DNA of 64,000 bases from a virus. The DNA is taken from positions 3,733 through 67,732 of IMG/VR virus record IMGVR_UViG_3300037119_003505. One strand, given 5' to 3'. Of the stretch, positions 1 to 64,000 are shown piece after piece. The position numbers and the translations under genes are program-made. The number at the start of each line of letters is the position of its first letter. The stretch's first letter is position 1. The notes under the pieces were generated by a model, which did not search any database, was not told the origin of the DNA, and saw only the letters and a program-made list of their open reading frames with translations.

Positions 1-1196
1 TGCTCCACATAATCCACTCCCGGCGGGATCACGCACATGCCGTTGCTGATGATGATTTGTCCGGTCGGCCCAACGGTGTTGGTTTTCTTGAACATCGTCG
101 CCATTGAGAGGCGGTACTTGTTCACCAGATCGTTCAGAATCTTGGTCAGCGTTTGGACGTAAGCGAACTGGTCGTAGCCCTGCCCACGGATGCTGTGGTA
201 ATGCCCGTCCCCGATGTTCAGGCAGAATATCGTGAAGGGGTTGCTGTCGGGAGGGAAGCGGGAGACTTTCTTGTAGAGGAATTCCGCATCCTTGTCGCCT
301 TCCTTGGTACCGCCTGGGTTCCGTTCCGCGATGTAGTGGCTGAAACTTCCGTCGAACTCCCGCACCCATCCGTGCATCAGCAGCACGCGGGTGTCGTTCA
401 CAAAGCTGCCGTAGAGGTCGTTCCCCTTCATCATCTCGTTCACCTTGTTCCACTCCAGACTCCATTGGCTTCCCATCTTCCTGCCGACGTACGTGGTGGC
501 CCGTACCAGCGCCTTCCGAACCGCAGCGACGTTCCATCCCACCGCCGTCGCGGCCTTCTCGTTCTCGATCATCCGATACAGAGTCGAAGGAATCATGTCC
601 TCCTTTTGGATCAGGTATTCCACGAACTCCTCAGAGTTTCGGGTGTTGCGCGGGATGAGGAAGTTGTCCAGTCCGGCGAAGTCGAACTTCCAATCGAAGT
701 CCTTCGGGAAATGGCCGAGCGACACGCCGTTCTGCACGAACTGCTGCGCCCCAAGCTGGAACCTCGAATCGAAATCGTTCCAGTCCCGCATCATGGTGGT
801 GAACTCCGCCGCGATCACATCCTCGGCGTTCTGCCGCGTCGAAGCGTCGTACTGGTCAATCGGAATCTCCGGCGCGATCAACGCCTTGAGGCTGTCCAGC
901 ATGTCGAAGAACGGCACGAGTGTCTGCGTAATTCGAGCGCGCGCGAGATTGAAGTTCAGGTTGCTGCCATCCATCGCGCCGGCCTTGGCTTTCTCGGACT
1001 GCTTGTATGGCAGCCCTCCGTTGACCGCGTATTGGATGGCGCTGCGCTGAATCTGCGCCAACTGATCGTTGTAAAGCTCCTTCCAAAATAGCGCCTGAAA
1101 GGATTGCGCGTCCCTGAGTCGTGAACCTGTCGGCTTGCCGGTCTCCGGAAATGCCGCCAGCCTGCCGTCATTTTGTGTCAGGTTGTCAGTGGGCAT
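1..1196 (-). CDS. Probable portal protein (partial, runs off left edge)
   Basis: Not in the ORF track because it has no stop in the window. Manual translation from ATG 1196 (MPTDNLTQNDGRLAAFPETGKPTGSRLRDAQSFQALFWKELYNDQ...) is open for about 398 codons, two genes downstream of TerL. Portal call rests on position, size and helical character. Confidence 0.6.
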   Translation of the reverse strand, partial: MPTDNLTQNDGRLAAFPETGKPTGSRLRDAQSFQALFWKELYNDQLAQIQRSAIQYAVNGGLPYKQSEKAKAGAMDGSNLNFNLARARITQTLVPFFDMLDSLKALIAPEIPIDQYDASTRQNAEDVIAAEFTTMMRDWNDFDSRFQLGAQQFVQNGVSLGHFPKDFDWKFDFAGLDNFLIPRNTRNSEEFVEYLIQKEDMIPSTLYRMIENEKAATAVGWNVAAVRKALVRATTYVGRKMGSQWSLEWNKVNEMMKGNDLYGSFVNDTRVLLMHGWVREFDGSFSHYIAERNPGGTKEGDKDAEFLYKKVSRFPPDSNPFTIFCLNIGDGHYHSIRGQGYDQFAYVQTLTKILNDLVNKYRLSMATMFKKTNTVGPTGQIIISNGMCVIPPGVDYVE

Positions 1197-2049
1197 TCGG
1201 GATCAATCTGGAAGGACGTTTTCGCAGCGCGGAACGACCACGCTTCCGTTTGTTTATCTGATGCAACGCCTCTTGTCTATCAGTTTCTCTACTGTCTCGC
1301 AACAGCTTCAGCAGGCTGCCGTCCTTGCAGCCGTGCAGCACGACGGCATCAGGCCGCACCGGACGGGTTACGGACCGGCCCGCCAGCGCCACCCGAAACG
1401 TGACGGGCTCGCAAACGATTCGTCCCCACGAGCGGTGATAATTGCCGGTGCTCCAGTTGTCCTGACACAGCGGCGTGTTGCGGGCGTGTGGGCGGATCTG
1501 CGGCGCGATGGCGTGATCGAACGCGACGGTGGCGTTGAGGTGCGCGGTTGTGTAGTGGCTGAGGTTCGGCGGATACACCGCGCAGCCGCACAGATGCTCG
1601 CCCGTCTTCACGAGTTCGCCCGAGATGCTGTTGACCGAATACGTCGTGTCCACCACCCCCATGAACGGAAGCGAGAGGTCGCGATTATATTCGTCCGCCA
1701 GCGCATCGGCCCAGCCTTCGCGCATCGGCGTCACGTCTGGCTCCATGAAGTACCACGCCTTGTGAAACTCGGGTGTCCGCCAGATCAGTTCAGCGGCCTG
1801 TCGGAAGATCTCGTTCGGCGCATCGGGCCACTGTTGCGTCGGTATCCGCACCGTGAAGGCTATGGGCGGCGCAGCCCAGCCGCACTGTCGCGCGTTCACC
1901 GCGACGGCTTCGCGCTCGTCTGGAGACAGTTCCTCGCTGTAGGCCAGCAACAAGTTGTGGCGATCATACGGGCCGAGTTCGCGCATCCACTGCATCAGCG
2001 GGATCGCGAGTGCGAGGTCTTGTTTGGAGAACGGGAAGACGATCAGCAT
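1186..2049 (-). CDS. GT-A-like nucleotide-diphospho-sugar transferase-like protein with basic C-terminal tail
   Basis: WYFMEPD (DxD-like) motif, GCAVYP, late HGCKDG motif; start taken at MLIVFPF (ATG 2049), just after the TerL stop. Confidence 0.5.
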   Translation of the reverse strand: MLIVFPFSKQDLALAIPLMQWMRELGPYDRHNLLLAYSEELSPDEREAVAVNARQCGWAAPPIAFTVRIPTQQWPDAPNEIFRQAAELIWRTPEFHKAWYFMEPDVTPMREGWADALADEYNRDLSLPFMGVVDTTYSVNSISGELVKTGEHLCGCAVYPPNLSHYTTAHLNATVAFDHAIAPQIRPHARNTPLCQDNWSTGNYHRSWGRIVCEPVTFRVALAGRSVTRPVRPDAVVLHGCKDGSLLKLLRDSRETDRQEALHQINKRKRGRSALRKRPSRLIPNAH

Positions 2050-2051
2050 GA

Positions 2052-3944
2052 TTACGGAAAGAATCCCAAGTCCACTTCCTCCTGCGGTTCCGGCCACGCG
2101 CCGACGAGTTCGCCATCCTGTTGCTGTTGCGCGAAGTCCTGAAGGTGCATCGGCATCGCCGTGGTGTTGGCGGATGCGGCCTCACGGCTCATGCGCTCCC
2201 ACTCGGCTTCGGCGTTCTTGTTCGCGATGACAGCAATCTCGGAACGGAAGTCGTATTTCGTGCGGCACAGGTCGCACAAAAGCGCCAGACAATCTCCCGA
2301 GTCGGGACTGCGCTTGATCCGTTTCTTCATCACGCGCTTGGATTCCACCGACCGTTTCGTGCTGGTCTGTCCGAGTTTTCCGGTGGTTTCCTTGCGCGCC
2401 AAAAGGTCTTCGATGATGTCGGTTGTCAGTCCCTTGATCTGGCCGCTGCGGATGAAGTCCTTCATCACCATCCACAGTTCCGTCACCCTGCGGTCGTAGA
2501 GTTCGCTGCACGGTTTTTGATCAACTCCGTGTGGTAAGTCGGAAGGTTTGCCGTTGAAATCCACCGCATGAAGGACGGCGTTGTTGAACATGTAAGTTAT
2601 GACGCCGCCAATCTCGCCCGCAGCCCCGGTTGAGTCGTAACCAACATTCTCGGGCGACACACCATGCTCACGACAGAACGCCACGAACTGTTTGGAAATT
2701 TGAATGATAATCGGATCGGGATCGCTTTTGCTGTCAAAAAACTCGGTCGTGCTCGTAACGAGCAACACTCTTTGCCCACTCTTAGTGTGCCCAAGTAGTG
2801 CCAAGGCGGCCTTGTAGGCGTCTCCACCTGATCCGCGTGCCGGATCTAACACCGCCAGACAGGTTGTGCCTCCAGCCCAATCCACATGCGTCTCTGTCAC
2901 TCCACCGTCAACGAGGTCCGCTTCCGAATAGACACATTCCGGATCGCTTCCTTCAGGTGGCCAGAACCCCCGGCATTGACTCCAGTGTTCCAAGGAATCA
3001 GGCCCGTTCGCTTCTTCGCTGGAACGTATGGTTTCGCAAGTCGGCAAGAATGGATAGATGACTCTGCCGGTCAAAACATTCGGCGATTGATACGAGTCGA
3101 ATCGGATGGCGTAGCCAAGCTTCGTTTCCCACTCGTAATCGTTTTCCGAGATCGAATTCCACCCGCCCTTTGGTTCCGAGATGAGTCCGTGTGGATCGTA
3201 TTTAGAGGCAGGGTTGCCGATGCCGATGAACTGGAACCACGGATTCTTTGCGAGGTTGCCTTTGGCGAATTTGAGCAGCGCGTGTGAGAGCTTCGGAAAC
3301 TCGTCACCAACCATGATTACACGCTTGTTGTGACAGCCATCCAGCTTGTCGGCGCTCGCCTTGTCCTGCGAATCTTCGCCGGCCACCAGAGAGATTCCAG
3401 CCTTGTCTGAAATCTTCCGTCCGTCTGCGGAAATCGTGCGGATGATCCCCATGCTGTCCACCAACTTTCCGGGCATGTGGTCCGCTGCGGAGTAGTAGTC
3501 CACAATCGATCCCCAAATCCGTTTCTTGGCTGAGCTTACGGTCGTGGAGGTGACGATCACCATTGTGTTGATCGGATCGCACAGCCAGTTGATGAGCGTC
3601 CAGATCGCGAAGAAATCCGATTTGCCGATGTTTCCAGGGCCGCTCACGCTCAAGTACTGCCACTTACATGAATGCTCCAGCATTTTGTCTGCCCACGGAT
3701 GCCAGATGAACTCCTTCCGTTTGTTGTGTGACCCCCAAATCAGCAGTGCTGCCCGCTTGAAATGTCCGGCCTGCCCGAGTCCGCCAGCATCGACTTTATG
3801 ACTCGCGCGGAAGCAGCGCAACTCGATGCTCAGGTCGTCAATTCCTTCCGGCCACTCAAGGTTGTATTTCACTGGCACGACCGCCCTTTTGCGGATTAGC
3901 GCAACTTTTGCAAGACAAACTCCGCGTAAGCTGTAGGAATACAT
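2052..3944 (-). CDS. terL: Terminase large subunit
   Basis: Walker A SGPGNIGKS, Walker B VGDE, coupling motif GNP, RNase H-like nuclease DPARGSGGD...RSPDSGD; true start may be GTG 3878. Confidence 0.9.
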   Translation of the reverse strand: MYSYSLRGVCLAKVALIRKRAVVPVKYNLEWPEGIDDLSIELRCFRASHKVDAGGLGQAGHFKRAALLIWGSHNKRKEFIWHPWADKMLEHSCKWQYLSVSGPGNIGKSDFFAIWTLINWLCDPINTMVIVTSTTVSSAKKRIWGSIVDYYSAADHMPGKLVDSMGIIRTISADGRKISDKAGISLVAGEDSQDKASADKLDGCHNKRVIMVGDEFPKLSHALLKFAKGNLAKNPWFQFIGIGNPASKYDPHGLISEPKGGWNSISENDYEWETKLGYAIRFDSYQSPNVLTGRVIYPFLPTCETIRSSEEANGPDSLEHWSQCRGFWPPEGSDPECVYSEADLVDGGVTETHVDWAGGTTCLAVLDPARGSGGDAYKAALALLGHTKSGQRVLLVTSTTEFFDSKSDPDPIIIQISKQFVAFCREHGVSPENVGYDSTGAAGEIGGVITYMFNNAVLHAVDFNGKPSDLPHGVDQKPCSELYDRRVTELWMVMKDFIRSGQIKGLTTDIIEDLLARKETTGKLGQTSTKRSVESKRVMKKRIKRSPDSGDCLALLCDLCRTKYDFRSEIAVIANKNAEAEWERMSREAASANTTAMPMHLQDFAQQQQDGELVGAWPEPQEEVDLGFFP

Positions 3945-3946
3945 GG

Positions 3947-4738
3947 ATGCCGAAGAAAAACGAGGACGATCTACCGAAGCTGGCTGTGTACGAGAAAGTT
4001 GACCCCTGTAACCCTAGAAATTTCTCGGATGAAAAGATCATCGAGATGACGAAGGACTGGCCGCTGCCGCTCGTGATGGGTTGCGAACAAGCCGAGATAC
4101 AAGAGTGTCGCGACCGTTTTGAGCGACACTGGATCACTGGTTCGGACCACGGGTTGAGCATGTTCATGAATCTGCGGGCGCGGTGGAAGCAGTGCCGGGA
4201 TCTTTTTGAAAGCGGCACATCACTGGCGAGTCTCAACAGGATGTTCCGGTTCAGCAAGGAAAGCATCGTGCGGCGTTCGTTGCGGCATCATTGGAAAGTT
4301 CCAATTACCAGCCCGACGGCGATCAGGACTGAGTATGGAAAGTCGTGCGATCAGCCGATCAGCCTCATCACATCGCAGGAGGAGCAGGAGCTTCCAGCCT
4401 CCACGCAAGAACTGATGCGGGAGCGTCGGCTCCTGAACCTCGCGGGCGCGCAGTGGGACGCGGTGCCGTTCCGTGACCAGAAGGAAGCGTTGCGGATGCG
4501 GATTCACAAGCTGGCGCGACGGGCGCTCAGTTGGTACGAGGAACAGACCGATGAACAGATCGCGCAGGCCGATACCGTCAAGACCCTCAAGGAACTCGCC
4601 GCCATTGCGGAGAAGGTCGCGCCCGTCGAGGTGGAGCAGCAGCCGATCCGCGCTGGCGCAATGCTGCACGCCTTGGTGATGCAGGGCGGCGACGTGCTGC
4701 CGCCACGGGCGACGGTGCGGGAGATTAAAGCGGGGTAG
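3947..4738 (+). CDS. Putative terminase small subunit (HTH plus helical oligomerisation region)
   Basis: WKQCRDLFESGTSLASLNRMFRFSKESIVRRSLRHHW resembles TerS N-terminal HTHs; helical C-terminal half; head-to-head with terL. Confidence 0.5.
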   Translation: MPKKNEDDLPKLAVYEKVDPCNPRNFSDEKIIEMTKDWPLPLVMGCEQAEIQECRDRFERHWITGSDHGLSMFMNLRARWKQCRDLFESGTSLASLNRMFRFSKESIVRRSLRHHWKVPITSPTAIRTEYGKSCDQPISLITSQEEQELPASTQELMRERRLLNLAGAQWDAVPFRDQKEALRMRIHKLARRALSWYEEQTDEQIAQADTVKTLKELAAIAEKVAPVEVEQQPIRAGAMLHALVMQGGDVLPPRATVREIKAG

Positions 4739-4793
4739 AAAGATTTCCCTTGCAATCTTTCGGACAAAGTAGTTTGATTCGCGTCAATGAGCC

Positions 4794-4907
4794 ATGACGA
4801 TCAAACAGATGCAGCAAAAGGGAGGTCGCTCCAAGTCGCCTAAGAAGCTGCGCGCAGTGAAGCGCAACCTCAAGAAAGCTTGGGCCGCGCGACGCAATCG
4901 CCGATGA
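4794..4907 (+). CDS. 37-aa basic peptide MTIKQMQQKGGRSKSPKKLRAVKRNLKKAWAARRNRR
   Basis: Manual translation; KGG-type basic peptide; TTGCAA -35-like hexamer at 4750-4755. Confidence 0.55.
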   Translation: MTIKQMQQKGGRSKSPKKLRAVKRNLKKAWAARRNRR

Positions 4908-4938
4908 CGTTCAGTGAGGCGGCAAGCATTTTCGAGTG

Positions 4939-5196
4939 ATGCAACTGATTACCAAACGACCGGGACTGAATCTGAATTGCGTGCGCTGCAACTCAGCGGT
5001 GATTCTTGAAAAAGACGATGTTCAAGATAAGCTCGTTTATTTCGAATTCAGCACACATCCGGGACTGCAATCCACGCAGTTCTGGTTTTGGAGTTGCCCC
5101 GTGTGTCGTCACGACAACGCGGTGACACGACACACTCTCCCGATGGAGTGGCCTGCGTATCAACCGATTCCGCAATACGCCGCAATGCCAGCATGA
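4939..5196 (+). CDS. Zn-ribbon protein
   Basis: CVRC...CPVC; stop overlaps next start (ATGA). Confidence 0.6.
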   Translation: MQLITKRPGLNLNCVRCNSAVILEKDDVQDKLVYFEFSTHPGLQSTQFWFWSCPVCRHDNAVTRHTLPMEWPAYQPIPQYAAMPA

Positions 5197-5777
5197 GCCG
5201 CGAAAGCACGAAGGCCATGAAGCGCCGTTTTTTAGAAGACCAGTCCGGCACGCTGCCGTTCCGGTGGTGTGACGTGTTCATGGGCGACGGGATCGACATC
5301 GGATGCGGCGACGACAAGCTACCGTTTCCGTCGTGCAAGGGATTCGACACAAAGGATGGCGACGCCAACAAGCTGAGTGACTACTTCCCATCTGAGAGTC
5401 AGGACTTCGTGGCAGGCTCGCAAGCGCTCGAACACATGCACAACCCTGCGGCTGCGCTGCACGAGTGGCTGCGTTGCGTGAAACGTGGCGGATACATCGT
5501 GCAGACGATCCCATCGTGGGAATTATACGAAGGCATGGTGTGGCCTTCGCGCACGAATGGGGATCACAAATCCACATGGAGCATGTGGCAAAAGGGCAGT
5601 CCAGCGCCGCATCACTGCAAGATGCCAGAGTGGCTGGAGCAGTTCGGCTGCGAGGTGCTGATCTGTCGTCTCGTGGATAACGGATACGACTACAAGATCG
5701 GAACATCCAAGGATCAGACGTGGATTCCTGAGCATGGTGTTGAGGCGTTCATCGAATTCGTTCTGCGCAAGCCATGA
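5193..5777 (+). CDS. Class I SAM-dependent methyltransferase
   Basis: GIDIGCG motif I, QDFVAGSQALEH, WLRCVKRGG. Confidence 0.85.
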   Translation: MSRESTKAMKRRFLEDQSGTLPFRWCDVFMGDGIDIGCGDDKLPFPSCKGFDTKDGDANKLSDYFPSESQDFVAGSQALEHMHNPAAALHEWLRCVKRGGYIVQTIPSWELYEGMVWPSRTNGDHKSTWSMWQKGSPAPHHCKMPEWLEQFGCEVLICRLVDNGYDYKIGTSKDQTWIPEHGVEAFIEFVLRKP

Positions 5778-6355
5778 AGACCCCGACACAGCTACTCTGG
5801 GAACGGTTCGGTACAACCGAGCATCCCGCCGAATGGGACGGACGCGACGGCAACGGCGGCATCGGCTCGCAGCGGTTCTGGGAGTATCTGTGGGTGCTGC
5901 AACAGATCGGTACGCCGCAGAGCGTGCTGGATGTGGGCGGCGGTGCTGGGTTCTTTGCTGCGATACTGAACGACTCGGCAATTCAAGCGAACGTAGTTGA
6001 CCCGCTTCTTCCAGAATGGGGGAAAGCCGACTTCAAAAGCACACTAGAGCAATTCGTTGCAGCATCATTGACAGCAGACAATCGCTCAGGTTATGAATGG
6101 CTGGTATCAATTTCAGTACTCGAACACGTGCCAGACAAGCCCGCCTTCTGCGCCGCTCTAGACAGCTTCGACGCCCCGATTGCCCTCACGTTCGAGTTCG
6201 GGCCGGGATGCATCGAGATGCCCGAAGTGTACCGATGCTTGGCTGCCTTCAAGCGGCACCACATCACGAAGATGGAACTGTGCCCCGTCGTGGCCGACAA
6301 TAGCGACGCCTCGCGCTGGCGTCCGTTCGGCATCGTGCTGCAACCGAATTTATGA
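5774..6355 (+). CDS. Class I SAM-dependent methyltransferase
   Basis: VLDVGGGAG motif I, SISVLEHV. Confidence 0.8.
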   Translation: MKTPTQLLWERFGTTEHPAEWDGRDGNGGIGSQRFWEYLWVLQQIGTPQSVLDVGGGAGFFAAILNDSAIQANVVDPLLPEWGKADFKSTLEQFVAASLTADNRSGYEWLVSISVLEHVPDKPAFCAALDSFDAPIALTFEFGPGCIEMPEVYRCLAAFKRHHITKMELCPVVADNSDASRWRPFGIVLQPNL

Positions 6356-7071
6356 ATACCTTCACCGTCACGGTCGCGAACCGTATTCCGACTGAGCCGT
6401 ACTACCACTACGCCAGTTATCTGAACAGCCTCGCGCGGTTCGGCGTGGTGCCGGAAGTCGTAGGACTCGGCAGGCAATGGCTCGGCCTGATGACCAAGCC
6501 GGTGCGTTTTCGGAATTGGCTGCGTGACCAGCACTTCGAGGAACAGGATCGCGTCATCTACACAGACAGTTGGGACGTGCTGTTCGCCGCCTCGCCTGAC
6601 AGCATCGCGGCCAAGTGCGCAGAACTGTTCGGCGACGCTGTGGTTTACTGCACTGAAAAATCCTGCTGGCCCCTCGCAGAACTGGCGCATCACTTTCCAG
6701 ACGAAGGCACGCCTTGGCGCTACCTGAACGGAGGGGCTATGTGCGGGCCTGCGTGGAAGCTGCGGACGATGTTTGAGAGCATGAATCTGGAGCAGTATGG
6801 ATTCGACCGCGAAGATCTGGACAAGCCACGCATAGAGCCGAATGACGCGGTGCCGCTCGTCAAGGCTTTCGTCGAGCAGCCCGTGCTTGTGAAGGTGGAC
6901 GCCCGCTGTCAGGTGTTCCAGTGCTTCTCGGAATGCAGCGCGGATGAATTCGAGATCACGGAGGCCGGCGTGAAGAACAAGCTGACCGGAACCGTGCCTG
7001 GAATCCTGCATTTCAATGGGGGCAGCAAAGAATCCTTGATGCCTGCGGTTCTGGCCGCGATGAATTTATGA
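6352..7071 (+). CDS. PLOD/LH3-type GT-A glycosyltransferase domain
   Basis: YTDSWDV (DxxD), TEKSCWP, YLNGG, DARCQVFQ, ILHFNG match the order of motifs in the PLOD N-terminal GT domain. Confidence 0.75.
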   Translation: MNTFTVTVANRIPTEPYYHYASYLNSLARFGVVPEVVGLGRQWLGLMTKPVRFRNWLRDQHFEEQDRVIYTDSWDVLFAASPDSIAAKCAELFGDAVVYCTEKSCWPLAELAHHFPDEGTPWRYLNGGAMCGPAWKLRTMFESMNLEQYGFDREDLDKPRIEPNDAVPLVKAFVEQPVLVKVDARCQVFQCFSECSADEFEITEAGVKNKLTGTVPGILHFNGGSKESLMPAVLAAMNL

Positions 7072-7430
7072 AAGTACTGAACAACGACGAACGCGGCACC
7101 ATTATCGAAGTCGCAAAGAAAGCTGATGTGCTTCTCATCAGCAGCAGGGTTGGAAGCCGCCGCGCCAACCATTACCACAAGCGATTCGGACATCTCTGCA
7201 TCGTGGCAGAAGGATGCGTGCATTACTACGAGCGCGAGGTTGGCTCAAAGGAAAAACCAACAATGAAGGCATACGCGAAAGGCGAGACCTTTGATACAAG
7301 GCCGATGATGGAGCATCTGATGCTGTTTCCTGTAGAGACGGTTTTTTACTGCTACAGCTACGGCGCAAGGGACAAGGAAAACTACGAGGACGACACCGTG
7401 CGGCTGGCATTCCAACTGGACGAGCAATGA
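7068..7430 (+). CDS. Cupin (RmlC/FdtA-like sugar isomerase/epimerase)
   Basis: DERG, RANHYH cupin motif, position inside sugar cluster. Confidence 0.65.
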   Translation: MKVLNNDERGTIIEVAKKADVLLISSRVGSRRANHYHKRFGHLCIVAEGCVHYYEREVGSKEKPTMKAYAKGETFDTRPMMEHLMLFPVETVFYCYSYGARDKENYEDDTVRLAFQLDEQ

Positions 7431-8638
7431 TCACCGCACACCACAAATGCCGCCTCTGCGACAGCGGCAACATCGAGGAGGTCATCGACCTCGGCTACAG
7501 CCCGCTGGCGAACGCATACCTGACGAGCGACCAACTGGCCGACGTGCTGAGCGGCAAGCGCGAGGAAATCTTCACGCCGCTGCGCTGCTTCCTGTGCATG
7601 GAGTGCGGTTCAGTGCAGTTGAGCCACAGCGTCCCATCCGAAGTGCTGTTCGGCGACTACCTGTACGCTTCCTCAACGTCGCCGTCGTTCGTGCGGCATT
7701 TCGAGGACTTGGCGGTGCATTGCGTTGACCTTGGATTTGTGAAGGCTGGCGATGCCGTGGTTGACATTGGCAGCAATGACGGGATCGCGCTGAAGGCGTT
7801 TCAGGACAAAGGATGCAGGATTACAGGCATCGAACCTTCTGACAGACTGAGCGACATGGCGAACTCACGCGGGCTGGCGACGGTTTGCGAATACCTTGAT
7901 CCGAAGGTTGCGAAATACGTCTGCGGTGGAATCGGACCAGCCAAGATCGTCCTCGCCACGAACGTCTTCGCGCACCTCAGTGACCTGAAGGGCTTCGTCG
8001 AATCCGTGAAGCTGTTGCTCGACAAGGACGGCATCTTCGTGTTCGAGAACAGCTACCTCGGCGACGTGGTGGACGACATGCTGTTCGACACGATCTACAT
8101 GGAGCATCAGTTCTATCACTCGCTGACTCCTCTGGTGCGGTTCATGGAAGCAATGGAACTGCCTGTGTTTTACGTCGAACGGATCAATACTCACGGAGGA
8201 AGCATTCGGGTGTTTTGCGGACAGCGACCCGGTAAAGATTCTTCCGTTCTTGAAACCGTTGGCCGTGAGAGTCATCTGTGTGACCCGCGCACCTACCGCG
8301 CCCTCATGGACCGCATCCAGTGCTACAAACATCGATTGCATTCGGTGTTGCGACCAATTGGCAAAATGGCTGCGTTTGGATGCCCTGCAAAGTTCACCAC
8401 CTTCACTCACGCGCTGGATCTCACAGAGCGGTTCGATTATGTCGTGGATGATTCTCCGCTGAAGGTCGGGATGTTCACGCCGGGAAGTCATTTGCCGATT
8501 CAAGAGAAATACAAACTTGACGGCACGGTGACTGCGTTCGTGTCCGCATGGAACTTCTTCGATCCTATCTATGAACAAAACAAGGAACGCACAAAAGGCT
8601 GGATTCGTCCGCTGCCGCAACTGGAGGTTCTGCCATGA
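7427..8638 (+). CDS. NDP-sugar C-methyltransferase (TcaB9/NovU/EryBIII-like)
   Basis: N-terminal Zn site CRLC...CMEC, DLGYSPLAN, DIGSNDG, IYMEH, GCPAK, YVVDDSPLKVG. Confidence 0.88.
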   Translation: MITAHHKCRLCDSGNIEEVIDLGYSPLANAYLTSDQLADVLSGKREEIFTPLRCFLCMECGSVQLSHSVPSEVLFGDYLYASSTSPSFVRHFEDLAVHCVDLGFVKAGDAVVDIGSNDGIALKAFQDKGCRITGIEPSDRLSDMANSRGLATVCEYLDPKVAKYVCGGIGPAKIVLATNVFAHLSDLKGFVESVKLLLDKDGIFVFENSYLGDVVDDMLFDTIYMEHQFYHSLTPLVRFMEAMELPVFYVERINTHGGSIRVFCGQRPGKDSSVLETVGRESHLCDPRTYRALMDRIQCYKHRLHSVLRPIGKMAAFGCPAKFTTFTHALDLTERFDYVVDDSPLKVGMFTPGSHLPIQEKYKLDGTVTAFVSAWNFFDPIYEQNKERTKGWIRPLPQLEVLP

Positions 8639-9669
8639 CTGATTTGGAACTGAAGGACTGTTATGAAATTGAAAGTTCGCTAGGTTTTTCGGCGCATAGT
8701 TTCACGGGGAAACGAATCCTCATTCCAGGCGGGAACGGCTTTCTCGGAAAGGTGTTCATCAACTTCTTCCAATACCTGAACGCACATGCACTCACTGCCC
8801 CAGTAAAGATCGTCGCGGTGGACAACTACATCGTCGGAGTGAACCCAGTTCAACAGTCCACCGAGCACGTCACCTACCTGACGCACGACATGACGACACC
8901 ACTGCATCTTGCCGTGCGTGGACGGTTCGACTACATCCTGAACCTCGCCGGAATGGCGTCGCCTGCGGCCTACCAGAAGGTTCCGCTGGCCGTTCTGGAC
9001 GTGAGCTACATCGGCACCCGCAACGTGCTGGAACTCGCGGCGATCCACGGTTCCCGCGTCCTGAACTTCTCAAGTAGCGAGTGCTACGGAGATCCAAGTC
9101 CTGAGAACATCCCGACTCCAGAAACATACGACGGGCAACTGAGCAGCACGTCGAAGCGTGCGCCGTACGACTGCGGCAAGAAGGTTCTGGAGGCGCTGTC
9201 GCACGTCTTCCGCGAGCACTACGGCGTGGACGTGTCGATCATCCGGCCATTTAACGTCTATGGCTACATGCACCGCAACGACTACCGCGTGATCCCGAAC
9301 TTCGTCCATCAGGCACATGACTTCAAACCCATCCGCGTGTATGCGCCCGGCACACAGACGCGGACGTTCTGCTGGTACGGCGACTTCCTTGCTGGTGTCC
9401 TAACGGTGCTGTTGAAGGGGGGTGATTTCTGCTACAACGTGGGTGCGCAGGTTGGCGAGATCACGATGATGGAGCTTGCCCGCGCAGTCGAATCGGAGTT
9501 TGGCGGCAATGGGTTGGTGCAGATGGTGGATGCGCCGCCAGTTTACGTTCACGAACCGCAGCGTCGTTGTCCCGATATTTCCAAGCTGCGCGCGCTCAGC
9601 TACGAGCCGAAGGTGTCACTCCGCGAAGGACTCAAACGAATCCGCACATGGCTAACTTCTGCGTCATAG
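8635..9669 (+). CDS. UDP-glucuronate decarboxylase (UXS)-like NAD-dependent epimerase/dehydratase
   Basis: GGNGFLG, LAGMASP, SSSECYGDP, YDCGK (YxxxK), RPFNVYG, QTRTFC, PQRRCPDISK. Confidence 0.88.
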   Translation: MTDLELKDCYEIESSLGFSAHSFTGKRILIPGGNGFLGKVFINFFQYLNAHALTAPVKIVAVDNYIVGVNPVQQSTEHVTYLTHDMTTPLHLAVRGRFDYILNLAGMASPAAYQKVPLAVLDVSYIGTRNVLELAAIHGSRVLNFSSSECYGDPSPENIPTPETYDGQLSSTSKRAPYDCGKKVLEALSHVFREHYGVDVSIIRPFNVYGYMHRNDYRVIPNFVHQAHDFKPIRVYAPGTQTRTFCWYGDFLAGVLTVLLKGGDFCYNVGAQVGEITMMELARAVESEFGGNGLVQMVDAPPVYVHEPQRRCPDISKLRALSYEPKVSLREGLKRIRTWLTSAS

Positions 9670-10403
9670 GCACCGGCCCGTGGGGGCGCACAGTGGCGGC
9701 GAAGATTCAGGAACTCGGCCACGAGTGCGAGTCGTGCAGTGCGCGCGGTGATGACTATAAGATGCTGATTCTGCGCAATGAAATCGTGTTTGTAGCCGCG
9801 CACCCTGATGTCAATGTGGCGATTGCGGAGTTTGCGATACAGAAGGGCAAGCCCGTAATTGTGGAGAAGCCGGTCGCGTTCTCCGCCACGGCTGTCAAGG
9901 CGCTGCTGACTGCGTCCATCAAGGCCAAGGTGCCGTTCATTGTGGACTACATCCATCTGTTCGACAAAGACCTCTTGAAGATTCGGGACGGCACTCCGCA
10001 CAGCATGTCGGTCGCGATGGGTGGCGACACGGTGCGGGATTACTCGTCGCTCCACGATTACGGCAGTCACGCCTTCGCGGTCGCGCTGGAGTGTTTCAAG
10101 ACCCCCGTGACGGCCATTGAGGTGCTGCACCCTGGCGAGGCGTACCGGCTACGGTTCGGTTCCGGAATGGCGGAAGTGTTTGTCGGGAACAACTGGCCTG
10201 AGAAAGTTGTGAAGGTTAGGGCCATCGGGCAGGACTGGGATTTGCTGTGGCAGGACAGCCGCCAGAACGATCCGCTCGCCGCGCTGCTGAACAAGGTCGT
10301 GGAACTGCATGAACATGGGCGCTACTGGAGCAATGGGAATCTGGCCTTTCTGGTCACGGCGCTGCTTGAGAGGCTGCACAACGAATCGCCCGTCTTGAAA
10401 TGA
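9648..10403 (+). CDS. Gfo/Idh/MocA-family oxidoreductase
   Basis: VIGTGPWG Rossmann motif, VEKPV, DYGSH. Confidence 0.82.
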   Translation: MANFCVIGTGPWGRTVAAKIQELGHECESCSARGDDYKMLILRNEIVFVAAHPDVNVAIAEFAIQKGKPVIVEKPVAFSATAVKALLTASIKAKVPFIVDYIHLFDKDLLKIRDGTPHSMSVAMGGDTVRDYSSLHDYGSHAFAVALECFKTPVTAIEVLHPGEAYRLRFGSGMAEVFVGNNWPEKVVKVRAIGQDWDLLWQDSRQNDPLAALLNKVVELHEHGRYWSNGNLAFLVTALLERLHNESPVLK

Positions 10404-11392
10404 AGGTGGCATTTTTCCTCTCATCCACAGGCGGCAGCCCCCTACAGGTCGGCCTTGATCGCGGCCTTGTGTCGCTCGGCCATCAGGTCGAGCCGTGGCG
10501 AAGTGACGGCGGCTACGATCTCATCGTCGCGTTCAGCCAGTCCGCGCACTGCCCTTACGTGTATCCCGAACCGCCGTCGTGCCAGACACCGCTCGTGTTC
10601 GTGGACAGCAGCGAGTATGGCTGGAATACTCGCTTCACTACGGAACAGCGCCGCTCGTTCTGTAACTTCTTCGCCGCCGCCTCGCTGAAGCACGACACAA
10701 AGGTTGAGGTCGAGACGTTGCGCCTGAAACGCTACCTCGAAGGCCGCAGCTTCCCGTACTTCCTGCGCGAGTTTTATTCTGACCTGACCTTTCCGTCCTG
10801 CTACCACCCCATCGACTACCCGCTCTACGCCCACAGCCTGTGTCCGGCACGTCCGAGCTTGGACGACTACGTTCGGCGGCAAGAAGACCTGTTCCTCAGT
10901 TGGGGCATCAGCCACCCGTGGCGGCGCAACCTGACCGATCTGCTGCGGGCCGCTCCGGTGCGCTCTACAGTGCTGGCCCTTGAGGAGAACGGCACACCCA
11001 GGATGCCGCAGGCTGAGATGTTCGCCCGCACCCACTCGGCCCGTTGTAGCGCCAGCTTCGACGGCTACGGCAGCAGCAGCTTCCGACTCACTGAGGTGAT
11101 CGTACGGACGCTGTTGCTCAAGGGGCCGCTCTGCATCAAACTGCGTGAAGACCTGACCGATGGGCTGAACTGCGTCGAGTATCAGGTGACGGGCGACGGC
11201 GACACCTTTGTGAGCAGCAACATCGTGGAGCGGATGCTGTGGGCACTGGAAGATCCGGAGCGTGGCTTCCGTATCTACGAGGCTGGCTACCACCACTGCA
11301 TGTCTCGCTGGACGGAGACAGCGACCGCGCAGTACTTGCTCGATACGGTGGCGCGGCACGACTACTCGCAACCGACGCAGCTTGATCTATGA
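10400..11392 (+). CDS. GT-B fold glycosyltransferase-like protein
   Basis: C-terminal FDGYGSSSFRLTE...DGLNCVEY...ERGFRIYEAG resembles the Glyco_trans_1_2-type C-terminal domain; cluster context. Confidence 0.6.
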   Translation: MKVAFFLSSTGGSPLQVGLDRGLVSLGHQVEPWRSDGGYDLIVAFSQSAHCPYVYPEPPSCQTPLVFVDSSEYGWNTRFTTEQRRSFCNFFAAASLKHDTKVEVETLRLKRYLEGRSFPYFLREFYSDLTFPSCYHPIDYPLYAHSLCPARPSLDDYVRRQEDLFLSWGISHPWRRNLTDLLRAAPVRSTVLALEENGTPRMPQAEMFARTHSARCSASFDGYGSSSFRLTEVIVRTLLLKGPLCIKLREDLTDGLNCVEYQVTGDGDTFVSSNIVERMLWALEDPERGFRIYEAGYHHCMSRWTETATAQYLLDTVARHDYSQPTQLDL

Positions 11393-11602
11393 GCAATGAC
11401 TCAGGCGCAACTAACACTACCACCAAGAGCCATCGTGTTTACGGATGGTTTAAGTTCCGAGTCGGACGTAAGATTCAGGGCCGGACGCATTGCATGTCTT
11501 GCGAGAAGGTACAAGCCATTGGCGGGACTTCAAGATGACAGCTACTATTCCAGTCCTGCGTTTATCAAAGGATATTACTGGCAGAGAAATTATTGCCCTC
11601 TT

Positions 11603-12694
11603 ATGACCAAGCCCAAACGCACCCACGCCGTCACCGATGCTGTCCGCGCCGGACTCGCCAAGGCCCGCGCTGCCAGAGCAGCTAAGGCTGATCCTGTCTT
11701 GAAAAAGGCGCTCAAGGAACTGGCGAACCAGCGTCCGATGAAAACAGATGAACGCAAGTCTCTTGATGAGTTTTGTAGGTCTGAGTTTCGGGCGCTGACC
11801 GAACTGAGTCTCGACGAAGTGATGGGCCAAGCCATGCAACAGCATCCCGAGATGCAGGACTACGTGACATGCTGGCAGGTGGCGCAACTCGGCATCGCGC
11901 TGCCGCCGTGCAGCATGGACGAGGCGGATGCGGCGCTGAAGCGGGCGCAGATGCGGCATCGTGTCACCGTGACGGGCGAGCAGACGTTCGTCCACAGCGC
12001 GGACCTTGGCGACATTATTGCGGCGCTGCCGGTCATTCGTGCAATGGGTGGAGGTAAACTCATCATCACCGAACTTCCGCAGGGTCCGTTCCACGGGCGC
12101 GAAAGCCTCAGGGGTGCCCGATTTGACTCACTGAAGCCGTTGCTAGAACTGCAACCTTACATCACCTCTGTTGAGTGGGGTGAATCGCCGTTCGGAGTGA
12201 TCGATTTTCGCGGTTTCAGGCACGGCCTGCCCGGTGGTGAGAACCTGACGGTATCGCAGGCCCGCCACGTTGGCTGCGAGGACTTCAGCTTTTCCAAGTG
12301 GCTCGACGTTCCTGATCCGATTCCCGGCCCTGCGGTGTTCGCCCGTTCGCCTCGCTATTGGCAGCCTCGCATGAACTGGAGCATCATGTACGCTAAGCAT
12401 CCGGACGCGGTGTTCGTTGGAACAGAAAACGAACATGCCGAGTTTCAGAAAGCCACCAACATCACGTTGCCGCACCGAAAGACCAAGGATTTGCTGGAAC
12501 TGGCGCGAGTGATCGCAGGTTGTGAGCGGTTGTTCTGCAACCAGTCTTGTCCGCTCTGGATCGGGTTCGGCTTGGAGCATCCGCTGGTGCTGGAGGTGTC
12601 AATGGAGAACTCAATTCAGAACTCCATCATCGACAATCCGAAGTTCTTCTACATCGGCAACCAAACGCAGGCCGGGCGCGGAAACTGGCGCTAG
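11603..12694 (+). CDS. GT9 (heptosyltransferase)-like glycosyltransferase with basic N-terminal extension
   Basis: HSADLGDIIAALP and DLLELARVIAGCERLFCNQSCP motifs; start taken at MTKPKR (11603), ORF is open from 11396. Confidence 0.65.
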   Translation: MTKPKRTHAVTDAVRAGLAKARAARAAKADPVLKKALKELANQRPMKTDERKSLDEFCRSEFRALTELSLDEVMGQAMQQHPEMQDYVTCWQVAQLGIALPPCSMDEADAALKRAQMRHRVTVTGEQTFVHSADLGDIIAALPVIRAMGGGKLIITELPQGPFHGRESLRGARFDSLKPLLELQPYITSVEWGESPFGVIDFRGFRHGLPGGENLTVSQARHVGCEDFSFSKWLDVPDPIPGPAVFARSPRYWQPRMNWSIMYAKHPDAVFVGTENEHAEFQKATNITLPHRKTKDLLELARVIAGCERLFCNQSCPLWIGFGLEHPLVLEVSMENSIQNSIIDNPKFFYIGNQTQAGRGNWR

Positions 12695-13305
12695 TTCCGC
12701 TTCCAGCAAAATGACGGTGGTGGCGGAAGCTCTGATTCGTTCGGCACGATTGCTTCCAGCGGCGCGAAGACGAGGACCGACAACTGGCACCCACAATGCC
12801 CGCACGACTTCAGGCTCGCGCCGTGAACTGTGGTCTTGTTTCCGATGAAGCTGAAGATCCTCGCCGCCAGATCGGTGCAGCCGCCGCAACCTGGGAGGTA
12901 CGACGATTGATTCAGTGGACACGTCACGCAGATGGCTGCGCGGCGATCCGCCTCCGCTTGATCGACACAGGTTCCGTTGCTCCACCAGTCACGAATCTTG
13001 GAAAAGAATGTCTTCAGGTCGTCCCAAGTGATGAGTCGCTGCTGTTTCAAGAACTCAGGCGTGTCGGTGCCGATACGACGACAGGCTTCGGCGCGAAGGC
13101 TTGGCGACAGGGCACGGCAGCACGCATCGCTGAAGACTGCGAGTTCGTTGTCGAACTTCAACCCAAGTTGTTTGCAACGTGCGTCGAACAATTCTTTAAC
13201 CTGCTCTGCCGATCCAGCCCGCACCACTTCATCGGTGCCGGGTATCACGGCAGCGTCCCTCGGTGCTCCGTTGCGGCTCCACCAGTATTCGACGTTATCG
13301 GCCAC
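12691..13305 (-). CDS. Cys-rich putative Zn-binding hypothetical protein
   Basis: RRAAICVTCP, CGGC, CGHCGC; last gene of the virion operon. Confidence 0.65.
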   Translation of the reverse strand: MADNVEYWWSRNGAPRDAAVIPGTDEVVRAGSAEQVKELFDARCKQLGLKFDNELAVFSDACCRALSPSLRAEACRRIGTDTPEFLKQQRLITWDDLKTFFSKIRDWWSNGTCVDQAEADRRAAICVTCPLNQSSYLPGCGGCTDLAARIFSFIGNKTTVHGASLKSCGHCGCQLSVLVFAPLEAIVPNESELPPPPSFCWKRN

Positions 13306-16300
13306 GGCGACTCCGTTTCTCGTCCAGTGTGTTGCGCAGTCCTGGGATGCCAGACTTCAGGTACTCGGTCAGCGTCTCAGTCTGCCGCTTCACGGGTTCG
13401 CTGTTTTCATCCTTGTCTATCTGTTTCGCGATCCATTGCAGCAGCGCCGGTTCGATGCGGCTGCGCGCCAGTTCACCCCAGTACTTGTGCCGGTCGTTCG
13501 GACTCATGGCGGTGCTGATGTTGGTCATCTCTTTGATGAACGGAATCTGGTCGGCCAGTCCGACTGCGGATGCGTAGATGCCTGCGCCCATTCCCTGCGT
13601 TTCGGAATCCGCCTTACGCGCTTTGGATTCCGCGACCTTCCGCACGGTCGCGCCGACTTGCAGCATCTCGATGGCGGGGTTGTGCAGCAACGTGTGCGAA
13701 ACTGTGGAGTCACCAGCCTTCACGTCGCCGGCCTTCAAGTCGTCATCCTGTTTCTTGCCGCGCTGGTAGTAGCCGCCGATGAACTGTGGCAGTAAGTATC
13801 CGGCAAGCAGCAGCGCGCTGCCGACAGAGCCTTTTTTGAGTTGCCGCATGATGGTGTCGGCTTCCTCTGGTTTCAGGTTGCTGATGCCTTCCTTAAAGGC
13901 GCGTCGAACCTTGAATCCGCCAACCAGATGTCCGGCGATGTAGTCAAACGCCTCCGCGACGATGTTGGTCGGAATCTTGACGATGGGGAACGTCGTCTTG
14001 AGGGCTGTTTGCAGCAGCTTCATTCCACGATTCACTTTGCCTGTGATCTTGTCTGGTTCACCCAGCGACCGCACGAACCGCTGGTAGCGTGACACTAGCG
14101 CGTTGTCGTGCATGAAGATCGCTCGCTGCGCGTCCTTGTAGGAGTCCACTTGCAACTTGGTCAGCACATTCGGGTCCGTCACATCCACACCATGATTCGC
14201 CGCAAACTCGATCCGCATCTGGAGGGCGCGTTCGTACTCGCCGCGCTTCGTTGTGCTCTTGAGTGCGCCGTGGATGCGTCCCGGAATCTCCCACCAGTCA
14301 TGATCCTCGATGCGGCGCTTTCCTGACAACACCTCGAATTCGCTCTCGCCTTTCGTCAGCAAGTCCCAAGCATCCTTACCGCCTTTCGTGATGCCTTTCG
14401 TGATGGCGGCGATCTGTGCGGAAGTGTTGAATCCGCTGTGGCGCGGTGACGCTGCCGCAATGGCGTCCAATCCCGGAATCTTCGACAGTCCAGCGCCAAC
14501 CAAATCTTCAATCGGCGTGAAGACTGCGCGCCAAGCTGCCGCTGCCGTGAGTTTCGCGAGCGTGACGGGCGAAGTGAGGAGGTTGAACCGGCTGGCTTTC
14601 GGGATGATGTCCAGAAGCTTCTCCCATCCGGTTCGGTTCGCTTGCTGTGCCTTGTGGTTGGCGCGGTCAAACTCCAGCTTCGCGGCTTCGATCTTAGCCT
14701 TCGTGGCGTTGGCCGCTGCGTCCAGCGTGACGGTCTTGCGCGGCTTCTTGCTGAAGTCACTGCGTGCCGTCCTGTCCAGCAGATCGGCCAGTCGTTTCTC
14801 GGCGCGCGACTTCCAAATCTTCAAAGCCACTTGATCTGGTGTCAGCTTCGGCTTCGCGGCCTTGCGCATGTCGGCCAACTGCTTGTTCAGTTCGGCCAGC
14901 TTCGCGCGTTTCTCTGCGTTCTCTGGTGTGTCGGTGCGCTTGGCACTCACCTTCGCCGACAAGTCGCCTGCCGCGATCTTTTTCTCCAGTGCATCAATGC
15001 GCTGATCAAGTGCGTCGCTTTCGATGCCGGGCTTCCGAATGGCTGCTTTCTGTTTAAGCAACGCATCACGCCGCGACTTCAGTGCCGACACCTCGGCAGT
15101 ATCAGCCGTTGGTGTGCCGGGTGATGGTTCCAACTCGCCGGTGGCGATCTGTTGCTCCAGTGCCGCGATGCTCTTTTTCAGCGCGTCCTCTTTCGCGCCT
15201 TCAATCGCAGCGGTGTCGATGCCGAGCATGTCGGTGTATTCCTTACGCTTAGCCCGCACGTCCCTGCGCAACTGAGCAGTCTCGGCGTCGTCCTCCAGTG
15301 TCCGCTTGTTGGACGGAATCCGCTGCTTGGTTTCAAGTGCGCGTTGCAGTTCCTCCAGCTCATTGCGCAGCCGTGACTTGATGGCGTCACGCGCGCTCTT
15401 GAGTTGGTTCTCGTCGGTCGCCTCAAGGCCGAGTTCCTTTTTCACACGGTTCACCTCTTTGATGAGAGTGCGCTCGTCAGCGGATGGCTCGCGACGCTCT
15501 ACACCGGTCTTGCTCGGCAGCTTTCCTTCCTTCAGCATGTCGTCGAGCTTCGACACTTGTTGCAACTGGCCTTTCAGATCGCGCAGCTTCACTGAGATCT
15601 CGTCCTTGCTCAGTTCGTGATAATCGCCGTATCCGCTAATCGCGTCCCGGATCTCGCGGTTCGTGGACTCTGGAAGGATTGGCTTCACGGCATCGTGCAC
15701 CGCAGTCACCAGCGCCTCGCGTTCGGTGATGCCTTGCGCGACGAACAGCTTGGCAAGTTTCTGGATGTAGCCGCCGATGGCTTCTGGCGTGTCAGCTTTG
15801 CGCTTCAGTGAGTCGAGAACGTCCTGCTTCTTTTCCTCAACGGTCTGATCCTTTTTTGCGGTGCGCTTGACCTTTGGGCGATCTGGTTTCGGCACGTTGG
15901 CGTCCACGGTGTCGTCGAGGAACTTCTTCGACTTCTCAAATGCCTCGTCCAAGTGCGGTTTGATGAAGTCGCCCAAGTCTTCCAGCATCGCGGCGCTCCA
16001 CTTCACGAAGTTTTCCCCGACAGTCAGGAGCTTATCCGCGCCGATGATCGACACGTCGTACAGGACTGTCGGATCAATTCCAGCCGATGCTTTGCCGAGT
16101 CGTTCACGAATGCGTTCACGCGCCTTCTCGGCTTCACTGTGCAGCCCTTTCTTGATTCGCTGATAGATGGACTGCGCCATCGGATCGGTCCTTTCCTGTT
16201 CGGCCTTCATCCTCTTGATCGCCTCGTCAATCGCCTCGTTCTTCACACGCTCCAGTTCGACTTCGCGGTTCCTCAAGTCCTGTTCGTGCTGCTGCTCCAA

Positions 16301-19300
16301 CTTCACGATCCGTTCGTTCAGCTTCGTGACGTAATCGGTTTCCGCTTGTGTCAGTGGTTCACCACCGAGCGCGGCGCGGCGCTTGTTCAGCATATCGACC
16401 AGTGTGTAGTCCTCGCGCGCCAGCTGTTGGCGGAACACACCCAAACGTCCCCACTCCGTTCCTGCCGCCTTGGTAGCGTTGTCGATGTCGTTCATCCGAT
16501 CCAACAGGACGGCGCTTTCGAGTTGCGCGGATGCCTTTGCTTGTGGCGACGATTCGGGATCGTTCACCACGTCCATCTCGCGGTAGAAGGCGTTCTGAAC
16601 GTCGATCTTGTGCCGCAGCATGATGGCTTCCTCGGTGGCCGTCACGGTGCGTGGCTTGCCGTTGATCTCCGCGACCAGTTTTTCGCCGGCCATCGGGTTG
16701 CGCTCCAGTTCCATCATGGCGGCGTCCCACACTTCAGGATGCGATTGCCGTAGCGCCGTCATCATGGGCGGCAGCCCGCGCGCGACACGTTCCTCGTCCA
16801 CAATCTCGTTCTTGGTGGCGGTGACGCGCGGTTCACGCACGCCCTTGAGCGGATTCACGACCGCGCCAGTTTCGCGACTGCTCAGCGGACGCAGCCTGCC
16901 TGGCGACGGTTCGTTGCTGTTGCTCGGCATCGGCCTGTCCTGCGGTGTGGCGGCGCTAGGTAGCAGATGCGACTCCAGCGCCTCCTTGGCGGCAGTCTCG
17001 TCCATCTGGTGTCCGGTGCTGCGGAAGTGCTCCAAAGCAGCCGCAATGGCCCGTGCGACGCTTCTGGTGGCCTTCAGGACGCCGATGGCGATGTCGATGC
17101 CGGTGTTCCAGATGGCGCGGAAGCTGGCGGGATCGAGGCCGGGGAAGATACTGATTTGCAGCGTGTCGGTCGGCTTCTTCTTCGCGGCTTGGAGGCGCGC
17201 GATGGCGGCGTCGATTGCGCCGGGTTTGTCGAAGATGTCAGCCTGTGGGTCTGGCGGCGCGAACATGTCCACCTCGGGGCGGATGTCGTCCTTTGCCAGC
17301 AAGCGTCTGCTCTGCGCGAGACGGAAGTCTTGTTCCTTTTGGAGTTCCGCTTTGGCTGCTTCGTCCGCGACTCGCTCGGCTTCTAGTTGCTCTGGTGTTT
17401 TCTTTGCGTCACCGATTGACATTTCTGGAGTGCCCCACTTCTCCAGTCGCACTGCGAGTTCGTCGGCGTTCAGTTGCGTGAACTTGTCGCCGCGCTCCAC
17501 AGACTGCCTCAACCGATCCACCGATGTTGCAATGTTCCGGTTGTAGTCTGGCCCGTATTGCGTGTACGGCGCGGCGAGTGCCAAAAGTTCCTGCGGTGTC
17601 TTTCCGGCGAACGCAGTGTCATCTTGCGTCTTGAATCCCCCTGCTTCCGCCTTTTGTGCTGCGGCGATCTTCCGTGCATCTTCCTGCTGGCGCTGCCACT
17701 CAGCCTTTGCGCGAGCATCGTTGGGAGACACACCATCCGGCCCGCGCTGCGTAACGCCTTCTTTGCCAGCGCGCAGTCCTTCGAGGAATTTCACCACATG
17801 GAACGTGCCGCCCGCAATCTCGCGCGTCTCGCCAGTGTACTCGGCCTTGTCGCCGTTGATGTAGGTCGTCGGCGCTACTTCGCCGCCTGTCGCCGCAACT
17901 TCAGACGCATCAGCCTGCCCTTGGGTGTCAGCCCGTTGTTCCGATGAAGCTGCTCCAGTCTCTCTAAGAGGAAGTTTCGCGGTTTCGACGGGCTTGGCGG
18001 CGTCATGGACGAGGATGTAGTCATTGGCCTTCTCGGGTGTGTCGAGGCTAGGCCATGCGTCCTCTGGGTCAAGCAGGAATTCCTCGCCCAAGGTGTCCGG
18101 TTCCATCGCCGCCACAGCCTCATCGTGCGCCTGTTGCTTCGCCATTTCGGATTTGCTCTTGTCCACCATGTTGCGCAGCTTCGGCAACAGTTCGGACTGC
18201 GCGATGGAGTCGTCGGCGTGAAGGGTGGCGGGGTCGCCGCCCAGCGCCTTCATGGCGTCCTCGATGGCGAGACGCCGATGCTGTTTCTGCGCGATCTCCG
18301 CTGCGGTGCCTTCCATGCCGAGTGAGTGCGGCAGGTAGAAGCCGAGTTCCGGATGCGCTGTCACCAGCTTCTTGAACTCGGTGGCGTCCTTTTTGATGCG
18401 CTTCCGATCCTCTGGCTTCATGCCCTCGAACTGTTGCTCGTTCAGCGCCCTCGTTCTTGCAGCCTTGGGCAGCATCACGTTGCCGAGCGGCACGCTCTGT
18501 GTCTCGCCGCCTTTGAAGCTGACGCTCTTGTCGAACTTCACCTGAACGCTGTCGCCCTGCACATCCAGCACGGTTGCCTTGTGGGCTTTGTTGCTGCCCT
18601 TCCGCAGCGTCACCTCTACGGATGCGCTGGGAATGATCTTGGATGGCTGCACGGCTTCCTGTGCCGGTGTCGGCGCTGCTACCGATTCGGTAGGTTTCGG
18701 TAAAGCGTCGGTAGCTGAAGCAGTCCCAGCCGCCTCCACCGGAGCCTCGGTTGCCTGCGCCTTTGTCGCGGCGATTGGTTCCGGTGTTCGCTCAGGCAGC
18801 GGCGCTTCGACCGGCGCTGGCGGCTGGGGTGAAGGAGTTTCGAGTGGCTTCGCTACTTTCGATTCTGGCACTGCTGAATCGGTTTTCGGCAGCGCTTGCA
18901 CGCTTTCTGTTTTGGCTTCATCGGGTTTCTTGGATTCGGGTTCAGCAGCCTTCTTCTCGGCCTTCTGTTTGATCTTCGTTTCGAGTCTCTTGATGGCAGC
19001 CGACACGGCAGTTATGATCTCCGCCTGCGCGGTTTCGGCGTGCGCGTCGCCGGTCTGTTCGTGCAGTTCCGCCCCGATGTCGTGCTGCTCTGCCGTCTGC
19101 ACGAAACCGTCGTCACGGGCCTGTTGCGCGGCTTCTTTGGACGCCTCAGCGGCTTGGTATGAGGCTTCCGCTGCCGCAATGTGGGGTTCGGCCTTCACGG
19201 CTTCGTCTCGGAACTCCGCATACATGTCGGCGTCATCCAGGAACGACTCTCGTTCCTTTGGCTTCATACCCTTTGTGAAAACATCGTCCACCCGTTGCGT

Positions 19301-20812
19301 TGCTTCGTTGAGCGCTGCGTCTCCAATGGTTCCGTTGTCGCGCCGCATCCTCCATGACGCGAGCGCGAGTCGCCGCGCCTCCATCGTGTCGAGATACGTC
19401 TTGGCGTTCTTGTACGCCCCAATGCCGCCGATGGCTGCGCCCAGCCCGATGTCCATACCGAACTTACCGAGCGGTGCGCCCGTGCGCTTGCCGGTCTTGT
19501 AGTCCATCGGACCCAGCATGTCGTCCTTGAGCTGATCGGTGAACGACTTGTGGCCGTGCAGCATCGCGTCCGCCACTTCGACGGCTCGCATCGAAGCGAA
19601 GTTTGCCGCGCCGGCCCCAAGTGCGCCGCCTGCTGTGGCGACGTATGGGTTGTACTTGAGCTTCGGTGCCAGCATGGGCATCAGTCGCTTGCCTACGAGG
19701 TTGCCGGTCGCCTTGCCGACGACGTGCATCAGCGCCAGCTTCGCGGACTCAATCGCCATGTCCTTGAGGTAGCCTTTCTCCAATGGGCTGAAGGTCGTGC
19801 CGTGCTTGGCGCTGGCGATGTTGGCCGCTGCGGTCGTGGTGGTGAGGACGGCTTCAAGGTTCTTGAGGCGTTTCGCCGCCTTGAGGGTCTGTGCGGCTTT
19901 GCTGGCGACACTGACGTATCGAACACCCTTCACTGTCGAGCCGACAACTTTTGCCAGTCCGCCGAATCCAGAGACAGCACCCACAAGGTCGCCCGTCATG
20001 GCGGCATAGGGATGCTGTTCCTGAATCTGCTGTGCCCAGTAGTCGCGGATTGCCGCCACGTACGCGGCCTGCTTGGGATCGGACGGGTCGTAGTTGGCGG
20101 TCGTGAGTTTGGAGAAGATGTTTTGGACGTTTCGGCCGAGCAACGATGTCGCGAGTGAAGCGGCGGAGGTTGTCCATCGGTCTGCCGTCACGGACGCCGA
20201 ACTCACGTTCTTGTTGGCGTACTTCCGAAGCTCAGTCTCGATCTCGTTCGCGCTCTTGTTCAGCCATCCGGTCTTTCCGGTCACGTCACCCGGCAGCCCT
20301 GACTGCGCGGCCACAGGTGCGCCTTTCTTGAACGCATCGGAATGCAGCGCTGCGGTGTAGGCGTCGTACCATTGCTTCGCCACGGGCTTTTTGTCTGGCG
20401 TCAGGTCTTTGATGTCAGGATGCGACTCGTCCATCGCGGCCTCCTGTTCCGCTGCGGTCATCGGGCGGTCGCCGTTCGCGATCATCTGCTGCGCGGTGTC
20501 GTGCTGTTGCTGATACAAGCTGCGGATGTGCGAGATCACGGGCGCGGGCACGTTCTGGTCGTGCAGCGAATCCAGTTCCGCGTCCTTCTGCTGGTGCCAC
20601 GCAGTCATGGCCTTTGCCTGCCAGTCCTTCGGTCTCTCGGCGAAGAGACGGTTTTGCATCAGTTCATCGAAGCTGTTCAGGCCGGTAGTGGCGACTTCCT
20701 CTGGATCGATCTGCGGCTCCGGTGGTGCAGCGGCATTGAAGACAGTCGGCCCCACGGATGGGGTGGACTGCGGCTTGGGTAGCGCTTCAGGTTCGGGTGC
20801 GTACTCGACCAT
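13295..20812 (-). CDS. Giant 2505-aa internal virion/ejection (large polyvalent-like) protein
   Basis: Size, Ala/Lys/Glu-rich coils, position after two other low-complexity virion genes; no catalytic motif recognised. Confidence 0.7.
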   Translation of the reverse strand: MVEYAPEPEALPKPQSTPSVGPTVFNAAAPPEPQIDPEEVATTGLNSFDELMQNRLFAERPKDWQAKAMTAWHQQKDAELDSLHDQNVPAPVISHIRSLYQQQHDTAQQMIANGDRPMTAAEQEAAMDESHPDIKDLTPDKKPVAKQWYDAYTAALHSDAFKKGAPVAAQSGLPGDVTGKTGWLNKSANEIETELRKYANKNVSSASVTADRWTTSAASLATSLLGRNVQNIFSKLTTANYDPSDPKQAAYVAAIRDYWAQQIQEQHPYAAMTGDLVGAVSGFGGLAKVVGSTVKGVRYVSVASKAAQTLKAAKRLKNLEAVLTTTTAAANIASAKHGTTFSPLEKGYLKDMAIESAKLALMHVVGKATGNLVGKRLMPMLAPKLKYNPYVATAGGALGAGAANFASMRAVEVADAMLHGHKSFTDQLKDDMLGPMDYKTGKRTGAPLGKFGMDIGLGAAIGGIGAYKNAKTYLDTMEARRLALASWRMRRDNGTIGDAALNEATQRVDDVFTKGMKPKERESFLDDADMYAEFRDEAVKAEPHIAAAEASYQAAEASKEAAQQARDDGFVQTAEQHDIGAELHEQTGDAHAETAQAEIITAVSAAIKRLETKIKQKAEKKAAEPESKKPDEAKTESVQALPKTDSAVPESKVAKPLETPSPQPPAPVEAPLPERTPEPIAATKAQATEAPVEAAGTASATDALPKPTESVAAPTPAQEAVQPSKIIPSASVEVTLRKGSNKAHKATVLDVQGDSVQVKFDKSVSFKGGETQSVPLGNVMLPKAARTRALNEQQFEGMKPEDRKRIKKDATEFKKLVTAHPELGFYLPHSLGMEGTAAEIAQKQHRRLAIEDAMKALGGDPATLHADDSIAQSELLPKLRNMVDKSKSEMAKQQAHDEAVAAMEPDTLGEEFLLDPEDAWPSLDTPEKANDYILVHDAAKPVETAKLPLRETGAASSEQRADTQGQADASEVAATGGEVAPTTYINGDKAEYTGETREIAGGTFHVVKFLEGLRAGKEGVTQRGPDGVSPNDARAKAEWQRQQEDARKIAAAQKAEAGGFKTQDDTAFAGKTPQELLALAAPYTQYGPDYNRNIATSVDRLRQSVERGDKFTQLNADELAVRLEKWGTPEMSIGDAKKTPEQLEAERVADEAAKAELQKEQDFRLAQSRRLLAKDDIRPEVDMFAPPDPQADIFDKPGAIDAAIARLQAAKKKPTDTLQISIFPGLDPASFRAIWNTGIDIAIGVLKATRSVARAIAAALEHFRSTGHQMDETAAKEALESHLLPSAATPQDRPMPSNSNEPSPGRLRPLSSRETGAVVNPLKGVREPRVTATKNEIVDEERVARGLPPMMTALRQSHPEVWDAAMMELERNPMAGEKLVAEINGKPRTVTATEEAIMLRHKIDVQNAFYREMDVVNDPESSPQAKASAQLESAVLLDRMNDIDNATKAAGTEWGRLGVFRQQLAREDYTLVDMLNKRRAALGGEPLTQAETDYVTKLNERIVKLEQQHEQDLRNREVELERVKNEAIDEAIKRMKAEQERTDPMAQSIYQRIKKGLHSEAEKARERIRERLGKASAGIDPTVLYDVSIIGADKLLTVGENFVKWSAAMLEDLGDFIKPHLDEAFEKSKKFLDDTVDANVPKPDRPKVKRTAKKDQTVEEKKQDVLDSLKRKADTPEAIGGYIQKLAKLFVAQGITEREALVTAVHDAVKPILPESTNREIRDAISGYGDYHELSKDEISVKLRDLKGQLQQVSKLDDMLKEGKLPSKTGVERREPSADERTLIKEVNRVKKELGLEATDENQLKSARDAIKSRLRNELEELQRALETKQRIPSNKRTLEDDAETAQLRRDVRAKRKEYTDMLGIDTAAIEGAKEDALKKSIAALEQQIATGELEPSPGTPTADTAEVSALKSRRDALLKQKAAIRKPGIESDALDQRIDALEKKIAAGDLSAKVSAKRTDTPENAEKRAKLAELNKQLADMRKAAKPKLTPDQVALKIWKSRAEKRLADLLDRTARSDFSKKPRKTVTLDAAANATKAKIEAAKLEFDRANHKAQQANRTGWEKLLDIIPKASRFNLLTSPVTLAKLTAAAAWRAVFTPIEDLVGAGLSKIPGLDAIAAASPRHSGFNTSAQIAAITKGITKGGKDAWDLLTKGESEFEVLSGKRRIEDHDWWEIPGRIHGALKSTTKRGEYERALQMRIEFAANHGVDVTDPNVLTKLQVDSYKDAQRAIFMHDNALVSRYQRFVRSLGEPDKITGKVNRGMKLLQTALKTTFPIVKIPTNIVAEAFDYIAGHLVGGFKVRRAFKEGISNLKPEEADTIMRQLKKGSVGSALLLAGYLLPQFIGGYYQRGKKQDDDLKAGDVKAGDSTVSHTLLHNPAIEMLQVGATVRKVAESKARKADSETQGMGAGIYASAVGLADQIPFIKEMTNISTAMSPNDRHKYWGELARSRIEPALLQWIAKQIDKDENSEPVKRQTETLTEYLKSGIPGLRNTLDEKRSRRGR

Positions 20813-22194
20813 TACGCATCAGTGGTGGACTTCTCCGGTTCCACCGTCAACCTTGGTTCCTCTGCGTGCGGCACGATGAAGGGCTTCACGCCTTGCGCGA
20901 TGGATGCGTGAACCTGCTGGATCTCGGGTTCCAGCATCCCGCCTGCGGACAGCGCTGTGTTGAGCGCTTCGGTGGACGACTCAACGTTGCCGCCGTCCGC
21001 CTTCACGGTCTCCATGTGGCTGTCCAGTGCCTCCGTGGCGGCAGCGTGATGATCCGCGACAGTCGGGGCTGTTGGTTCAGCGCTGGATGTCGGCATGAAC
21101 TTCTTTAGGAATTCGTCCGTCTCCGATGCGGGCTTCGATTTCGGAGCGGTGACAGGGGTTGCTGGCTTCGGAGTTTCCGTGACTGGCGCGGGCGGCGGCG
21201 GAGACTGTGTTGCGGGCTGCGCGGTTGGCTGGGCTGGCATCGGTTGCGCTGTCGTATCCAGCGTCTTAAGTTCGTCCTGAAGTTTCTGGTTTTGATTCAC
21301 CAAGTCTGCGGTCCTCGCCTTCACGTAGGCTGTGTGTCCTTCTTTTCCAGTCCAACCGTGCTGTGCGGCAATGTCGGTGTAGTTCTCGGGCCGCGTAGCC
21401 ATCGCCGTAAGCTCAGAATGATTCTTGGCGATCTGGTTGCTCAGATCGATGCGCTTCTCTTTCTTCACCCGCAATTCTTCTGCCCGATCCTTCGCCGCTT
21501 TGGCGTCTGGATCAACCGGCTTCGGTTCCGCGATGGCGACCTGTCCGGTCGGCGTGACCGTCACGGTTCCGTTCGGCACCATTGCGCGCTTGTCGGCAAT
21601 CTTCTGCTTCGCGACCGCTTGGTTCAGCCCGATGGTGTTGATGGAATGGAACGATCCATCCTTCGCATTGTATCGTGCGAATTCCCGCACCGCATCGAAT
21701 CCGATGGTTTCTTCCGCATCGCGGTACTTTGCCTGTGTGACCTTGAATCGGTCCTGAATGCTGCCGGGGCCGTGCGCGAACTTCTGTCCTTCAGGTGTTC
21801 CGGAGGCTGCCCAGTAACGGGCGTCCAGCGCTTCGAGTTCTGAATCAAAGTCCGGATCAATCGGGTTCAGGCTCGCGACCGCGATCTTGTACGGCCCCAT
21901 CTGCGCGAGCGCGTTCAGCTTTTGTTCCGCCTGAAGATGATCGCCGATGGCCTTCTCTGCCGCAGCTTCCTGTCGCGCCGCCCACTCGATTTTCTGCTGC
22001 GCAAATTTCTGCTGCGCAAACGCGCGCGCTTCCTGCCTGTCCTTTTCCACCTGAGCCTCGCGCTTCACTTCGTCGTCGTGACGCTTCGCCCTGTCGTCTG
22101 CTTCTCGGATGCGTTCCGCGAGCGCGCCGTTGTTGCCGTTGTTTCCGAACGGGGCGACCGGAAGCCTGCGGGCCATTGTGAATTTTTGCGCCAT
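20812..22194 (-). CDS. Putative ejection/internal virion protein
   Basis: Coiled coil plus Pro/Thr/Ala-rich linker; abuts neighbouring genes. Confidence 0.55.
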   Translation of the reverse strand: MAQKFTMARRLPVAPFGNNGNNGALAERIREADDRAKRHDDEVKREAQVEKDRQEARAFAQQKFAQQKIEWAARQEAAAEKAIGDHLQAEQKLNALAQMGPYKIAVASLNPIDPDFDSELEALDARYWAASGTPEGQKFAHGPGSIQDRFKVTQAKYRDAEETIGFDAVREFARYNAKDGSFHSINTIGLNQAVAKQKIADKRAMVPNGTVTVTPTGQVAIAEPKPVDPDAKAAKDRAEELRVKKEKRIDLSNQIAKNHSELTAMATRPENYTDIAAQHGWTGKEGHTAYVKARTADLVNQNQKLQDELKTLDTTAQPMPAQPTAQPATQSPPPPAPVTETPKPATPVTAPKSKPASETDEFLKKFMPTSSAEPTAPTVADHHAAATEALDSHMETVKADGGNVESSTEALNTALSAGGMLEPEIQQVHASIAQGVKPFIVPHAEEPRLTVEPEKSTTDA

Positions 22195-23360
22195 TAGGAT
22201 TCAGGGATAATGGGTTTCGGAAGCTGTCCCGGCATCGCGTCTGGAAACAATGGATCAAACCCAGGCAACTGAAGATTGGCGTTGGCGACGGGCGCGACCG
22301 GGTTTGCGGCTGGCAACGATGGTCCGCTTGTAGCGAACCCAACGATCTTGCCGTCCTTGCTGGCGGTGCGGATGGTGTTGGAAGGCAGCGGTGAAAATGG
22401 AGTTCCAGTGCCGGCACCAACTGCTTCCGCAGTTTGGTCTGGAGTCCACCATTGGCCGACTGGCGGGATGCCGAGTTCGCCGCGCAGCAGCGTAGCGCGA
22501 TCCTCCGGAGTCGCATCCGCCCACTTGCCTGCAAAGTGATGATTCAGAATGTCACCACTGCCGAGCGGCCTGCTCATGTCCACCCAGTTGCCGGTTCCGG
22601 GATTCCCGTCCTTTCCAATCCCGCGCTCCTGATAGACTCCATTCTCGGTGCGGGTCTTCGCGGTGTCATCCGCAGTCCATGTTTTCGGAAACAGTTTTGC
22701 CCATTCCTCATCACTGCTAAGTCCGGAACGCTGCTTTGGCGCGGTATCGCCCCATTCGGTTCGGAACTGATCCTTCATGCCCTCTGGGATGCGCGCCGGG
22801 TTTCCGCCGACGTTCTTTGGCGCGGCGCTGAACCATCCGTCCGGCAACACGCCGCCGTTATTGTTCGCCTTGTTGGCTCGCGCCTCGTGCCACTTCGACC
22901 ATAGTTCCTTGTCGGGTTCTTGTGGCTCTGCCTTTTTTCCAGCTTTCTCATCTGCCAACTTTTTGTCCTGCGCGCGGATGAAATCTGAGATTTCACCCGG
23001 AGTGCGTCGGACAAGTTCGCCGTTGACGATCTTCCAGTGCATGTTGTCCTGACCGCCCGGCGGCTTGGGCGCAAACGGATCGTCCTTCGTACCTACCTCT
23101 GGATTTTGTTTCTGAGGAATCTGCACCGATGGTTCCGGTTTGATGATGCCGCGCAGCTTCATTGCATCCGCGTGCCCGATTGTCCCGTCGCCTGTCGGCG
23201 CTGACGGCAGCGCGCCCCATCCCGTTGAAGCAACGCCGCTCGACTTAACCTCCGGATCGTTGTTTGGTTCGCCGAGTGCCGAATTGTAACCGCGCACATT
23301 CGCGAGGGCTGATGGACGTTTAAGTTTTCCCATCGTTACATTCCTGGGGAAGACGGCCAC
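22194..23360 (-). CDS. Putative ejection/internal virion protein
   Basis: Gly/Pro-rich; first of three consecutive ejection-type genes. Confidence 0.5.
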   Translation of the reverse strand: MAVFPRNVTMGKLKRPSALANVRGYNSALGEPNNDPEVKSSGVASTGWGALPSAPTGDGTIGHADAMKLRGIIKPEPSVQIPQKQNPEVGTKDDPFAPKPPGGQDNMHWKIVNGELVRRTPGEISDFIRAQDKKLADEKAGKKAEPQEPDKELWSKWHEARANKANNNGGVLPDGWFSAAPKNVGGNPARIPEGMKDQFRTEWGDTAPKQRSGLSSDEEWAKLFPKTWTADDTAKTRTENGVYQERGIGKDGNPGTGNWVDMSRPLGSGDILNHHFAGKWADATPEDRATLLRGELGIPPVGQWWTPDQTAEAVGAGTGTPFSPLPSNTIRTASKDGKIVGFATSGPSLPAANPVAPVANANLQLPGFDPLFPDAMPGQLPKPIIPES

Positions 23361-24349
23361 GACTCAAGTTCATCCATATTCAGGAACATGGGCTGCTGCT
23401 GATTGGACGGCTGGAACTTCTCGGACTCCGCTCCCATTATCTTCATCGCCCAGTTGAAGGCATCCTGCGTGCCTTCCTTGTCCAGCGCGTTTCGGCGATC
23501 CACCCAAAGGGTCCAGTAGTAGAGGGCGTTGAAGTTCTCGATGCAGACCGGATCGTTGTCCAGTTCTGCCGCCACGTAGCGTGTACGGCACCACGCCACT
23601 GCCGCGTACGGATCGTCGCCGTTCGGGCCTTTCGGCACCTTGTATCGTCGGTACGTTGGCAGTTTCTCGCTCGGCTCGTATTCGGCGATCTTGTGCTCGT
23701 TTGTGGCCGGATTTGCGTCGTCCGGATCAATGGCGAAGACTGAGATGATTCCGTTGGTGTTGGGCTTGATGGCCTTCGTGAGTGTCGTGTAGCTGTTGGT
23801 CGTAGTGACGGTTCCCGCTGCTCCGGTCAGATCAACCGCTTCTCCAAATTGGATAATTCCTCCAACCGTTGTGCGTATAGGATTGCCACTGCCATTCAGT
23901 CCGCAAAGTCGGATAATCGACTCATCCACTTCCACTCCGCTTGCGGCGTCGGTGTAAAGTTTCAGCCGACATCCTGCCGCGTTCACGTCGCCGGGTTCTC
24001 GGAAACAGCACCATCCGTCCCCCATGTCGCAGCCTTCGCCAAGAACCGCGCAGTCGTCGGCGCTGAGGCGCGAGCCAGTACCCGCCAGCCCGAACTCGAA
24101 CCATTCGTTTCGGATCGGCAACGGCTGCCTGTTGTTCAGCAGCCCCTCGCAGACCGCGTACCGTCTCGGCAGCGTCATGATGCCGTTGTAAACCATCACG
24201 TCGATCCGCTTCATCGCGTACGGATGCCGCACGAACGTGTCGGCCATCAGGCACGCCTGATTGATGACGTTCCTGCGCTTGTTCGACGGCACAGACGCCC
24301 ATGCGTCTGTCTCTCCAAGTTGCCAGTCTGCGGATTGTAGGGTGAGCAA
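23336..24349 (-). CDS. Putative head-tail adaptor / tail tubular protein A-like
   Basis: INQA...NGIMTLPR...PIRNEWFEF pattern; position ahead of ejection genes; TTG start. Confidence 0.5.
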   Translation of the reverse strand: MLTLQSADWQLGETDAWASVPSNKRRNVINQACLMADTFVRHPYAMKRIDVMVYNGIMTLPRRYAVCEGLLNNRQPLPIRNEWFEFGLAGTGSRLSADDCAVLGEGCDMGDGWCCFREPGDVNAAGCRLKLYTDAASGVEVDESIIRLCGLNGSGNPIRTTVGGIIQFGEAVDLTGAAGTVTTTNSYTTLTKAIKPNTNGIISVFAIDPDDANPATNEHKIAEYEPSEKLPTYRRYKVPKGPNGDDPYAAVAWCRTRYVAAELDNDPVCIENFNALYYWTLWVDRRNALDKEGTQDAFNWAMKIMGAESEKFQPSNQQQPMFLNMDELESWPSSPGM

Positions 24350-24405
24350 GGTTCGTCGAGGTGGCCGACGAAGCGCTTGGTCGGAAGGTTTGCAGCTTCG
24401 GCGCG

Positions 24406-24434
24406 ACTCTATGGAGTCTGTGCGGCGGTGTCAA
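24406..24434 (-). promoter_or_regulatory. Sigma70-type promoter TTGACA-N17-TAGAGT
   Basis: Perfect -35 and 17-bp spacing upstream of the adaptor/ejection operon. Confidence 0.7.
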
Positions 24435-25300
24435 CCACGAATGAACAGCGCGCCTTCGTTCGTGGACTGCTCTGCGAATTTCTTCCACGCAACGGCGTTA
24501 TTCGGAAAACTCATCTCCGCCATCAGCATCAGTGCTTCCTTGAAGTTGGCGTTGACGATCAGCGCCTTCATGCACGCATCCCTTGCTTCGGAGCCTCGTT
24601 TTTCGAGCCAAAGAATCTTGGCGATGTAGAGCCATGCGTCCGCCTTCTCGGCTGGAAACTTGCTGTGCTGAGTGCATCTCAAGAATAATTTACCGGCGTT
24701 GGCATAATCCTTCCGGTACCAGTATTCACGGGCGAGGTAGTAAAGGTTTCGCGCGTGATCTGGATTGAGCGCAACCTGCTTGGAAAGAATTCGGATGTAT
24801 CGATCCGGATCGAGTTTGTGTGCAGGGCTGTAGAGACATTCGCGCCGTAAACTGCCCCTCATTCCGTTTAGGATACTTTGATTCTCAAACAGGTTTTCGT
24901 GCGCCTCGCCCATCCAATGGATACTTGGCAGATTTTTCCACAGCACCGTGCGCCAGCGTTGCGCTTGATCTTGCAGTGCGATGGCATTGCATCTGGCCTC
25001 TTCGGCGCGGACAATCTCAGTCTTTATTTCAGCAATGCTGGAGATGATCCTGTGATCGGCGTCAAGACTCAGAACCCAATCACCCGTAGCCCGCGCCTTT
25101 GCACTGTTTCTAGATGCGCTGAAATCATCCGTCCAAGGCTCTGAAAATACGAGTGATGTAAACTTGCGCGCGATCTTCTGTGTGGAGTCGGTGCTGCCAG
25201 TGTCCACCACCACAATCTCGTCCGTCTTGCGAACGCTTTTCAGCGCGCCCTCAATCATCTCTCCCTCGTCCTTCGCGATCATGACAACCGAAAGCCTCAT
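24431..25300 (-). CDS. GT2 glycosyltransferase with C-terminal TPRs (SunS/SgtA-like)
   Basis: [36 protein letters not shown]; TPR-like RNLYYLARE...AWLYIAK. Confidence 0.9.
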
Positions 25301-25887
25301 ACTCCAGGCCAAAACACTATGAGGGATTGAGTAGCGCCGTCCCAGTCCAAGTAATGCAGATTGATTTGCGGCGGTTCAAACGGCGGCCCGGTCGGACCTA
25401 TGGGGCCAGTGGGTCCGGTTGGTCCCGTAGGACCAGTCGGCCCTGTTGGACCGTCTAATCCCGTTGGTCCCGTAGGGCCATCGTCACCAGTCGGACCTGT
25501 CTCACCAGTCGGACCCGTGGGACCGTCGCCACCCGGAGTTCCGGCTGTGCCTTGCTGCCCGTCCTTGCCAGGTCCCGGAACCTCACCCATCGGCCACACC
25601 GGAGGTACGTAGGGCGTAACTGACGGCGCGAATGACGGCATTCGGCTCTCAAGCGGTCTCGTCTGTGGGCCTTCTTTCCAAGACGGAACCGCGTTACGCA
25701 TCGCCTCGGCAAGACCGTCCAGCGTGACGGCTGGAGCGTTCTTGCTCGGCGTCGGGTTCGGCTGCCGCTGCATGTCCTTGAGCTTGTCGAGCGCGGATCG
25801 CTGATCCAGCTTTGCGAGCGCCTTCTCGGCATCACGCGCAGTTTTGCGCTGTGCCGCTTTCTCAGGAGTCCATTGTGCGTCCGGCAT
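25297..25887 (-). CDS. Collagen-like (GPT-rich) protein, probably virion fibre/decoration
   Basis: About 21 uninterrupted Gly-X-Y triplets, mostly GPT. Confidence 0.8.
25381..25569 (-). repeat. Gly-X-Y collagen repeat (9-bp degenerate tandem)
   Basis: [39 protein letters not shown] (GPT)n GPI GPT GPP read from DNA. Confidence 0.9.
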
Positions 25888-25888
25888 C

Positions 25889-27652
25889 TTATGGGTAAGG
25901 GTAAAGCCCCTCGATGATGGTGTACTCCCACAGCTTGAACCCTACCTGCCGATGTGTGATCTCAAACACCACCCATTCGTCAAACGGCGGAATTGTCTGA
26001 GTTGGGGTTGCGGGAAGCGAGGCGGTGTAGAAGCCGCCGTCGTAGAAAACGGAGCTTCCGTACAGCCCAACCGTGATCTCTGGATGGATGGTTTCGGGGA
26101 TCGTCCATGTCCTTGAGTCGCTGATCGGCACACCGTCGATCCGAACAGACGCAAATCCCGCCACGATGGTGTCGGCCCGCTTGAGCCACTTCTTGATGGT
26201 CGGCAGGCCGGCGAAGAAGTTCGCACTGGTGGGGTCGGAGGTGTAGCGTTTCGTGAAGCGCGCCACACACGGACCCCGGTACGCCTGCTTGATGTACGCC
26301 CCCATCGCGATGCTGGCCGAATAGCCTGCTGATTCGGCCCGATAGAGCGTCACGGCCTCCAGCACGTCGGGCCAGTAGTTGTAAACGTGCAGCCCGTAGC
26401 TCAGGATGTCGAAGCGGTTGTCCAGATTGATCATCCAGTCAAGATTCCGCCAGTCCCGTTCCGACACGATCCGGATGCTGCGCAGCCCGTCCATCCCCAT
26501 CGGCTTGTACTCGATCTGCACCTCGGAACCGCCCGTGAAGGCTGCCGTCATCTCGGCAGTCAGGAGCGCCGGAGTGGCCGGCATGGCGGATTGCGCGATG
26601 ATCTGTTTGGTCGTGCGGGCTGCCCGAAAGGTCGTCTGATCCACGTCGCTCTCGGGAATCAACGGCCCATAGACCGGCTCGTAGATGCGGATCAGCGCGA
26701 CGATCTTTTCCTTCTCTCGCTCGTAGGATTGGTCGAGAAGTTTCAGGTAGTATCCGACCGTGAAGGTCAGGCTGCTGTGCGTCCCTGTGGCGGCTGCACT
26801 GAGGACAAAAACAGTCCCGCTGGTGATGCTGACGACGGTTGCGCCTACCGGGATGTCGGTGCCGGTAATCAAAGCTCCGGGATACAGCCTGGCGGTGGAG
26901 GCGACCGTGACGGACGTGGTGCCGTTGGTTGCGCCTCCAGTCAGCGGCGTGGTGTCACCGAACACCGCTGTCGTGTAGCCGGGAATCGGACAGGTTGTTG
27001 TGAGGGGTGTTGCTGGAACTTCGGAGTTGCACGGGACGCGCCATGTAACACGAGGCCAGTTAATCAGGCCGTACGGGTAATCGGTTTTTGTGCCGAACAA
27101 TTTAGCGGCAGCGAGGTCGCCAGAGTCCGACAAATCCGGCACCTCCATGAAGACGCGCGTGACCTTGATGAACAGGCTTTGCAACACCTTGTCGTCCACG
27201 TCTTCCTCCTTGTCCGGAAGCACCAGGATGCAGCCCGGAAACATTGCCTCGCTGTCGCCGTTCTTGAGTCCCGGATCTGCGGTGCCGAGCGCGAGCGGTC
27301 CATCTTCAAGATACTGCTCGCGCGGGTAAACGTACGTCCGTGTGATATGCGGGAACGCATTGCTGCCGGTCGGATAATCGACGGTGAAGTTGTAGTCATC
27401 CTGACGCTCCCGGTCTTTCGCGTAAACGATGATTGACCATCCATCGCCAACTTCCTTGTCCGGTGCGATGAGGCAAACCTTGTGCTCGGGCCACTCTATC
27501 CGGTACTTTTCAGGAACTTGGTCTCCATACTGCGGAAACTTGTAGCCTTGCCCGAACGTCTGAACCCGTTCGTAGAGGTAAACGTCCTCTATGGTCGGGG
27601 TGGAGAAAGTTGCCTGAAAGAGCTTCCCAGGCACCGGAACGGTCTGCGGCAT
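25889..27652 (-). CDS. Virion structural (tail) protein with inserted Thr/Gly-rich beta module
   Basis: 587 aa at the head of the virion operon; [35 protein letters not shown] module typical of fibre/surface proteins. Confidence 0.55.
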
Positions 27653-27691
27653 CGCGTCCCGTTACACGAACCCGCGCTGCACGTCAACGAC

Positions 27692-27877
27692 TCAGATGCA
27701 GTACTCGCAGATCCGCACCGCCCGATTCGGCTTCTGCTCGCGCAACCGGAGCTGCGCCTCAAGGAACCGCTGGCTCCGCTGTGCCGCGTCCTGTTGCTCG
27801 CGCTGATGCCGCTCCAGCGCAAGCAGCCGCACGGACTCCGCGATCACGGAGTCGGCATCTGTGGGCTGCGCGTTCAT
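27692..27877 (-). CDS. Small hypothetical protein
   Basis: ATG lies 7 nt after a TTGACA-N17-CAACCT promoter. Confidence 0.5.
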   Translation of the reverse strand: MNAQPTDADSVIAESVRLLALERHQREQQDAAQRSQRFLEAQLRLREQKPNRAVRICEYCI

Positions 27878-27884
27878 GGGGCGT

Positions 27885-27913
27885 AGGTTGGCGGGATGGT
27901 GAAGGAGTGTCAA
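27885..27913 (-). promoter_or_regulatory. Promoter TTGACA-N17-CAACCT (leaderless)
   Basis: Read from sequence; heads the virion operon. Confidence 0.6.
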
Positions 27914-27928
27914 GTGTATTTGTGGCGG

Positions 27929-28573
27929 TTATAGCATGAGGCTTTCAATCTCCCTTGCCAGTGCGAGAATCAGATTGCGAGTGCCGACACGCTGCTTTGA
28001 TTCACAAACCAACGCATGAAGCGCCTTCGGGAAGTCCTTTACCATCGAAGGCTGTGCGGATTGAACTTGAGTCATCTCCCCGTTGCCTCGCAGCTTCTTG
28101 TACACGATCAGCGCATTCGCCATCAGACTCGCTTTGTTGCGGTCGTTTTTGTACCGTTTCTTGACGAACTTTTTGAACTGGTGCCGATCCAGTCTTGCAA
28201 CAGCCTGAGCGATTTCCGGCGTAGCCGCCATGTGCGACTGAATCCTCTTTGGTTCTGACAGATTCGGCAGCGGCACCGCAACCATTCCGTCTCTCAGTAG
28301 CAGGACTGTTTTCTTGCGCAGTTCCAGTGGTATCCCAGCCCGTGAGATGTTGCCGATCTTGATGTGCTCCTCGATGCCTTCGTGACAACGGCGACAGAGC
28401 GGCATCAGGTCTTCGAGCGGTTCCTTAAAGATGCGGGCGTACGTCAGGTGGTGTACCTGCATCTCTTGCGCCGAGCCGCAGGCTTCGCATCGGTTGCCGC
28501 TTACGGTCATGGCGTTCAGGCGCTTCTCCTTCCACTCAGGGCTGTCCAGATAGTCTCGGTATTCTTGTGTCAT
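27929..28573 (-). CDS. HNH endonuclease
   Basis: YLDSPEWKEKR, CEAC, VHHLTY, LCRRCH. Confidence 0.85.
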   Translation of the reverse strand: MTQEYRDYLDSPEWKEKRLNAMTVSGNRCEACGSAQEMQVHHLTYARIFKEPLEDLMPLCRRCHEGIEEHIKIGNISRAGIPLELRKKTVLLLRDGMVAVPLPNLSEPKRIQSHMAATPEIAQAVARLDRHQFKKFVKKRYKNDRNKASLMANALIVYKKLRGNGEMTQVQSAQPSMVKDFPKALHALVCESKQRVGTRNLILALAREIESLML

Positions 28574-28701
28574 GTTACTAGAATTGAAAGTTACTCACAC
28601 CACTCGCCACGGGCACCCGCTCGCGAAGCTCGCTCTGCCTACTGCCGCAGCCAAGGACCGCCGCGAAGAACTCCCGCATTGAAGTGATTTTAAAAATGCG
28701 T

Positions 28702-29052
28702 GCCCCCCGCCCCCCCCCATTGACAAGAGCAGTGAAAAACTCCTGCCGTCTCATGTAGAAACGGCAGACGTTCGCCACTTGCTGAACCGGGAGCATGCCC
28801 ATCCTTGCCGATTCCGATCACCAGCACCGAAAACAGTATCCGGGCCGATCACCGCCTGAGTATCGGGCTCGTTGCCGTTGCCGAGAAGCATCGGGGCAAA
28901 GAAAAACCCGCTCAATGGTAGCACACGGCGGGTTCTTCCTATGCAGTTTCTCGGCTGCCAAGCATTCGGGCTATTCGCCCAAAGTATGAAAGTTTTTTCG
29001 TCGCGTGCTACTGCGATACCGCCACTCTGCCGCAGCATCCGCACGGGCGCAA
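28702..29052 (-). ncRNA. Structured ncRNA cassette E1 (promoter, attenuator module, conserved 3' module, terminator)
   Basis: TTGCGC-N17-CAGAGT promoter at 29052-29024; hairpins; aligns over about 170 nt with 49000-49162. Confidence 0.6.
28898..28934 (-). terminator. Intrinsic terminator/attenuator of cassette E1
   Basis: AACCCGC...GCGGGTT stem followed by TTTCTTT. Confidence 0.6.
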
Positions 29053-29208
29053 GAACTTTCTTTGGAAACTTTCAGCGCTTCCCGAGCAACAGATCCCACT
29101 CCGGAAACCCGAACCGGTTCTCGATGGTGGGACGCTGGCGACGATTCCGTTTGACGGCAGCGGGCGGCTGTGCGAAACGGGAAGTCCACGCTCGGTAACG
29201 CCGAGCAC

Positions 29209-29258
29209 CGCCGCTTGGATTTAAGCCCATAAAGCTGAACTGAGCGGCGTTCTTTTTT
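29209..29258 (+). terminator. Intrinsic terminator-like hairpin
   Basis: CGCCGCTT...GAGCGGCG followed by TTCTTTTTT. Confidence 0.55.
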
Positions 29259-29322
29259 CGGCGAACAGCGCGCTCCCCGAACTTCCTTGCATCCGTGTCG
29301 GTTGCTGCGACGGTGCGGCACT

Positions 29323-29493
29323 ATGACGCTTCAACTCCTGTTCTGGATTCTCATGCTGCTCTGGCTCGTGTTCGGCATCGCGCCGACGTGGCCGGCTGAC
29401 CGCAACTTCCGTCCGTTCGGCGGCTCACTGCTGCTGTTCGCTGTGATCGCGCTGCTCGGCTGGCAGGTGTTCGGCCCCGCACTGCACCGCTGA
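29323..29493 (+). CDS. Small two-TM membrane protein
   Basis: MTLQLLFWILMLLWLVFG...LLLFAVIALLGWQVFGP. Confidence 0.7.
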   Translation: MTLQLLFWILMLLWLVFGIAPTWPADRNFRPFGGSLLLFAVIALLGWQVFGPALHR

Positions 29494-29540
29494 GGCTGGT
29501 GTTCCTCTTTACGGCGCTCGGCATCAGGCTGCCGTAACAC

Positions 29541-30044
29541 TCAGAGTAGCGACTGCTGCACAAAGGCCGGACTGCTGACTCGCAGCGGCATCGTCGTGAC
29601 GGGCGCGCTCTCAGGCTCGCCCAGCAGCCGGTCGCACCAGTTCACGATGCGGAACGGGCCGCCACCGAGTCCACTCCATTCGCCCGCGTATTCCTTCTGA
29701 CTGGATCGCGCGGCTGTGTGGAAGCTGACCTGTCCGGTCGGGATGTCCACATACAGCACCCAGCAGTGCAGTGCTTGCGCAGGATCGCGCTTCCATCCCC
29801 ACGTGATGCCGAGCGCCTGCGCGTGCTGAGTTAGCGCTGCATCCAGGTTTCCGAGCGACCATTGCTTGCGACCGTACGCCTCGCCCTTGAACCGCCGGCT
29901 GTATTCCTTGGCGCGTTCGCTGCACTTCGCCGCACGGAACAGGTTCAGCGCGATGGTGCCGACTGGCCCCAGTGCTTCCAAGCGTCCGTACAGCGCCTTG
30001 GTGGCGTCGCCGTTGCTGCCTTGGTATGTCGCGAAGGTGGTCAC
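29541..30044 (-). CDS. Conserved-type phage hypothetical protein
   Basis: WVLYVDIPTGQVSFH motif; coupled to neighbour. Confidence 0.6.
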   Translation of the reverse strand: MTTFATYQGSNGDATKALYGRLEALGPVGTIALNLFRAAKCSERAKEYSRRFKGEAYGRKQWSLGNLDAALTQHAQALGITWGWKRDPAQALHCWVLYVDIPTGQVSFHTAARSSQKEYAGEWSGLGGGPFRIVNWCDRLLGEPESAPVTTMPLRVSSPAFVQQSLL

Positions 30045-30223
30045 GGCTCTAAGCCTTCATCCTCGTCCTCTTGGTTCTTCTGCGCGTGAGCCATCAGGTT
30101 GTGCATCTTGAACGCCAGCACGCCAACCGCAGACGCCGTGGTGAGGTCGAATTCATCGCAGTAACGACCTACGAGTTTGTCGAGGTCGTCGGCAAAGGCT
30201 TGGATTTGGTCACGCTCAGTCAT
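30041..30223 (-). CDS. Small acidic hypothetical protein
   Basis: Overlap-coupled ORF. Confidence 0.55.
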   Translation of the reverse strand: MTERDQIQAFADDLDKLVGRYCDEFDLTTASAVGVLAFKMHNLMAHAQKNQEDEDEGLEP

Positions 30224-30270
30224 AGTCTCAGTTCATCACAGCCGCAGCCCCACGCTCAGGTGCCGCTGCA

Positions 30271-30864
30271 TCATAGCTGCCACGGAATCTTCACGACACC
30301 GTGCATCTTGAACTCATCTGCGAACGCCTTCACGTTTTGCCCATAGTAGGTGACGACGCTGCCTTTCGTCACGCCCTTGAAAACCGTCCCATCAGGCAAC
30401 AGGTAGTTGGTGCGCGGGGAAAGGAAGCACTGAGGGCGCTTCAGCAGTGGCAGGAACCACTTCTCGGAGGTGCAGGCATACGCGATGCTGCACGCCTCGG
30501 CGACGTTGCCACAATCGAATTCAGATTCCAGTTTGTTGATCCATGCGGCATTTCCGTGGTACGGAAAGTCGTGATGAGCATGTTTCTTTGTGCAGCCTGC
30601 TGGACAGGCCGCTTCAGCGCGCCCGAACGGATGATTCATCCACACCTTGCTCGGCGCGCCATTCTCCTTACACCAAGGTTGTGAAATGCCGCTGTTGTAC
30701 CTTGTAAAAATGCGGGACGCCTTCACTCGCGAATTGGCTTCTCCGCTACTGGCCGGATCAAGATCGATCCTGCCCATGACGAGTCGCGCGCTGATGACGA
30801 TTGTTTCTGGCGTGTAGTACTCCACGATGCCGGAATTTTGGTTGATGAGTTGAGCGTCGTTCAT
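30271..30864 (-). CDS. Phage DNA N6-adenine methyltransferase (Dam-like) with NHPF motif IV
   Basis: EYYTP, IDLDPAS, VWMNHPF. Confidence 0.75.
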   Translation of the reverse strand: MNDAQLINQNSGIVEYYTPETIVISARLVMGRIDLDPASSGEANSRVKASRIFTRYNSGISQPWCKENGAPSKVWMNHPFGRAEAACPAGCTKKHAHHDFPYHGNAAWINKLESEFDCGNVAEACSIAYACTSEKWFLPLLKRPQCFLSPRTNYLLPDGTVFKGVTKGSVVTYYGQNVKAFADEFKMHGVVKIPWQL

Positions 30865-30874
30865 TTGAAAAGAT

Positions 30875-31084
30875 TCATGGTTGCCACTCCCAGCCGTGCT
30901 GCTTCATATCGGCGGCCAGCACGTCCTTCATTTCGCGCAGCACCTTCTCACGAGTCATCCGGAAACTCACGCGGTCGCCGCTGTTCATCAGCTTCGTGGC
31001 CTGTCCCTCGGTGAGTTCCCCGGCTTCGTAGAGGCACACGATGGCGTGGATGCTCTCGGTCAGCTTGTCGCGGCGCTGTCTCAT
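30875..31084 (-). CDS. Small hypothetical protein (HTH-like)
   Basis: MRQRRDKL...LYEAGELTEGQATKL; coupled start. Confidence 0.5.
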   Translation of the reverse strand: MRQRRDKLTESIHAIVCLYEAGELTEGQATKLMNSGDRVSFRMTREKVLREMKDVLAADMKQHGWEWQP

Positions 31085-31539
31085 AGCTGTGGTTGCTGCG
31101 CCTTCATCATGGCGCGGTAAGCCTGATTCGTGGAGAGGTAGCGGCGACCGGGCTTGCCGGGCCGCTTGGACGGTGCGCGCCAGTAGAGGCTCATGGTCTG
31201 GCATTGCAGCCACGGGTCTTGCCGGTTCGTCGGATTCGGAACTTCGCTCGTCCATCCGGCGAGCATCAGCGGCACGGCCTGTTGCTCGAAGTCTTCGCGG
31301 CTGCGCTGCTGCATGTGCGCCAGCCCGAGTAGATCAATCAGCGGAGTGACGCCACGATCATCGTTCACGAGTTGGCAGTACGTCTTCGGATCGATTCGGA
31401 TGCCGACAGTTTCCAGTTCTTCAATCGCGGCCTTGCGGAATTCGTCCTCATCGAACATCTCCAAGGCTTCCGCGTAGCTCATGCCCTCGCGTACGAACCG
31501 CTGGAACTCGTCTCGCAGGATGTCGATTGGCGTGCTCAT
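31081..31539 (-). CDS. Hypothetical protein
   Basis: Coupled ATGA overlaps at both ends. Confidence 0.55.
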   Translation of the reverse strand: MSTPIDILRDEFQRFVREGMSYAEALEMFDEDEFRKAAIEELETVGIRIDPKTYCQLVNDDRGVTPLIDLLGLAHMQQRSREDFEQQAVPLMLAGWTSEVPNPTNRQDPWLQCQTMSLYWRAPSKRPGKPGRRYLSTNQAYRAMMKAQQPQL

Positions 31540-31769
31540 GCGCGACGATTCCAAGCGGCAGCAGCTTCGGCGGCGGTGTAGCGCAGGTTGTTCCAAGTCT
31601 GGACGCCGCATCCGTAGCAGCAGACCCGGTAGCCGCCCTCGCTCAGTTCTTCTAGCTTCGGCGTCGAGGTGCACGGCGCACTGCGCTTCATTTTCGGATG
31701 ATCGGGCAGCCACGCGCCGCCACAGAACGGGCACGGCAACAGTTCGGGTTCGGCAGCAAGGTCGCTCAT
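31536..31769 (-). CDS. Lar-family restriction alleviation protein
   Basis: LLPCPFCGG...CYGCG...EAAAAWNRRA. Confidence 0.8.
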   Translation of the reverse strand: MSDLAAEPELLPCPFCGGAWLPDHPKMKRSAPCTSTPKLEELSEGGYRVCCYGCGVQTWNNLRYTAAEAAAAWNRRA

Positions 31770-31775
31770 GGCGGC

Positions 31776-31857
31776 ACTGTGGCGCGGGGTGGTGTCGGGG
31801 TCAAGTGAAAGAAAAAAGTATTTTGTTGTTGCATGAAATCGTGGCGCGTGTTTCTGT
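31776..31857. promoter_or_regulatory. Divergent promoter pair: TTGACC-N17-CACAGT (minus, 31804-31776) and TTGCAT-N17-TTCTGT (plus, 31829-31857)
   Basis: Read from sequence around an AT-rich spacer at the strand switch. Confidence 0.6.
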
Positions 31858-31869
31858 CTCGCAAATCCA

Positions 31870-32034
31870 ATGACCAAACCCCGCAAGAAACTAGGACGCC
31901 CGAGACAGATTCAGGAACCGCAGGTGATTCTCTCGGCGAAGATCCGCACGAGCACGAAACAGAACATCGACCGGGCGCGAAAGCCCGGCAACCTGAGTGT
32001 GCGGCAGATTCTTGAGCAACGCTTTGACGCATGA
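31870..32034 (+). CDS. 54-aa AT-hook/RHH-like DNA-binding protein
   Basis: Not in track; MTKPRKKLGRPRQIQEPQVILSAKIRTSTKQNIDRARKPGNLSVRQILEQRFDA; first gene after promoter. Confidence 0.6.
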   Translation: MTKPRKKLGRPRQIQEPQVILSAKIRTSTKQNIDRARKPGNLSVRQILEQRFDA

Positions 32035-32038
32035 ATTT

Positions 32039-32227
32039 ATGAACCAATCCAAGAAAACCAAACGCCCACGCAGCGCCGCAAAGGCTGCCCGCGCCAAAGC
32101 GCACACCGAACGCAATAAGCGCAACGCCAAGCTGCGTCGCTCGCGCCGACGCGAAGAAATCCTTGAGGGTCTTCGCACCGCGTCGCCGACATGGTGGCGA
32201 AACTACCGCAAAAGCCAACGCGCATGA
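32039..32227 (+). CDS. Small basic protein
   Basis: Arg/Lys-rich 62 aa. Confidence 0.5.
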   Translation: MNQSKKTKRPRSAAKAARAKAHTERNKRNAKLRRSRRREEILEGLRTASPTWWRNYRKSQRA

Positions 32228-32592
32228 CCCCGACACCCGCCACAGCCCCCAAGCAGCGCGGGCTGCTGCCGCAACGCATCCAGCTACGGCGCACGCGCGG
32301 CTGGAGGATGCCGACGAATACCGTGAAGGTTGACCGTACTACGAAGTGGGGGAATCCGTTCTACGTTGCTATCGCGCCAGAGGAAGGAAACTTCAACGAC
32401 AATTACTGGTGCCTCGGTGCCGAAGAAGCCGTGGCGAAGTTCCGCCGATTCCTTGGCGAGACAACGAAAGGCGCGCGGCTTTTTGACGAGGCGAAAACAG
32501 AGCTTCGCGGCAAGAACCTAGGATGCTGGTGCCGCGAAGGCGATCCGTGTCACGGAACTGTGCTGCTCGAAATCGCCAACAGAACGCCATGA
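32224..32592 (+). CDS. DUF4326 protein
   Basis: VDRTTKWGNPF, LRGKNLGCWC, CHG. Confidence 0.85.
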   Translation: MTPTPATAPKQRGLLPQRIQLRRTRGWRMPTNTVKVDRTTKWGNPFYVAIAPEEGNFNDNYWCLGAEEAVAKFRRFLGETTKGARLFDEAKTELRGKNLGCWCREGDPCHGTVLLEIANRTP

Positions 32593-32837
32593 AGTCCCCG
32601 CTCGAAATCAGCATCGCGATCCACTACGCCACCCATGCGAATGCGTTTGAGCCGCGCACGGAACTATCGGACGAAATCACTGTTCAGTTCGTGCATGACG
32701 ACATCCTTGAGCGGCACGACCGCGACCAACCGTACACGTCCGATTACCGCGCAACCGAGCGCGGACAGGCTTGGCTCGACCTGATCTGCGCCACTCCGTA
32801 TCCGGTCAGCAAATGGATCGACCCGCGCAACCCATGA
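32589..32837 (+). CDS. Hypothetical protein
   Basis: ATGA-coupled ORF. Confidence 0.55.
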   Translation: MKSPLEISIAIHYATHANAFEPRTELSDEITVQFVHDDILERHDRDQPYTSDYRATERGQAWLDLICATPYPVSKWIDPRNP

Positions 32838-33100
32838 CGCTCCAGAAACCAGACGGCACAATCGAGTTCGGCTACAGCGCGTGCTGCTGCCCGCCAGGCC
32901 CTCGTCGTCCCGGCCAGCACACGAACTGCACAACCACATGGTTCCGCACGAACGGCGGCGAATGGCGGCGGTTGGTTCGGCAAACGCACGTCAACACGCT
33001 CGCGCGGGCGGCAGAAACAGTTGCCGAGTTTGAGGCAGCGCTGATTGAGAAACCAGAGCCAGAAGCCGGCAACGTGACGGACTACCTTCACAACCCATGA
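32834..33100 (+). CDS. Hypothetical protein
   Basis: ATGA-coupled ORF. Confidence 0.5.
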   Translation: MTLQKPDGTIEFGYSACCCPPGPRRPGQHTNCTTTWFRTNGGEWRRLVRQTHVNTLARAAETVAEFEAALIEKPEPEAGNVTDYLHNP

Positions 33101-33480
33101 ACACAGAACTGGAAACTTTGTCGCAGGAGACGAAGCGCATCCGGCTGGCGGAGGCGGCTGGATGGAAAGTCAATCCAGACCAGATGCTCGCCCTCGCGTT
33201 TCCCGACCAGCGAGTTGACCCGACAACCGGAAAGATTCAAGTGATCCCGCGCTACTTCTCCAGTCTGGACGCCATCGCGCAGATCGAGGCGACGCTGACT
33301 GAGCCTCAGCTTCAACGGTACGGAGACGCGCTACAGGACGCCGTGAATTATTACTGCGTCGGATACGTGCCGAACCACGGGCGCGACCTCGTATCATTGG
33401 CGCGCATTGCAACCGCGAAACCGGAGCAACGCTGCGAGGCGCTTGGGCAGACGCTCGGCCTCTGGCAGCCGGGACAGTAG
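33097..33480 (+). CDS. Phage ABA-sandwich-like domain protein
   Basis: LAEAAGW...PRYFSSLDA...ATAKPEQRCEA pattern. Confidence 0.6.
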   Translation: MNTELETLSQETKRIRLAEAAGWKVNPDQMLALAFPDQRVDPTTGKIQVIPRYFSSLDAIAQIEATLTEPQLQRYGDALQDAVNYYCVGYVPNHGRDLVSLARIATAKPEQRCEALGQTLGLWQPGQ

Positions 33481-33482
33481 CG

Positions 33483-33695
33483 ATGAATGCAAAAGACGAA
33501 CAAGTTGGCGGCAGTCACTATAAAGGCTTGGCGATCCAGCCCGCTGAGTATTGCCAGCGCAACCGGCTGCCGTACTGCGAATCTAGCGTCGTGCGCTACG
33601 TGACCCGCCATCGCGAAAAGAACGGACGCGAGGACATCGAAAAGGCCATCCATTGCCTGCGCCTGTTGCTGGAGATCGAATACCCGAAGCCATGA
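33483..33695 (+). CDS. DUF3310 protein
   Basis: QVGGSHY, VRYVTRHREKNGREDIEKA. Confidence 0.85.
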   Translation: MNAKDEQVGGSHYKGLAIQPAEYCQRNRLPYCESSVVRYVTRHREKNGREDIEKAIHCLRLLLEIEYPKP

Positions 33696-34147
33696 ACCCG
33701 AACCTCGCAGCCCAGATCCGCCTCCACGAAGCCGAGCGCAAGCAGCGGGACGCCGAGCAGCAGTTGCGTGATGCGCGGACCATCGCGGCACGGTTTCCGA
33801 ACATGAGCCGCACGGCCCGCGCGCGAAACAACCCCTATGCCAACCACCATCACGCTACGACTCAAGTATCGGCCACCGAACCCCCGCAACCAACGCCTCC
33901 ACTGGCGCGTGACCGTGAAGGAAAAGCACAAGGCGCAGGATGCCCTGCTGTCCGCTTTACTCTCCGCAAGTGCCGGCCATTCGACGTTGACGGGAAGTAC
34001 ACCGCAATCAAAGACCTGTTGGACGGCTTACAATACGCTGGCCTCATTCGCGGCGACAAAGAGGGAGAAGTCAGTCTCGAAGTCGTGCAGGAAACCGTCA
34101 AGACGAAGGCGGAAGAAGAAACGCTGATCACCATCACATACCCATGA
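33692..34147 (+). CDS. RusA-like Holliday junction resolvase catalytic core
   Basis: RPFDVDG...KDLLDGLQYAGLIRGD acidic triad pattern. Confidence 0.65.
   Translation: MNPNLAAQIRLHEAERKQRDAEQQLRDARTIAARFPNMSRTARARNNPYANHHHATTQVSATEPPQPTPPLARDREGKAQGAGCPAVRFTLRKCRPFDVDGKYTAIKDLLDGLQYAGLIRGDKEGEVSLEVVQETVKTKAEEETLITITYP
33837..34127 (+). CDS. Nested overlapping ORF with RusA N-terminus-like sequence
   Basis: MPTTITLRLKYRPPNPRNQRLHWRVTVKEKHKAQDALLSAL; preceded by AACCCT. Confidence 0.35.
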   Translation: MPTTITLRLKYRPPNPRNQRLHWRVTVKEKHKAQDALLSALLSASAGHSTLTGSTPQSKTCWTAYNTLASFAATKREKSVSKSCRKPSRRRRKKKR

Positions 34148-35181
34148 ACGCCACAGAGCACCCAACCTACGAAATCAAAACAGTTGCCGACTTCCTCAAG
34201 GTTCCAGAGGATCGTCGCGCCGCCTGTCTGAAAGAGTTTGTGGACTTTCTCGACCTCGCTGGAGCGACCCTCGAAATGGCGAATTCGCTTTCGGATCTGA
34301 TGAAACTGCCCAAGGATCAGAACCGCGTCGAGGCGTTCACATGGATCGACGACGGCGAGCAAAAGAGAACACTGAACTTGATCGCAGTTCCCGACCCCGA
34401 CCCCGCCTCCGCCACCAGCGCCAGCGCTGAAGCCGCGCCGACGCCAGAAACCGATGCAGCGAACGAAGCCATGCTGCACCGTTACATGGTGCTGCCGATG
34501 CCGTGTCCAATGACCGAGTTTTCGCGCTGGATGGAGCGGCAACGGGACGAGGCTCGCGCGAAGATGAAGGAAACCGCGAAGGACTTTGAGACAGCCTTCC
34601 GCTTGGTGCGACTAGAGAACGACTCGCTTCGCGTCGAACGCGACGCCTTGATCGCCAAGCACACGCATCAGATGCTGGACGACAGTAGCACCATCGACCA
34701 GCTACGCATCGACCTCGCAGCCGCACAGCACCAGAACGAAACCTTGGCCGCCAGCAACACCACGTTCCAGCGGCTCTGCGGCGAGGCCCAGGACGCGGCG
34801 GCGGAGGCGTGTAGGCAGCGGGATGAGGCGGTTTCAGAGCGTGATGCGCAGCGCGATTCCGACAAGCGTTTCCGTGATGCCGCGTGGCGCATGGGTGAAT
34901 GGTCCCAAGCTGGCGCTCCCAAGGACGACCAAGGTAATCCAATCACATGGAAAACAACTATCGAGCAACGCGACCGAATCGCTGCGGCCTTGCGACTATG
35001 CCGTGGCGCGCTGAAGCTTGCGATGCAGAATGCTTCTGGATTCCTTGAACTGGAATCGGCTGAGTCTGCCGTCGCCGCAGCGGATGCGGTACTGGACGCG
35101 AAGGAGGCTGAACCGGAAAGCGTGGCCGGGCCAAGCGCCGGCCAGTGCAACGACATCCTCGGAAAGCCGGGCCACTACTGA
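34144..35181 (+). CDS. Hypothetical protein with coiled-coil C-terminal half
   Basis: 345 aa, coupled start. Confidence 0.6.
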   Translation: MNATEHPTYEIKTVADFLKVPEDRRAACLKEFVDFLDLAGATLEMANSLSDLMKLPKDQNRVEAFTWIDDGEQKRTLNLIAVPDPDPASATSASAEAAPTPETDAANEAMLHRYMVLPMPCPMTEFSRWMERQRDEARAKMKETAKDFETAFRLVRLENDSLRVERDALIAKHTHQMLDDSSTIDQLRIDLAAAQHQNETLAASNTTFQRLCGEAQDAAAEACRQRDEAVSERDAQRDSDKRFRDAAWRMGEWSQAGAPKDDQGNPITWKTTIEQRDRIAAALRLCRGALKLAMQNASGFLELESAESAVAAADAVLDAKEAEPESVAGPSAGQCNDILGKPGHY

Positions 35182-35186
35182 AACCC

Positions 35187-35417
35187 ATGATCGACCACAC
35201 CGCCGCCGATCTGCTGCGCCGGATCGACCGCTACCGAGCCAGTCTCGACGAACCAGCGAACGTCACGGTGCCGCTGCCGCGCCGCTCCTTCTGGGGCCGT
35301 GTCGCACGGATGCCGCGCGTCTGGCGGCACTGCTGGGCGTTCGGGCGCGCCCTGCCGCTGTGGCAGAGGGTGCGGCTGTGCTGGCTCAATGTGCGGTTGC
35401 TGTTCAGGAAGCCATGA
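35187..35417 (+). CDS. Hypothetical protein
   Basis: AAACCC-ATG start, coupled to next ORF. Confidence 0.5.
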   Translation: MIDHTAADLLRRIDRYRASLDEPANVTVPLPRRSFWGRVARMPRVWRHCWAFGRALPLWQRVRLCWLNVRLLFRKP

Positions 35418-35680
35418 AGCCGCCACGATACACTGAAGTGGGTCGGTATGCCTATCACTTTTGCTGCACCAAAATAGAGCCTTACAGCCAACACCTGATC
35501 CAGCGTGCGGAGTTGTCGAAATGCGCTGGTGCTCCGTGGCTCAAGGAAGGCGCTACACATGGCTGTTGGTGTTCGGCTTGGAAGAAACAAGAGGACGGGA
35601 CATTTTTGCATTGGCGCGATGGCAAGTGGCAGGCACCGCGACGTGGCTGCATCAAGAGCAAGCCAGTGCTGATCCTATGA
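35414..35680 (+). CDS. Cys/Trp-rich hypothetical protein
   Basis: Coupled start MKPPRY. Confidence 0.45.
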   Translation: MKPPRYTEVGRYAYHFCCTKIEPYSQHLIQRAELSKCAGAPWLKEGATHGCWCSAWKKQEDGTFLHWRDGKWQAPRRGCIKSKPVLIL

Positions 35681-35717
35681 AGCCGCAACGACGAAGCCGT
35701 GGCGCGGGGACGAAGCT

Positions 35718-36419
35718 ATGATGCTGTGTATGAAGCTACGAAAGCACATTCCGGCAAAGGACATGACGCCCGATGAACTGAAAAAGGTCAGGGCCACACG
35801 CATGGAGTTTTACTACAGGAATCGGGACAGAATTCTGGCGGAACGTAAGGCGACGTACCCACTGAGGGCAGAAAAGGCCCGCGCCAATGCCGCCGCATGG
35901 CTCAAGGCGAATCCTGAACGTGCAAAGGAAACCGCACGACGATACCGCGAATCGCACCGTGAGGCGTTGAATGCCGCACAGTTGAAGCGGTATCATTCCG
36001 ATCTTGAAAAGCACCGCGCCAAAAATGCTGTGCTCAGAAATCAATTTCGGATGAATCTCCGAGCAATGGCGGCATGGAACTCAAAGAACCTCACCGACTC
36101 TTACGTGCGCAACCAGCTTTCCAAGTACTCAGAAAAGAGCACGCGCGAATGGACCGCGGAAGAAGTGTCGGCAAAGCGCGCGAAGATGATTGCGAGCAGG
36201 AAAGCCAAAGCAGAACGGCAGGCCAATCGTGCGCGTGTGATCTCGCCAAGGCTTTGTGAGTGCGGGTGCGGGCGCGTTACCAAACAAAACCTTTATGATC
36301 GACCCAGCGCAGGAATTAAGGCCGGCGATTACAACGCCTTTCTGATTGGACATCATCCGGCTGACGCTGTGGCGATTTTGCAACTTTCTCAATTCGCTCT
36401 AACCCAAATAAAAACATGA
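35718..36419 (+). CDS. Basic helical protein with CECGCG...GH module (homing-endonuclease-associated DNA-binding type)
   Basis: YYRNRDRILAERK-type repeats, LCECGCGR...FLIGHH; no HNH triad seen. Confidence 0.55.
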   Translation: MMLCMKLRKHIPAKDMTPDELKKVRATRMEFYYRNRDRILAERKATYPLRAEKARANAAAWLKANPERAKETARRYRESHREALNAAQLKRYHSDLEKHRAKNAVLRNQFRMNLRAMAAWNSKNLTDSYVRNQLSKYSEKSTREWTAEEVSAKRAKMIASRKAKAERQANRARVISPRLCECGCGRVTKQNLYDRPSAGIKAGDYNAFLIGHHPADAVAILQLSQFALTQIKT

Positions 36420-36967
36420 ACCTGACCAAAATACCCACAGCCCAAGAAATCGCAGATCGCATCCGCTCCATCAGCGACAATCTGCTCGAAGTCGCCAAGG
36501 ACATCGCCGCCGCCCTTGACCTGAATCCGGCGCTCGCCGACGAATTACAGGCGTGCGGCATCAACCGAAACATTATTCATCGCCTTGAGCGGCTCGGTCG
36601 CGGCCAAATCCACACTTCGCTTGTCTTCTCCACGACACCTGGCGGACTGCGGTTGGTGAGCGCACCGATGAGCGAACAGCAGAATGCCATCACCAACGGA
36701 GTCGAAGTGCTGGACGAAAACGAAACCGACACGCGGCTGATTCCGGTTCACGAACTCTCGCAATCGCAGGCCAGCCAGTGCATCGCCCGAGGAGCCATCC
36801 GCAGCATTTCAGAGCAGCGGACATGGATTCGGAAAAAGAAGTCCAAGGTCGCGCCCGCAACGGTGCGGGAACAGGACTTCAAGGTTACGTCCGATGCGGT
36901 GACGATCCATCGACCGGGCAAGTATTCGCGCGAGATCGTGCTGTCATGGATCATTCAGATGGGGTAG
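36416..36967 (+). CDS. Hypothetical protein
   Basis: 183 aa coupled ORF. Confidence 0.6.
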   Translation: MNLTKIPTAQEIADRIRSISDNLLEVAKDIAAALDLNPALADELQACGINRNIIHRLERLGRGQIHTSLVFSTTPGGLRLVSAPMSEQQNAITNGVEVLDENETDTRLIPVHELSQSQASQCIARGAIRSISEQRTWIRKKKSKVAPATVREQDFKVTSDAVTIHRPGKYSREIVLSWIIQMG

Positions 36968-37176
36968 CGCCACGACCGCAAAAACTGAACCGCGCCTCAG
37001 CCCGGCATCCGCTGCCCACAGTGCGGACACAGCGGCGCTGAAGTAGCTTGACATGGCGGCAGGACCGCGCCAGTGTCGGACATGTCTGCAACATCCAGAC
37101 TCCACTCAGCAAACGCCGGAGGCGTGCCGTACCTTTTCGGGTTCGGGATGTTCGCGCCTCCGGCACCTGCTGGGCC

Positions 37177-37731
37177 GTGAAGCACCGTCGCCCTCCCTTA
37201 CCGCATTGGAGGTCGCCAAAAGGAACGTGCCGATGGTGCGGCGAGCTCGTGCTGAAGGTGGACGGCAGTGCCTCGACGGGCCGCTGGCATCCCGCCTGCG
37301 TGACGGCCTACAAGATCGCCGCATGGCCGGCAGAGGCGCGGGTTGCGGTGTACAAGAAAGACAAGGGCCGCTGTGTGTGCTGTCGCCTGCGAGTTGGAGA
37401 CTTTCGCAACATCCTGAACGCTTGGCACTGGAGCGTCCGTCATGGCGTCGGCGCGACGGTTGAGCAAAGCGGACAAGCAATCGCAACGCTGAATCGACAC
37501 GCGGCACGGTTGAGGACCGCATGGGAGTCTCGGAACCGAAAGTGGCAGTGCGACCACATCGTAGAGCTAAAGGACAGCGACCGCAGTCTCGCGCACTGGA
37601 GCGTCGCCAACATGCAGGTGCTGTGTTGCGCCTGCCACGCGGCCAAAAGCGCTGCCAGCAGGCGACAGCGCAGCCAGAAGGCCATCCTCAGCCCCAAGCC
37701 GACCGCTCCCCAGCAGAAGGAGCTTTGGTGA
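37177..37731 (+). CDS. HNH endonuclease
   Basis: CRWCG, CVCC, WQCDHIVEL, NMQVLCCACHAAKS; GTG start inferred. Confidence 0.8.
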   Translation: MKHRRPPLPHWRSPKGTCRWCGELVLKVDGSASTGRWHPACVTAYKIAAWPAEARVAVYKKDKGRCVCCRLRVGDFRNILNAWHWSVRHGVGATVEQSGQAIATLNRHAARLRTAWESRNRKWQCDHIVELKDSDRSLAHWSVANMQVLCCACHAAKSAASRRQRSQKAILSPKPTAPQQKELW

Positions 37732-38060
37732 AGTCGTTCCTCAAGCCAAAAGGCCCGAGGTTCGCCAAAGCCTTCAAGGTGCTGTTGCAAGATCCCCGCA
37801 TCAGCCCATCGGCCAAGACGCTGCTGTTTCTCCTCAAGGCCCACGCCGACCAAAACGGTCGCTGCTTCCCGTCCCTGAAGACGCTCTGCGGTTGTCTCGG
37901 CGCAAGCCGCAACTCTGTGCTGAAGTGGCTGAAGGAACTGGTGGCGTTCCGCCTCATCCGTGTGGAGCAACAACACATCGGTGCCGCCCACCTCAACAAC
38001 ATCTACTGGATCGAAGACCTGCATTTCGCCCAGCACCTCGCCAAACCATTCAGGCGGTAG
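37728..38060 (+). CDS. Winged-HTH (HTH_36-like) replication initiator-like protein, possibly truncated
   Basis: DPRISPSAKTLLFLL...CFPSLKTLCGCLGASRNSVLKWLKEL...NIYWI. Confidence 0.7.
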   Translation: MKSFLKPKGPRFAKAFKVLLQDPRISPSAKTLLFLLKAHADQNGRCFPSLKTLCGCLGASRNSVLKWLKELVAFRLIRVEQQHIGAAHLNNIYWIEDLHFAQHLAKPFRR

Positions 38061-38588
38061 TGCAGATTTTGAACCACCCCCTAGTTCAAATTCTGAACCC
38101 CAAGGAGATCTAGTTGAAGCAGAAGCGGAACCGCTGCCGAACCGTTGCCGCCGCAGCCCTGTTGCGTGACCGCTACGGCGTCTGCGCAGCGAACATGCGG
38201 CTGTTGCGAGATACGGTTCAGGAAGGTTAAGGACACGCTGAGGCCAAGGGACAATTTTTTACAGGAATTTTTGTGATGGCTTGCCTACTTATACGTATGC
38301 GTACCACGTTTCCCCCTACCGATCCACCCTCCCCCTGTCACTGTTTCCAGCCCCGCAGCAGCCCCGCCAGCAGCGGCGCGGCTCCTCGCTGCTATGCTGC
38401 GCCCATGTGCAGGGCCGGCGCTAGCACGGGGCTGCGGTGTAGCGGCTGCTGTTACTGTAGCGGCTGGAATGCAGGTGATCGGATCGTGGCCGTTCTGCGC
38501 TGTTCTGCTCTATGGTTTGTCGAGTGACGTTGCGGGACAGGCACTTACGAAGCAATTCCACATGACCGATATTGTCAACCGGTTATCA

Positions 38589-38698
38589 GTTCCACAGCTT
38601 TTCGAGATGTTCCACGCGCAGTTCTTACGGCGGCTACGTAAATAGTCGAGTTGTCGCGGACTTAGCGTAAGTTCTACGTGGAACATGGGGTGGAACAT
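38589..38698. promoter_or_regulatory. Cluster of GTTCCAC/GTGGAAC half-sites including a parS-like palindrome AGTTCTACGTGGAACA (38670-38685)
   Basis: 14/16 match to TGTTCCACGTGGAACA; four half-sites within 110 bp. Confidence 0.45.
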
Positions 38699-38767
38699 GA
38701 AGGCTAGATTCTATCCAGCTGGATACTTTCTATCCACTGCGCTAGTAACGCGCTTGTGCTGTTGCCG

Positions 38768-39328
38768 TTAACGCCTCGCATCTCGTGCTCTGCCGCCGTT
38801 CCATGAGTCGTTCTTGCTCCAGTTCTCGGCTGCCCAAAGCGGTTGCAAGTTGGTGAAGTGGAAGCACGCGGCTTGCTCTTTGGCGAGGAGCAGGTTGAAG
38901 CTGGCGCAAGGCCGGATATGATCGACGTGCCACTCGCCGTGATTCTGCCAAGTCATACCTGGCTTGAACTGCTTCTCGATGTGCGCTCGTAGTTCATCTG
39001 ATGTGCATCCGACAAGCTGCGCGGATCGGCTGTGCTTGCGCTTGCCTCTCAGGGCTTGACCGGCGCGAGCGCGAACCGTCATCATCATCTTGAATGCCGG
39101 ATCGTTCTTGAGCCTGTCGCGTACGTATCGGAGGTTGTTCACGCGCTGATTCTCGTTCAGGTGACGGCGAGCAGCCTTTACGAATACGGGATCGGACTCT
39201 ACGCGGCGGATGATCGGCCCGAGTCGGTCAAGTGTGCCGTCTGGGTTGCGTTTGGTTTCCGGCTTGAACAGCGGAAGCAGTGCTTGTCCTTTGTGGCTTT
39301 GGGCTGGCGGCGGATTCGGGTATGGCAT
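38768..39328 (-). CDS. HNH homing-type endonuclease
   Basis: GMTWQNHGEWHVDHIRPCASF...FHFTNLQPLWAAENWSK. Confidence 0.85.
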   Translation of the reverse strand: MPYPNPPPAQSHKGQALLPLFKPETKRNPDGTLDRLGPIIRRVESDPVFVKAARRHLNENQRVNNLRYVRDRLKNDPAFKMMMTVRARAGQALRGKRKHSRSAQLVGCTSDELRAHIEKQFKPGMTWQNHGEWHVDHIRPCASFNLLLAKEQAACFHFTNLQPLWAAENWSKNDSWNGGRARDARR

Positions 39329-39577
39329 CCGCCACAGTGGCACGTTTCCGCAGCTCTGCAACGCGCTGTACGCCCCGTGGTACGCCTTGAACTGCTCCAG
39401 TCGGCTCTGTTCTGCGCTGTCCTGGTCTCGCTTTGTGGGGTGGCTTCTCTGTAGCGGGCCGCCGGTTGGCTCGTTTCCTTGGCTGTCCTGCTATTGCTTT
39501 GGGGCGGCTCGGCATCGGTACGCGACAAGCGCCGGCTTCTCCGCGTGAGACTGGCCGGCGCTTGAAGGTGAAGGCTG

Positions 39578-39778
39578 TTACTTTGTGGCGAGGGCTGTGT
39601 GCGTGGCTGCTGCCAGTTTCCGCTCTGCGATCTGCTGGGCTGGCTGGGTGTAGAGCGCGACTGATTCAATGATTGCGGACTTGGAGGCGACGCGCAGGGC
39701 TGCTTCATGATTCTCGGCGCGGATCAGTTGCGAGCCTTTGCGTCCGCGCTTTGTGCCGGTGACTTTCCAGAGCCTCAC
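39578..39778 (-). CDS. Small hypothetical protein
   Basis: GTG start overlapping upstream stop. Confidence 0.45.
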   Translation of the reverse strand: MRLWKVTGTKRGRKGSQLIRAENHEAALRVASKSAIIESVALYTQPAQQIAERKLAAATHTALATK

Positions 39779-40446
39779 GACTCGTCTCCCTTCATCGCAT
39801 CGGCCAGCGAGGCCAGCGAGCGGTTTGTCCGTTCTTCGTTCGGTGACTGTGCGGCGCTGGGTTGCCCGGTTTGCTTGTCGATTCGTAGGGTTGCGGGCGC
39901 GGGCGGCATGGTGATGCGTTTCCAGAGCAAGCACACGTCCCGGCTATCCCGGTATCCTGCCAGTTCGGGCCATTTGGCGATTTGGTCCTTGGATGCGTAT
40001 TTGACGCGGGCCGGCGCGCCATCGTCTGTCTCGCTCCATGCGTAGTGGTACTGATTCCACCATACGGCGATGCCCTTTGCCCTCGCGTCCTCGATGTCGG
40101 ACTCGCTGAACCGTTCGCCCTTCTCATTTCGGGACGTGTTGCCGATCACGCACTCGGCGCGGTCGATGCTTCGGAATTGCTGGCCGTTGATCTGTTGAGC
40201 CTGGCCGATGATGTCACGGCGCGCACCGACCGCTAGCAGTTCGTATCGTTCGCCGCCGATCTTTGCGGTGCGGGTTGGCTGTTCCGCGCCCTCGACTCTC
40301 AGGCATCCGTGGTTCTTTCCGCCGCAACTGCAACGGCATTCATCCTCGCGGGCGTGCCAGCAAGGTTCTCCGCAAGTGATGTCCGCCCAGACTGAGAACG
40401 TGACGCCCGGAATGCGGGGCGGTTCGAGACAGATCGTGAGGCTCAT
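39775..40446 (-). CDS. Hypothetical protein with CRCSCGGKNHG Zn motif
   Basis: CWHAREDECRCSCGGKNHG. Confidence 0.6.
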   Translation of the reverse strand: MSLTICLEPPRIPGVTFSVWADITCGEPCWHAREDECRCSCGGKNHGCLRVEGAEQPTRTAKIGGERYELLAVGARRDIIGQAQQINGQQFRSIDRAECVIGNTSRNEKGERFSESDIEDARAKGIAVWWNQYHYAWSETDDGAPARVKYASKDQIAKWPELAGYRDSRDVCLLWKRITMPPAPATLRIDKQTGQPSAAQSPNEERTNRSLASLADAMKGDES

Positions 40447-40447
40447 G

Positions 40448-41671
40448 TCAGTTGCCCTCCTTGTGCGCCAGTGCGGCCTTGGCTCGGGTGATGTCGCCAC
40501 GCTCGCAGTCCCTCGGCGATCCAGTCAGTTCGAGCAGCCGTTTGTCCATTGCTTCGGCTCCATAGACCAGTTCTTCGAGTGCCGTCCTCAGCTTCGCCGC
40601 TTCCGCCTCATGGCTCGCGCTGGCGTTCCGGGCGTTGTCGCGCTGGCTGACCAGGATCGCGACGGCTTCGGCGGGCGAGCAACCTTCAGCGGCTTCCCCG
40701 AGTTCTGCGCGCAGAGTGCCGATTGCATCCCAGCAACGTGCCGCGTGCGTCTCTGCCGTGGTTGTCAGCGGCGCGACTCCTCCGCACTCAGGGCAGAGTG
40801 AATCATATTGGCCGTGAGGCTGCCAAGGTCCGAGCTTTCCGCATGACTCGCAGGCACCATGCGTCACGCTTGCCAGTCCAGTACCGCCGATCGCCTTGTC
40901 GCCGGGCTGCGAGCCCCAGAGCGTTGCGCTGCTTGCCGGGATGCGGTCGCTCGGCGTGTGTGCCGGCTGCGCTGCGGTGGCGGGCACGGCAAAGCTCGGC
41001 TCCGGCTCGATGTCCGCACCTTCGCAAAGCCGATCCGCGTAAGCATTCACTTCGGCGAGGTCGGTTTCGAGGCTCGTTCCGTAGTCGCTGATAACGTCGT
41101 GACCGTCGTTGCCCATGACGAAAAAGACGAATGAGCCTTTGCCGTCCTTGTTGGTAATCAGTCTCGCCTCGTCAACTCCCATGATGGACTTGATCAAGGC
41201 CCGCTCATTGCCCATGCAGAGTTCGTCGCCGTCCCCGTCGTCAACCTGCAACGTGTAGCCTTTGGCTGTCAGGGCGCGGATCGTGGATCGGATGATCGCC
41301 ACTTCCATCCGAGCACGGCGCTTGACGCTTGGATCGTGGTTTGCGATCATGGCTTCGGCAAACTGCCGGTCTGATTCTGTTGCGGCATCCGCGACGGGCG
41401 CGGGGCTGCTTTGTGGCGGGCGCTCGACAAGCATCTGGTCTGCCTCGTCAAGTGCGCCGTGCATGGACTCGCCGCGTTCCGGCTTCCACGTGCAGCCGGT
41501 TGAACCGTTGGCCAGCTTCACACCTTGCAAGATCAACTCGCGGCCTTCTTGGAAAAGCTGCGTGCGGTTGAGGCTGTGCTTGTCGCGGAGTGTCGCGATG
41601 CGTTGTTCGATAGTCTGTGCGCCGGTCGTCGCTGGCGCTGCGTCTGGTAGTGGTGATGTAGTGGGTTTCAC
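40448..41671 (-). CDS. Mosaic early-type hypothetical protein
   Basis: GTG lies 6 nt after TTGCGA-N17-CAGATT; FVFFVMGNDGHDVISDY domain plus Zn knuckle and coil. Confidence 0.6.
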   Translation of the reverse strand: MKPTTSPLPDAAPATTGAQTIEQRIATLRDKHSLNRTQLFQEGRELILQGVKLANGSTGCTWKPERGESMHGALDEADQMLVERPPQSSPAPVADAATESDRQFAEAMIANHDPSVKRRARMEVAIIRSTIRALTAKGYTLQVDDGDGDELCMGNERALIKSIMGVDEARLITNKDGKGSFVFFVMGNDGHDVISDYGTSLETDLAEVNAYADRLCEGADIEPEPSFAVPATAAQPAHTPSDRIPASSATLWGSQPGDKAIGGTGLASVTHGACESCGKLGPWQPHGQYDSLCPECGGVAPLTTTAETHAARCWDAIGTLRAELGEAAEGCSPAEAVAILVSQRDNARNASASHEAEAAKLRTALEELVYGAEAMDKRLLELTGSPRDCERGDITRAKAALAHKEGN

Positions 41672-41882
41672 GCTGCTAATCTGAACGAAACCGATTCCAT
41701 TCGCAACAACAATCTTGCACTTTCTTTCGTGCCATGCTGTTCTTGTTTCTAGTTCGGTGCGGATTCGTTTCCGTTTGGCATGATGCCTGCTACGGAACTG
41801 TTTTCGCTCACGATGCGAAATCGTTTCCAGTTGGCACGCATCTTGTATTTGACGGATTCGGTTACGTTGATACAGTGTCGCC

Positions 41883-42086
41883 ATGACTGAACCCACGACA
41901 GAGCCACAGAACCAGGAACCCCACAAGTGCCGCGCCGCGCAGCAGCTTGGACGCCGCAACAAGGGCGTCCCAAAGAACATGAGCGCCGAGGCTTTTGCGC
42001 AGCGTCGCGCTGCTGCTGCCGCCAGCGTTGTTGAGAGGAAACAGAGGGCGCAACAGAGCGGAAACGCCTCTCAAAACACCCCTTGA
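41883..42086 (+). CDS. Small basic peptide (AAQQLGRRNKG type), leaderless
   Basis: ATG 6 nt after TTGACG-N16-TACAGT (41849-41876). Confidence 0.55.
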   Translation: MTEPTTEPQNQEPHKCRAAQQLGRRNKGVPKNMSAEAFAQRRAAAAASVVERKQRAQQSGNASQNTP

Positions 42087-42106
42087 AAAAAAGATCGAAA
42101 TAATCC

Positions 42107-42134
42107 TTGCGTAACGAAAACGCTTCCGTATTGT
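42107..42134 (+). promoter_or_regulatory. Promoter TTGCGT-N16-TATTGT (leaderless, early operon)
   Basis: A-tract upstream; GTG start 6 nt downstream. Confidence 0.65.
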
Positions 42135-42140
42135 GAGGAC

Positions 42141-42647
42141 GTGAAACACAACCTGACTACCACTAACGCCACGGCGCGATGCAGCCGCAACCTGACCCCC
42201 GAACAGACCGCGAAACGCGATGCCCGCCGCGCAGCGCTTCAGGCCCTCGCCAAACAGATCGCCGCGATGTCGCCCGATGCCCGCGCCGAACTGGCGGCAC
42301 GTTCGCCCATCGTCACCATCGAGGGCCGCGCCCTGTCGCCGTTCAATCAGTGCCTTGTGGCGATGCAGCTTCCGTCCGCTACGGTCGTTGGCGGCTTCCG
42401 GCAATGGCTCAAGGCTGGCCGCGCAGTGACGAAGGGTAAGCACGGCGCGAGCATCTGGGTGCCGTGCGGCGCGAAGTCCGCGCCCGATGCGGACGGTGAG
42501 CAGGCGACGGAAAAGACGTTCTTCACGTCCGGGGCTGTGTTTGACGTTTCGCAGACTGCCGAGATCGAGGACGCGAACGAGGACAGCGCGCCCGGCACTT
42601 GGGCGGACGTGATCGAAACGAATCCCGCAACTCTGCAACCCGCCTAA
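42141..42647 (+). CDS. ArdC N-terminal (ssDNA-binding, anti-restriction-associated) domain protein
   Basis: SPFNQCL, GGFRQWLKAGRAVTKG, VFDVSQT. Confidence 0.85.
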   Translation: MKHNLTTTNATARCSRNLTPEQTAKRDARRAALQALAKQIAAMSPDARAELAARSPIVTIEGRALSPFNQCLVAMQLPSATVVGGFRQWLKAGRAVTKGKHGASIWVPCGAKSAPDADGEQATEKTFFTSGAVFDVSQTAEIEDANEDSAPGTWADVIETNPATLQPA

Positions 42648-42650
42648 CCG

Positions 42651-43247
42651 ATGAAACTTCATTCTTCACCTTGGGGCGGCATACAGCATCAAAAGGAACT
42701 TGCGCCCGGCATCGTGGAAGTCTCCACGGCATCGCACGGCGGCATCTATTTGGACGACGACCGTTGGAGCGCGCTGAAAGCAATGTTCCCAATGGTGCAG
42801 CCTTGGGCTGGCGCGGGATGGCTGGAGGAGGATTGCGACTGGGCAATCGCGGCGCTCGCCTTCCCGTTCGCCTTTGATACGAAAAGCCAGATCGCAGCGG
42901 AAGACACCGTTCGCAACTGGCATCCTGAAGTGTGGGAGAAATACAAGGGCCGCGCCTTGCTTCCCGGCGAGTCCATGCGGCGCGACGAGGACACGTTTTA
43001 TGCCGCGAACGTCGGCAAGATGGCATCGTGCGCAGCGTGGGGAGACTGGCAGAAAGGCGTGCCGTCCGGCTTTGTCGGGCTGTGTGCGCGTCCGCTTCGC
43101 GCTCGCAAAGATACTCGCTACATTGCCGGCGATGATCGTTACTACTTGGTGCCGGAAGCCGAATACGACAAGCGCGGCGGCCAGCCATTTCTGATTCAGC
43201 CGCACCACGTCGAGGTTGCCAACTTCACGCTTCCAGTCGCAGCCTGA
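42651..43247 (+). CDS. DUF7007-like protein
   Basis: STASHGG, WLEEDCDWA, VRNWHP. Confidence 0.7.
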   Translation: MKLHSSPWGGIQHQKELAPGIVEVSTASHGGIYLDDDRWSALKAMFPMVQPWAGAGWLEEDCDWAIAALAFPFAFDTKSQIAAEDTVRNWHPEVWEKYKGRALLPGESMRRDEDTFYAANVGKMASCAAWGDWQKGVPSGFVGLCARPLRARKDTRYIAGDDRYYLVPEAEYDKRGGQPFLIQPHHVEVANFTLPVAA

Positions 43248-43328
43248 GTCCGTTCCCGTCCGCTCGCGGCTACGGTCGCGGGCGGCAGGGAGCGGTCACA
43301 CGCTTCGTAAAACTCAACACTTCAAACC

Positions 43329-43541
43329 ATGAACCACGAATCCGAAGATCAAAACCGCCTTCGCCGCTCAGCGGCGACAATCGCCACTTGTATGGAGCGC
43401 GAAAAAGAAGCCCGTAAAGCCCTTGCCGGCGCAGAGGCGGACACAAGGCGCGCCCGCGAGCGTCACAGTGAGCTATTCCAAGCCGCAGAAAATCGCGAAG
43501 TTGCGCGCCGTAAAGCGGACTACCGGCATTGCACCAATTAA
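43329..43541 (+). CDS. Small coiled-coil protein
   Basis: CAAACC-ATG start after hairpin. Confidence 0.55.
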   Translation: MNHESEDQNRLRRSAATIATCMEREKEARKALAGAEADTRRARERHSELFQAAENREVARRKADYRHCTN

Positions 43542-43545
43542 GACC

Positions 43546-44220
43546 ATGATCACAACCATCATCGAAGACGAGGCCGCGCTTTTGCCCGGCTCAACTCCAC
43601 TCGCGGCGTATGCCACGACGCCACACAAGACCATCGAGGAACTGTGCGCGATGGCGACGGCCCGCGCGGCGGCTGGAGAGCATCACGCCGACATCGTGCA
43701 AGACATCGTGAACGGGTACGCCTTGGGCTGGCAAAGCGCCAACCATCGAGCGATTGAAAGGGCGGCGAGGACGGCGAACGTGGCCCCGCTCCTCAGTGCC
43801 TCGCAGCGCGCCGTCATCGAACAGATCGCCGACGCGGGCCGTGATGCCGTGATCGTCGCGATCCGCAAGGCCCTCAAGGTCCGCAGCGGGAAGCCTTGGA
43901 GCGTCACTGGCGGGCGCGGTACCGCTTGGGGTTGGATCACCGTGGAGACACCGCCAGCGCGTCGGACGCAGCGGTGCAGGCTCAAGGCTGGGGCTGTGAC
44001 GAATTGGCCGGATGATTACGAAGTCTATGACAGCGGCGAACCCGGCGGCGGGATGCTGGTCGGTGATGCCGCTGAACTGGCTGCACTGCTCGGCATCGAG
44101 GCGCATCAGTGCCGCCAGCATTGGAGCATCCCGGCGCAACGGGACTTTCAGCGCGTCGCGCTCTGTCGGGCGATGCACGGGCACGCTGGCGGCTTCACGG
44201 CGGAAGCGAATTGGGACTGA
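43546..44220 (+). CDS. Hypothetical protein
   Basis: AAGACC-ATG start; VTGGRGTAWGWI motif. Confidence 0.55.
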   Translation: MITTIIEDEAALLPGSTPLAAYATTPHKTIEELCAMATARAAAGEHHADIVQDIVNGYALGWQSANHRAIERAARTANVAPLLSASQRAVIEQIADAGRDAVIVAIRKALKVRSGKPWSVTGGRGTAWGWITVETPPARRTQRCRLKAGAVTNWPDDYEVYDSGEPGGGMLVGDAAELAALLGIEAHQCRQHWSIPAQRDFQRVALCRAMHGHAGGFTAEANWD

Positions 44221-44223
44221 CCT

Positions 44224-44685
44224 ATGAAACACCAACCCATGACCCTTGAACAAGTGGAGACGCGGATCGCTTCCCTGTCCCGCAAAGATCGTTTCGCCGA
44301 TTCGTTCCCGCTTGGCTGCGGGCGCGGTGGGCGCCAGCGCCGAAGCAACAAGAGTATTGATCGCGGCATTGACGCATCTGTGCGGCGAGCGACTGAACTT
44401 GTGACGTTCTACAAGCGCCGCGACATCCTCGCAGCGCCAACGAAGCCCGAACGTCCGCGACCGACGAAAGAGCAGCAACAGCGGTACGCCCTCAAGTGGT
44501 TCGATTCGCTCAAGGTTGGCGATACCTACCAGCCCGGAAACTACCCGCTGCCGATCATCAAAAAGACGCTCGCTGCGATATTCACGGAAAATTGCCGTTG
44601 GTCGTTGCAGGAATTGACCGGCATCAAGCCTAAAGAGGCAGCCGCGCTCCGCGCTGTATCTGAAACCGTAACCGCAACCCTGTAG
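44224..44685 (+). CDS. Hypothetical protein
   Basis: In operon. Confidence 0.55.
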   Translation: MKHQPMTLEQVETRIASLSRKDRFADSFPLGCGRGGRQRRSNKSIDRGIDASVRRATELVTFYKRRDILAAPTKPERPRPTKEQQQRYALKWFDSLKVGDTYQPGNYPLPIIKKTLAAIFTENCRWSLQELTGIKPKEAAALRAVSETVTATL

Positions 44686-44772
44686 CAGTGCCCCGCCACA
44701 GCGTCCCGTGTCCGAGCACGGGCTGCTAGGCGCGGTTCTGCGCAACTGAAACCAGCTCCAACTCCAAACACT

Positions 44773-45504
44773 ATGACTAAAAAACTGATCAAACCAACGA
44801 AACGCCACGCCGTCAAAATCATCGAACTCCTGAGCCACGGCCTCACGGAAGGAAAGGGCGTACAGAAACCGGGCGAGATGTGCGTCGAGGCCGCTGTGTG
44901 CTTCGCGTTCGGGCTGCCGCACGGCGACAATCCGCCATGCGTCGGCAGTGCAGTGCGGGACTTCAAGATAAAACTGAACGACTGCCGATGGTCATCAAAT
45001 GAGGCGCGGGCGAACGGAATGCGGAAGCTGGCGATTGCGCAGATTGGCAGTAACGAGATCGATCAACGAAAGTTCGGCGAGATGATGTTTGTGCAGAGCA
45101 CGAAAAAACTTCTCCCGTTCGTCTTTCGCAAGATCGCCGATGATAAGGACGTGAAGAAAGAAGTGGCTGACAAGTATCGCGAACACGCGGCGCTTTGCGA
45201 AAAGTGCGTGACGTTGGATGACGCGAAGCGTGAGTCCGCATACGCATCCGCATCCGCATACGCATCCGCATACGCATCCGCATCCGCATCCGCATCCGCA
45301 TCCGCATACGCATCCGCATCCGCATCCGCATCCGCATCCGCATCCGCATACGCATCCGCATACGCATCCGCATCCGCATCCGCATCCGCATATTTCAAAA
45401 ACCACTTCGGCGATGAACTGCTGAACCTCACGGCAGGCGTTGGCCTCCAATGCCTTGTCGAACTCAAATCGCCGGGCTGTAAATGGCTGAACCTTTGCAA
45501 ATGA
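44773..45504 (+). CDS. Hypothetical protein with (SA/YA)n low-complexity tract
   Basis: CVEAAVC...GDNPPCVG N-terminal domain; repeat in frame. Confidence 0.65.
   Translation: MTKKLIKPTKRHAVKIIELLSHGLTEGKGVQKPGEMCVEAAVCFAFGLPHGDNPPCVGSAVRDFKIKLNDCRWSSNEARANGMRKLAIAQIGSNEIDQRKFGEMMFVQSTKKLLPFVFRKIADDKDVKKEVADKYREHAALCEKCVTLDDAKRESAYASASAYASAYASASASASASAYASASASASASASAYASAYASASASASAYFKNHFGDELLNLTAGVGLQCLVELKSPGCKWLNLCK
45235..45390 (+). repeat. 26 x 6-bp tandem repeat TCCGCA/TACGCA
   Basis: Read directly; 156 bp. Confidence 0.95.
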
Positions 45505-45532
45505 ACCGCCCCACCGCCACCGCAACCGCCAA

Positions 45533-45760
45533 ATGAACCCGTCACCACTCACGCCCTACGCGCTCAACGTCCTCAAGCTGGCGCAGGAGTCTGCCGCCGG
45601 ACTGCACAACGAACTGAAAGCCCTGAACACCGCCCTCACGACCAACGGCACCGGCACCGTCGCGGAACGGCTGGCGCACGTCATTTTGCTCGACGTGCTG
45701 CAAAAGCAGCAGATCGCCACGGACGCGCTGAACGAGCTGGCGGAAGCTGTGAAGGAGTAA
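45533..45760 (+). CDS. Small helical hypothetical protein
   Basis: In operon. Confidence 0.5.
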   Translation: MNPSPLTPYALNVLKLAQESAAGLHNELKALNTALTTNGTGTVAERLAHVILLDVLQKQQIATDALNELAEAVKE

Positions 45761-45764
45761 CGAT

Positions 45765-46016
45765 ATGGCCTCAACCTCACAGCCTCAGAATCCCGCACAC
45801 TCAACGGTCCCGTGTGACTGTGGACATCCCATCGCATCGTTTCGCGGCGAACGTCGCGGGATGCGGGTCTATCGGTGCGACAACTGCGATCGAATCGAAG
45901 ACGCGATCTCCACGCTTCGGAGCGACTACGTTCAGCGTAACAAGTTTCGCCTTGGCGCGCTCGGCGCTAGCGACATCGATCAAGCGCTCGCAATCCTCAC
46001 ACGAAAGGCCGAATGA
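45765..46016 (+). CDS. Small Zn-ribbon protein
   Basis: CDCG...CDNC; AAGGAG upstream. Confidence 0.5.
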   Translation: MASTSQPQNPAHSTVPCDCGHPIASFRGERRGMRVYRCDNCDRIEDAISTLRSDYVQRNKFRLGALGASDIDQALAILTRKAE

Positions 46017-46170
46017 AAACGCCCCTGCTACTCTGCATCCTCGACCTGTCGCACCTCCGCCGCCAGCCGTGGCGCGACACCGTGCTGTTCCTAAAGCGCA
46101 GTCACGGCCACCAGCCGGCGCGGAACTGTCGCGTGGTGCGGCGGCGCTTTGCACTGAAGCCGCAACTGAC

Positions 46171-46383
46171 ATGAAAAAGAAGATCAAACACAAGCGACCA
46201 CCCAAGGGTTGGAGGCGAGTGCGCATCGGCGAAAAGTCCAAGCTCGGCGACTGGCTAGAGCCCGTCTTTGAAGGCCCGTGGTGGAAGCTGCTGAAGAAGT
46301 ATTGCGGAAGGCCCACCGAGAAAATAATGCGAGTTATCATCCGCCGCACCACATCACGCAAACGCAGCCCGAACTCGCCATGA
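46171..46383 (+). CDS. Small basic hypothetical protein
   Basis: Coupled ORF MKKKIKHK. Confidence 0.4.
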   Translation: MKKKIKHKRPPKGWRRVRIGEKSKLGDWLEPVFEGPWWKLLKKYCGRPTEKIMRVIIRRTTSRKRSPNSP

Positions 46384-46847
46384 CCGCACCCCGATACCGC
46401 TGCCGCGCCTGCGGAACCGAGTGGCCGGAAAGCTTCACGTGGATTGCCGAAAGCACTGGCGACCGAATCTGCCACGAAGACGGTTGCCGAGGCGTCTGCG
46501 ATCCGGTGCCGGAAGCCGTGCAGGCTAAGGCCGTATCCGAGTCGTGGTTTTCCCGTCACCCAATGGGCGGACTGGAAATCTACCCGAACGGCGAAACAAA
46601 CGAGCCGCTGGCAACCTTCCGTCGAGAGGACGACTGCTGCAAGGCCATCGAAGCACATAACGCCACGCACGGTTCCGGCATCGCGCCCGCAGTGGTGCCG
46701 TTGCTGCTGGAGGCGCTGGAAGACTTGTTGAATTTCACCATGCAGATCCACAAGAATGACGGCTGGAATCCCGATGTTGTGGAAGATTTTCCTGTCTGGA
46801 AAAATGCCCGCGCCGCGCAGGCTGCCGCCAAGCTCTCCAACACCTGA
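46380..46847 (+). CDS. Zn-ribbon-containing hypothetical protein
   Basis: CRAC...CHEDGC. Confidence 0.5.
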   Translation: MTAPRYRCRACGTEWPESFTWIAESTGDRICHEDGCRGVCDPVPEAVQAKAVSESWFSRHPMGGLEIYPNGETNEPLATFRREDDCCKAIEAHNATHGSGIAPAVVPLLLEALEDLLNFTMQIHKNDGWNPDVVEDFPVWKNARAAQAAAKLSNT

Positions 46848-46851
46848 CACC

Positions 46852-47112
46852 ATGAAAATCCAAGACAAACTCGAAGCCCAACTCGTCAATCACGGTCTTT
46901 TTGAAGACCAAGCCAAGGCCATTCTCGAAGAAGCCAAGGCGTCGAAACTCTGCGAACCGATGGCAGGAAGATGGCAGGAAGATGATTCCTGCTATCCGCC
47001 GATGATGCTGGTCGTCGTGTGGGCTTCCGTGAAGCATGTGGCGGCAGAATGGCTCAAACGCAACGCGCCTCAGCATTGGGCGCTGCCGATGTTTGAAACC
47101 CCGCAGCCATGA
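46852..47112 (+). CDS. Hypothetical protein
   Basis: CTGACACC-ATG start. Confidence 0.55.
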   Translation: MKIQDKLEAQLVNHGLFEDQAKAILEEAKASKLCEPMAGRWQEDDSCYPPMMLVVVWASVKHVAAEWLKRNAPQHWALPMFETPQP

Positions 47113-47852
47113 TCCTCGACATCGACCCCATGAGCCAGCCACAGTTCTACACGCACGAGGACTTCCCCGAGCTTCCAGTCGGTACCGGATTCCATAAACC
47201 ACCGTGGCCGCACACCGCTTCCGTGCAGAACGAGAACGGCAAATGGTGCCTGACCATCGCGGCGAAAAAGGAAGACGTGGACGCTTGGCACTCGGAACAT
47301 CTGCCATCTCGCGAAACCTTCGCGCTGGCGCAACAGTGGCACGGCCAGCCCGACACGGTGCCGCGCGCCGACTACGACGCCCTCGCGATTGAATTGGGGG
47401 CATTGATGAAGTGGCACCGCGACCAGTCCAATGCTGCCGTCGTCTCCATCAGACACGCCTTGGCGCGCGGCGATCACACAGACGCCACGAAATGGCTCGC
47501 GATCCGAGGAGTGAGGAGAGATGAAGTGCGGCAACTTATCGGCGTCCTGCGACGGCTCCGAAGCGCCACCAAAACAGCCGCACCCGACCCGCTCGCAGCC
47601 CGCGTCAGCGACCTTGCGGCCTCGCTGCTGAAGCAGGCGCGGCTGCTGAACGAGAACGGAGACACCATTGACGCGCAGGCGTTGCAGTTGTTGCGGCTGC
47701 GGGCGGCGTTACTGGACATGTTCCAGATGATGCAGGACGGCATCCTGGTGCGCGACACCCGGCACGACGGGCTGCTGGGTGCCGGGCTGCTGTTGCTGGA
47801 CTTCGTGCGGCGCATCAAGGCGGCACGTGACGCGATGGGAGGTGCGGCGTGA
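47109..47852 (+). CDS. Hypothetical protein
   Basis: Coupled ORF. Confidence 0.55.
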   Translation: MILDIDPMSQPQFYTHEDFPELPVGTGFHKPPWPHTASVQNENGKWCLTIAAKKEDVDAWHSEHLPSRETFALAQQWHGQPDTVPRADYDALAIELGALMKWHRDQSNAAVVSIRHALARGDHTDATKWLAIRGVRRDEVRQLIGVLRRLRSATKTAAPDPLAARVSDLAASLLKQARLLNENGDTIDAQALQLLRLRAALLDMFQMMQDGILVRDTRHDGLLGAGLLLLDFVRRIKAARDAMGGAA

Positions 47853-48208
47853 ATTACGATCTCACGACACCTTGCGGCCTGTGCCCGTTCCGAAATGATG
47901 CGAAGCGACTGCACGTGTCCGCAGATCGGTTAGCCGAGATGGCGAGCGGCGAGTTCTGCTGCCACAAGACCACGGAAGCCGATGACGAGACAGGATCGTA
48001 TGCGCCAAAGCCTGATTCGCAGCACTGTGCCGGGGCGCTCATATTTCTTGAAGCGCAGGATCGCCCTCACCAAATGATGAGGATTTGCGAACGTCTCGGG
48101 ATGTACGATCGTAAGAAGCTGGACATGACGGCCCCGGTGTTCGGCTCGCTAGCAGAGGTGCGGCGCGCAGATCGGAAGCCTCGCAAATCCAAACAACCCA
48201 CACCATGA
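47849..48208 (+). CDS. Cys-rich conserved-type phage protein
   Basis: PCGLCPFR, FCCHKT, HCAGA. Confidence 0.65.
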   Translation: MNYDLTTPCGLCPFRNDAKRLHVSADRLAEMASGEFCCHKTTEADDETGSYAPKPDSQHCAGALIFLEAQDRPHQMMRICERLGMYDRKKLDMTAPVFGSLAEVRRADRKPRKSKQPTP

Positions 48209-48582
48209 ACCCCGACCTACAAGCCAAGCTGGCAGCCATCCGCACCGAACTGAACCGCACCATCGAACTCGACGGCAAGAGGACGACTGGCGAGTGGCAA
48301 GTCACGGACGGAACGGTTTGGGACGAGAACGGATGCGCGGTCGTATCGGACTACAGCGCAGACACGTCCGCCTTCATCGCGCACGCCTCCCAGTTCAGCG
48401 CCGTCACCGCCAAGGCGCTGCTGCGGGCGCTGGACGGGCTGGAGCGGGAAGCTACGCTTGGGATTCACCTCACCATGTCGTGCGCGTATGGGCGGCTGCT
48501 GCACGAGGACTGTCACAAGTGCGTTGCTGTCGCGGCCCTGCAAGCGATCTGCGAGCTGTGGCCGAAGCTGGAGGCGGCGTAA
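48205..48582 (+). CDS. Ead/Ea22-like protein
   Basis: TTGEWQV...AFIAHA...ALLRAL. Confidence 0.5.
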   Translation: MNPDLQAKLAAIRTELNRTIELDGKRTTGEWQVTDGTVWDENGCAVVSDYSADTSAFIAHASQFSAVTAKALLRALDGLEREATLGIHLTMSCAYGRLLHEDCHKCVAVAALQAICELWPKLEAA

Positions 48583-48590
48583 AAAAGTGC

Positions 48591-49162
48591 TTGCAACGAG
48601 GATTCGATTGCGCTTCTGTGCGGCGTTCGCAGGTGAATTGCGAGCGACGAAACTTTTTGAATTTGTCAACAGCCGCAAGGCCGAGACAGAAGGTTGCGGA
48701 ACCAAATAATCCGAGCGCCGCTGTGATTCACCCACAGCGGCGTTTTCTTTTTCCGACTAGCGGGAAGGATGTTCTTTGAAATTCAGGAGTTGTGAAATCT
48801 GCGCGCGTCCGATTGGCGGTTACACCCGGTCGCGATTGATGGCGGAAAACGCAAACTAGAAACGGGCGCAGGTCGCGTATATGTGCGCGGCAACCTCTCC
48901 AAGCCGGAGGTTCACCGTTTATGAGGATACCATCGGCCAACCCAAAACCATCCTTCTCCTGAATTTCAACGAGCATCCTTCAGCGCCTCAGAAAGACGCC
49001 GATACTGGCGCGGACGTATCGGCTTCGCTACTGCTGCGAGTGCTGGTGATCGGAGCACGCAGGGACAGACCTACCTACCGGCTCGCACGTGGCAGAACGT
49101 CTGCCGTTTCCAACGAGACGGCAGGAGTTTTCTCACTTGCTCTCTCTTGGGGGGCGGGGGGC
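48591..49162 (+). ncRNA. Structured ncRNA cassette E2 (promoter, attenuator, boxA-stem-enclosed cloverleaf, conserved 3' module, terminator)
   Basis: TTGCAA-N17-TTCTGT promoter; multiple stems; no downstream sense gene (meets convergent operon); homologous to E1. Confidence 0.7.
48716..48752 (+). terminator. Intrinsic terminator/attenuator of cassette E2
   Basis: Perfect 10-bp stem CGCCGCTGTG/CACAGCGGCG, loop ATTCACC, TTTTCTTTTT tail. Confidence 0.8.
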
Positions 49163-49320
49163 CAGCTCTTTTAATTATCACTTATCCGGCGGGGCTTCGG
49201 GCGGGACAGGGCGGTGGCGAGAGTGAGCCTTGCGAACGGGTCGCCGAGGCGGGTCACTGGTAGCCTGTCGCCGTACAGCCGAGGCAGCCGATCCGTAGCC
49301 GTAGCCGTCACCGCCCCGCC

Positions 49321-49578
49321 TCAGTGCGGCTTGTGCAGGCGCGACATGATGAAGCGCCAAACGGCTCTGGAGTGCCGGCACGTAAGCCTGCTCGGCACCG
49401 TACCGCTCTTGAGTGGGTAGCCGATCCGGATGCGCCAGTCGGGACAGTCGCAACGCCCCAATGGGAACTTCTCGTCGCGCAAATCCACCGTCCAGTCGAG
49501 ATGCTGCGGATCGGTGGCAGAGATCACGTGAAACAGCCCTGCTTCCGCGTCCGGTAACACGTCCAAAGGCCGGTTCAT
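49321..49578 (-). CDS. SWIM-type Zn-finger protein
   Basis: GRCDCPDW...TCRH. Confidence 0.65.
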   Translation of the reverse strand: MNRPLDVLPDAEAGLFHVISATDPQHLDWTVDLRDEKFPLGRCDCPDWRIRIGYPLKSGTVPSRLTCRHSRAVWRFIMSRLHKPH

Positions 49579-49742
49579 GCCCCAGGCTCCCGTTCCTCCG
49601 GCAGCCGCAACCGCTCCAGCCCTTCAAGTCGTGACTGTTCCGACGCCGCAAGTTGCCGCTTCAGTTTCCCTCGCTCGCGTCTCAGTGCCTTGATAATGAG
49701 GCGCAGGCTGGCGATTTTCTTGTCCTGTTGGGTCTTGCTCAT
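49575..49742 (-). CDS. Small coiled-coil protein
   Basis: MSKTQQDKK; coupled. Confidence 0.45.
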   Translation of the reverse strand: MSKTQQDKKIASLRLIIKALRRERGKLKRQLAASEQSRLEGLERLRLPEEREPGA

Positions 49743-49927
49743 GGATCGAGGTGACGGAAGCGGCGACAGTTCCGGCACATGCGGCCTTTGCCTTTTTGTG
49801 AGGCTGTCGCTTCGTGGAAGTGCAGCCCGCAAGCCGTGAGTAGCTGCGTGTTGACGTGATCGGTGACTTGGTGGTGCCGTTCGCCGGCCCGAAAACAATA
49901 GAACCCATTGATCATGATTTCCTTCAT
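49739..49927 (-). CDS. Small Zn-binding protein
   Basis: H...TACG...CRNC. Confidence 0.45.
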   Translation of the reverse strand: MKEIMINGFYCFRAGERHHQVTDHVNTQLLTACGLHFHEATASQKGKGRMCRNCRRFRHLDP

Positions 49928-50364
49928 AGCTTCAGTTCGGCGGTTTCCATGCGCTGCTCGGTGGGGCGGAACAGCGCTAGATTGCCCCAGTAGTCTTCCA
50001 TTACCTCGATTCCTCCGCGCCGCTCGCCCCACACTTTGCGACCCGGTAACGGGAAGCGTTTCACGAACTCCGACAGCCCATAGCGTCCGCACGACCAATC
50101 GCCTTGTAGATCGATTCCGAAAGCGGCGGCGAAGAAGGCCACGATCTTGTTGCCAGCGCGGTCCCGTTCCCACACCGGCCCTCGTAGCCATCCCCAGCCG
50201 CCATCCTTGTTGCGCTTTTGGTAGCCGGGATCGTCGCGGAGGTAGAGATGCCAGCCCATGTAGATGTCGTGGCCGCAGTATTCAGCGACCAGCCAGCGCC
50301 GAACCAGCGGAGGCGTCAGCTTTGTGTCGTACGTTGACTCGTCCGGATTCACGGCTTCTCCCAT
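49924..50364 (-). CDS. Trp/Gly-rich hypothetical protein
   Basis: Coupled ORF. Confidence 0.5.
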   Translation of the reverse strand: MGEAVNPDESTYDTKLTPPLVRRWLVAEYCGHDIYMGWHLYLRDDPGYQKRNKDGGWGWLRGPVWERDRAGNKIVAFFAAAFGIDLQGDWSCGRYGLSEFVKRFPLPGRKVWGERRGGIEVMEDYWGNLALFRPTEQRMETAELKL

Positions 50365-50699
50365 CCATTTCGTTCCGCCAGCCGTGCGCAGGCATCGCGC
50401 GGATCGTCGCCTTCGGCACAGTGGCCCCGATCGTACAGGGCCGCGACGCTGAACTCGTGCATGAGGTCCACGAAACGGGCGCTCCCTCCTGCCTTCAGCG
50501 GCACGAGGTATTTGTAGCACATGAAACGGTAGCGCCTGCCTGCTCCGTTCAGTTCGATGACCACGACCATGTGCAGGTTCTTCCACGCGCTCAGGCTGCC
50601 GTCGCGGGCGTCCTTGGGTGGCTTCGGTGGCTTCGGGCTGCTGCGACGCTGTGGCGGGCGTGCTGCGGCGTTGCGCGGGGCTGTAGCGGTGCTGGTCAT
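50349..50699 (-). CDS. Hypothetical protein
   Basis: Coupled ORF. Confidence 0.45.
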   Translation of the reverse strand: MTSTATAPRNAAARPPQRRSSPKPPKPPKDARDGSLSAWKNLHMVVVIELNGAGRRYRFMCYKYLVPLKAGGSARFVDLMHEFSVAALYDRGHCAEGDDPRDACARLAERNGWEKP

Positions 50700-50893
50700 G
50701 GGATGTGTTCGGCGTAACAGCTTGGGCAGCCGTCGTGGTGGAAGTGCAGCGTGTCGCCTTTCGGGCAGATGATGGTGCCGCACACGCTACACTCGCCACC
50801 TTCCTCGGTGCATTGGTTCAGCAGCGCGTCGAGTTCCGAACCGATGCGATCCAGTTCGGCTTTCTTCTGTCGGATTTGGTCGTGAAGGTTCAT
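50696..50893 (-). CDS. Coiled coil plus Zn-finger small protein
   Basis: CSVC...HHDGCPSC. Confidence 0.5.
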   Translation of the reverse strand: MNLHDQIRQKKAELDRIGSELDALLNQCTEEGGECSVCGTIICPKGDTLHFHHDGCPSCYAEHIP

Positions 50894-51065
50894 AGCTGCG
50901 CGGCCTTCATTGCTGCACAGAGGATGTAAAGCTCGCCTACAAGCAGTTTTCGCAAGTCGTCTGGAAGTTGCATCTCGGGATGCTCTGGAAACCGGAACCG
51001 CGCCTCTGACTTGCACTCGCCTTCGGTGTCGAAAACCATGTCGAACGTGACTTGAACCTTGGCTT

Positions 51066-51281
51066 TCATTCTTCGGAGTCCTCCTCAACCGCTCCTGCGT
51101 GTTCGTGGCAAATTGAGCAGATGTCGTTATCCGGCCAACCTGGACAACTAAAACGGGCGTGACAACATGAACTGACCGGCATCTCGAAGCTGGTTCGCGG
51201 CAACGGCGCTGCCCGTCTCGCGCCTGCCAGCCAGTCGTGGCGCGGTGTTTCGTCGGGGTTGTGTCGGGCGTAGCGGCTCAT
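51066..51281 (-). CDS. Small Cys-rich protein
   Basis: SSCC...CSICHEHA. Confidence 0.5.
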   Translation of the reverse strand: MSRYARHNPDETPRHDWLAGARRAAPLPRTSFEMPVSSCCHARFSCPGWPDNDICSICHEHAGAVEEDSEE

Positions 51282-51295
51282 GGGTTGGGTTCGGG

Positions 51296-51607
51296 TTATT
51301 TCAAGTATCCGTTCTCGCGGGCAGCGCGTGGGTTGGCATGGATCGACGCATGATGCCGGTTACAGCAGGCCATCCAGGTCTCTTCGCGCAGCAGGTTCGG
51401 CCCGCGCCCTTGCATGTGATGAACCTCGGTTGCGCCGTTGCAGCACTGTCCCGTCAGGACGCGATACTGACACCGTGGATTCCGCTGGAGGAACTGCACG
51501 CGCTGCAATGAGTATTGCCGCAGCTTCGGTGCCAGCTTCTTGGAGACGGCGCGCAGGCGTCCGGTGCGCTTGAGCAGTGTCTTACGGTGTAGAGGCGAGC
51601 GTTTCAT
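51296..51607 (-). CDS. HNH nuclease (NinG-like region)
   Basis: MKRSPL, ATEVHHMQGRG, ACCNRHH. Confidence 0.75.
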   Translation of the reverse strand: MKRSPLHRKTLLKRTGRLRAVSKKLAPKLRQYSLQRVQFLQRNPRCQYRVLTGQCCNGATEVHHMQGRGPNLLREETWMACCNRHHASIHANPRAARENGYLK

Positions 51608-51807
51608 GGTTCGAGTGAGGTCAAAAGGTCTTCGAGTGAAATGAACTCGTGTAAGTCCTCGTGTCCGGGCCATTGCTGCGCTCGGCCACAGAAGCGTCCA
51701 TCGGCGCAGAGGTGAAAACACGGCACGCCTTGGTGCATCACGATCTGCATCCAGTCCATGTCTTTCGCGGCCAAGAGTAGTGATTTGAAGCGTCGTTTGT
51801 TGATCAT
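51604..51807 (-). CDS. Small hypothetical protein
   Basis: Coupled ORF. Confidence 0.45.
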   Translation of the reverse strand: MINKRRFKSLLLAAKDMDWMQIVMHQGVPCFHLCADGRFCGRAQQWPGHEDLHEFISLEDLLTSLEP

Positions 51808-51811
51808 GGTT

Positions 51812-52003
51812 TCAGGTTTGTTGGCTTGAACGCTTGAACGCTTGAACAGACCAGTAGATCGGCCAGAACGCCGCACAGACGGTCGAGACCAGCGGCTTTT
51901 CCGCCGATGCCACTTCACTCGGATACTCGATATGATGCCAAGAATGTCCGAAGGTCACGAACGCTGCGACGATATACAGGTAGGCGAGAATGCGGGCGAT
52001 CAT
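51812..52003 (-). CDS. Small membrane protein
   Basis: Hydrophobic N-terminus, AAFWPIYW. Confidence 0.55.
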   Translation of the reverse strand: MIARILAYLYIVAAFVTFGHSWHHIEYPSEVASAEKPLVSTVCAAFWPIYWSVQAFKRSSQQT

Positions 52004-52206
52004 GACTCAAGTGCTTTGATTAGGATTTGGCAGCCGTCGTCGTACGGTCGCGCCGATTCAAGGAGCTTGGCAGACGCCTTCTTGATAGCGACTTGCAGGC
52101 GAAGAATTTCCGCAATGGCTTCTTCGCAGCATTTCGCCACGTAGAAGTGACTGTTTTCGGTCGTCGCCTGCTTGTGCAGGTCTTTCAGTTTTTCGATGAT
52201 GGTCAT
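52000..52206 (-). CDS. Small hypothetical protein
   Basis: Coupled ORF. Confidence 0.5.
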   Translation of the reverse strand: MTIIEKLKDLHKQATTENSHFYVAKCCEEAIAEILRLQVAIKKASAKLLESARPYDDGCQILIKALES

Positions 52207-52445
52207 AGTGCGGAAAGCGTGATGAATCCAGCCGGGTCTTTGACGTAGGTGGTTCGGACGTCCTCTGTAATGGCAAGCAGCGTCACCTCGTCAATGACGA
52301 CCGGCTCGCCGATCTGCCGCAACAGCAGCCAGATGACCTTGCGGGCCTGCTGTAGCTCGCGCTCGGCTGCCTTGGCGCGGGCGTAGTCGGCTTCGAGGCT
52401 CCGAAGGGTATCGGCGGTAGTTGGATGTTTTGGAATCGGGTTCAT
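52203..52445 (-). CDS. Small hypothetical protein
   Basis: Coupled ORF. Confidence 0.45.
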   Translation of the reverse strand: MNPIPKHPTTADTLRSLEADYARAKAAERELQQARKVIWLLLRQIGEPVVIDEVTLLAITEDVRTTYVKDPAGFITLSAL

Positions 52446-52591
52446 CGCATCAGCGCCTCCCGGCATTCGCCACGAACGGCATCTGGGCGACCGCAGCGAG
52501 CAGCCGCGCGAATCCGGCGCGGGCTTCGGCGACGGGCAGCTTGCGTGCGGGGTGTAACGTGCGGGGTGGTGGGATGGGTGGGAGTGGTGGC

Positions 52592-54508
52592 TTAGTCATG
52601 TCTCTTTCTCTGTTTGGGTTTGTAAGAACTGTCGCCTTCAACGCGCTTGGCTTCTTTCTCGCCGGCTAGAATGCCTTTGTCGGCAAAGACGCATGTCAGC
52701 GGGTTGAAAAAGAATAGGTATGCTTTTTTGGCGATGTTGCGCCCTTTCACGACGCGCGCGATCATGTGGCTTTCCTCGCCTTCCTCCAGCGCAATCACCG
52801 TATGGGCGTCGTGGCCGATGGCGCGGGATTCTCGGAGCTTTCCCTCTTCGTTTAACTGGCTCACAGCGATCACCGGCACGTTGCATTCCTTCGCCAACGC
52901 CTTGAGCGCACGGCTGATTCCCGCAACCTGTTGCTCACGGGTTTCTCGATCTCCTGTCGTGTCCACAAGTTGCGCGTAGTCCACCACTATCAGCCGGATG
53001 TCCTGCTGCGCACAGAGAGCCACAGATTCCGAGCGGATGTCGGCGCAGGTGTGATACGGATCGTCGAACACCCACAGCGGCAGCTTGGCAATCTCTGGCG
53101 ACCTGTCGCGAATGAGGTTCTGATCTAGTTCGCTGAACTTTCCGGTGTTGAAGACGTTTCGGTTGATGCCCGCGTTCATGGAAAACAACAGGTCGGTGAT
53201 CTCCTCTTCCGTCATTTCCAGCGTAAAGAGCGCCACCCCTTCACCGCGCCTCACCACGGCGTTTACGATGTTGAGCGTGAAGGAACTTTTCCCCACGTTG
53301 GTTTGCGCCGACACGACGATGAAGTTGCCTTTCTTCAATCCACCCGTCTCGGCGTCGAATGTCTTGAATCCCGTCATCAGATTCGGGGCGTCCTGATTCT
53401 TGAACAGAAACTCGTACCGCTGGATCGCGTCCACGACCAAGCGACGCATCGGCAGCGCGGAGATCAGCGGCACTTCCAGACGCTTCAGCAGCAACGCCAC
53501 TCCCGCAATGTCCAAAGCGACGCAATCAGGATTCAGATACAACATCCGCTGAAGCCCGTCCCCGCCTGTCTTGATGCTGCGAACCGCGCCAGGAAGCCGC
53601 GTCAGCCGCGACGGATTCTTGTTCCCTCGGTCGAATCCGAACGGAAATAGCGCGTCCAGCAACGCGCCAGAGAGGTCAGAAAATTCCTTGGCGCTATCCG
53701 CCTTCAGCCTCACGAGCGCGTGGGCGCTTTTGTCGCCACTGGCCGTCACGCACGCAACAGGGATGCCGAGCTTCGTGAACATCGAAAGCTGAACCTCTAT
53801 CGGGAGATCGTCACTCTCGACCAGCACGTGCCGGAACTTCGCCACATCAGCGTCGGTTGTCGCGCCATCCTTTCCAGTTCCAAGCGCGGCCACGGGATTG
53901 AGTCGGACCCACGCCCCAGCCGAGGACTGTGGCACGCCTTGGCTGGTGAACCATTCCACCCAATCCGAACATGGGAGCGTCTTGCCAGCGCCTTGCGGCG
54001 CGGCCTTGCCGTCCTCCTTGAGAAAATACTTCGTGATGATGTTCAGCCGATCATCCGGTTCAAAAATCCGCGTGAACATGGAAGCTCCTGCGGCGTGCTT
54101 CTCTGGAATCGGAACGGGGCTGCCAGCGATGAAGTCCTCCAAGCTTGTGCGGTAGCCGTCCAGCCACCATTCCGCCTGTCCTGTGCGTTGCTCTGGCGTG
54201 GCTGTCCTTGCGGCCTGCGGAGCAATAGGGGCTGTCTTGGCGCGTTTCGCGGCTCTCGGCGCGCTGGCTGTGCCGTAGCCGCTCGGCGCTGGGTTCTTTC
54301 GAACCGCTCCTTCAACCAAGTCGCGGATCTCCTTGTCTGGAATGTCTGGCGAATTGAATCGCTCTCGCAACAGGCTGAACACCATCTCGGTCGGCCACTG
54401 GTTTCCGATCAGCGAAAAGGAAATTTCCTTCATCACAGTATGCCGAGTACCGTTGACGGGATGCGCGTCAAGCAACTGCTGCGTCTTGTCTGGAATGTAA
54501 TAGTTCAC
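52592..54508 (-). CDS. AEP-type primase fused to DnaB-like (SF4) replicative helicase
   Basis: Primase motifs LVESD, SGDKSAH, NPSRLTRLPG; helicase SAQTNVGKS, FTLEM, IVVDYAQL, SQLN, LRESRAIGHDA. Confidence 0.85.
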   Translation of the reverse strand: MNYYIPDKTQQLLDAHPVNGTRHTVMKEISFSLIGNQWPTEMVFSLLRERFNSPDIPDKEIRDLVEGAVRKNPAPSGYGTASAPRAAKRAKTAPIAPQAARTATPEQRTGQAEWWLDGYRTSLEDFIAGSPVPIPEKHAAGASMFTRIFEPDDRLNIITKYFLKEDGKAAPQGAGKTLPCSDWVEWFTSQGVPQSSAGAWVRLNPVAALGTGKDGATTDADVAKFRHVLVESDDLPIEVQLSMFTKLGIPVACVTASGDKSAHALVRLKADSAKEFSDLSGALLDALFPFGFDRGNKNPSRLTRLPGAVRSIKTGGDGLQRMLYLNPDCVALDIAGVALLLKRLEVPLISALPMRRLVVDAIQRYEFLFKNQDAPNLMTGFKTFDAETGGLKKGNFIVVSAQTNVGKSSFTLNIVNAVVRRGEGVALFTLEMTEEEITDLLFSMNAGINRNVFNTGKFSELDQNLIRDRSPEIAKLPLWVFDDPYHTCADIRSESVALCAQQDIRLIVVDYAQLVDTTGDRETREQQVAGISRALKALAKECNVPVIAVSQLNEEGKLRESRAIGHDAHTVIALEEGEESHMIARVVKGRNIAKKAYLFFFNPLTCVFADKGILAGEKEAKRVEGDSSYKPKQRKRHD

Positions 54509-55344
54509 AGGACAGTAGTTTTCACTTCGACCGGCTGGTTCCGGTTGTCGAAGTAGGTGGCAAACTTGGTGGGATTGAAAAGCGTTTCAGGGCGGAGGTA
54601 TTGCGCCATCTCGGTGCCCTTCCAAAGTTTTACTTGCCGCACGATCATCTTTTCGCATTCAGCCGGATCAACGCCGTCCTCACCGAGCCTTGCCGCGATG
54701 AACTTGAGATGCGTTTCGCCCGGTCGGAAAGAAGTTCCGGCTTTTGCGTTCAGGAAGTTCAGAAGCAGCCCGGCGTTCTCGCGGTCGATCTTCCGATTCT
54801 CACGCGCCAGCTTCTTCTCTTCTTCGGAATCATCGCCCACGACTTCATTATGTGGGGCTTGCCCCACGGTAGGTTCTTTCTTGGTAGGATCTGCCTCTTC
54901 CTCTCCCTCTGAATGTGTTACATCGTTTAACGCTTCTTTACGCGAGTTACCATTTTTAACATCGGTTACATCATTGTCCTTTAAGGCTTTACGTCGTTGC
55001 GCCATGTATTCCCGCATGTAAGCCTTCTTCTCTTCTGCTGTTTTTATCGACCTGTAGGTGCAGTAATTTACAACTCGATACCCGCGCCCTGACTCACTGG
55101 GAACGAGCCTGCGGCCTTCGTGAACCTGCGAATTTGAGTCCGCGTCCGGCTCCATCAACCGCGCCACGCATCGCTTGAAAGTGTCCAGCGGCAAGTTCAC
55201 TGTGCGGGCCAGCGCCACGTCCGTTCCGATCACGTCGCCGCCCGAATCCGCAATCGCCAGCAGCATCATGAAGCAGTATCGCGTCTCCACGTCCTCCTCC
55301 ATCAAGGAGCTTTGGGCGATGCGCGAGAACAGCTTTGCGTACAT
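54505..55344 (-). CDS. Phage replication initiator (O-like) with conserved C-terminal domain
   Basis: YAKLFSRI N-terminal wHTH; LNAKAG...YLRPETLFN..KF C-terminal domain; directly upstream of the helicase. Confidence 0.8.
   Translation of the reverse strand: MYAKLFSRIAQSSLMEEDVETRYCFMMLLAIADSGGDVIGTDVALARTVNLPLDTFKRCVARLMEPDADSNSQVHEGRRLVPSESGRGYRVVNYCTYRSIKTAEEKKAYMREYMAQRRKALKDNDVTDVKNGNSRKEALNDVTHSEGEEEADPTKKEPTVGQAPHNEVVGDDSEEEKKLARENRKIDRENAGLLLNFLNAKAGTSFRPGETHLKFIAARLGEDGVDPAECEKMIVRQVKLWKGTEMAQYLRPETLFNPTKFATYFDNRNQPVEVKTTVL
54915..54990. repeat. Iteron-like repeats inside the initiator gene (probable origin)
   Basis: GTTACATC at 54917 and 54965, GTTACCAT at 54946, TTTAAC twice; AT-rich in a 60% GC genome. 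Confidence 0.5.
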
Positions 55345-55450
55345 GGAGGGCAGCATGAGTCCTGTTAAGTTTGGTGTAAAGAACTTTTTTACGGAAAGTT
55401 TAACACGCCAGTTTCATGCACGGTGCTGGCAACGGTGCGGCTTCATGGCT

Positions 55451-55663
55451 TCAGTGTCCGGCAGCGCAGTCCGGGCAGCCCTTGTGACTGTGCGCCCATC
55501 CGTGCTTGGCGCAGGCGCGCGGTGCGTCACCGTCGCGGCACTGCGGACACGGCTTGCCGGCGCAGTCCCATCCGTGGTAGTGACAGGTGAAGAAGCGAAC
55601 GCGATGGTGTCGCATTGGAGGATCGTTGTCCGGTTCAAGTGGTTGCCAGTCGTAGAGGTTCAT
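55451..55663 (-). CDS. Small Cys/His-rich protein with duplicated CxxHG...CPxC motif
   Basis: CHYHGW...CPQC and CAKHGW...CPDC. Confidence 0.55.
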   Translation of the reverse strand: MNLYDWQPLEPDNDPPMRHHRVRFFTCHYHGWDCAGKPCPQCRDGDAPRACAKHGWAHSHKGCPDCAAGH

Positions 55664-55872
55664 GGCTGCGGATTCATGATGCGCCAGACGCGCCGTATTT
55701 CGGCTTGCGTCAGTAAGTGGTCGAGTTGCGTCAGTTCGGCGTGCAGGGCGTCGCGCTGCCGTTCCAGTTTCTGCGCGAAGGCGAAGACGGCACGCTGATT
55801 CGGCGTGAAGTCCTCGACCGGCCCGAAACATCCGAAGGCCGCATCCGTCTCTGGCGTCGGTCGCTTGTTCAT
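55660..55872 (-). CDS. Small hypothetical protein
   Basis: RPTPETDA...FAQKLERQRD. Confidence 0.55.
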   Translation of the reverse strand: MNKRPTPETDAAFGCFGPVEDFTPNQRAVFAFAQKLERQRDALHAELTQLDHLLTQAEIRRVWRIMNPQP

Positions 55873-55880
55873 GGCTTCGG

Positions 55881-55955
55881 TTACTTGCGGCTGAACCCGT
55901 AGCCGAGCGCCGCCGCCACGGTGACGGTCACGAGGAGGGCGAGGATGCGGATCAT
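55881..55955 (-). CDS. 24-aa single-TM peptide MIRILALLVTVTVAAALGYGFSRK
   Basis: Manual translation; fills the gap between coupled genes. Confidence 0.45.
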   Translation of the reverse strand: MIRILALLVTVTVAAALGYGFSRK

Positions 55956-56212
55956 GGTGCGGGTTCTGTTGCTGGAGGCAGTTCTGGTAACGATGTAGGC
56001 GTGTCGAAGCGCACGATAATGCTGTCCTTTACGGAACTAAATCCACTCCGTTGCCGCACCCACCCGCCCGCGCACTCGTAGAATTGGCCGTTCATGATCT
56101 TGGCGGTCTTGTCGCCCTTTGAAATCGAGTTGACCACGTTTTCCTCCCAAGGCGTCTCTGGCGTAAGCACCAACTGAGTAATGCCGTCCTCGATATAGAT
56201 AGCTGTCTTCAT
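55952..56212 (-). CDS. Hypothetical protein
   Basis: Coupled ORF MKTAIYIEDG. Confidence 0.55.
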   Translation of the reverse strand: MKTAIYIEDGITQLVLTPETPWEENVVNSISKGDKTAKIMNGQFYECAGGWVRQRSGFSSVKDSIIVRFDTPTSLPELPPATEPAP

Positions 56213-57459
56213 CGCGCCTCCCTCGCCTGTTGCAGCGCCGCTTCGGGTTCCGCGCCGAGCGATGCGGCCTGAGTCTCGATCCAATCGGCGAATTTGATGC
56301 ACTGTTGCGCCAGCTTCTTCCAAAGTGCGTCACGGTCAGTTGAGAGTTCTGGAATCGGCAGTGCCCGCACAGTGGCGGCAAAAGCTCGCAGCTTCTCCTT
56401 GTCAGGAGCCAGTGCGGCCTTCTGTTCGGCAGCCAGCTTGGCGGCAGCGGCGTCGGCCTCGTGCTGCCGTTGTGCGGCCAGTTCGGCTTCGGCGGCTTCG
56501 CGAGCTTCGCGTTCGCGGAACATGACAAGATCGGCTTCGCGCTGTTTCCTCATTGCCACTTCCTCCAAGGCTGCCTTCTCCGCGTCGGCCTTCTGTTGCA
56601 GCACCTTGGCCCGCTCGTCCGCTTCTGCGCGCTCCTGGGCCAGCTTACGTTCATGCTCGTCCCGTTCGGCTGCGATGCGGGCTTCACGCGCCTCGGCTTC
56701 GGCCCGTAGGCGCTCGTTCTCGACGTATTGCTGCTGGCGCTCCTCGTCATGCAGGCGCTTCGCATCCACGATCTTCGAGAACATGGACGCGAACTGTTCC
56801 TCCGGGAGTGTGCCGAGATCCAGCCCGATGAACGGTGCCGAGAAGTCGCTGTATGGCGCGATCTCCAAGCGCCGATCCGCGCGCAGCTTGTCCTTTCGTG
56901 CTGTCTCGGCAGCGGCAGCCGCTTCCTCAGCCTCGCGCTTCAGCCGGTCTTCGTGCCCCACTTTGATGTCGGCGAACTGCGCCTCCCACACCGGAACGTC
57001 CAACAGATGCAGGTTCAGGTTCGCGGGGTCGATTCCGGGCCGCAGGTACGGGCGCACCGCGTCCTCGCGCTCGCGCTTCAGGGTGGCGACTCGCGCCTCT
57101 TCTTGCTTGGCTGCGTAGTCCTCCCTGTCCTGCAACTTCAGTTCCCATGACTCGAACAGTTCGCGGATGCGCTTTGCCTCAGCGTCGATTTCGGCGAGTT
57201 CGCGCTTGCGGCCTGTGACGAGTGACTGCCGCGCCTTCTCTAGTCCGATGCGATGCTCACGGAACTTGAGCCGCGCCTGTCGGGCAAGCTTCTGGGATGC
57301 CGGATCGTCGGGCTTCAGCGTCAGCGCGCCTTCTGCCACAGCGACCAACTCGGTCAACTGGTGCTGGTAGCTTTTGAAGGGCTGGATCGGCTTCGCGCCG
57401 GCCAGATCGGCGTCGCTCACTGGTGCGGGTTCGGTTGCGGGTGCGGTGTCAGGTTTCAT
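56209..57459 (-). CDS. Long coiled-coil protein
   Basis: Glu/Ala/Arg-rich heptads, 416 aa. Confidence 0.7.
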   Translation of the reverse strand: MKPDTAPATEPAPVSDADLAGAKPIQPFKSYQHQLTELVAVAEGALTLKPDDPASQKLARQARLKFREHRIGLEKARQSLVTGRKRELAEIDAEAKRIRELFESWELKLQDREDYAAKQEEARVATLKREREDAVRPYLRPGIDPANLNLHLLDVPVWEAQFADIKVGHEDRLKREAEEAAAAAETARKDKLRADRRLEIAPYSDFSAPFIGLDLGTLPEEQFASMFSKIVDAKRLHDEERQQQYVENERLRAEAEAREARIAAERDEHERKLAQERAEADERAKVLQQKADAEKAALEEVAMRKQREADLVMFREREAREAAEAELAAQRQHEADAAAAKLAAEQKAALAPDKEKLRAFAATVRALPIPELSTDRDALWKKLAQQCIKFADWIETQAASLGAEPEAALQQAREAR

Positions 57460-57469
57460 GGTGTCAGGG

Positions 57470-57676
57470 TTATTCAGGTTTCGGAAGTGTAGCGACGTGT
57501 GGATAGCCGTGCGCGACAGCCCAAGCCGTCACGTCTGGCCCGCCGTCCCAAGTGGCTTGATCGGCCACGCCGTCAACCTCGGCTTCGCGGTCAAGCGTGG
57601 CGACGACCTCGTTCGAGTCGGTGGAGTAGAACTGCGCGACGTTGCCGCGATCATCTACTTCGTAAGGTTCAGGCAT
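57470..57676 (-). CDS. Small acidic hypothetical protein
   Basis: AACCAACAACCTGACACC-ATG start. Confidence 0.55.
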   Translation of the reverse strand: MPEPYEVDDRGNVAQFYSTDSNEVVATLDREAEVDGVADQATWDGGPDVTAWAVAHGYPHVATLPKPE

Positions 57677-57700
57677 GGTGTCAGGTTGTTGGTTAATGTT

Positions 57701-58123
57701 TCACTTTTGCAGTTCCCAGTCCTCGTCGTCGAGTTGCGGTTCTTTCCATCCTTCGATCACGCCTTCCGCGGTGATCTTCAGGATGATGTAATCGCCGAAT
57801 CCGCGCTCGCCGACTGCCAGAATGTCCGGCACATAGTCGCCCTTGTATTTGGCGCGCCGTCCTTCTTTGTCTTCCAGGTGGTATTCACCGGCATCGCAGA
57901 CCTTGTAGTGGATGTCTGCCGTCGTGTCGGTCGGCCAGTTCAGAACCTTTCCGGTTGCGAGTTCGATAGCGGGACGCCACAGGTCGCCAGATCGGAATGG
58001 GATCAGGGTTCCAGCTTTGTCGGAAATGCCGTTTACCTCGGTGTCCTCCCAGTAGCGAACTCCTGCGCTTACGAGTAGCCGGACTGGCGTGAATTCGATG
58101 GTGGATGGGATTTGGATTGTCAT
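57701..58123 (-). CDS. Conserved-type phage protein
   Basis: VRYWED...HYKVCDAG...YVP...GDYI. Confidence 0.7.
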   Translation of the reverse strand: MTIQIPSTIEFTPVRLLVSAGVRYWEDTEVNGISDKAGTLIPFRSGDLWRPAIELATGKVLNWPTDTTADIHYKVCDAGEYHLEDKEGRRAKYKGDYVPDILAVGERGFGDYIILKITAEGVIEGWKEPQLDDEDWELQK

Positions 58124-58147
58124 GGGTTGGTCAGGTTGTTGGTTGCG

Positions 58148-58420
58148 TTACAGCGGCGGATACTCCGTGAAGTGCGGTTGCGGTGGCCGATCCGCCGCTG
58201 CGGCTGGCATGTGCGTGCTGATGGCGGTGACGCGGGCCAGTTCGGCGCGGCACTCAGCGAGTTCCCATGCGAGCGTGAAGATCAGCCCGTCGCCACAGCA
58301 GTCTCGCCAAGGCTCTCCGTATCGCAATGCAACAAGTCGTCCAGATGCGTCGTGCTGGACGGTGTATTTTCCGTCGCCGACTGTGACGCTGAATGTGGCT
58401 GGTTCCTTTGTATCGCTCAT
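58148..58420 (-). CDS. Hypothetical protein
   Basis: GKYTV...ALRYGEPWRD. Confidence 0.55.
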   Translation of the reverse strand: MSDTKEPATFSVTVGDGKYTVQHDASGRLVALRYGEPWRDCCGDGLIFTLAWELAECRAELARVTAISTHMPAAAADRPPQPHFTEYPPL

Positions 58421-58423
58421 GGT

Positions 58424-58606
58424 TCAGTGGTTGTGGTAGAATTCTTGCGCTTCCTGCTGTGTGGTTCCTGCGGGTGCGACCACGATAGCGTATTCATCAG
58501 CCCCGGTTTCGACTTCGATAATTTCCGCATCCGGTTCCTGCTTCAGTGCTTTCTTCACAGCACTCCAGTTCGGTTGCGCTTTCCAGTCCCAAGAAATGAT
58601 TGTCAT
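58424..58606 (-). CDS. Small hypothetical protein
   Basis: In operon. Confidence 0.55.
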   Translation of the reverse strand: MTIISWDWKAQPNWSAVKKALKQEPDAEIIEVETGADEYAIVVAPAGTTQQEAQEFYHNH

Positions 58607-58953
58607 AATTCAGTCTCCAGCTTCGGCGCATCGGTCCTGTATTCCAAAGACAGCCACTCCGGACGTTGCAGCACGTTGAGCTGCTCGACAGGTCGCCAGC
58701 GCGGCTCGTCGCCGAACTGCTTGGCGACCCATTGCCACAGCGGACGCCCCTCAGCGAATGCGTCAAAGAACGGCCTCATGGCTGCGCACTGCTCGGGCCA
58801 CATATCGGCACTCGCCAGCGGGATCGGCGCGAAGTCCCGCACGTCATGGACGCCGAACCGCTCGTCGCGGATGCGCTCGGCAGCAAGCCGCTCGGCTGCG
58901 GCGTCGCGCTGAAGCTGGAAGGCGTCCTGGGTGTTGGAGAGGAACTGCGGCAT
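58603..58953 (-). CDS. Hypothetical protein
   Basis: In operon. Confidence 0.5.
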   Translation of the reverse strand: MPQFLSNTQDAFQLQRDAAAERLAAERIRDERFGVHDVRDFAPIPLASADMWPEQCAAMRPFFDAFAEGRPLWQWVAKQFGDEPRWRPVEQLNVLQRPEWLSLEYRTDAPKLETEL

Positions 58954-58955
58954 GG

Positions 58956-59504
58956 CTAGCAGCCGCAACTGAAGTACGTGTCGCGGTCCCCAATCTTGCC
59001 GGTGATGCGCTCCCAATGAGTCCACCATTCGTCGTCGATGTGGTCGCGCGAATCCTCGTACGGGCCGACAGTGTGTTCGTGTCCCGCATGGATCGCGGAT
59101 GCGTAGGCATCGTCCTCGGAACGCTGGCCACCATCGCCGTAGTAGTCCTCGCCCATGTGCTTCACCGCCCACTTGCGCATCCACAATTCGGAGTCGGTTT
59201 TCTGTGACGCTGGCGCGGCGATTGTGGTGAACGCCGGATGCGCCCACTCGTGCCGCAGCGACGTGATGCTGCCGGGATACAGAAACAGCCAGCATCGCGC
59301 GCCCTTGTTCGCCGCGCCGATCAGGAACGGGTCAATGACGCCGACGTATGGCTTCACGTACTCGGATGCCAGTCCGTCCGCGTCGATGCCGCAGTGCCGT
59401 CCCGCTGTGGTAATGTGCGCGACCGTGACGGGCGCTACCGCCATGTGGATCGCGTCGCGCTCCTGCGGTTCGGTGATGAGTTGTCCGATTTTGAGTTTGT
59501 CCAT
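58956..59504 (-). CDS. Hypothetical protein
   Basis: RDAIHMAVAPV...GVIDPFL...LYPGSITSLRHEW. Confidence 0.65.
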   Translation of the reverse strand: MDKLKIGQLITEPQERDAIHMAVAPVTVAHITTAGRHCGIDADGLASEYVKPYVGVIDPFLIGAANKGARCWLFLYPGSITSLRHEWAHPAFTTIAAPASQKTDSELWMRKWAVKHMGEDYYGDGGQRSEDDAYASAIHAGHEHTVGPYEDSRDHIDDEWWTHWERITGKIGDRDTYFSCGC

Positions 59505-59572
59505 AATTTTGAAAAGTTTCGCGGTCTCTCCCGCGCGTCACGCTCTAGTCGGCGTTGACTGGATTCGTTTTT

Positions 59573-59998
59573 TTACGAGGTCGGGGCCTCGCCATCAAAA
59601 GGGACATCGACCGGCTCCAGATCGGGATCGTCTGGCGGCGGAGGCGGTGTCTGCCGTTGCGGCGGACGCTGCGGCGCTTGCTGTTGCTGCGGCGGCTCCA
59701 GCGCGACACGAATTGCGGGCACGAGCTTGCCCTGAAACTCGACCTTTTTGGTGACGAGCCAGATGGTTTCGCCCGGCCAGTCGTCGGTGTCTTGCTTGCC
59801 GGTGACTTCCGCGATGATGGAGGCATTGGTCTTATTGCAGACCAGCGCCTTGTCCTTGCCCTCGAAGTGGACGATCAGCTTATCGCCGTCGTCAAACTCC
59901 TTCACTTCCACTTTGTTGATCTTGACCCTGACGTTCCTGCCGCCGAGGTCTTCGGCCTTGAGGAAACCCCCGCCGAATACTGAGTTGATGTTTGCCAT
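59573..59998 (-). CDS. Putative ssDNA-binding protein
   Basis: FLKAEDL, LVCNKTN OB-like core; Pro/Gln linker and acidic DVPF tail. Confidence 0.6.
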   Translation of the reverse strand: MANINSVFGGGFLKAEDLGGRNVRVKINKVEVKEFDDGDKLIVHFEGKDKALVCNKTNASIIAEVTGKQDTDDWPGETIWLVTKKVEFQGKLVPAIRVALEPPQQQQAPQRPPQRQTPPPPPDDPDLEPVDVPFDGEAPTS

Positions 59999-60057
59999 GT
60001 GCTTGTCTTGTTCTTGTTCTTGGTTTGTTTGTTGAATGCCGGTTCTACCGGCGAAAG

Positions 60058-60354
60058 TTACTCAGCCTCCCGCTCCACGATGGCGACGCACTCCCCGAAC
60101 GACGCAGCCGCAGCCCGCAGCGCGAAGAACGGAGCTTTGCCGCTCTGAGGCTGCCCCATGACGACGCAGCGCCACGGCAGCGTCACCACGGTGCCAAGCT
60201 GGCAGCGGAAGCCGTTGCCGCGGTTCTCGCCCAGCGGCATGACGTAGCGGGCAGTCAGTTTGGTGCGGCGCTCGGCGTCCTCGGCTGCCTGGTGCTGCTC
60301 GGCGCTGGTGCCGGCGAGGCTGACGAGCGGGCTGATGGGGTCGTGTGGTGTCAT
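60058..60354 (-). CDS. Hypothetical protein
   Basis: In operon. Confidence 0.4.
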   Translation of the reverse strand: MTPHDPISPLVSLAGTSAEQHQAAEDAERRTKLTARYVMPLGENRGNGFRCQLGTVVTLPWRCVVMGQPQSGKAPFFALRAAAASFGECVAIVEREAE

Positions 60355-60357
60355 GGG

Positions 60358-60630
60358 TTAAACGGGTTGGTGAGCCATGATCACCCATCCGGTCGCCAGT
60401 CCGTAAATCGGCCCTCGCAAGATGTAGGTGACTTGGGCTTTGATGGAGTATCCGGTGTAGATGAGCGGGCTGCCGTTTTTCATCTCCAATCCAGTGTGCT
60501 CAGTCTCCTGAAGAATCAGCATGTCGCCGATCTGATAGTCTCGGTCGTTGAATCGAATCTCGAAGTTCTTCTTTCCGTCCTGAGTAGCGTCGAATACCTC
60601 GGAGTCTGTTTTGAGTTCGTGTTGTTTCAT
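60358..60630 (-). CDS. DUF3850 / ASCH-PUA domain protein
   Basis: HELK...GKKNFEIRFNDRDYQIGD. Confidence 0.85.
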   Translation of the reverse strand: MKQHELKTDSEVFDATQDGKKNFEIRFNDRDYQIGDMLILQETEHTGLEMKNGSPLIYTGYSIKAQVTYILRGPIYGLATGWVIMAHQPV

Positions 60631-60645
60631 AGATTCGTGTCTCAG

Positions 60646-60987
60646 TTACTTGCTCGCCACGGTTCGGCGCGGCTTCGGCAGCAGCGACTTCAGGAACGCG
60701 AGCATCCGGGCGGCGGCGGCGCGGAACTGCGGGCTGTCGAGGCCGTGCATGTAGCAGGCGATCCTCGCTTTATTGTACGGCGTGCCCGCGCAACCCGGCT
60801 GGCCGGTCTTGAGAAACACCGGACACTCGACGCAACTGTCCACGCGCAGGATGAACCTCACACATAATGCGCAATCGTATGCGCCAATAGACTCGTTCTT
60901 GCGGCGCTTCCCGGTCGCCAGCCGCGTCCAGTGCGCGATGCTGGCACGTAGGTCGGGCAAGGTCTTGGCGGGCATGGGCGGCTTCAT
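60646..60987 (-). CDS. Cys-rich hypothetical protein
   Basis: CALC...CVECP...GCAGTPY. Confidence 0.6.
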   Translation of the reverse strand: MKPPMPAKTLPDLRASIAHWTRLATGKRRKNESIGAYDCALCVRFILRVDSCVECPVFLKTGQPGCAGTPYNKARIACYMHGLDSPQFRAAAARMLAFLKSLLPKPRRTVASK

Positions 60988-61406
60988 GAGTTGTCCTCCA
61001 CCACGGCAGTCACGCCGTCTTTGTCCATCGCCAATGGGATCAGCCAGCGCAGGTTGGGGATTGTCTGTAAGTCCTCGATGTTCTGAGTGCGGAAGATCGC
61101 CACTTGCTCGGCCTCAGCTGATTGCAGCGCCATCAAATCCCCAGTCGTCTCGAAGAAGTGGATCTCACCGCCACGAAACTTCAGGACGCAGAAGTGCCGC
61201 CACTGAGTTTGCAGCACTCCGGTTTCCTCCTTGAACTCCCGAACCATCGCGTCCGTAGGGTTCTCGTCCGTCTCCTCGATCTTGCCGCCAATGGCGTTCA
61301 GCTTTCCGCGCTGCCAGTCAGGCTTCTGCTTCCTGATGAGCGCGACGTAGCGACGATCTGCGCTGAACATGAAGCCAGCGACGTAGTTGGTCCGCTTGTC
61401 GCTCAC
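60984..61406 (-). CDS. Nudix hydrolase
   Basis: GGKIEETDENPTDAMVREFKEETG Nudix box. Confidence 0.85.
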   Translation of the reverse strand: MSDKRTNYVAGFMFSADRRYVALIRKQKPDWQRGKLNAIGGKIEETDENPTDAMVREFKEETGVLQTQWRHFCVLKFRGGEIHFFETTGDLMALQSAEAEQVAIFRTQNIEDLQTIPNLRWLIPLAMDKDGVTAVVEDNS

Positions 61407-61612
61407 TTGCTCCTCCTCGCGTTCTGCCGCAGCGCCGCCGTCTGCGCGGGCGTCCGCTTCCGTTTCTTGGCGGCGTGCGCCAGCTTCGAGATGCGGCGGT
61501 AGTGCGCTGTGGTGCGGCGCTTCGAGGCTCCGGTGCCGTTGCGGCCCCCGCGCTCGCCGCCGTCTGTTACGGCGCGTCCGATGCGAGCGGCTTCTGTGTC
61601 GGTGAGTGGCAT
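61403..61612 (-). CDS. Small basic peptide (GGERGG type)
   Basis: Arg/Lys-rich, coupled to Nudix start. Confidence 0.5.
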   Translation of the reverse strand: MPLTDTEAARIGRAVTDGGERGGRNGTGASKRRTTAHYRRISKLAHAAKKRKRTPAQTAALRQNARRSK

Positions 61613-61626
61613 GATCGTAGTAGTGC

Positions 61627-62148
61627 TTATTGAACAACCTGCGGCGGATAGTCAGTGCCGCGAATCTTGGCGATGCACTCCAGTAGTATGCGGCCAGACT
61701 GGCGAGCGTCGTAGAGTGGATGATGTTTCGGCAGTTCGTATGGCAGCCGCTCGTATGTCCCGACAGGATCGCGTCCGGCGAGCAACAGCGCCGTCGCGAC
61801 TTCGTGCAGTGGGTAGGGATTCAGACCGCACTCGCTTAGGAAGTTTGACTCCACCGGAACGCCGCAGTCGGAAGTCGGGCAGCAATCCTTATGCGTCTCG
61901 ACAACGCCAACAAACCATTCGCGCAAGCCTTCCAAGGACAGTGGAGATTCAGGATGTGTGACTCCTCGCGGAAGATTCTCCATCAGCCACATCAAATCCT
62001 CCGAGGCACACGGAACCGAGTTGATCCCAGCACTGCGCCAATCCGATTCCATCGTCATACCGGATTCGTCATCGACGATGCAGTATCCCACCGCGAAGCC
62101 TTGGCCGCAAAGGCCGGCGCTCTCAACATCAAACACGAGAAATTTCAT
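61627..62148 (-). CDS. DEDD 3'-5' exonuclease
   Basis: VFDVES (Exo I), HHPLYDA (Exo III). Confidence 0.75.
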   Translation of the reverse strand: MKFLVFDVESAGLCGQGFAVGYCIVDDESGMTMESDWRSAGINSVPCASEDLMWLMENLPRGVTHPESPLSLEGLREWFVGVVETHKDCCPTSDCGVPVESNFLSECGLNPYPLHEVATALLLAGRDPVGTYERLPYELPKHHPLYDARQSGRILLECIAKIRGTDYPPQVVQ

Positions 62149-62241
62149 GGGCGCACTATTGCCGCAACCGCAAGCCCCTTGCAACAACTTTCTCGCACCG
62201 CACTGAGACTGTCTCAGCATCACAGTGATGCCGACTCGGTA

Positions 62242-62409
62242 TCACAGCCTCGGTCGCCGATTCGCCACGACGCAGCAGATCGCCACCGCTACGAACAGCA
62301 GCGCCAGCACGAACACGCCGCCCCGCACAGCGCCGTGCGCGGACTCGCTACAGCCCGTCAGGCACAGCAGCGCGAGCAACAGCAACAGTGCCCAGTGCTG
62401 ACATGTCAT
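62242..62409 (-). CDS. 55-aa putative lipoprotein with C-terminal TM
   Basis: Not in track; MTCQHWALLLLLALLCLTGC (lipobox) SESAHGAVRGG VFVLALLFVAVAICCVVANRRPRL. Confidence 0.5.
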   Translation of the reverse strand: MTCQHWALLLLLALLCLTGCSESAHGAVRGGVFVLALLFVAVAICCVVANRRPRL

Positions 62410-62828
62410 GGCGCGGAGAGTCGCAGTGCCGTCACGACGTTGAAAAGCTTTTGCGTCAGGTCCATTGGATGCGCGGCGTCCTGCCGTTTCGTCACCACTT
62501 CAACGGCGCGCGGGATCTCGGTTTCAGGATTCGTCAGCGACCCCTTGCACACGAAGCCGTCGCACACCTTGATCAGATCGGCCCGCGCTTCTTTTCCGGT
62601 CAGCATGATGAGGGGGCACTTTCGACACGCCACCCTCGCTCTCGCGATCACGATGGCGGCGGAATCGCCGAACGCCGACATGTCCACGAAGCAGGCGTCG
62701 TAGTGTTCCGCCACCAGCACATTCTCGGCTTCCTCTACCGTTTTGGCGAGGGTGCAATGATGGCCTTTGAGCGCAGATGCCACCCAGTCGAAGAATGCCT
62801 TGTCCGTTTCCAGAAAAATCAGATTCAT
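62406..62828 (-). CDS. Stand-alone response-regulator receiver (CheY-like) domain
   Basis: LIFLETD, ACFVDM (phosphoacceptor Asp), LIMLTG, FVCKG. Confidence 0.75.
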   Translation of the reverse strand: MNLIFLETDKAFFDWVASALKGHHCTLAKTVEEAENVLVAEHYDACFVDMSAFGDSAAIVIARARVACRKCPLIMLTGKEARADLIKVCDGFVCKGSLTNPETEIPRAVEVVTKRQDAAHPMDLTQKLFNVVTALRLSAP

Positions 62829-63091
62829 TTGCGCGCCTCGTCGAGTTCCGAAATGGTGTCGCGCCCGATCTGTTGCAGAGACTTCAGCTCGGACGAGATC
62901 AAAAGGTTCGCGACGGTTCTGCAAAGACGGTCGGTAGCGGCGATGCTCTCGTCAAGCTTCTTGCCGACACCCGACACGTATAGTTTCAGCCCAAGCGCCG
63001 TCAGGATTCCACCCATCACAAGCCCGAGCGTCACGCCGGACTGTCCGGACAGCAGGTGTTCAAGTGAGGTGGAGATGTCGGCGAGGCTCAT
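62825..63091 (-). CDS. Single-TM plus coil membrane protein (holin-like)
   Basis: GVTLGLVMGGILTALGL TM. Confidence 0.5.
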   Translation of the reverse strand: MSLADISTSLEHLLSGQSGVTLGLVMGGILTALGLKLYVSGVGKKLDESIAATDRLCRTVANLLISSELKSLQQIGRDTISELDEARK

Positions 63092-63093
63092 GT

Positions 63094-63561
63094 TCAGTGA
63101 CGGTAGAACGCCAGCGCCAGTGCCGCCAGCGCGAGGATGTAGCCGATGATCTCGCGGATGCCGTTTCCGCTGCCGTCCTTGACAGAGACGCGGACAGTGA
63201 GGGCAGCAATCTTGTCGTCGGTGGACTTGTGGTGACTCTCCATCAAATTCTTCTGCGCATCGATCTGTTTGGTGAAACTTTCTTCGCTTTTGGCCGCAGC
63301 CTCTTTCTGCGCGGTGAGCGCCGCATCGACCCTCTGTGCTGTGTCGGATTTTTGTTCCAGTCGCGCCCTCTCTAGTAGATCGAATTGCTGCTGAACCTTC
63401 TGGAACTTGACCTCCTTGAGACCAGTAATCGCATCAGTCTTCAAGATGATCACTTCTTCTAGGCACTTGAGTCGCGACTCAACCACATGCTGCAACGCCC
63501 CGATGTCACGTCGGAGGGCGTCGGTTGTGAGTGTGCTCGGATCTGGATTCGCAGTGCTCAT
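63094..63561 (-). CDS. Coiled-coil protein with C-terminal TM anchor
   Basis: Heptads then IIGYILALAALALAF. Confidence 0.6.
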   Translation of the reverse strand: MSTANPDPSTLTTDALRRDIGALQHVVESRLKCLEEVIILKTDAITGLKEVKFQKVQQQFDLLERARLEQKSDTAQRVDAALTAQKEAAAKSEESFTKQIDAQKNLMESHHKSTDDKIAALTVRVSVKDGSGNGIREIIGYILALAALALAFYRH

Positions 63562-63567
63562 TTTGAG

Positions 63568-63595
63568 TTGCACGACACACACCAATCAGTAAAAT
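63568..63595 (+). promoter_or_regulatory. Promoter TTGCAC-N16-TAAAAT followed by a leader hairpin (63600-63634)
   Basis: Read from sequence upstream of the HNH gene. Confidence 0.55.
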
Positions 63596-63662
63596 AGACG
63601 CGTTCGCCGAGGTGATTCAGACCACGGCAAACGCTAACCAACAACGAACGTAAATTCGCAAT

Positions 63663-64000
63663 ATGGCTACTCGACAACTCCCAGAACTCACGGAATCGGA
63701 CAAGGAAAGATTTTGGAAAAAGGTCAACAAGGACGGTCCTGTAATTAGACCTGAACTCGGTAGGTGCTGGATCTGGACAGCAGGCGCGATCAAGGACGGG
63801 TATGGCAGTTTTGGAATTCGTGACGGCGTGTTTTTGTCCCACCGCATCGCATGGAAAATTCGGTTCAGGCAATTCGACGAAACCCTCAGCGTGCTGCATT
63901 CCTGCGACAATCCGGGGTGCGTTCGGTGGGGCCATCTCTTTCTTGGAACGATGCGCGACAACATGAAGGACATGGCCCGCAAGAAGCGGCACCCCTGGTT
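63663..64000 (+). CDS. HNH homing endonuclease (partial, runs off right edge)
   Basis: Manual translation RFWKKV...CWIWT...GYG...SHRIAW...VLHSCDNPGCVRWGHLFLGT..DN. Confidence 0.9.
   Translation, partial: MATRQLPELTESDKERFWKKVNKDGPVIRPELGRCWIWTAGAIKDGYGSFGIRDGVFLSHRIAWKIRFRQFDETLSVLHSCDNPGCVRWGHLFLGTMRDNMKDMARKKRHPW

Follow-up and report, generated by a model that had tools for sequence, protein, structure and literature searches.

Why should the loop of a short 5′ hairpin be the exact complement of the loop of a predicted terminator farther along the same strand, twice in one phage genome and each time in different letters? The question is raised by a 64-kb window (the whole stretch of DNA analyzed here), which comprises bases 3733–67732 of a 74,062-bp virus record of the IMG/VR type, estimated to be 94% complete. 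The phage has a GC content of 59%, and soil metagenome DNA runs are the only sequencing runs in which the stretch was found, with no RNA run listed. Few proteins encoded in the window match known phage families, and just two nameable genes lie near the elements in question, one for an HNH endonuclease (27929–28573, minus strand) and one for a primase-helicase (52592–54508, minus strand).

Two paralogous elements of about 125 nt each, E1 (about 29017–28898, minus strand) and E2 (about 48624–48752, plus strand), have the same order of parts: a promoter-like motif, a hairpin (HP1), a variable middle and an intrinsic terminator (T1). In both cases the cassette runs on to a second terminator, T2. 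The individual features are given below, with hairpin loops in parentheses.

29024–29066, minus strand: promoter-like motif of E1, an A/T-rich stretch with a −35-like TTGCGC (29052–29047), a 17-nt spacer and CAGAGT (29029–29024).
29001–29016, minus strand: HP1 of E1, TCGC(AGTAGCAC)GCGA, from sequence reading, a fold and a descriptor match; its 7-nt code, GTAGCAC, is at 29011–29005.
28935–29000, minus strand: middle region of E1, from folds, an A-rich linker with ACUUU..ACUUUG, a hairpin GGGC-GAAUA-GCCC and another small hairpin.
28898–28934, minus strand: T1 of E1, from sequence reading, a fold and a descriptor match, AACCCGC(CGTGTGCTACCATTGA)GCGGGTT at 28934–28905, then TTTTCTTT, with the U-tract TTTTTCTTT; its code, GTGCTAC, is at 28924–28918.
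28742–28768, minus strand: T2 of E1, from a terminator scan, TCTGCCGTTTC-TACAT-GAGACGGCAGG plus a T-run, near-identical to T2 of E2 and the end of the E1 cassette.
27929–28573, minus strand: HNH endonuclease gene (214 aa), downstream of the E1 cassette, matching PHROG HNH families (E 6e-11).
48581–48619, plus strand: promoter-like motif of E2, AAAAAAGTG, with a −35-like TTGCAA (48591–48596), a 17-nt spacer and TTCTGT (48614–48619).
48624–48646, plus strand: HP1 of E2, CGTTCGCA(GGTGAAT)TGCGAGCG, from sequence reading, folds and the descriptor; loop at 48632–48638.
48647–48712, plus strand: middle region of E2, from a fold, the linker ACUUUUUGAAU, a two-tier hairpin UUUGUC..GCC-GCAA-GGC..GACAGA and a hairpin GGUU-GCGGA-AACC.
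48713–48752, plus strand: T1 of E2, from a terminator scan, GAGCGCCGCTGTG(ATTCACC)CACAGCGGCGTTT, hairpin at 48713–48745, loop at 48726–48732, U-tract TTTTCTTTTT.
49100–49133, plus strand: T2 of E2, TCTGCCGTTTC-CAAC-GAGACGGCAGG plus a T-run, the end of the E2 cassette, in the intergenic region between convergent genes.

E1 occupies a 966-nt gap with small minus-strand genes on one side and the HNH gene on the other, and an additional non-coding module of about 130 nt lies between its T1 and T2. The HNH protein scored just under the family cutoff of the Pfam HNH model (E 5e-4; 20.5 bits, cutoff 21.4), and its gene is followed by those for two larger proteins, one of 587 aa that is conserved among related phages and one of 2505 aa. 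The promoter-like motif of E2 begins directly after the stop of a 125-aa ORF (48205–48582). E2 closes a plus-strand operon opposite convergent genes; no gene, HNH or other, follows it on its strand. Its HP1 and T1 are 66 nt apart; the HP1 stem has a single U-G pair, consistent with a plus-strand RNA, and the terminator scan reported 13 pairs (eight of them GC) and a loop of 7 nt for T1, the hairpin energy of which is −21.9 kcal/mol, compared with −10.9 kcal/mol for T1 of E1. The module after T1, T2 and the following G-run are 72% identical between E2 and E1 over 231 nt, with an extra long-stem module in E2, and E2 is a diverged duplicate of E1.

The initial annotation had pointed out, from the sequence alone, that the 7-mers of the two hairpins are exact reverse complements in each cassette, and direct reading of the sequence bore this out for both E1 and E2. 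Its placement of the 7-mers as the loops themselves stood for E2, where both loops are 7 nt, but not for E1, where the loops are 8 and 16 nt and the 7-mer lies inside the larger loop. It had further proposed that the complementarity is selected at the RNA level, and homologs are in agreement: three other phages each supply one more element whose 7-nt match is perfect and in new letters (ATTAGGG/CCCTAAT, ATACGAC/GTCGTAT, and GTTCAGT/ACTGAAC), so that the covariation predicted by that proposal is present. The family thereby comprises five members in four phages, two in the window phage and one in each of the others.

The first of these homologs, E1′ (L004:7945–8134), belongs to G001, a related 78.5-kb phage reached via the 587-aa protein downstream of E1 (49% identity), and occupies a place syntenic to E1. 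Its HP1 is TCGCG(ATTAGGG)CGCGA, its T1 loop contains CCCTAAT, the match between the two extends to 13 nt, and the element is followed by both downstream modules plus an HNH gene. A third phage (L151, a 66-kb Logan contig), reached via HNH homologs, has an element with the HP1 TCGCG(ATACGAC)CGCGA and the T1 GCCGCTGGAG(GTCGTAT)CTCCGGCGGC-TTTTTCTTTT. Here just 4 nt separate the end of the T1 U-tract from the ATG of the HNH gene, and the N-terminus of this HNH protein aligns with that of the window HNH protein. The fourth phage (L251) was found with the pattern TCGCA-N7-TGCGA, which joins the conserved HP1 stem to a U-tract requirement; its element (L251:9769–9893) has the loops GTTCAGT (9774–9780) and ACTGAAC (9869–9875) and is followed by a long-stem module without an HNH gene, and no protein common to this phage and the window was detectable within the 14.8-kb L251 locus. 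Same-strand modules lie 3′ of T1 in E1, E2, E1′ and the L251 element, and T2 was identified in the first three of these. Within the window phage and the L151 phage the elements are invariant across the loci compared: three other contigs of the window phage were 100% identical across E1, as were four L151 loci across theirs.

Several further features recur around the elements. After T2, both cassettes of the window phage (28768–28690, minus strand; 49100–49185, plus strand) have a G-run (GGGGGGCGGGGGG-like) followed by TTTTAAwwATCACTT, and G001 has a similar G-run and TTTTAAGTGATC upstream of its HNH gene. The long stem of E2 (48765–48980), with a boxA-like GTTCTTTGAA in its left arm, has counterparts in G001 (L004:8186–8318, a 22-bp stem with the same boxA-like motif that encloses about 88 nt) and in L251 (L251:10114–10220, an analogous stem of 18 bp). 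In G001 the 11-mer CGCGATTAGGG of the E1′ hairpin occurs again 1.3 kb downstream (L004:9482–9492), antisense to the junction of the 5′ leader and acceptor stem of a phage tRNA-Met (L004:9411–9486, minus strand); this overlap may be a coincidence, as chance matches of similar length are present in G001.

Across the five elements, with five unrelated 7-mers, 35/35 pairs between the two loops are Watson-Crick, and double-sided changes occur at 7/7 positions. Both loops are exactly 7 nt in E2 and in the L151 and L251 elements, and the HP1 stem (UCGCR/YGCGA) is conserved around a hypervariable loop of about 7 nt. These pairs were tabulated with our own scripts; a MAFFT alignment (A4) misplaced HP1 of the L151 element. 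In simulations using genome base composition and the real loop sizes, the chance of a match for the four elements simulated was 1.4e-3 for E1, 8e-5 for E2, 5e-4 for E1′, and 7e-5 for the L151 element; the L251 element has the same 7/7 loop sizes. A descriptor requiring a hairpin with a 7–8 nt loop and, at most about 160 nt on, a GC-rich hairpin plus T-run with the complement in its loop was run over two complete phage genomes plus seven other loci, where its only matches were E1, E2, E1′ and the L151 element; it gave 0 matches in 1.44 Mb of control DNA from unrelated metagenome loci. The complementarity is not due to chance. The claim that each cassette is insulated by a code of its own was also upheld in the calculated energies: in the window genome the cognate duplexes reach −7.4 and −10.2 kcal/mol vs. 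+0.6 and −4.6 kcal/mol for the cross pairs, and in the family as a whole cognate loop duplexes range from −7.0 to −10.2 kcal/mol, with non-cognate ones mostly weaker than −2.5 kcal/mol.

Minimum free energy folds gave HP1 and T1 in 4/4 elements folded (E1, E2, E1′ and that of L151), and the T1 hairpin with its U-tract was called by our own scans in 5/5, with energies from −10.9 to −23.1 kcal/mol for the four computed. The GC-rich hairpin followed by a U-tract is what defines an intrinsic (Rho-independent) terminator, and T1 is predicted to be one. A core motif of the E1 middle is common to E2, E1′ and the L251 element, and the latter three share ACUUU..UUUG and a two-tier hairpin capped by GCAA, the pairing of which is kept via compensatory changes in E1′ and L251 (sequences compared by hand). 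Since the E1 middle differs and that of the L151 element is unrelated, HP1, T1 and their match appear to be the core of the element. No small ORF inside the element is conserved, and a hammerhead-type core is absent from the sequence.

G-U pairs occur in the HP1 and T1 stems and the U-tract is one-sided, so the feature is probably one of RNA transcribed from the strand given for each element. This bears on a reading in which the 7-mers act in DNA or have no function, i.e., as inverted repeats for a recombinase or a DNA-binding protein or as relics of template switching, with HP1 as an operator palindrome (TCGCR-N7-YGCGA). A palindrome around a variable 7-bp spacer, spanning about +1 to +17 relative to a putative promoter, would be in the classic operator position, and copying might produce a match as long as the 13 nt of E1′. 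However, the arms around the two 7-mers are unrelated and the second 7-mer lacks palindromic flanks in E1 and E1′, so these are not paired recombination sites; six further contigs with an identical HNH protein include no inverted form (the three compared were identical across the E1 region), the one-sided T-runs and G-U pairs are features of RNA, and five independent perfect matches with zero mismatches argue for selection on pairing. We consider a DNA-level role or a lack of function highly improbable, and a selected RNA loop–loop contact is well supported by the family comparison.

What kind of contact this would be can be judged against known RNAs. RNA I and RNA II of ColE1 meet through 7-nt loops, which form a 7-bp loop–loop helix with the stems intact, and loop changes give rise to new specificities. 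The continuous loop complementarity of 6–7 nt that characterizes such kissing is present in the predicted loops of all five elements (7/7 pairs). ColE1 partners, however, come from opposite strands, which makes their complementarity automatic, whereas both loops of the element are on one strand and in one RNA, 70–100 nt apart and joined by a linker of 50–75 nt between the hairpins; their complementarity must therefore be kept by selection. The initial annotation had allowed for either a kiss or strand invasion. The 7-bp loop–loop match agrees with the former, but the latter is not favored, because the match ends at the loop boundary in 4/5 elements (7 nt; 9 nt in L151), and the stems are not mutually complementary. 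A closing helix or antiterminator pairing of the 5′ flank with a T1 arm appeared in single folds only and is not conserved.

The same boundary separates the element from the closest published system that we found, the zipper-type attenuator cATT of plasmid pLS20 (Gonzalez-Alvarez et al., NAR 2026, PMC13401043), a 456-nt leader ahead of the first genes of an operon. As described there, cATT is likewise a leader of a mobile element in which an upstream stem-loop is complementary to an intrinsic terminator, and this complementarity decides termination in cATT (PMC13401043). In cATT (PMC13401043) the arms pair and extend a long central stem into an antiterminator, whereas only the 7-nt apical loops match here: HP1 arms are not complementary to T1 arms, there is no long central stem, the leader is about 120 nt, and a match that ends at the loop boundary in 4/5 elements is not a zipper of that kind.

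An A/T-rich stretch followed by a −35-like CTTGCG or TTGACC precedes 5/5 elements, and its conservation suggests that this motif is a promoter; a consensus promoter scan did not call it upstream of E1 or E2. HP1 starts 36–40 nt past the start of the −35-like hexamer in 4/5 elements and 49 nt past it in E1′, a spacing that, if the motif is a promoter, would put HP1 at the transcript's 5′ end or close to it. The same motif precedes one other small unit in G001. At L005:1504–1660 of that phage (about 65540) GGGAGG comes after the promoter-like motif GAAAGTTCTTGCGC, then a two-codon ORF (ATG CAC TAA) and finally a strong terminator; the kissing design is absent. Small proteins with sigma-70 region 4 are encoded near homologs of the 587-aa protein or the primase-helicase (L023:370–1074 and L150:7956–8255), and a phage sigma-like factor could recognize the conserved −35-like motif.

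Our preferred reading, to which we assign a probability of roughly 0.5 as a whole, is that E1 and E2 are members of an undescribed family of short phage RNAs (about 110–135 nt) acting as promoter-proximal terminator gates, or attenuators. HP1, at or near the transcription start, would be the first hairpin to form; the T1 loop carries its exact complement, and the two loops could make a 7-bp kiss within one RNA. By docking on the T1 loop as that loop emerges, HP1 would set the ratio of stopping at T1 to read-through and so tune termination, up or down. The promoter, the 5′ end, the physical kiss and any effect on termination are the parts of this scheme that we infer. A gate is suggested by the placement of the unit between the promoter-like motif and a same-strand payload, which would be the HNH gene, the non-coding modules, or both.

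The L151 element provides the strongest single argument for T1 as a gate beyond a mere end. With the T1 U-tract ending 4 nt before the aligned ATG, the L151 HNH gene can be transcribed only through T1, an arrangement that favors gating. E1 and E1′ also precede HNH genes, which supports the gate reading, so that HNH homologs lie downstream of E1, E1′ and the L151 element. In lambdoid phages a short terminated RNA directly after its promoter (PR′–6S RNA–tR′, with the antiterminator Q) likewise lies ahead of the late genes, which need read-through, and E1 and E1′ resemble that unit in their placement ahead of an HNH gene and the virion gene block. Loop–loop complementarity is absent from lambda 6S RNA, and E2 and the L251 element, unlike the lambdoid unit, are not ahead of late genes. 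No antiterminator annotation was found among about 20 window proteins scanned.

Several points weigh against a gate, among them the small family of only five members. On a simple view, a kiss of two intact hairpins needs a folded T1 and hence comes after the termination decision. Each element also lies directly 3′ of a same-strand ORF or ORF-like frame and could be a 3′ UTR or an intercistronic segment, and a purely intramolecular contact leaves the fast turnover of loops on a fixed stem unexplained. Because complementary 7-nt loops can kiss with both stems intact, the contact does not by itself block the terminator; the predicted 7-bp kiss is compatible with an intact terminator and, instead of serving as the antitermination switch proposed in the initial annotation, could equally aid termination or act after release. 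For E2 a gene-gating role is inapplicable, as no gene lies downstream on its strand.

With nothing to gate on its strand, E2 at the end of its operon is more readily accommodated if the kiss forms after release and ties the 5′ hairpin to the 3′ terminator hairpin in a compact, nuclease-resistant small RNA. Such an RNA would owe its real function to another part, such as the GCAA hairpin or the conserved single-stranded ACUUU..UUUG linker, and the kiss would have no role in termination. Both loops are in the terminal hairpins of the predicted product, and the middle has the conserved motifs and the hairpin kept by compensatory changes noted above from hand comparison. But in the L151 element the middle is not conserved while HP1, T1 and the kiss are, so the kiss looks like the core and not an accessory, and such a structural role leaves the fast turnover of codes without explanation; we regard it as unlikely.

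Complementary loops may also pair between molecules. In the packaging RNA of phi29 two complementary loops, which vary between phages, form a 4-nt intermolecular pairing that builds a ring on the portal, and loops of bicoid mRNA pair between molecules as well. If the loops of the element paired head to tail, dimers or closed rings would result; complementary loops in one RNA, with sequences that covary and differ between related phages, are the signature of phi29-type pRNA, and the HNH gene and virion block lie downstream of both E1 and E1′. Against this, a linker of 50–75 nt suffices for an intramolecular contact, E2 and the L251 element do not adjoin virion or packaging genes, and no packaging ATPase was identified nearby. 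Phi29 pRNA has a three-way junction and no terminator; no Rfam match to such an RNA was obtained at gathering or E-value thresholds, and no searched protein had a phi29-type function in this phage, whose genome is 74 kb. Homo-oligomerization is accordingly judged very unlikely.

The turnover of codes on a fixed stem is what would be expected if the RNA recognized its own kind in trans. The RNA released at T1 would use one loop or both to pair with other transcripts of its cassette, either nascent leaders or read-through mRNAs carrying the same two loops, and alter termination, translation or RNase III cleavage; it would be an antisense-type regulator from the same strand as its target, with the 7-mer as an address of specificity (“immunity” or “incompatibility”). 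Specificity determinants under diversifying selection typically combine a conserved stem with hypervariable loops, and intramolecular tertiary contacts usually behave otherwise. Moreover, the two paralogs of the window genome are orthogonal in the duplex energies given above, and a partner bound at T1 of the L151 element, which abuts the HNH start codon, could affect translation.

Precedents for same-strand pairing exist in P4 CI and P1/P7 c4 RNAs, in which same-strand complementary segments of one leader (seqB with seqA/seqC in P4 CI) control downstream termination or translation and covary between heteroimmune relatives as a specificity code. RNase P cuts these RNAs out of a longer leader; they adopt a cloverleaf-like fold and act on two flanking sites. 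The element shares with them covarying same-strand segments in a phage leader, with five codes here, a likeness of logic and not of membership; it differs in its pairing partners, two loops, one in a 5′ hairpin and one in the element's own terminator. The Rfam C4 family had no match in the window at gathering level, nor in the two cassettes and the G001 locus at E up to 10. Pairing at the terminator loops of sRNAs is also known (PMC11979758), which lends some support to recognition in trans. Yet each loop of a free molecule would already be taken up by its partner, trans binding probably cannot keep pace with the brief interval in which T1 folds, and additional target sites are not above chance, with extra 7-mer copies in the genomes at chance frequency and none in hairpin loops. 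The suggestion in the initial annotation that an RNA or protein might toggle the switch from outside found no evidence, and we hold recognition in trans to be possible but doubtful.

Searches for further members were mostly negative. No more copies were found in the window genome by BLAST, and nhmmer returned only E1, E2 and E1′; BLAST gave no match in GenBank phages. The 125-aa ORF and the primase-helicase as IMG/VR queries yielded no relatives, three primase-helicase contigs had no element, and it was absent from those of four more contigs with the 587-aa protein that have readable DNA. The best HNH match (P0068, 61% identity; a 53-kb contig, Logan SRR12927082) has a 157-nt gap upstream of its gene, and neither the HNH loci in IMG/VR and bacterial genomes nor L215 and L216 contained an element. 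The core motif pattern found only G001 in IMG/VR, and none of the 120 matches listed for metagenomes was true; the pattern TCGCG-N7-CGCGA gave no member, and a last pattern scan gave nothing new.

These scans also brought up leaders of other kinds. L166:6134–6253 (plus strand), L185 and L272 (both minus strand) represent a separate leader family with a TTGACG-type promoter and the hairpin TCGCR(TYGGAAR)YGCGA, in which the complement of the 5′ arm plus loop, 9–11 nt exact (12 nt with one mismatch), lies just before the terminator. A single compensatory change (T>C with A>G) separates L166 from L185, and these two leaders had no Rfam match at gathering level. An AT-rich phage (one element in the four IMG/VR contigs L261, L279, L314 and L336) has TCGCA(AAATCTA)TGCGA and, 9 nt on, a second, small hairpin with the complementary loop TAGATTT. 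Among 104 pattern matches, four distinct elements have a downstream 7-nt complement vs. about 0.5 expected by chance.

Attenuators and kissing-loop RNAs are each known, and Rfam contains no leader in which a terminator loop itself covaries with the loop of a 5′ hairpin. The whole 64-kb window had 0 Rfam matches at gathering level, and in E-value mode (E up to 10) the best scores for both cassettes and the G001 locus were 11–20 bits vs. thresholds of 37–93. A literature search found no description of a leader whose terminator loop covaries with its 5′ hairpin loop.

If the contact controls termination, the element would be a gate of about 120 nt that is compact, needs no ligand and is readily re-addressed, and its five codes on one conserved scaffold would form a natural set of orthogonal parts. 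It would also help to explain how phages in which few regulators are recognizable time the expression of late genes and of an HNH nuclease that may be toxic. We advance only tentatively, and with more doubt than belief, the broader idea that these elements belong to an undescribed and widespread class of phage gates, in which a hypervariable 7-nt address in the 5′-terminal hairpin is matched by the gate’s own terminator loop and the short RNA serves as a same-strand antisense regulator. If true, this would be sense–sense pairing through two kissing loops on the RNA’s own read-through transcripts, giving each cassette and each phage a private regulatory channel, much like plasmid incompatibility or the specificity of phage immunity.

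Follow-up and report, generated by a model that had tools for sequence, protein, structure and literature searches.

A long-range inverted repeat with a boxA-like strand in a non-coding cassette of an uncultured soil phage: a candidate RNA-level module

Phages place RNase III sites in non-coding RNA between transcription units, as in the T7 early region, the lambda N-leader, and the lambda sib retroregulator, where the full duplex forms only on transcripts reading through a terminator. The late leader of lambdoid phages is a different arrangement, in which PR', 6S RNA, and tR' follow one another and the terminator is read through with Q. Inverted repeats of similar size also occur in mobile DNA: the Correia elements of Neisseria are multi-copy MITEs with terminal inverted repeats of ~26 bp and a TA duplication, and when transcribed they form a hairpin that RNase III can cleave.

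In bacterial rRNA operons, long-range pairing is combined with an antitermination signal. The E. coli boxA is necessary and sufficient to assemble the rRNA antitermination complex. Immediately after it comes the leader strand of the leader-trailer helix, which contains the RNase III site and has to be longer than 17 bp; the complex has been proposed to keep the leader strand held until the trailer emerges (PMC10250234). The gamma-proteobacterial boxA consensus is GYTCTTTAANA (PMC5725501). Y RNAs are likewise closed by a long stem, whose 5' strand carries the Rsr-binding motif GNCGAAN0-1G, and the genomic pairing of Ro60 and Y RNA genes is already known (PMC4201824).

The closing helix in cassette E2

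The locus described here belongs to an uncultured phage that was assembled from three soil metagenomes at 49-128x coverage. The window, meaning the whole 64,000-nt stretch that was analyzed, comprises bases 3733-67732 of a 74,062-bp IMG/VR virus record that is linear and an estimated 94% complete. It contains two similar non-coding cassettes in inverted orientation, E1 and E2, of which even the best-kept parts are only ~70-80% identical. Directly after E1 come the gene for an HNH endonuclease (28573-27929) and the virion genes. To the left of E2, a plus-strand operon ends at 48582, and to its right the first gene-like ORF, 49321-49578, lies on the minus strand. In both cassettes, the leader ends in an intrinsic terminator, and a well-kept 3' part carries a second terminator and a G-run; on the plus strand behind terminator 2 of E2, at this convergent junction, no gene is present in this phage. 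The features referred to below are as follows.

48583..49320, plus strand: cassette E2, a ~740-nt non-coding region between convergent genes
48713..48745, plus strand: intrinsic terminator 1 of E2, with 13 pairs and a T-run, its stem ending 18 nt upstream of the module
48764..48789, plus strand: 5' strand of the helix (inverted repeat), pair probabilities about 1.0
48771..48780, plus strand: boxA-like decamer GTTCTTTGAA in the helix 5' strand, present also in the stem of the relative L006
48790..48955, plus strand: variable 166-nt interior with two stable sub-helices (48799-48871, composite; 48872-48891, hairpin), the remainder weak
48956..48981, plus strand: 3' strand of the helix (inverted repeat)
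49100..49125, plus strand: intrinsic terminator 2 of E2, downstream of the module and kept in E1
28574..29100, minus strand: cassette E1, upstream of the HNH gene and without the stem module
28867..28896, minus strand: E1 spacer at the module position, ~30 nt only

Several observations concern the surroundings of the cassettes. Behind terminator 2, the G-run reads GGGGGGCGGGGGGC and then TTTTAA..ATCAC; it is found at 49149-49162 in E2 and at 28702-28715 on the minus strand in E1, with a shorter form at L006:3556-3565. A fourth, unrelated metagenome run contains a 213-nt contig with 97% identity to the E2 leader and terminator (48619-48726) and with unrelated sequence ahead of them, so there is a close relative in which the upstream context differs. 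Three further listed minus-strand ORFs to the right of E2 (49178-49651, 49739-50191, and 49924-50799) have a codon-position GC that is not gene-like, which leaves 49321-49578 as the first convincing gene. To the left, a plus-strand ORF (44773-45504) contains ~30 hexanucleotide units (CGCATC/CGCATA) at 45211-45414.

Between its two terminators, E2 carries a 26-nt inverted repeat with 166 nt between the arms, made up of 24 Watson-Crick pairs, one T-G pair (48772/48973), and one T-C mismatch (48775/48970), so that 25 of the 26 helix positions are paired when G-U is counted and the module as a whole measures 218 nt. An earlier note on this DNA had placed the stem at 48765-48789/48956-48980, with one G-U pair and one mismatch; we find both irregularities and a helix that is 1 bp longer (48764-48789/48956-48981). 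Searched across the window with up to three mismatches, a degenerate 26-mer pattern matches just twice, at the two arms themselves, where shuffled sequences give an expectation of 0.00. All stem pairs except the mismatch reach pair probabilities of 0.93-1.0 in a 341-nt context fold, and folding the 218-nt element as RNA gives z scores of -6.2 (plus strand) and -4.65 (minus strand). This inverted repeat is real and far exceeds chance expectation; in the manner of leader-trailer-type helices, it is a long-range duplex of at least ~20 bp closing an RNA domain. The absence of this insert from E1, which the note had also reported, is borne out by the ~30 nt that E1 has at that position.

The excess stability of the whole element is due entirely to the closing stem. 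The interior has a minimum free energy of -53.5 kcal/mol against -52.5 +/- 3.8 kcal/mol in dinucleotide shuffles (plus-strand z of -0.25, minus-strand z of +0.27). It had been described as a cloverleaf of four arms, of which 48799-48808/48862-48871 and 48872-48891 are indeed stable (0.7-1.0), whereas the other two are not: arm 48892-48912 has pair probabilities of 0.06-0.09, and arm 48915-48936 contributes merely -1.6 kcal/mol, with the minimum free energy structure forming 48903-48937 instead. As the interior folds no better than shuffled sequence and just two of the four arms are stable, the cloverleaf fold is not supported. A second CATCCTT is present at 48949-48955 as had been reported, but the alternative pairing ascribed to it has a probability of about 0.

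The module does not resemble a known RNA family. A match of the insert to a tRNA, a tmRNA, or another Rfam family was one of the results by which the earlier note would have given up its reading, and no family was matched: ARAGORN finds 0 tRNA or tmRNA genes in the window, Rfam 15 yields no family at gathering thresholds, and the tRNA and tmRNA models give no match on 48500-49350 even at E up to 10. The best Rfam match overlapping the module is v-snoRNA-1 (48955-49030, minus strand), at 15.8 bits against a threshold of 75, and the remaining weak matches fall on the neighboring terminator or further downstream. Two other identities were considered and rejected. A captured rRNA fragment would be expected to match SSU, LSU, or 5S models, and none of these matched in the Rfam searches; the 82-aa minus-strand and 97-aa plus-strand ORFs that run across the module have a GC3 below or near GC2, unlike the real genes of the phage.

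A second instance in a related phage

A homologous module is found in a relative (L006) that was reached via a 587-aa virion-region protein of about 49% identity and that forms part of a complete 78.5-kb genome (G002). L006 has one E-type cassette (about 2925-3608), located upstream of its HNH gene, whose DNA matches the E1 leader and the E2 leader weakly but significantly. After its terminator 1, at the position equivalent to that of the module in E2, lies a 22-nt inverted repeat (3185-3206/3297-3318); its arms, 90 nt apart, form 20 Watson-Crick and 2 G-U pairs, and its fold has a z score of -6.9. Its 5' arm contains the decamer GTTCTTTGAA, identical at 10/10 positions to 48771-48780. With GTTCTTTGAA as the anchor between the two stems, ten positions are changed on both strands and paired in both phages. 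The strand that pairs with the decamer differs by three one-sided changes, each opposite U; two of these retain pairing (U-A/U-G), and the third converts the U-C mismatch of E2 into a U-G pair in L006.

The ten two-sided changes are the compensatory changes expected of a processing helix, in a comparison of two sequences; since just two homologous instances exist, the covariation rests on this single pairwise comparison. The interiors of E2 (166 nt), L006 (90 nt), and L004, a further relative discussed below, have no alignable similarity. That the stem recurs with an invariant decamer while the rest of the helix is kept by two-sided changes points to selection on pairing and motif, and, given the unalignable interiors, to selection on these rather than on a shared cargo. 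Conservation of the pairing and the decamer but not of the enclosed sequence is also hard to square with a neutral insertion. Judged on this comparison, the repeat forms a genuine long-range helix that is under selection and whose 5' strand carries a conserved boxA-like sequence, and a structural element of uncultured phages with two homologous instances is well supported at the sequence level. With the L004 element included, the idea that the cassettes carry stem-bracketed RNAs with variable content likewise has comparative backing. Beyond these two phages, a scan for the leader motif gave just chance matches in coding DNA (L027 and L028), and the contigs with homologues of the HNH or 587-aa proteins (L012-L019, of which L018 and L019 were not available as whole records) show no E-like cassette by blastn.

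The conserved pairing favors an RNA helix, although paired protein sites or the terminal repeats of a mobile element would be expected to co-vary as well. Selection could act on the DNA, with the arms serving as inverted protein sites (for a looping repressor, for example) or with the decamer serving as a promoter -35 element. Co-variation fits such paired sites, and in L006 a TTGAAT within the decamer, followed after 17 nt by TATAAT, agrees with the sigma-70 consensus at 10/12 positions. In E2, by comparison, there is no -10 element 16-18 nt from TTGAAA. The match between the E2 arms runs continuously over 26 nt, unlike a short recognition site, and the spacing between arms is 90 nt in one phage and 166 nt in the other. 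Moreover, only the sense strand lets the arm differences pair as G-U: the three transitions that separate the arms (one in E2 and two in L006) all read as G-U on the cassette sense strand and as A-C on the other, a 3/3 bias with p = 0.125. We consider a DNA-level role distinctly unlikely.

Two features of the L006 cassette deserve mention in their own right. The near-consensus, sigma-70-like promoter sequence, at L006:3192-3220, lies within the stem module, with its -35 element in the conserved decamer and its -10 element in a hairpin loop, and it is not conserved in E2. In addition, L006:2995-3014, in the 5' hairpin region, is complementary to 3105-3124 over 20 nt at 90%, covering the loop and 3' strand of terminator 1; this resembles a pair of alternative structures, antiterminator and terminator, more than it does a loop-loop kiss.

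Terminal inverted repeats of 26 bp, found in one of two paralogous cassettes, could also mark a non-autonomous, MITE-like insertion that landed in E2. A short direct repeat around the module fits this explanation as well, although it probably arose by chance.

48759..48762 and 48982-48985, no strand: 4-bp direct repeat AGCG flanking 48763-48981

Such elements have multiple dispersed copies in addition to terminal inverted repeats, and only the repeats are found here: the module is single-copy in the 74-kb genome. The arm patterns, whether single or paired with relaxed positions, were unmatched in viral, genome, and metagenome contig collections apart from one match on a metagenome contig (L005), which is due to chance in low-GC DNA. 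Searches with blastn returned nothing from phages and only chance matches of ~30 nt from plasmids, and in the three soil runs there was neither a variant without the module nor any other contig overlapping it at >=85% identity. That no further copies were found anywhere searched argues against a MITE. The module of L006 has no flanking direct repeat, and it shares the decamer and the cassette position with E2 while its outer and inner arm sequences differ, a pattern that inheritance under selection fits better than transposition. Hence a MITE is unlikely, and we would assign this origin a low probability.

The distribution of cassettes bears on whether the module in E2 still functions. In G002, the only cassette lies upstream of HNH, and no cassette follows the homologue of the 125-aa gene located ahead of E2, which suggests that an HNH-proximal cassette with a module is probably the older arrangement. 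E2 is likely to be a duplicate that retained the module and E1 the copy that lost it. The ~30-nt spacer of E1 aligns weakly with the 3'-arm region of E2 (ATGCTTC... vs ATCCTTC..., 18/25, p of about 0.02), while an alternative register gives p of about 0.03, and the two registers leave the E1/E2 polarity ambiguous. Given its convergent junction without a downstream plus-strand gene, E2 may be a decaying duplicate. In its full form, this argument makes the module a functionless remnant: the device would work only ahead of the HNH and virion genes, E2 would be a displaced duplicate, and the working cassette, E1, would have lost the module. The G002 layout, the position of E2 with nothing downstream on its strand, and the similarity between the E1 spacer and the base of the 3' arm would all follow from such a history. 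A decaying helix, however, would hardly be expected to keep 24 of 26 arm positions complementary, plus the G-U pair, when the best-kept parts of E1 and E2 have diverged to ~70-80% identity, and the module is intact and invariant in the three soil metagenomes. A remnant is in our view rather unlikely.

The boxA-like decamer and possible RNA processing

The left arm of the stem had been said to contain a sequence resembling rrn boxA, and GTTCTTTGAAA is present at 48771-48781. It matches GYTCTTTAANA at 10/11 positions, with G for A at position 8, and the corresponding GTTCTTTGAAT of L006 matches at 9/11, the consensus in both cases being the gamma-proteobacterial one, which may not be that of the host. 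We take the form with G at position 8, GTTCTTTGAAAA, to be the one found in Firmicute and Mollicute rRNA spacers, and presume that a mycoplasma primer site, GTTCTTTGAAAACTGAAT, is itself boxA. This string, which contains GTTCTTTGAAAA, is a standard mycoplasma PCR primer (PMC3019172). Each of the two phage genomes has a single GYTCTTTRAA, located in the 5' arm in sense orientation. As would be expected of a boxA, the decamer is conserved, in identical form, in a relative at the equivalent place and on the predicted transcribed strand.

Tentatively, we read the 218-nt segment as a module that acts at the RNA level. In this reading, which we prefer, the segment would be transcribed, its arms would pair over a long range with the boxA-like sequence in the 5' strand and a variable interior between them, and RNase III would probably cut it. 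The module most likely acts as RNA and would be processed when terminator 1 is read through. We infer the following course from the arrangement of the parts. On read-through of terminator 1, the 5' strand of the helix would be synthesized first, and the decamer GUUCUUUGAA would stay free until the 3' strand emerged about 190 nt later. Once formed, the near-perfect 26-bp duplex would be a substrate for RNase III, and cleavage would either release an interior RNA of ~170-200 nt or sever the leader from the downstream RNA. During the interval, the decamer could load NusB/NusE as boxA does in rRNA operons; by analogy with those operons, this would yield a termination-resistant polymerase and keep the leader strand close to the exit channel until the trailer came out.

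The involvement of Nus factors is the plausible but weak part of this scheme, and a specific boxA function of the decamer is doubtful. Since no plus-strand gene follows terminator 2, and E1, which does lie ahead of HNH and virion genes, has no module, antitermination lacks an obvious beneficiary here. The decamer of L006 overlaps the promoter-like TTGAAT-17-TATAAT, which counts against the boxA reading, as does the G at position 8 of the motif, and the strong intrinsic terminator immediately upstream of the module counts against both this and the RNA-level reading.

Y RNA-like elements and comparison with known systems

A stem-bracketed RNA of another kind occupies the syntenic site in L004, a 41.7-kb viral contig that has a DUF6283-like gene (52% identity) in common with the window phage. 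Downstream of this gene and of a terminated leader, L004 carries a 28-nt inverted repeat (7030-7057/7177-7204) that is 86% complementary, with 119 nt between the arms and a fold z score of -6.7. The stem encloses T-arm-like, acceptor-like, D-arm-like, and anticodon-like hairpins, and in Rfam the RNA scores 28.9 bits with the tRNA model (threshold 29) and 24.5 bits with YrlA (threshold 69). The next gene (7359-8879) encodes a 506-aa protein that matches a PHROG annotated as an RNA-binding protein and a vWA domain. A profile of 47 of its homologues finds the Ro60 structures 9nen_A (E 6.9e-10) and 1yvp_A (E 3.6e-7), and in the ESM Atlas the protein groups with TROVE/vWA_Ro60 clusters at a TM score of 0.68; a single-sequence AlphaFold model is of low confidence (pLDDT 48.8). 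The Pfam TROVE model did not detect this subfamily in our searches. At E up to 0.001, the Ro60-like family comprises 603 representatives, and in two of three examined contigs with homologues, YrlA-like matches lie directly upstream of the gene (L030:526-626 and L031:2356-2421, at 36.6 and 37.6 bits and E of about 1e-5, against the Rfam threshold of 69). A true tRNA is present in L030 too, at 316-388. By its predicted protein and RNA, L004 is an instance of the known Ro60-Y RNA arrangement, in a divergent protein subfamily. It shows that stem-bracketed non-coding RNAs hold this genomic position in related phages.

The E2 element could then be a counterpart of the L004 element, a Y-RNA-like RNA whose long stem binds the Ro60 (Rsr) of the host. 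It shares the general layout, with a long stem joining the two ends of the RNA around a multi-hairpin interior, and in L004 just such a stem, of 28 bp, surrounds tRNA-like arms beside the divergent Ro60-like gene. The details do not follow the layout: the E2 element has no sequence similarity to that of L004, the YrlA (RF02553) and tRNA models leave it unmatched even at E up to 10, GNCGAAN0-1G is absent from 48764-48789, and the window phage has no TROVE match and no homologue of the L004 Ro60-like protein. Lacking tRNA-like arms and the Rsr motif, the element does not qualify as a Y RNA on the features that define one, and a Y-RNA-like role is highly improbable.

The preferred RNA-level reading can be extended to a general small-RNA platform. 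In such a device, modeled on rRNA operons, the boxA-like strand would load Nus factors and chaperone the helix, and RNase III would excise interchangeable cargo RNAs: the 166-nt RNA here, the 90-nt RNA in L006, and, within an unrelated stem, the Y-RNA-like tRNA mimic in L004. We regard this wider proposal as unlikely. Should the helix and its boxA-like strand act in the way we suggest, phages far from the lambdoid and T7 models would borrow the logic of host rRNA transcription and processing, a Nus signal together with a leader-trailer helix, to produce or free non-coding RNAs. Antitermination signals would then be linked, in a testable way, to long-range folding in RNAs other than rRNA.

Each of the described systems resembles the module in part. 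Like Correia elements, it falls within a size of ~100-220 bp and has terminal inverted repeats of ~26 bp; unlike them, it is single-copy everywhere searched and recurs at the equivalent cassette position in L006 with a different arm sequence. With YrlA Y RNAs (RF02553; PMC4201824) it shares a stem formed from both ends and several interior hairpins, whereas tRNA-like arms, the Rsr motif, a Ro60-like gene, and a YrlA model match are missing from the window element. The cassette layout, with a short terminated leader ahead of HNH and virion genes, recalls the lambdoid late leader, also in L006; in contrast, no Q-like protein or qut site was identified, and the lambda leader has no 26-bp long-range helix. 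The RNase III sites of T7 and lambda are local hairpins of ~60 nt with internal loops, whereas the helices here are long-range, measure 22-26 bp, and close 90-166 nt. As in sib, formation of the module duplex would also need terminator read-through.

Relative to the rRNA-operon leader, the motif is displaced, lying inside the helix strand rather than 18-19 nt upstream as in Enterobacteriaceae, its position 8 is G, boxB and boxC are lacking, and the enclosed RNA is 90-166 nt long and not conserved. What the two have in common is a boxA-like sequence located 5' in a helix of >17 bp that closes a large RNA domain and is a candidate substrate for RNase III, and a helix that is kept by compensatory change while its flanks vary (PMC10250234).
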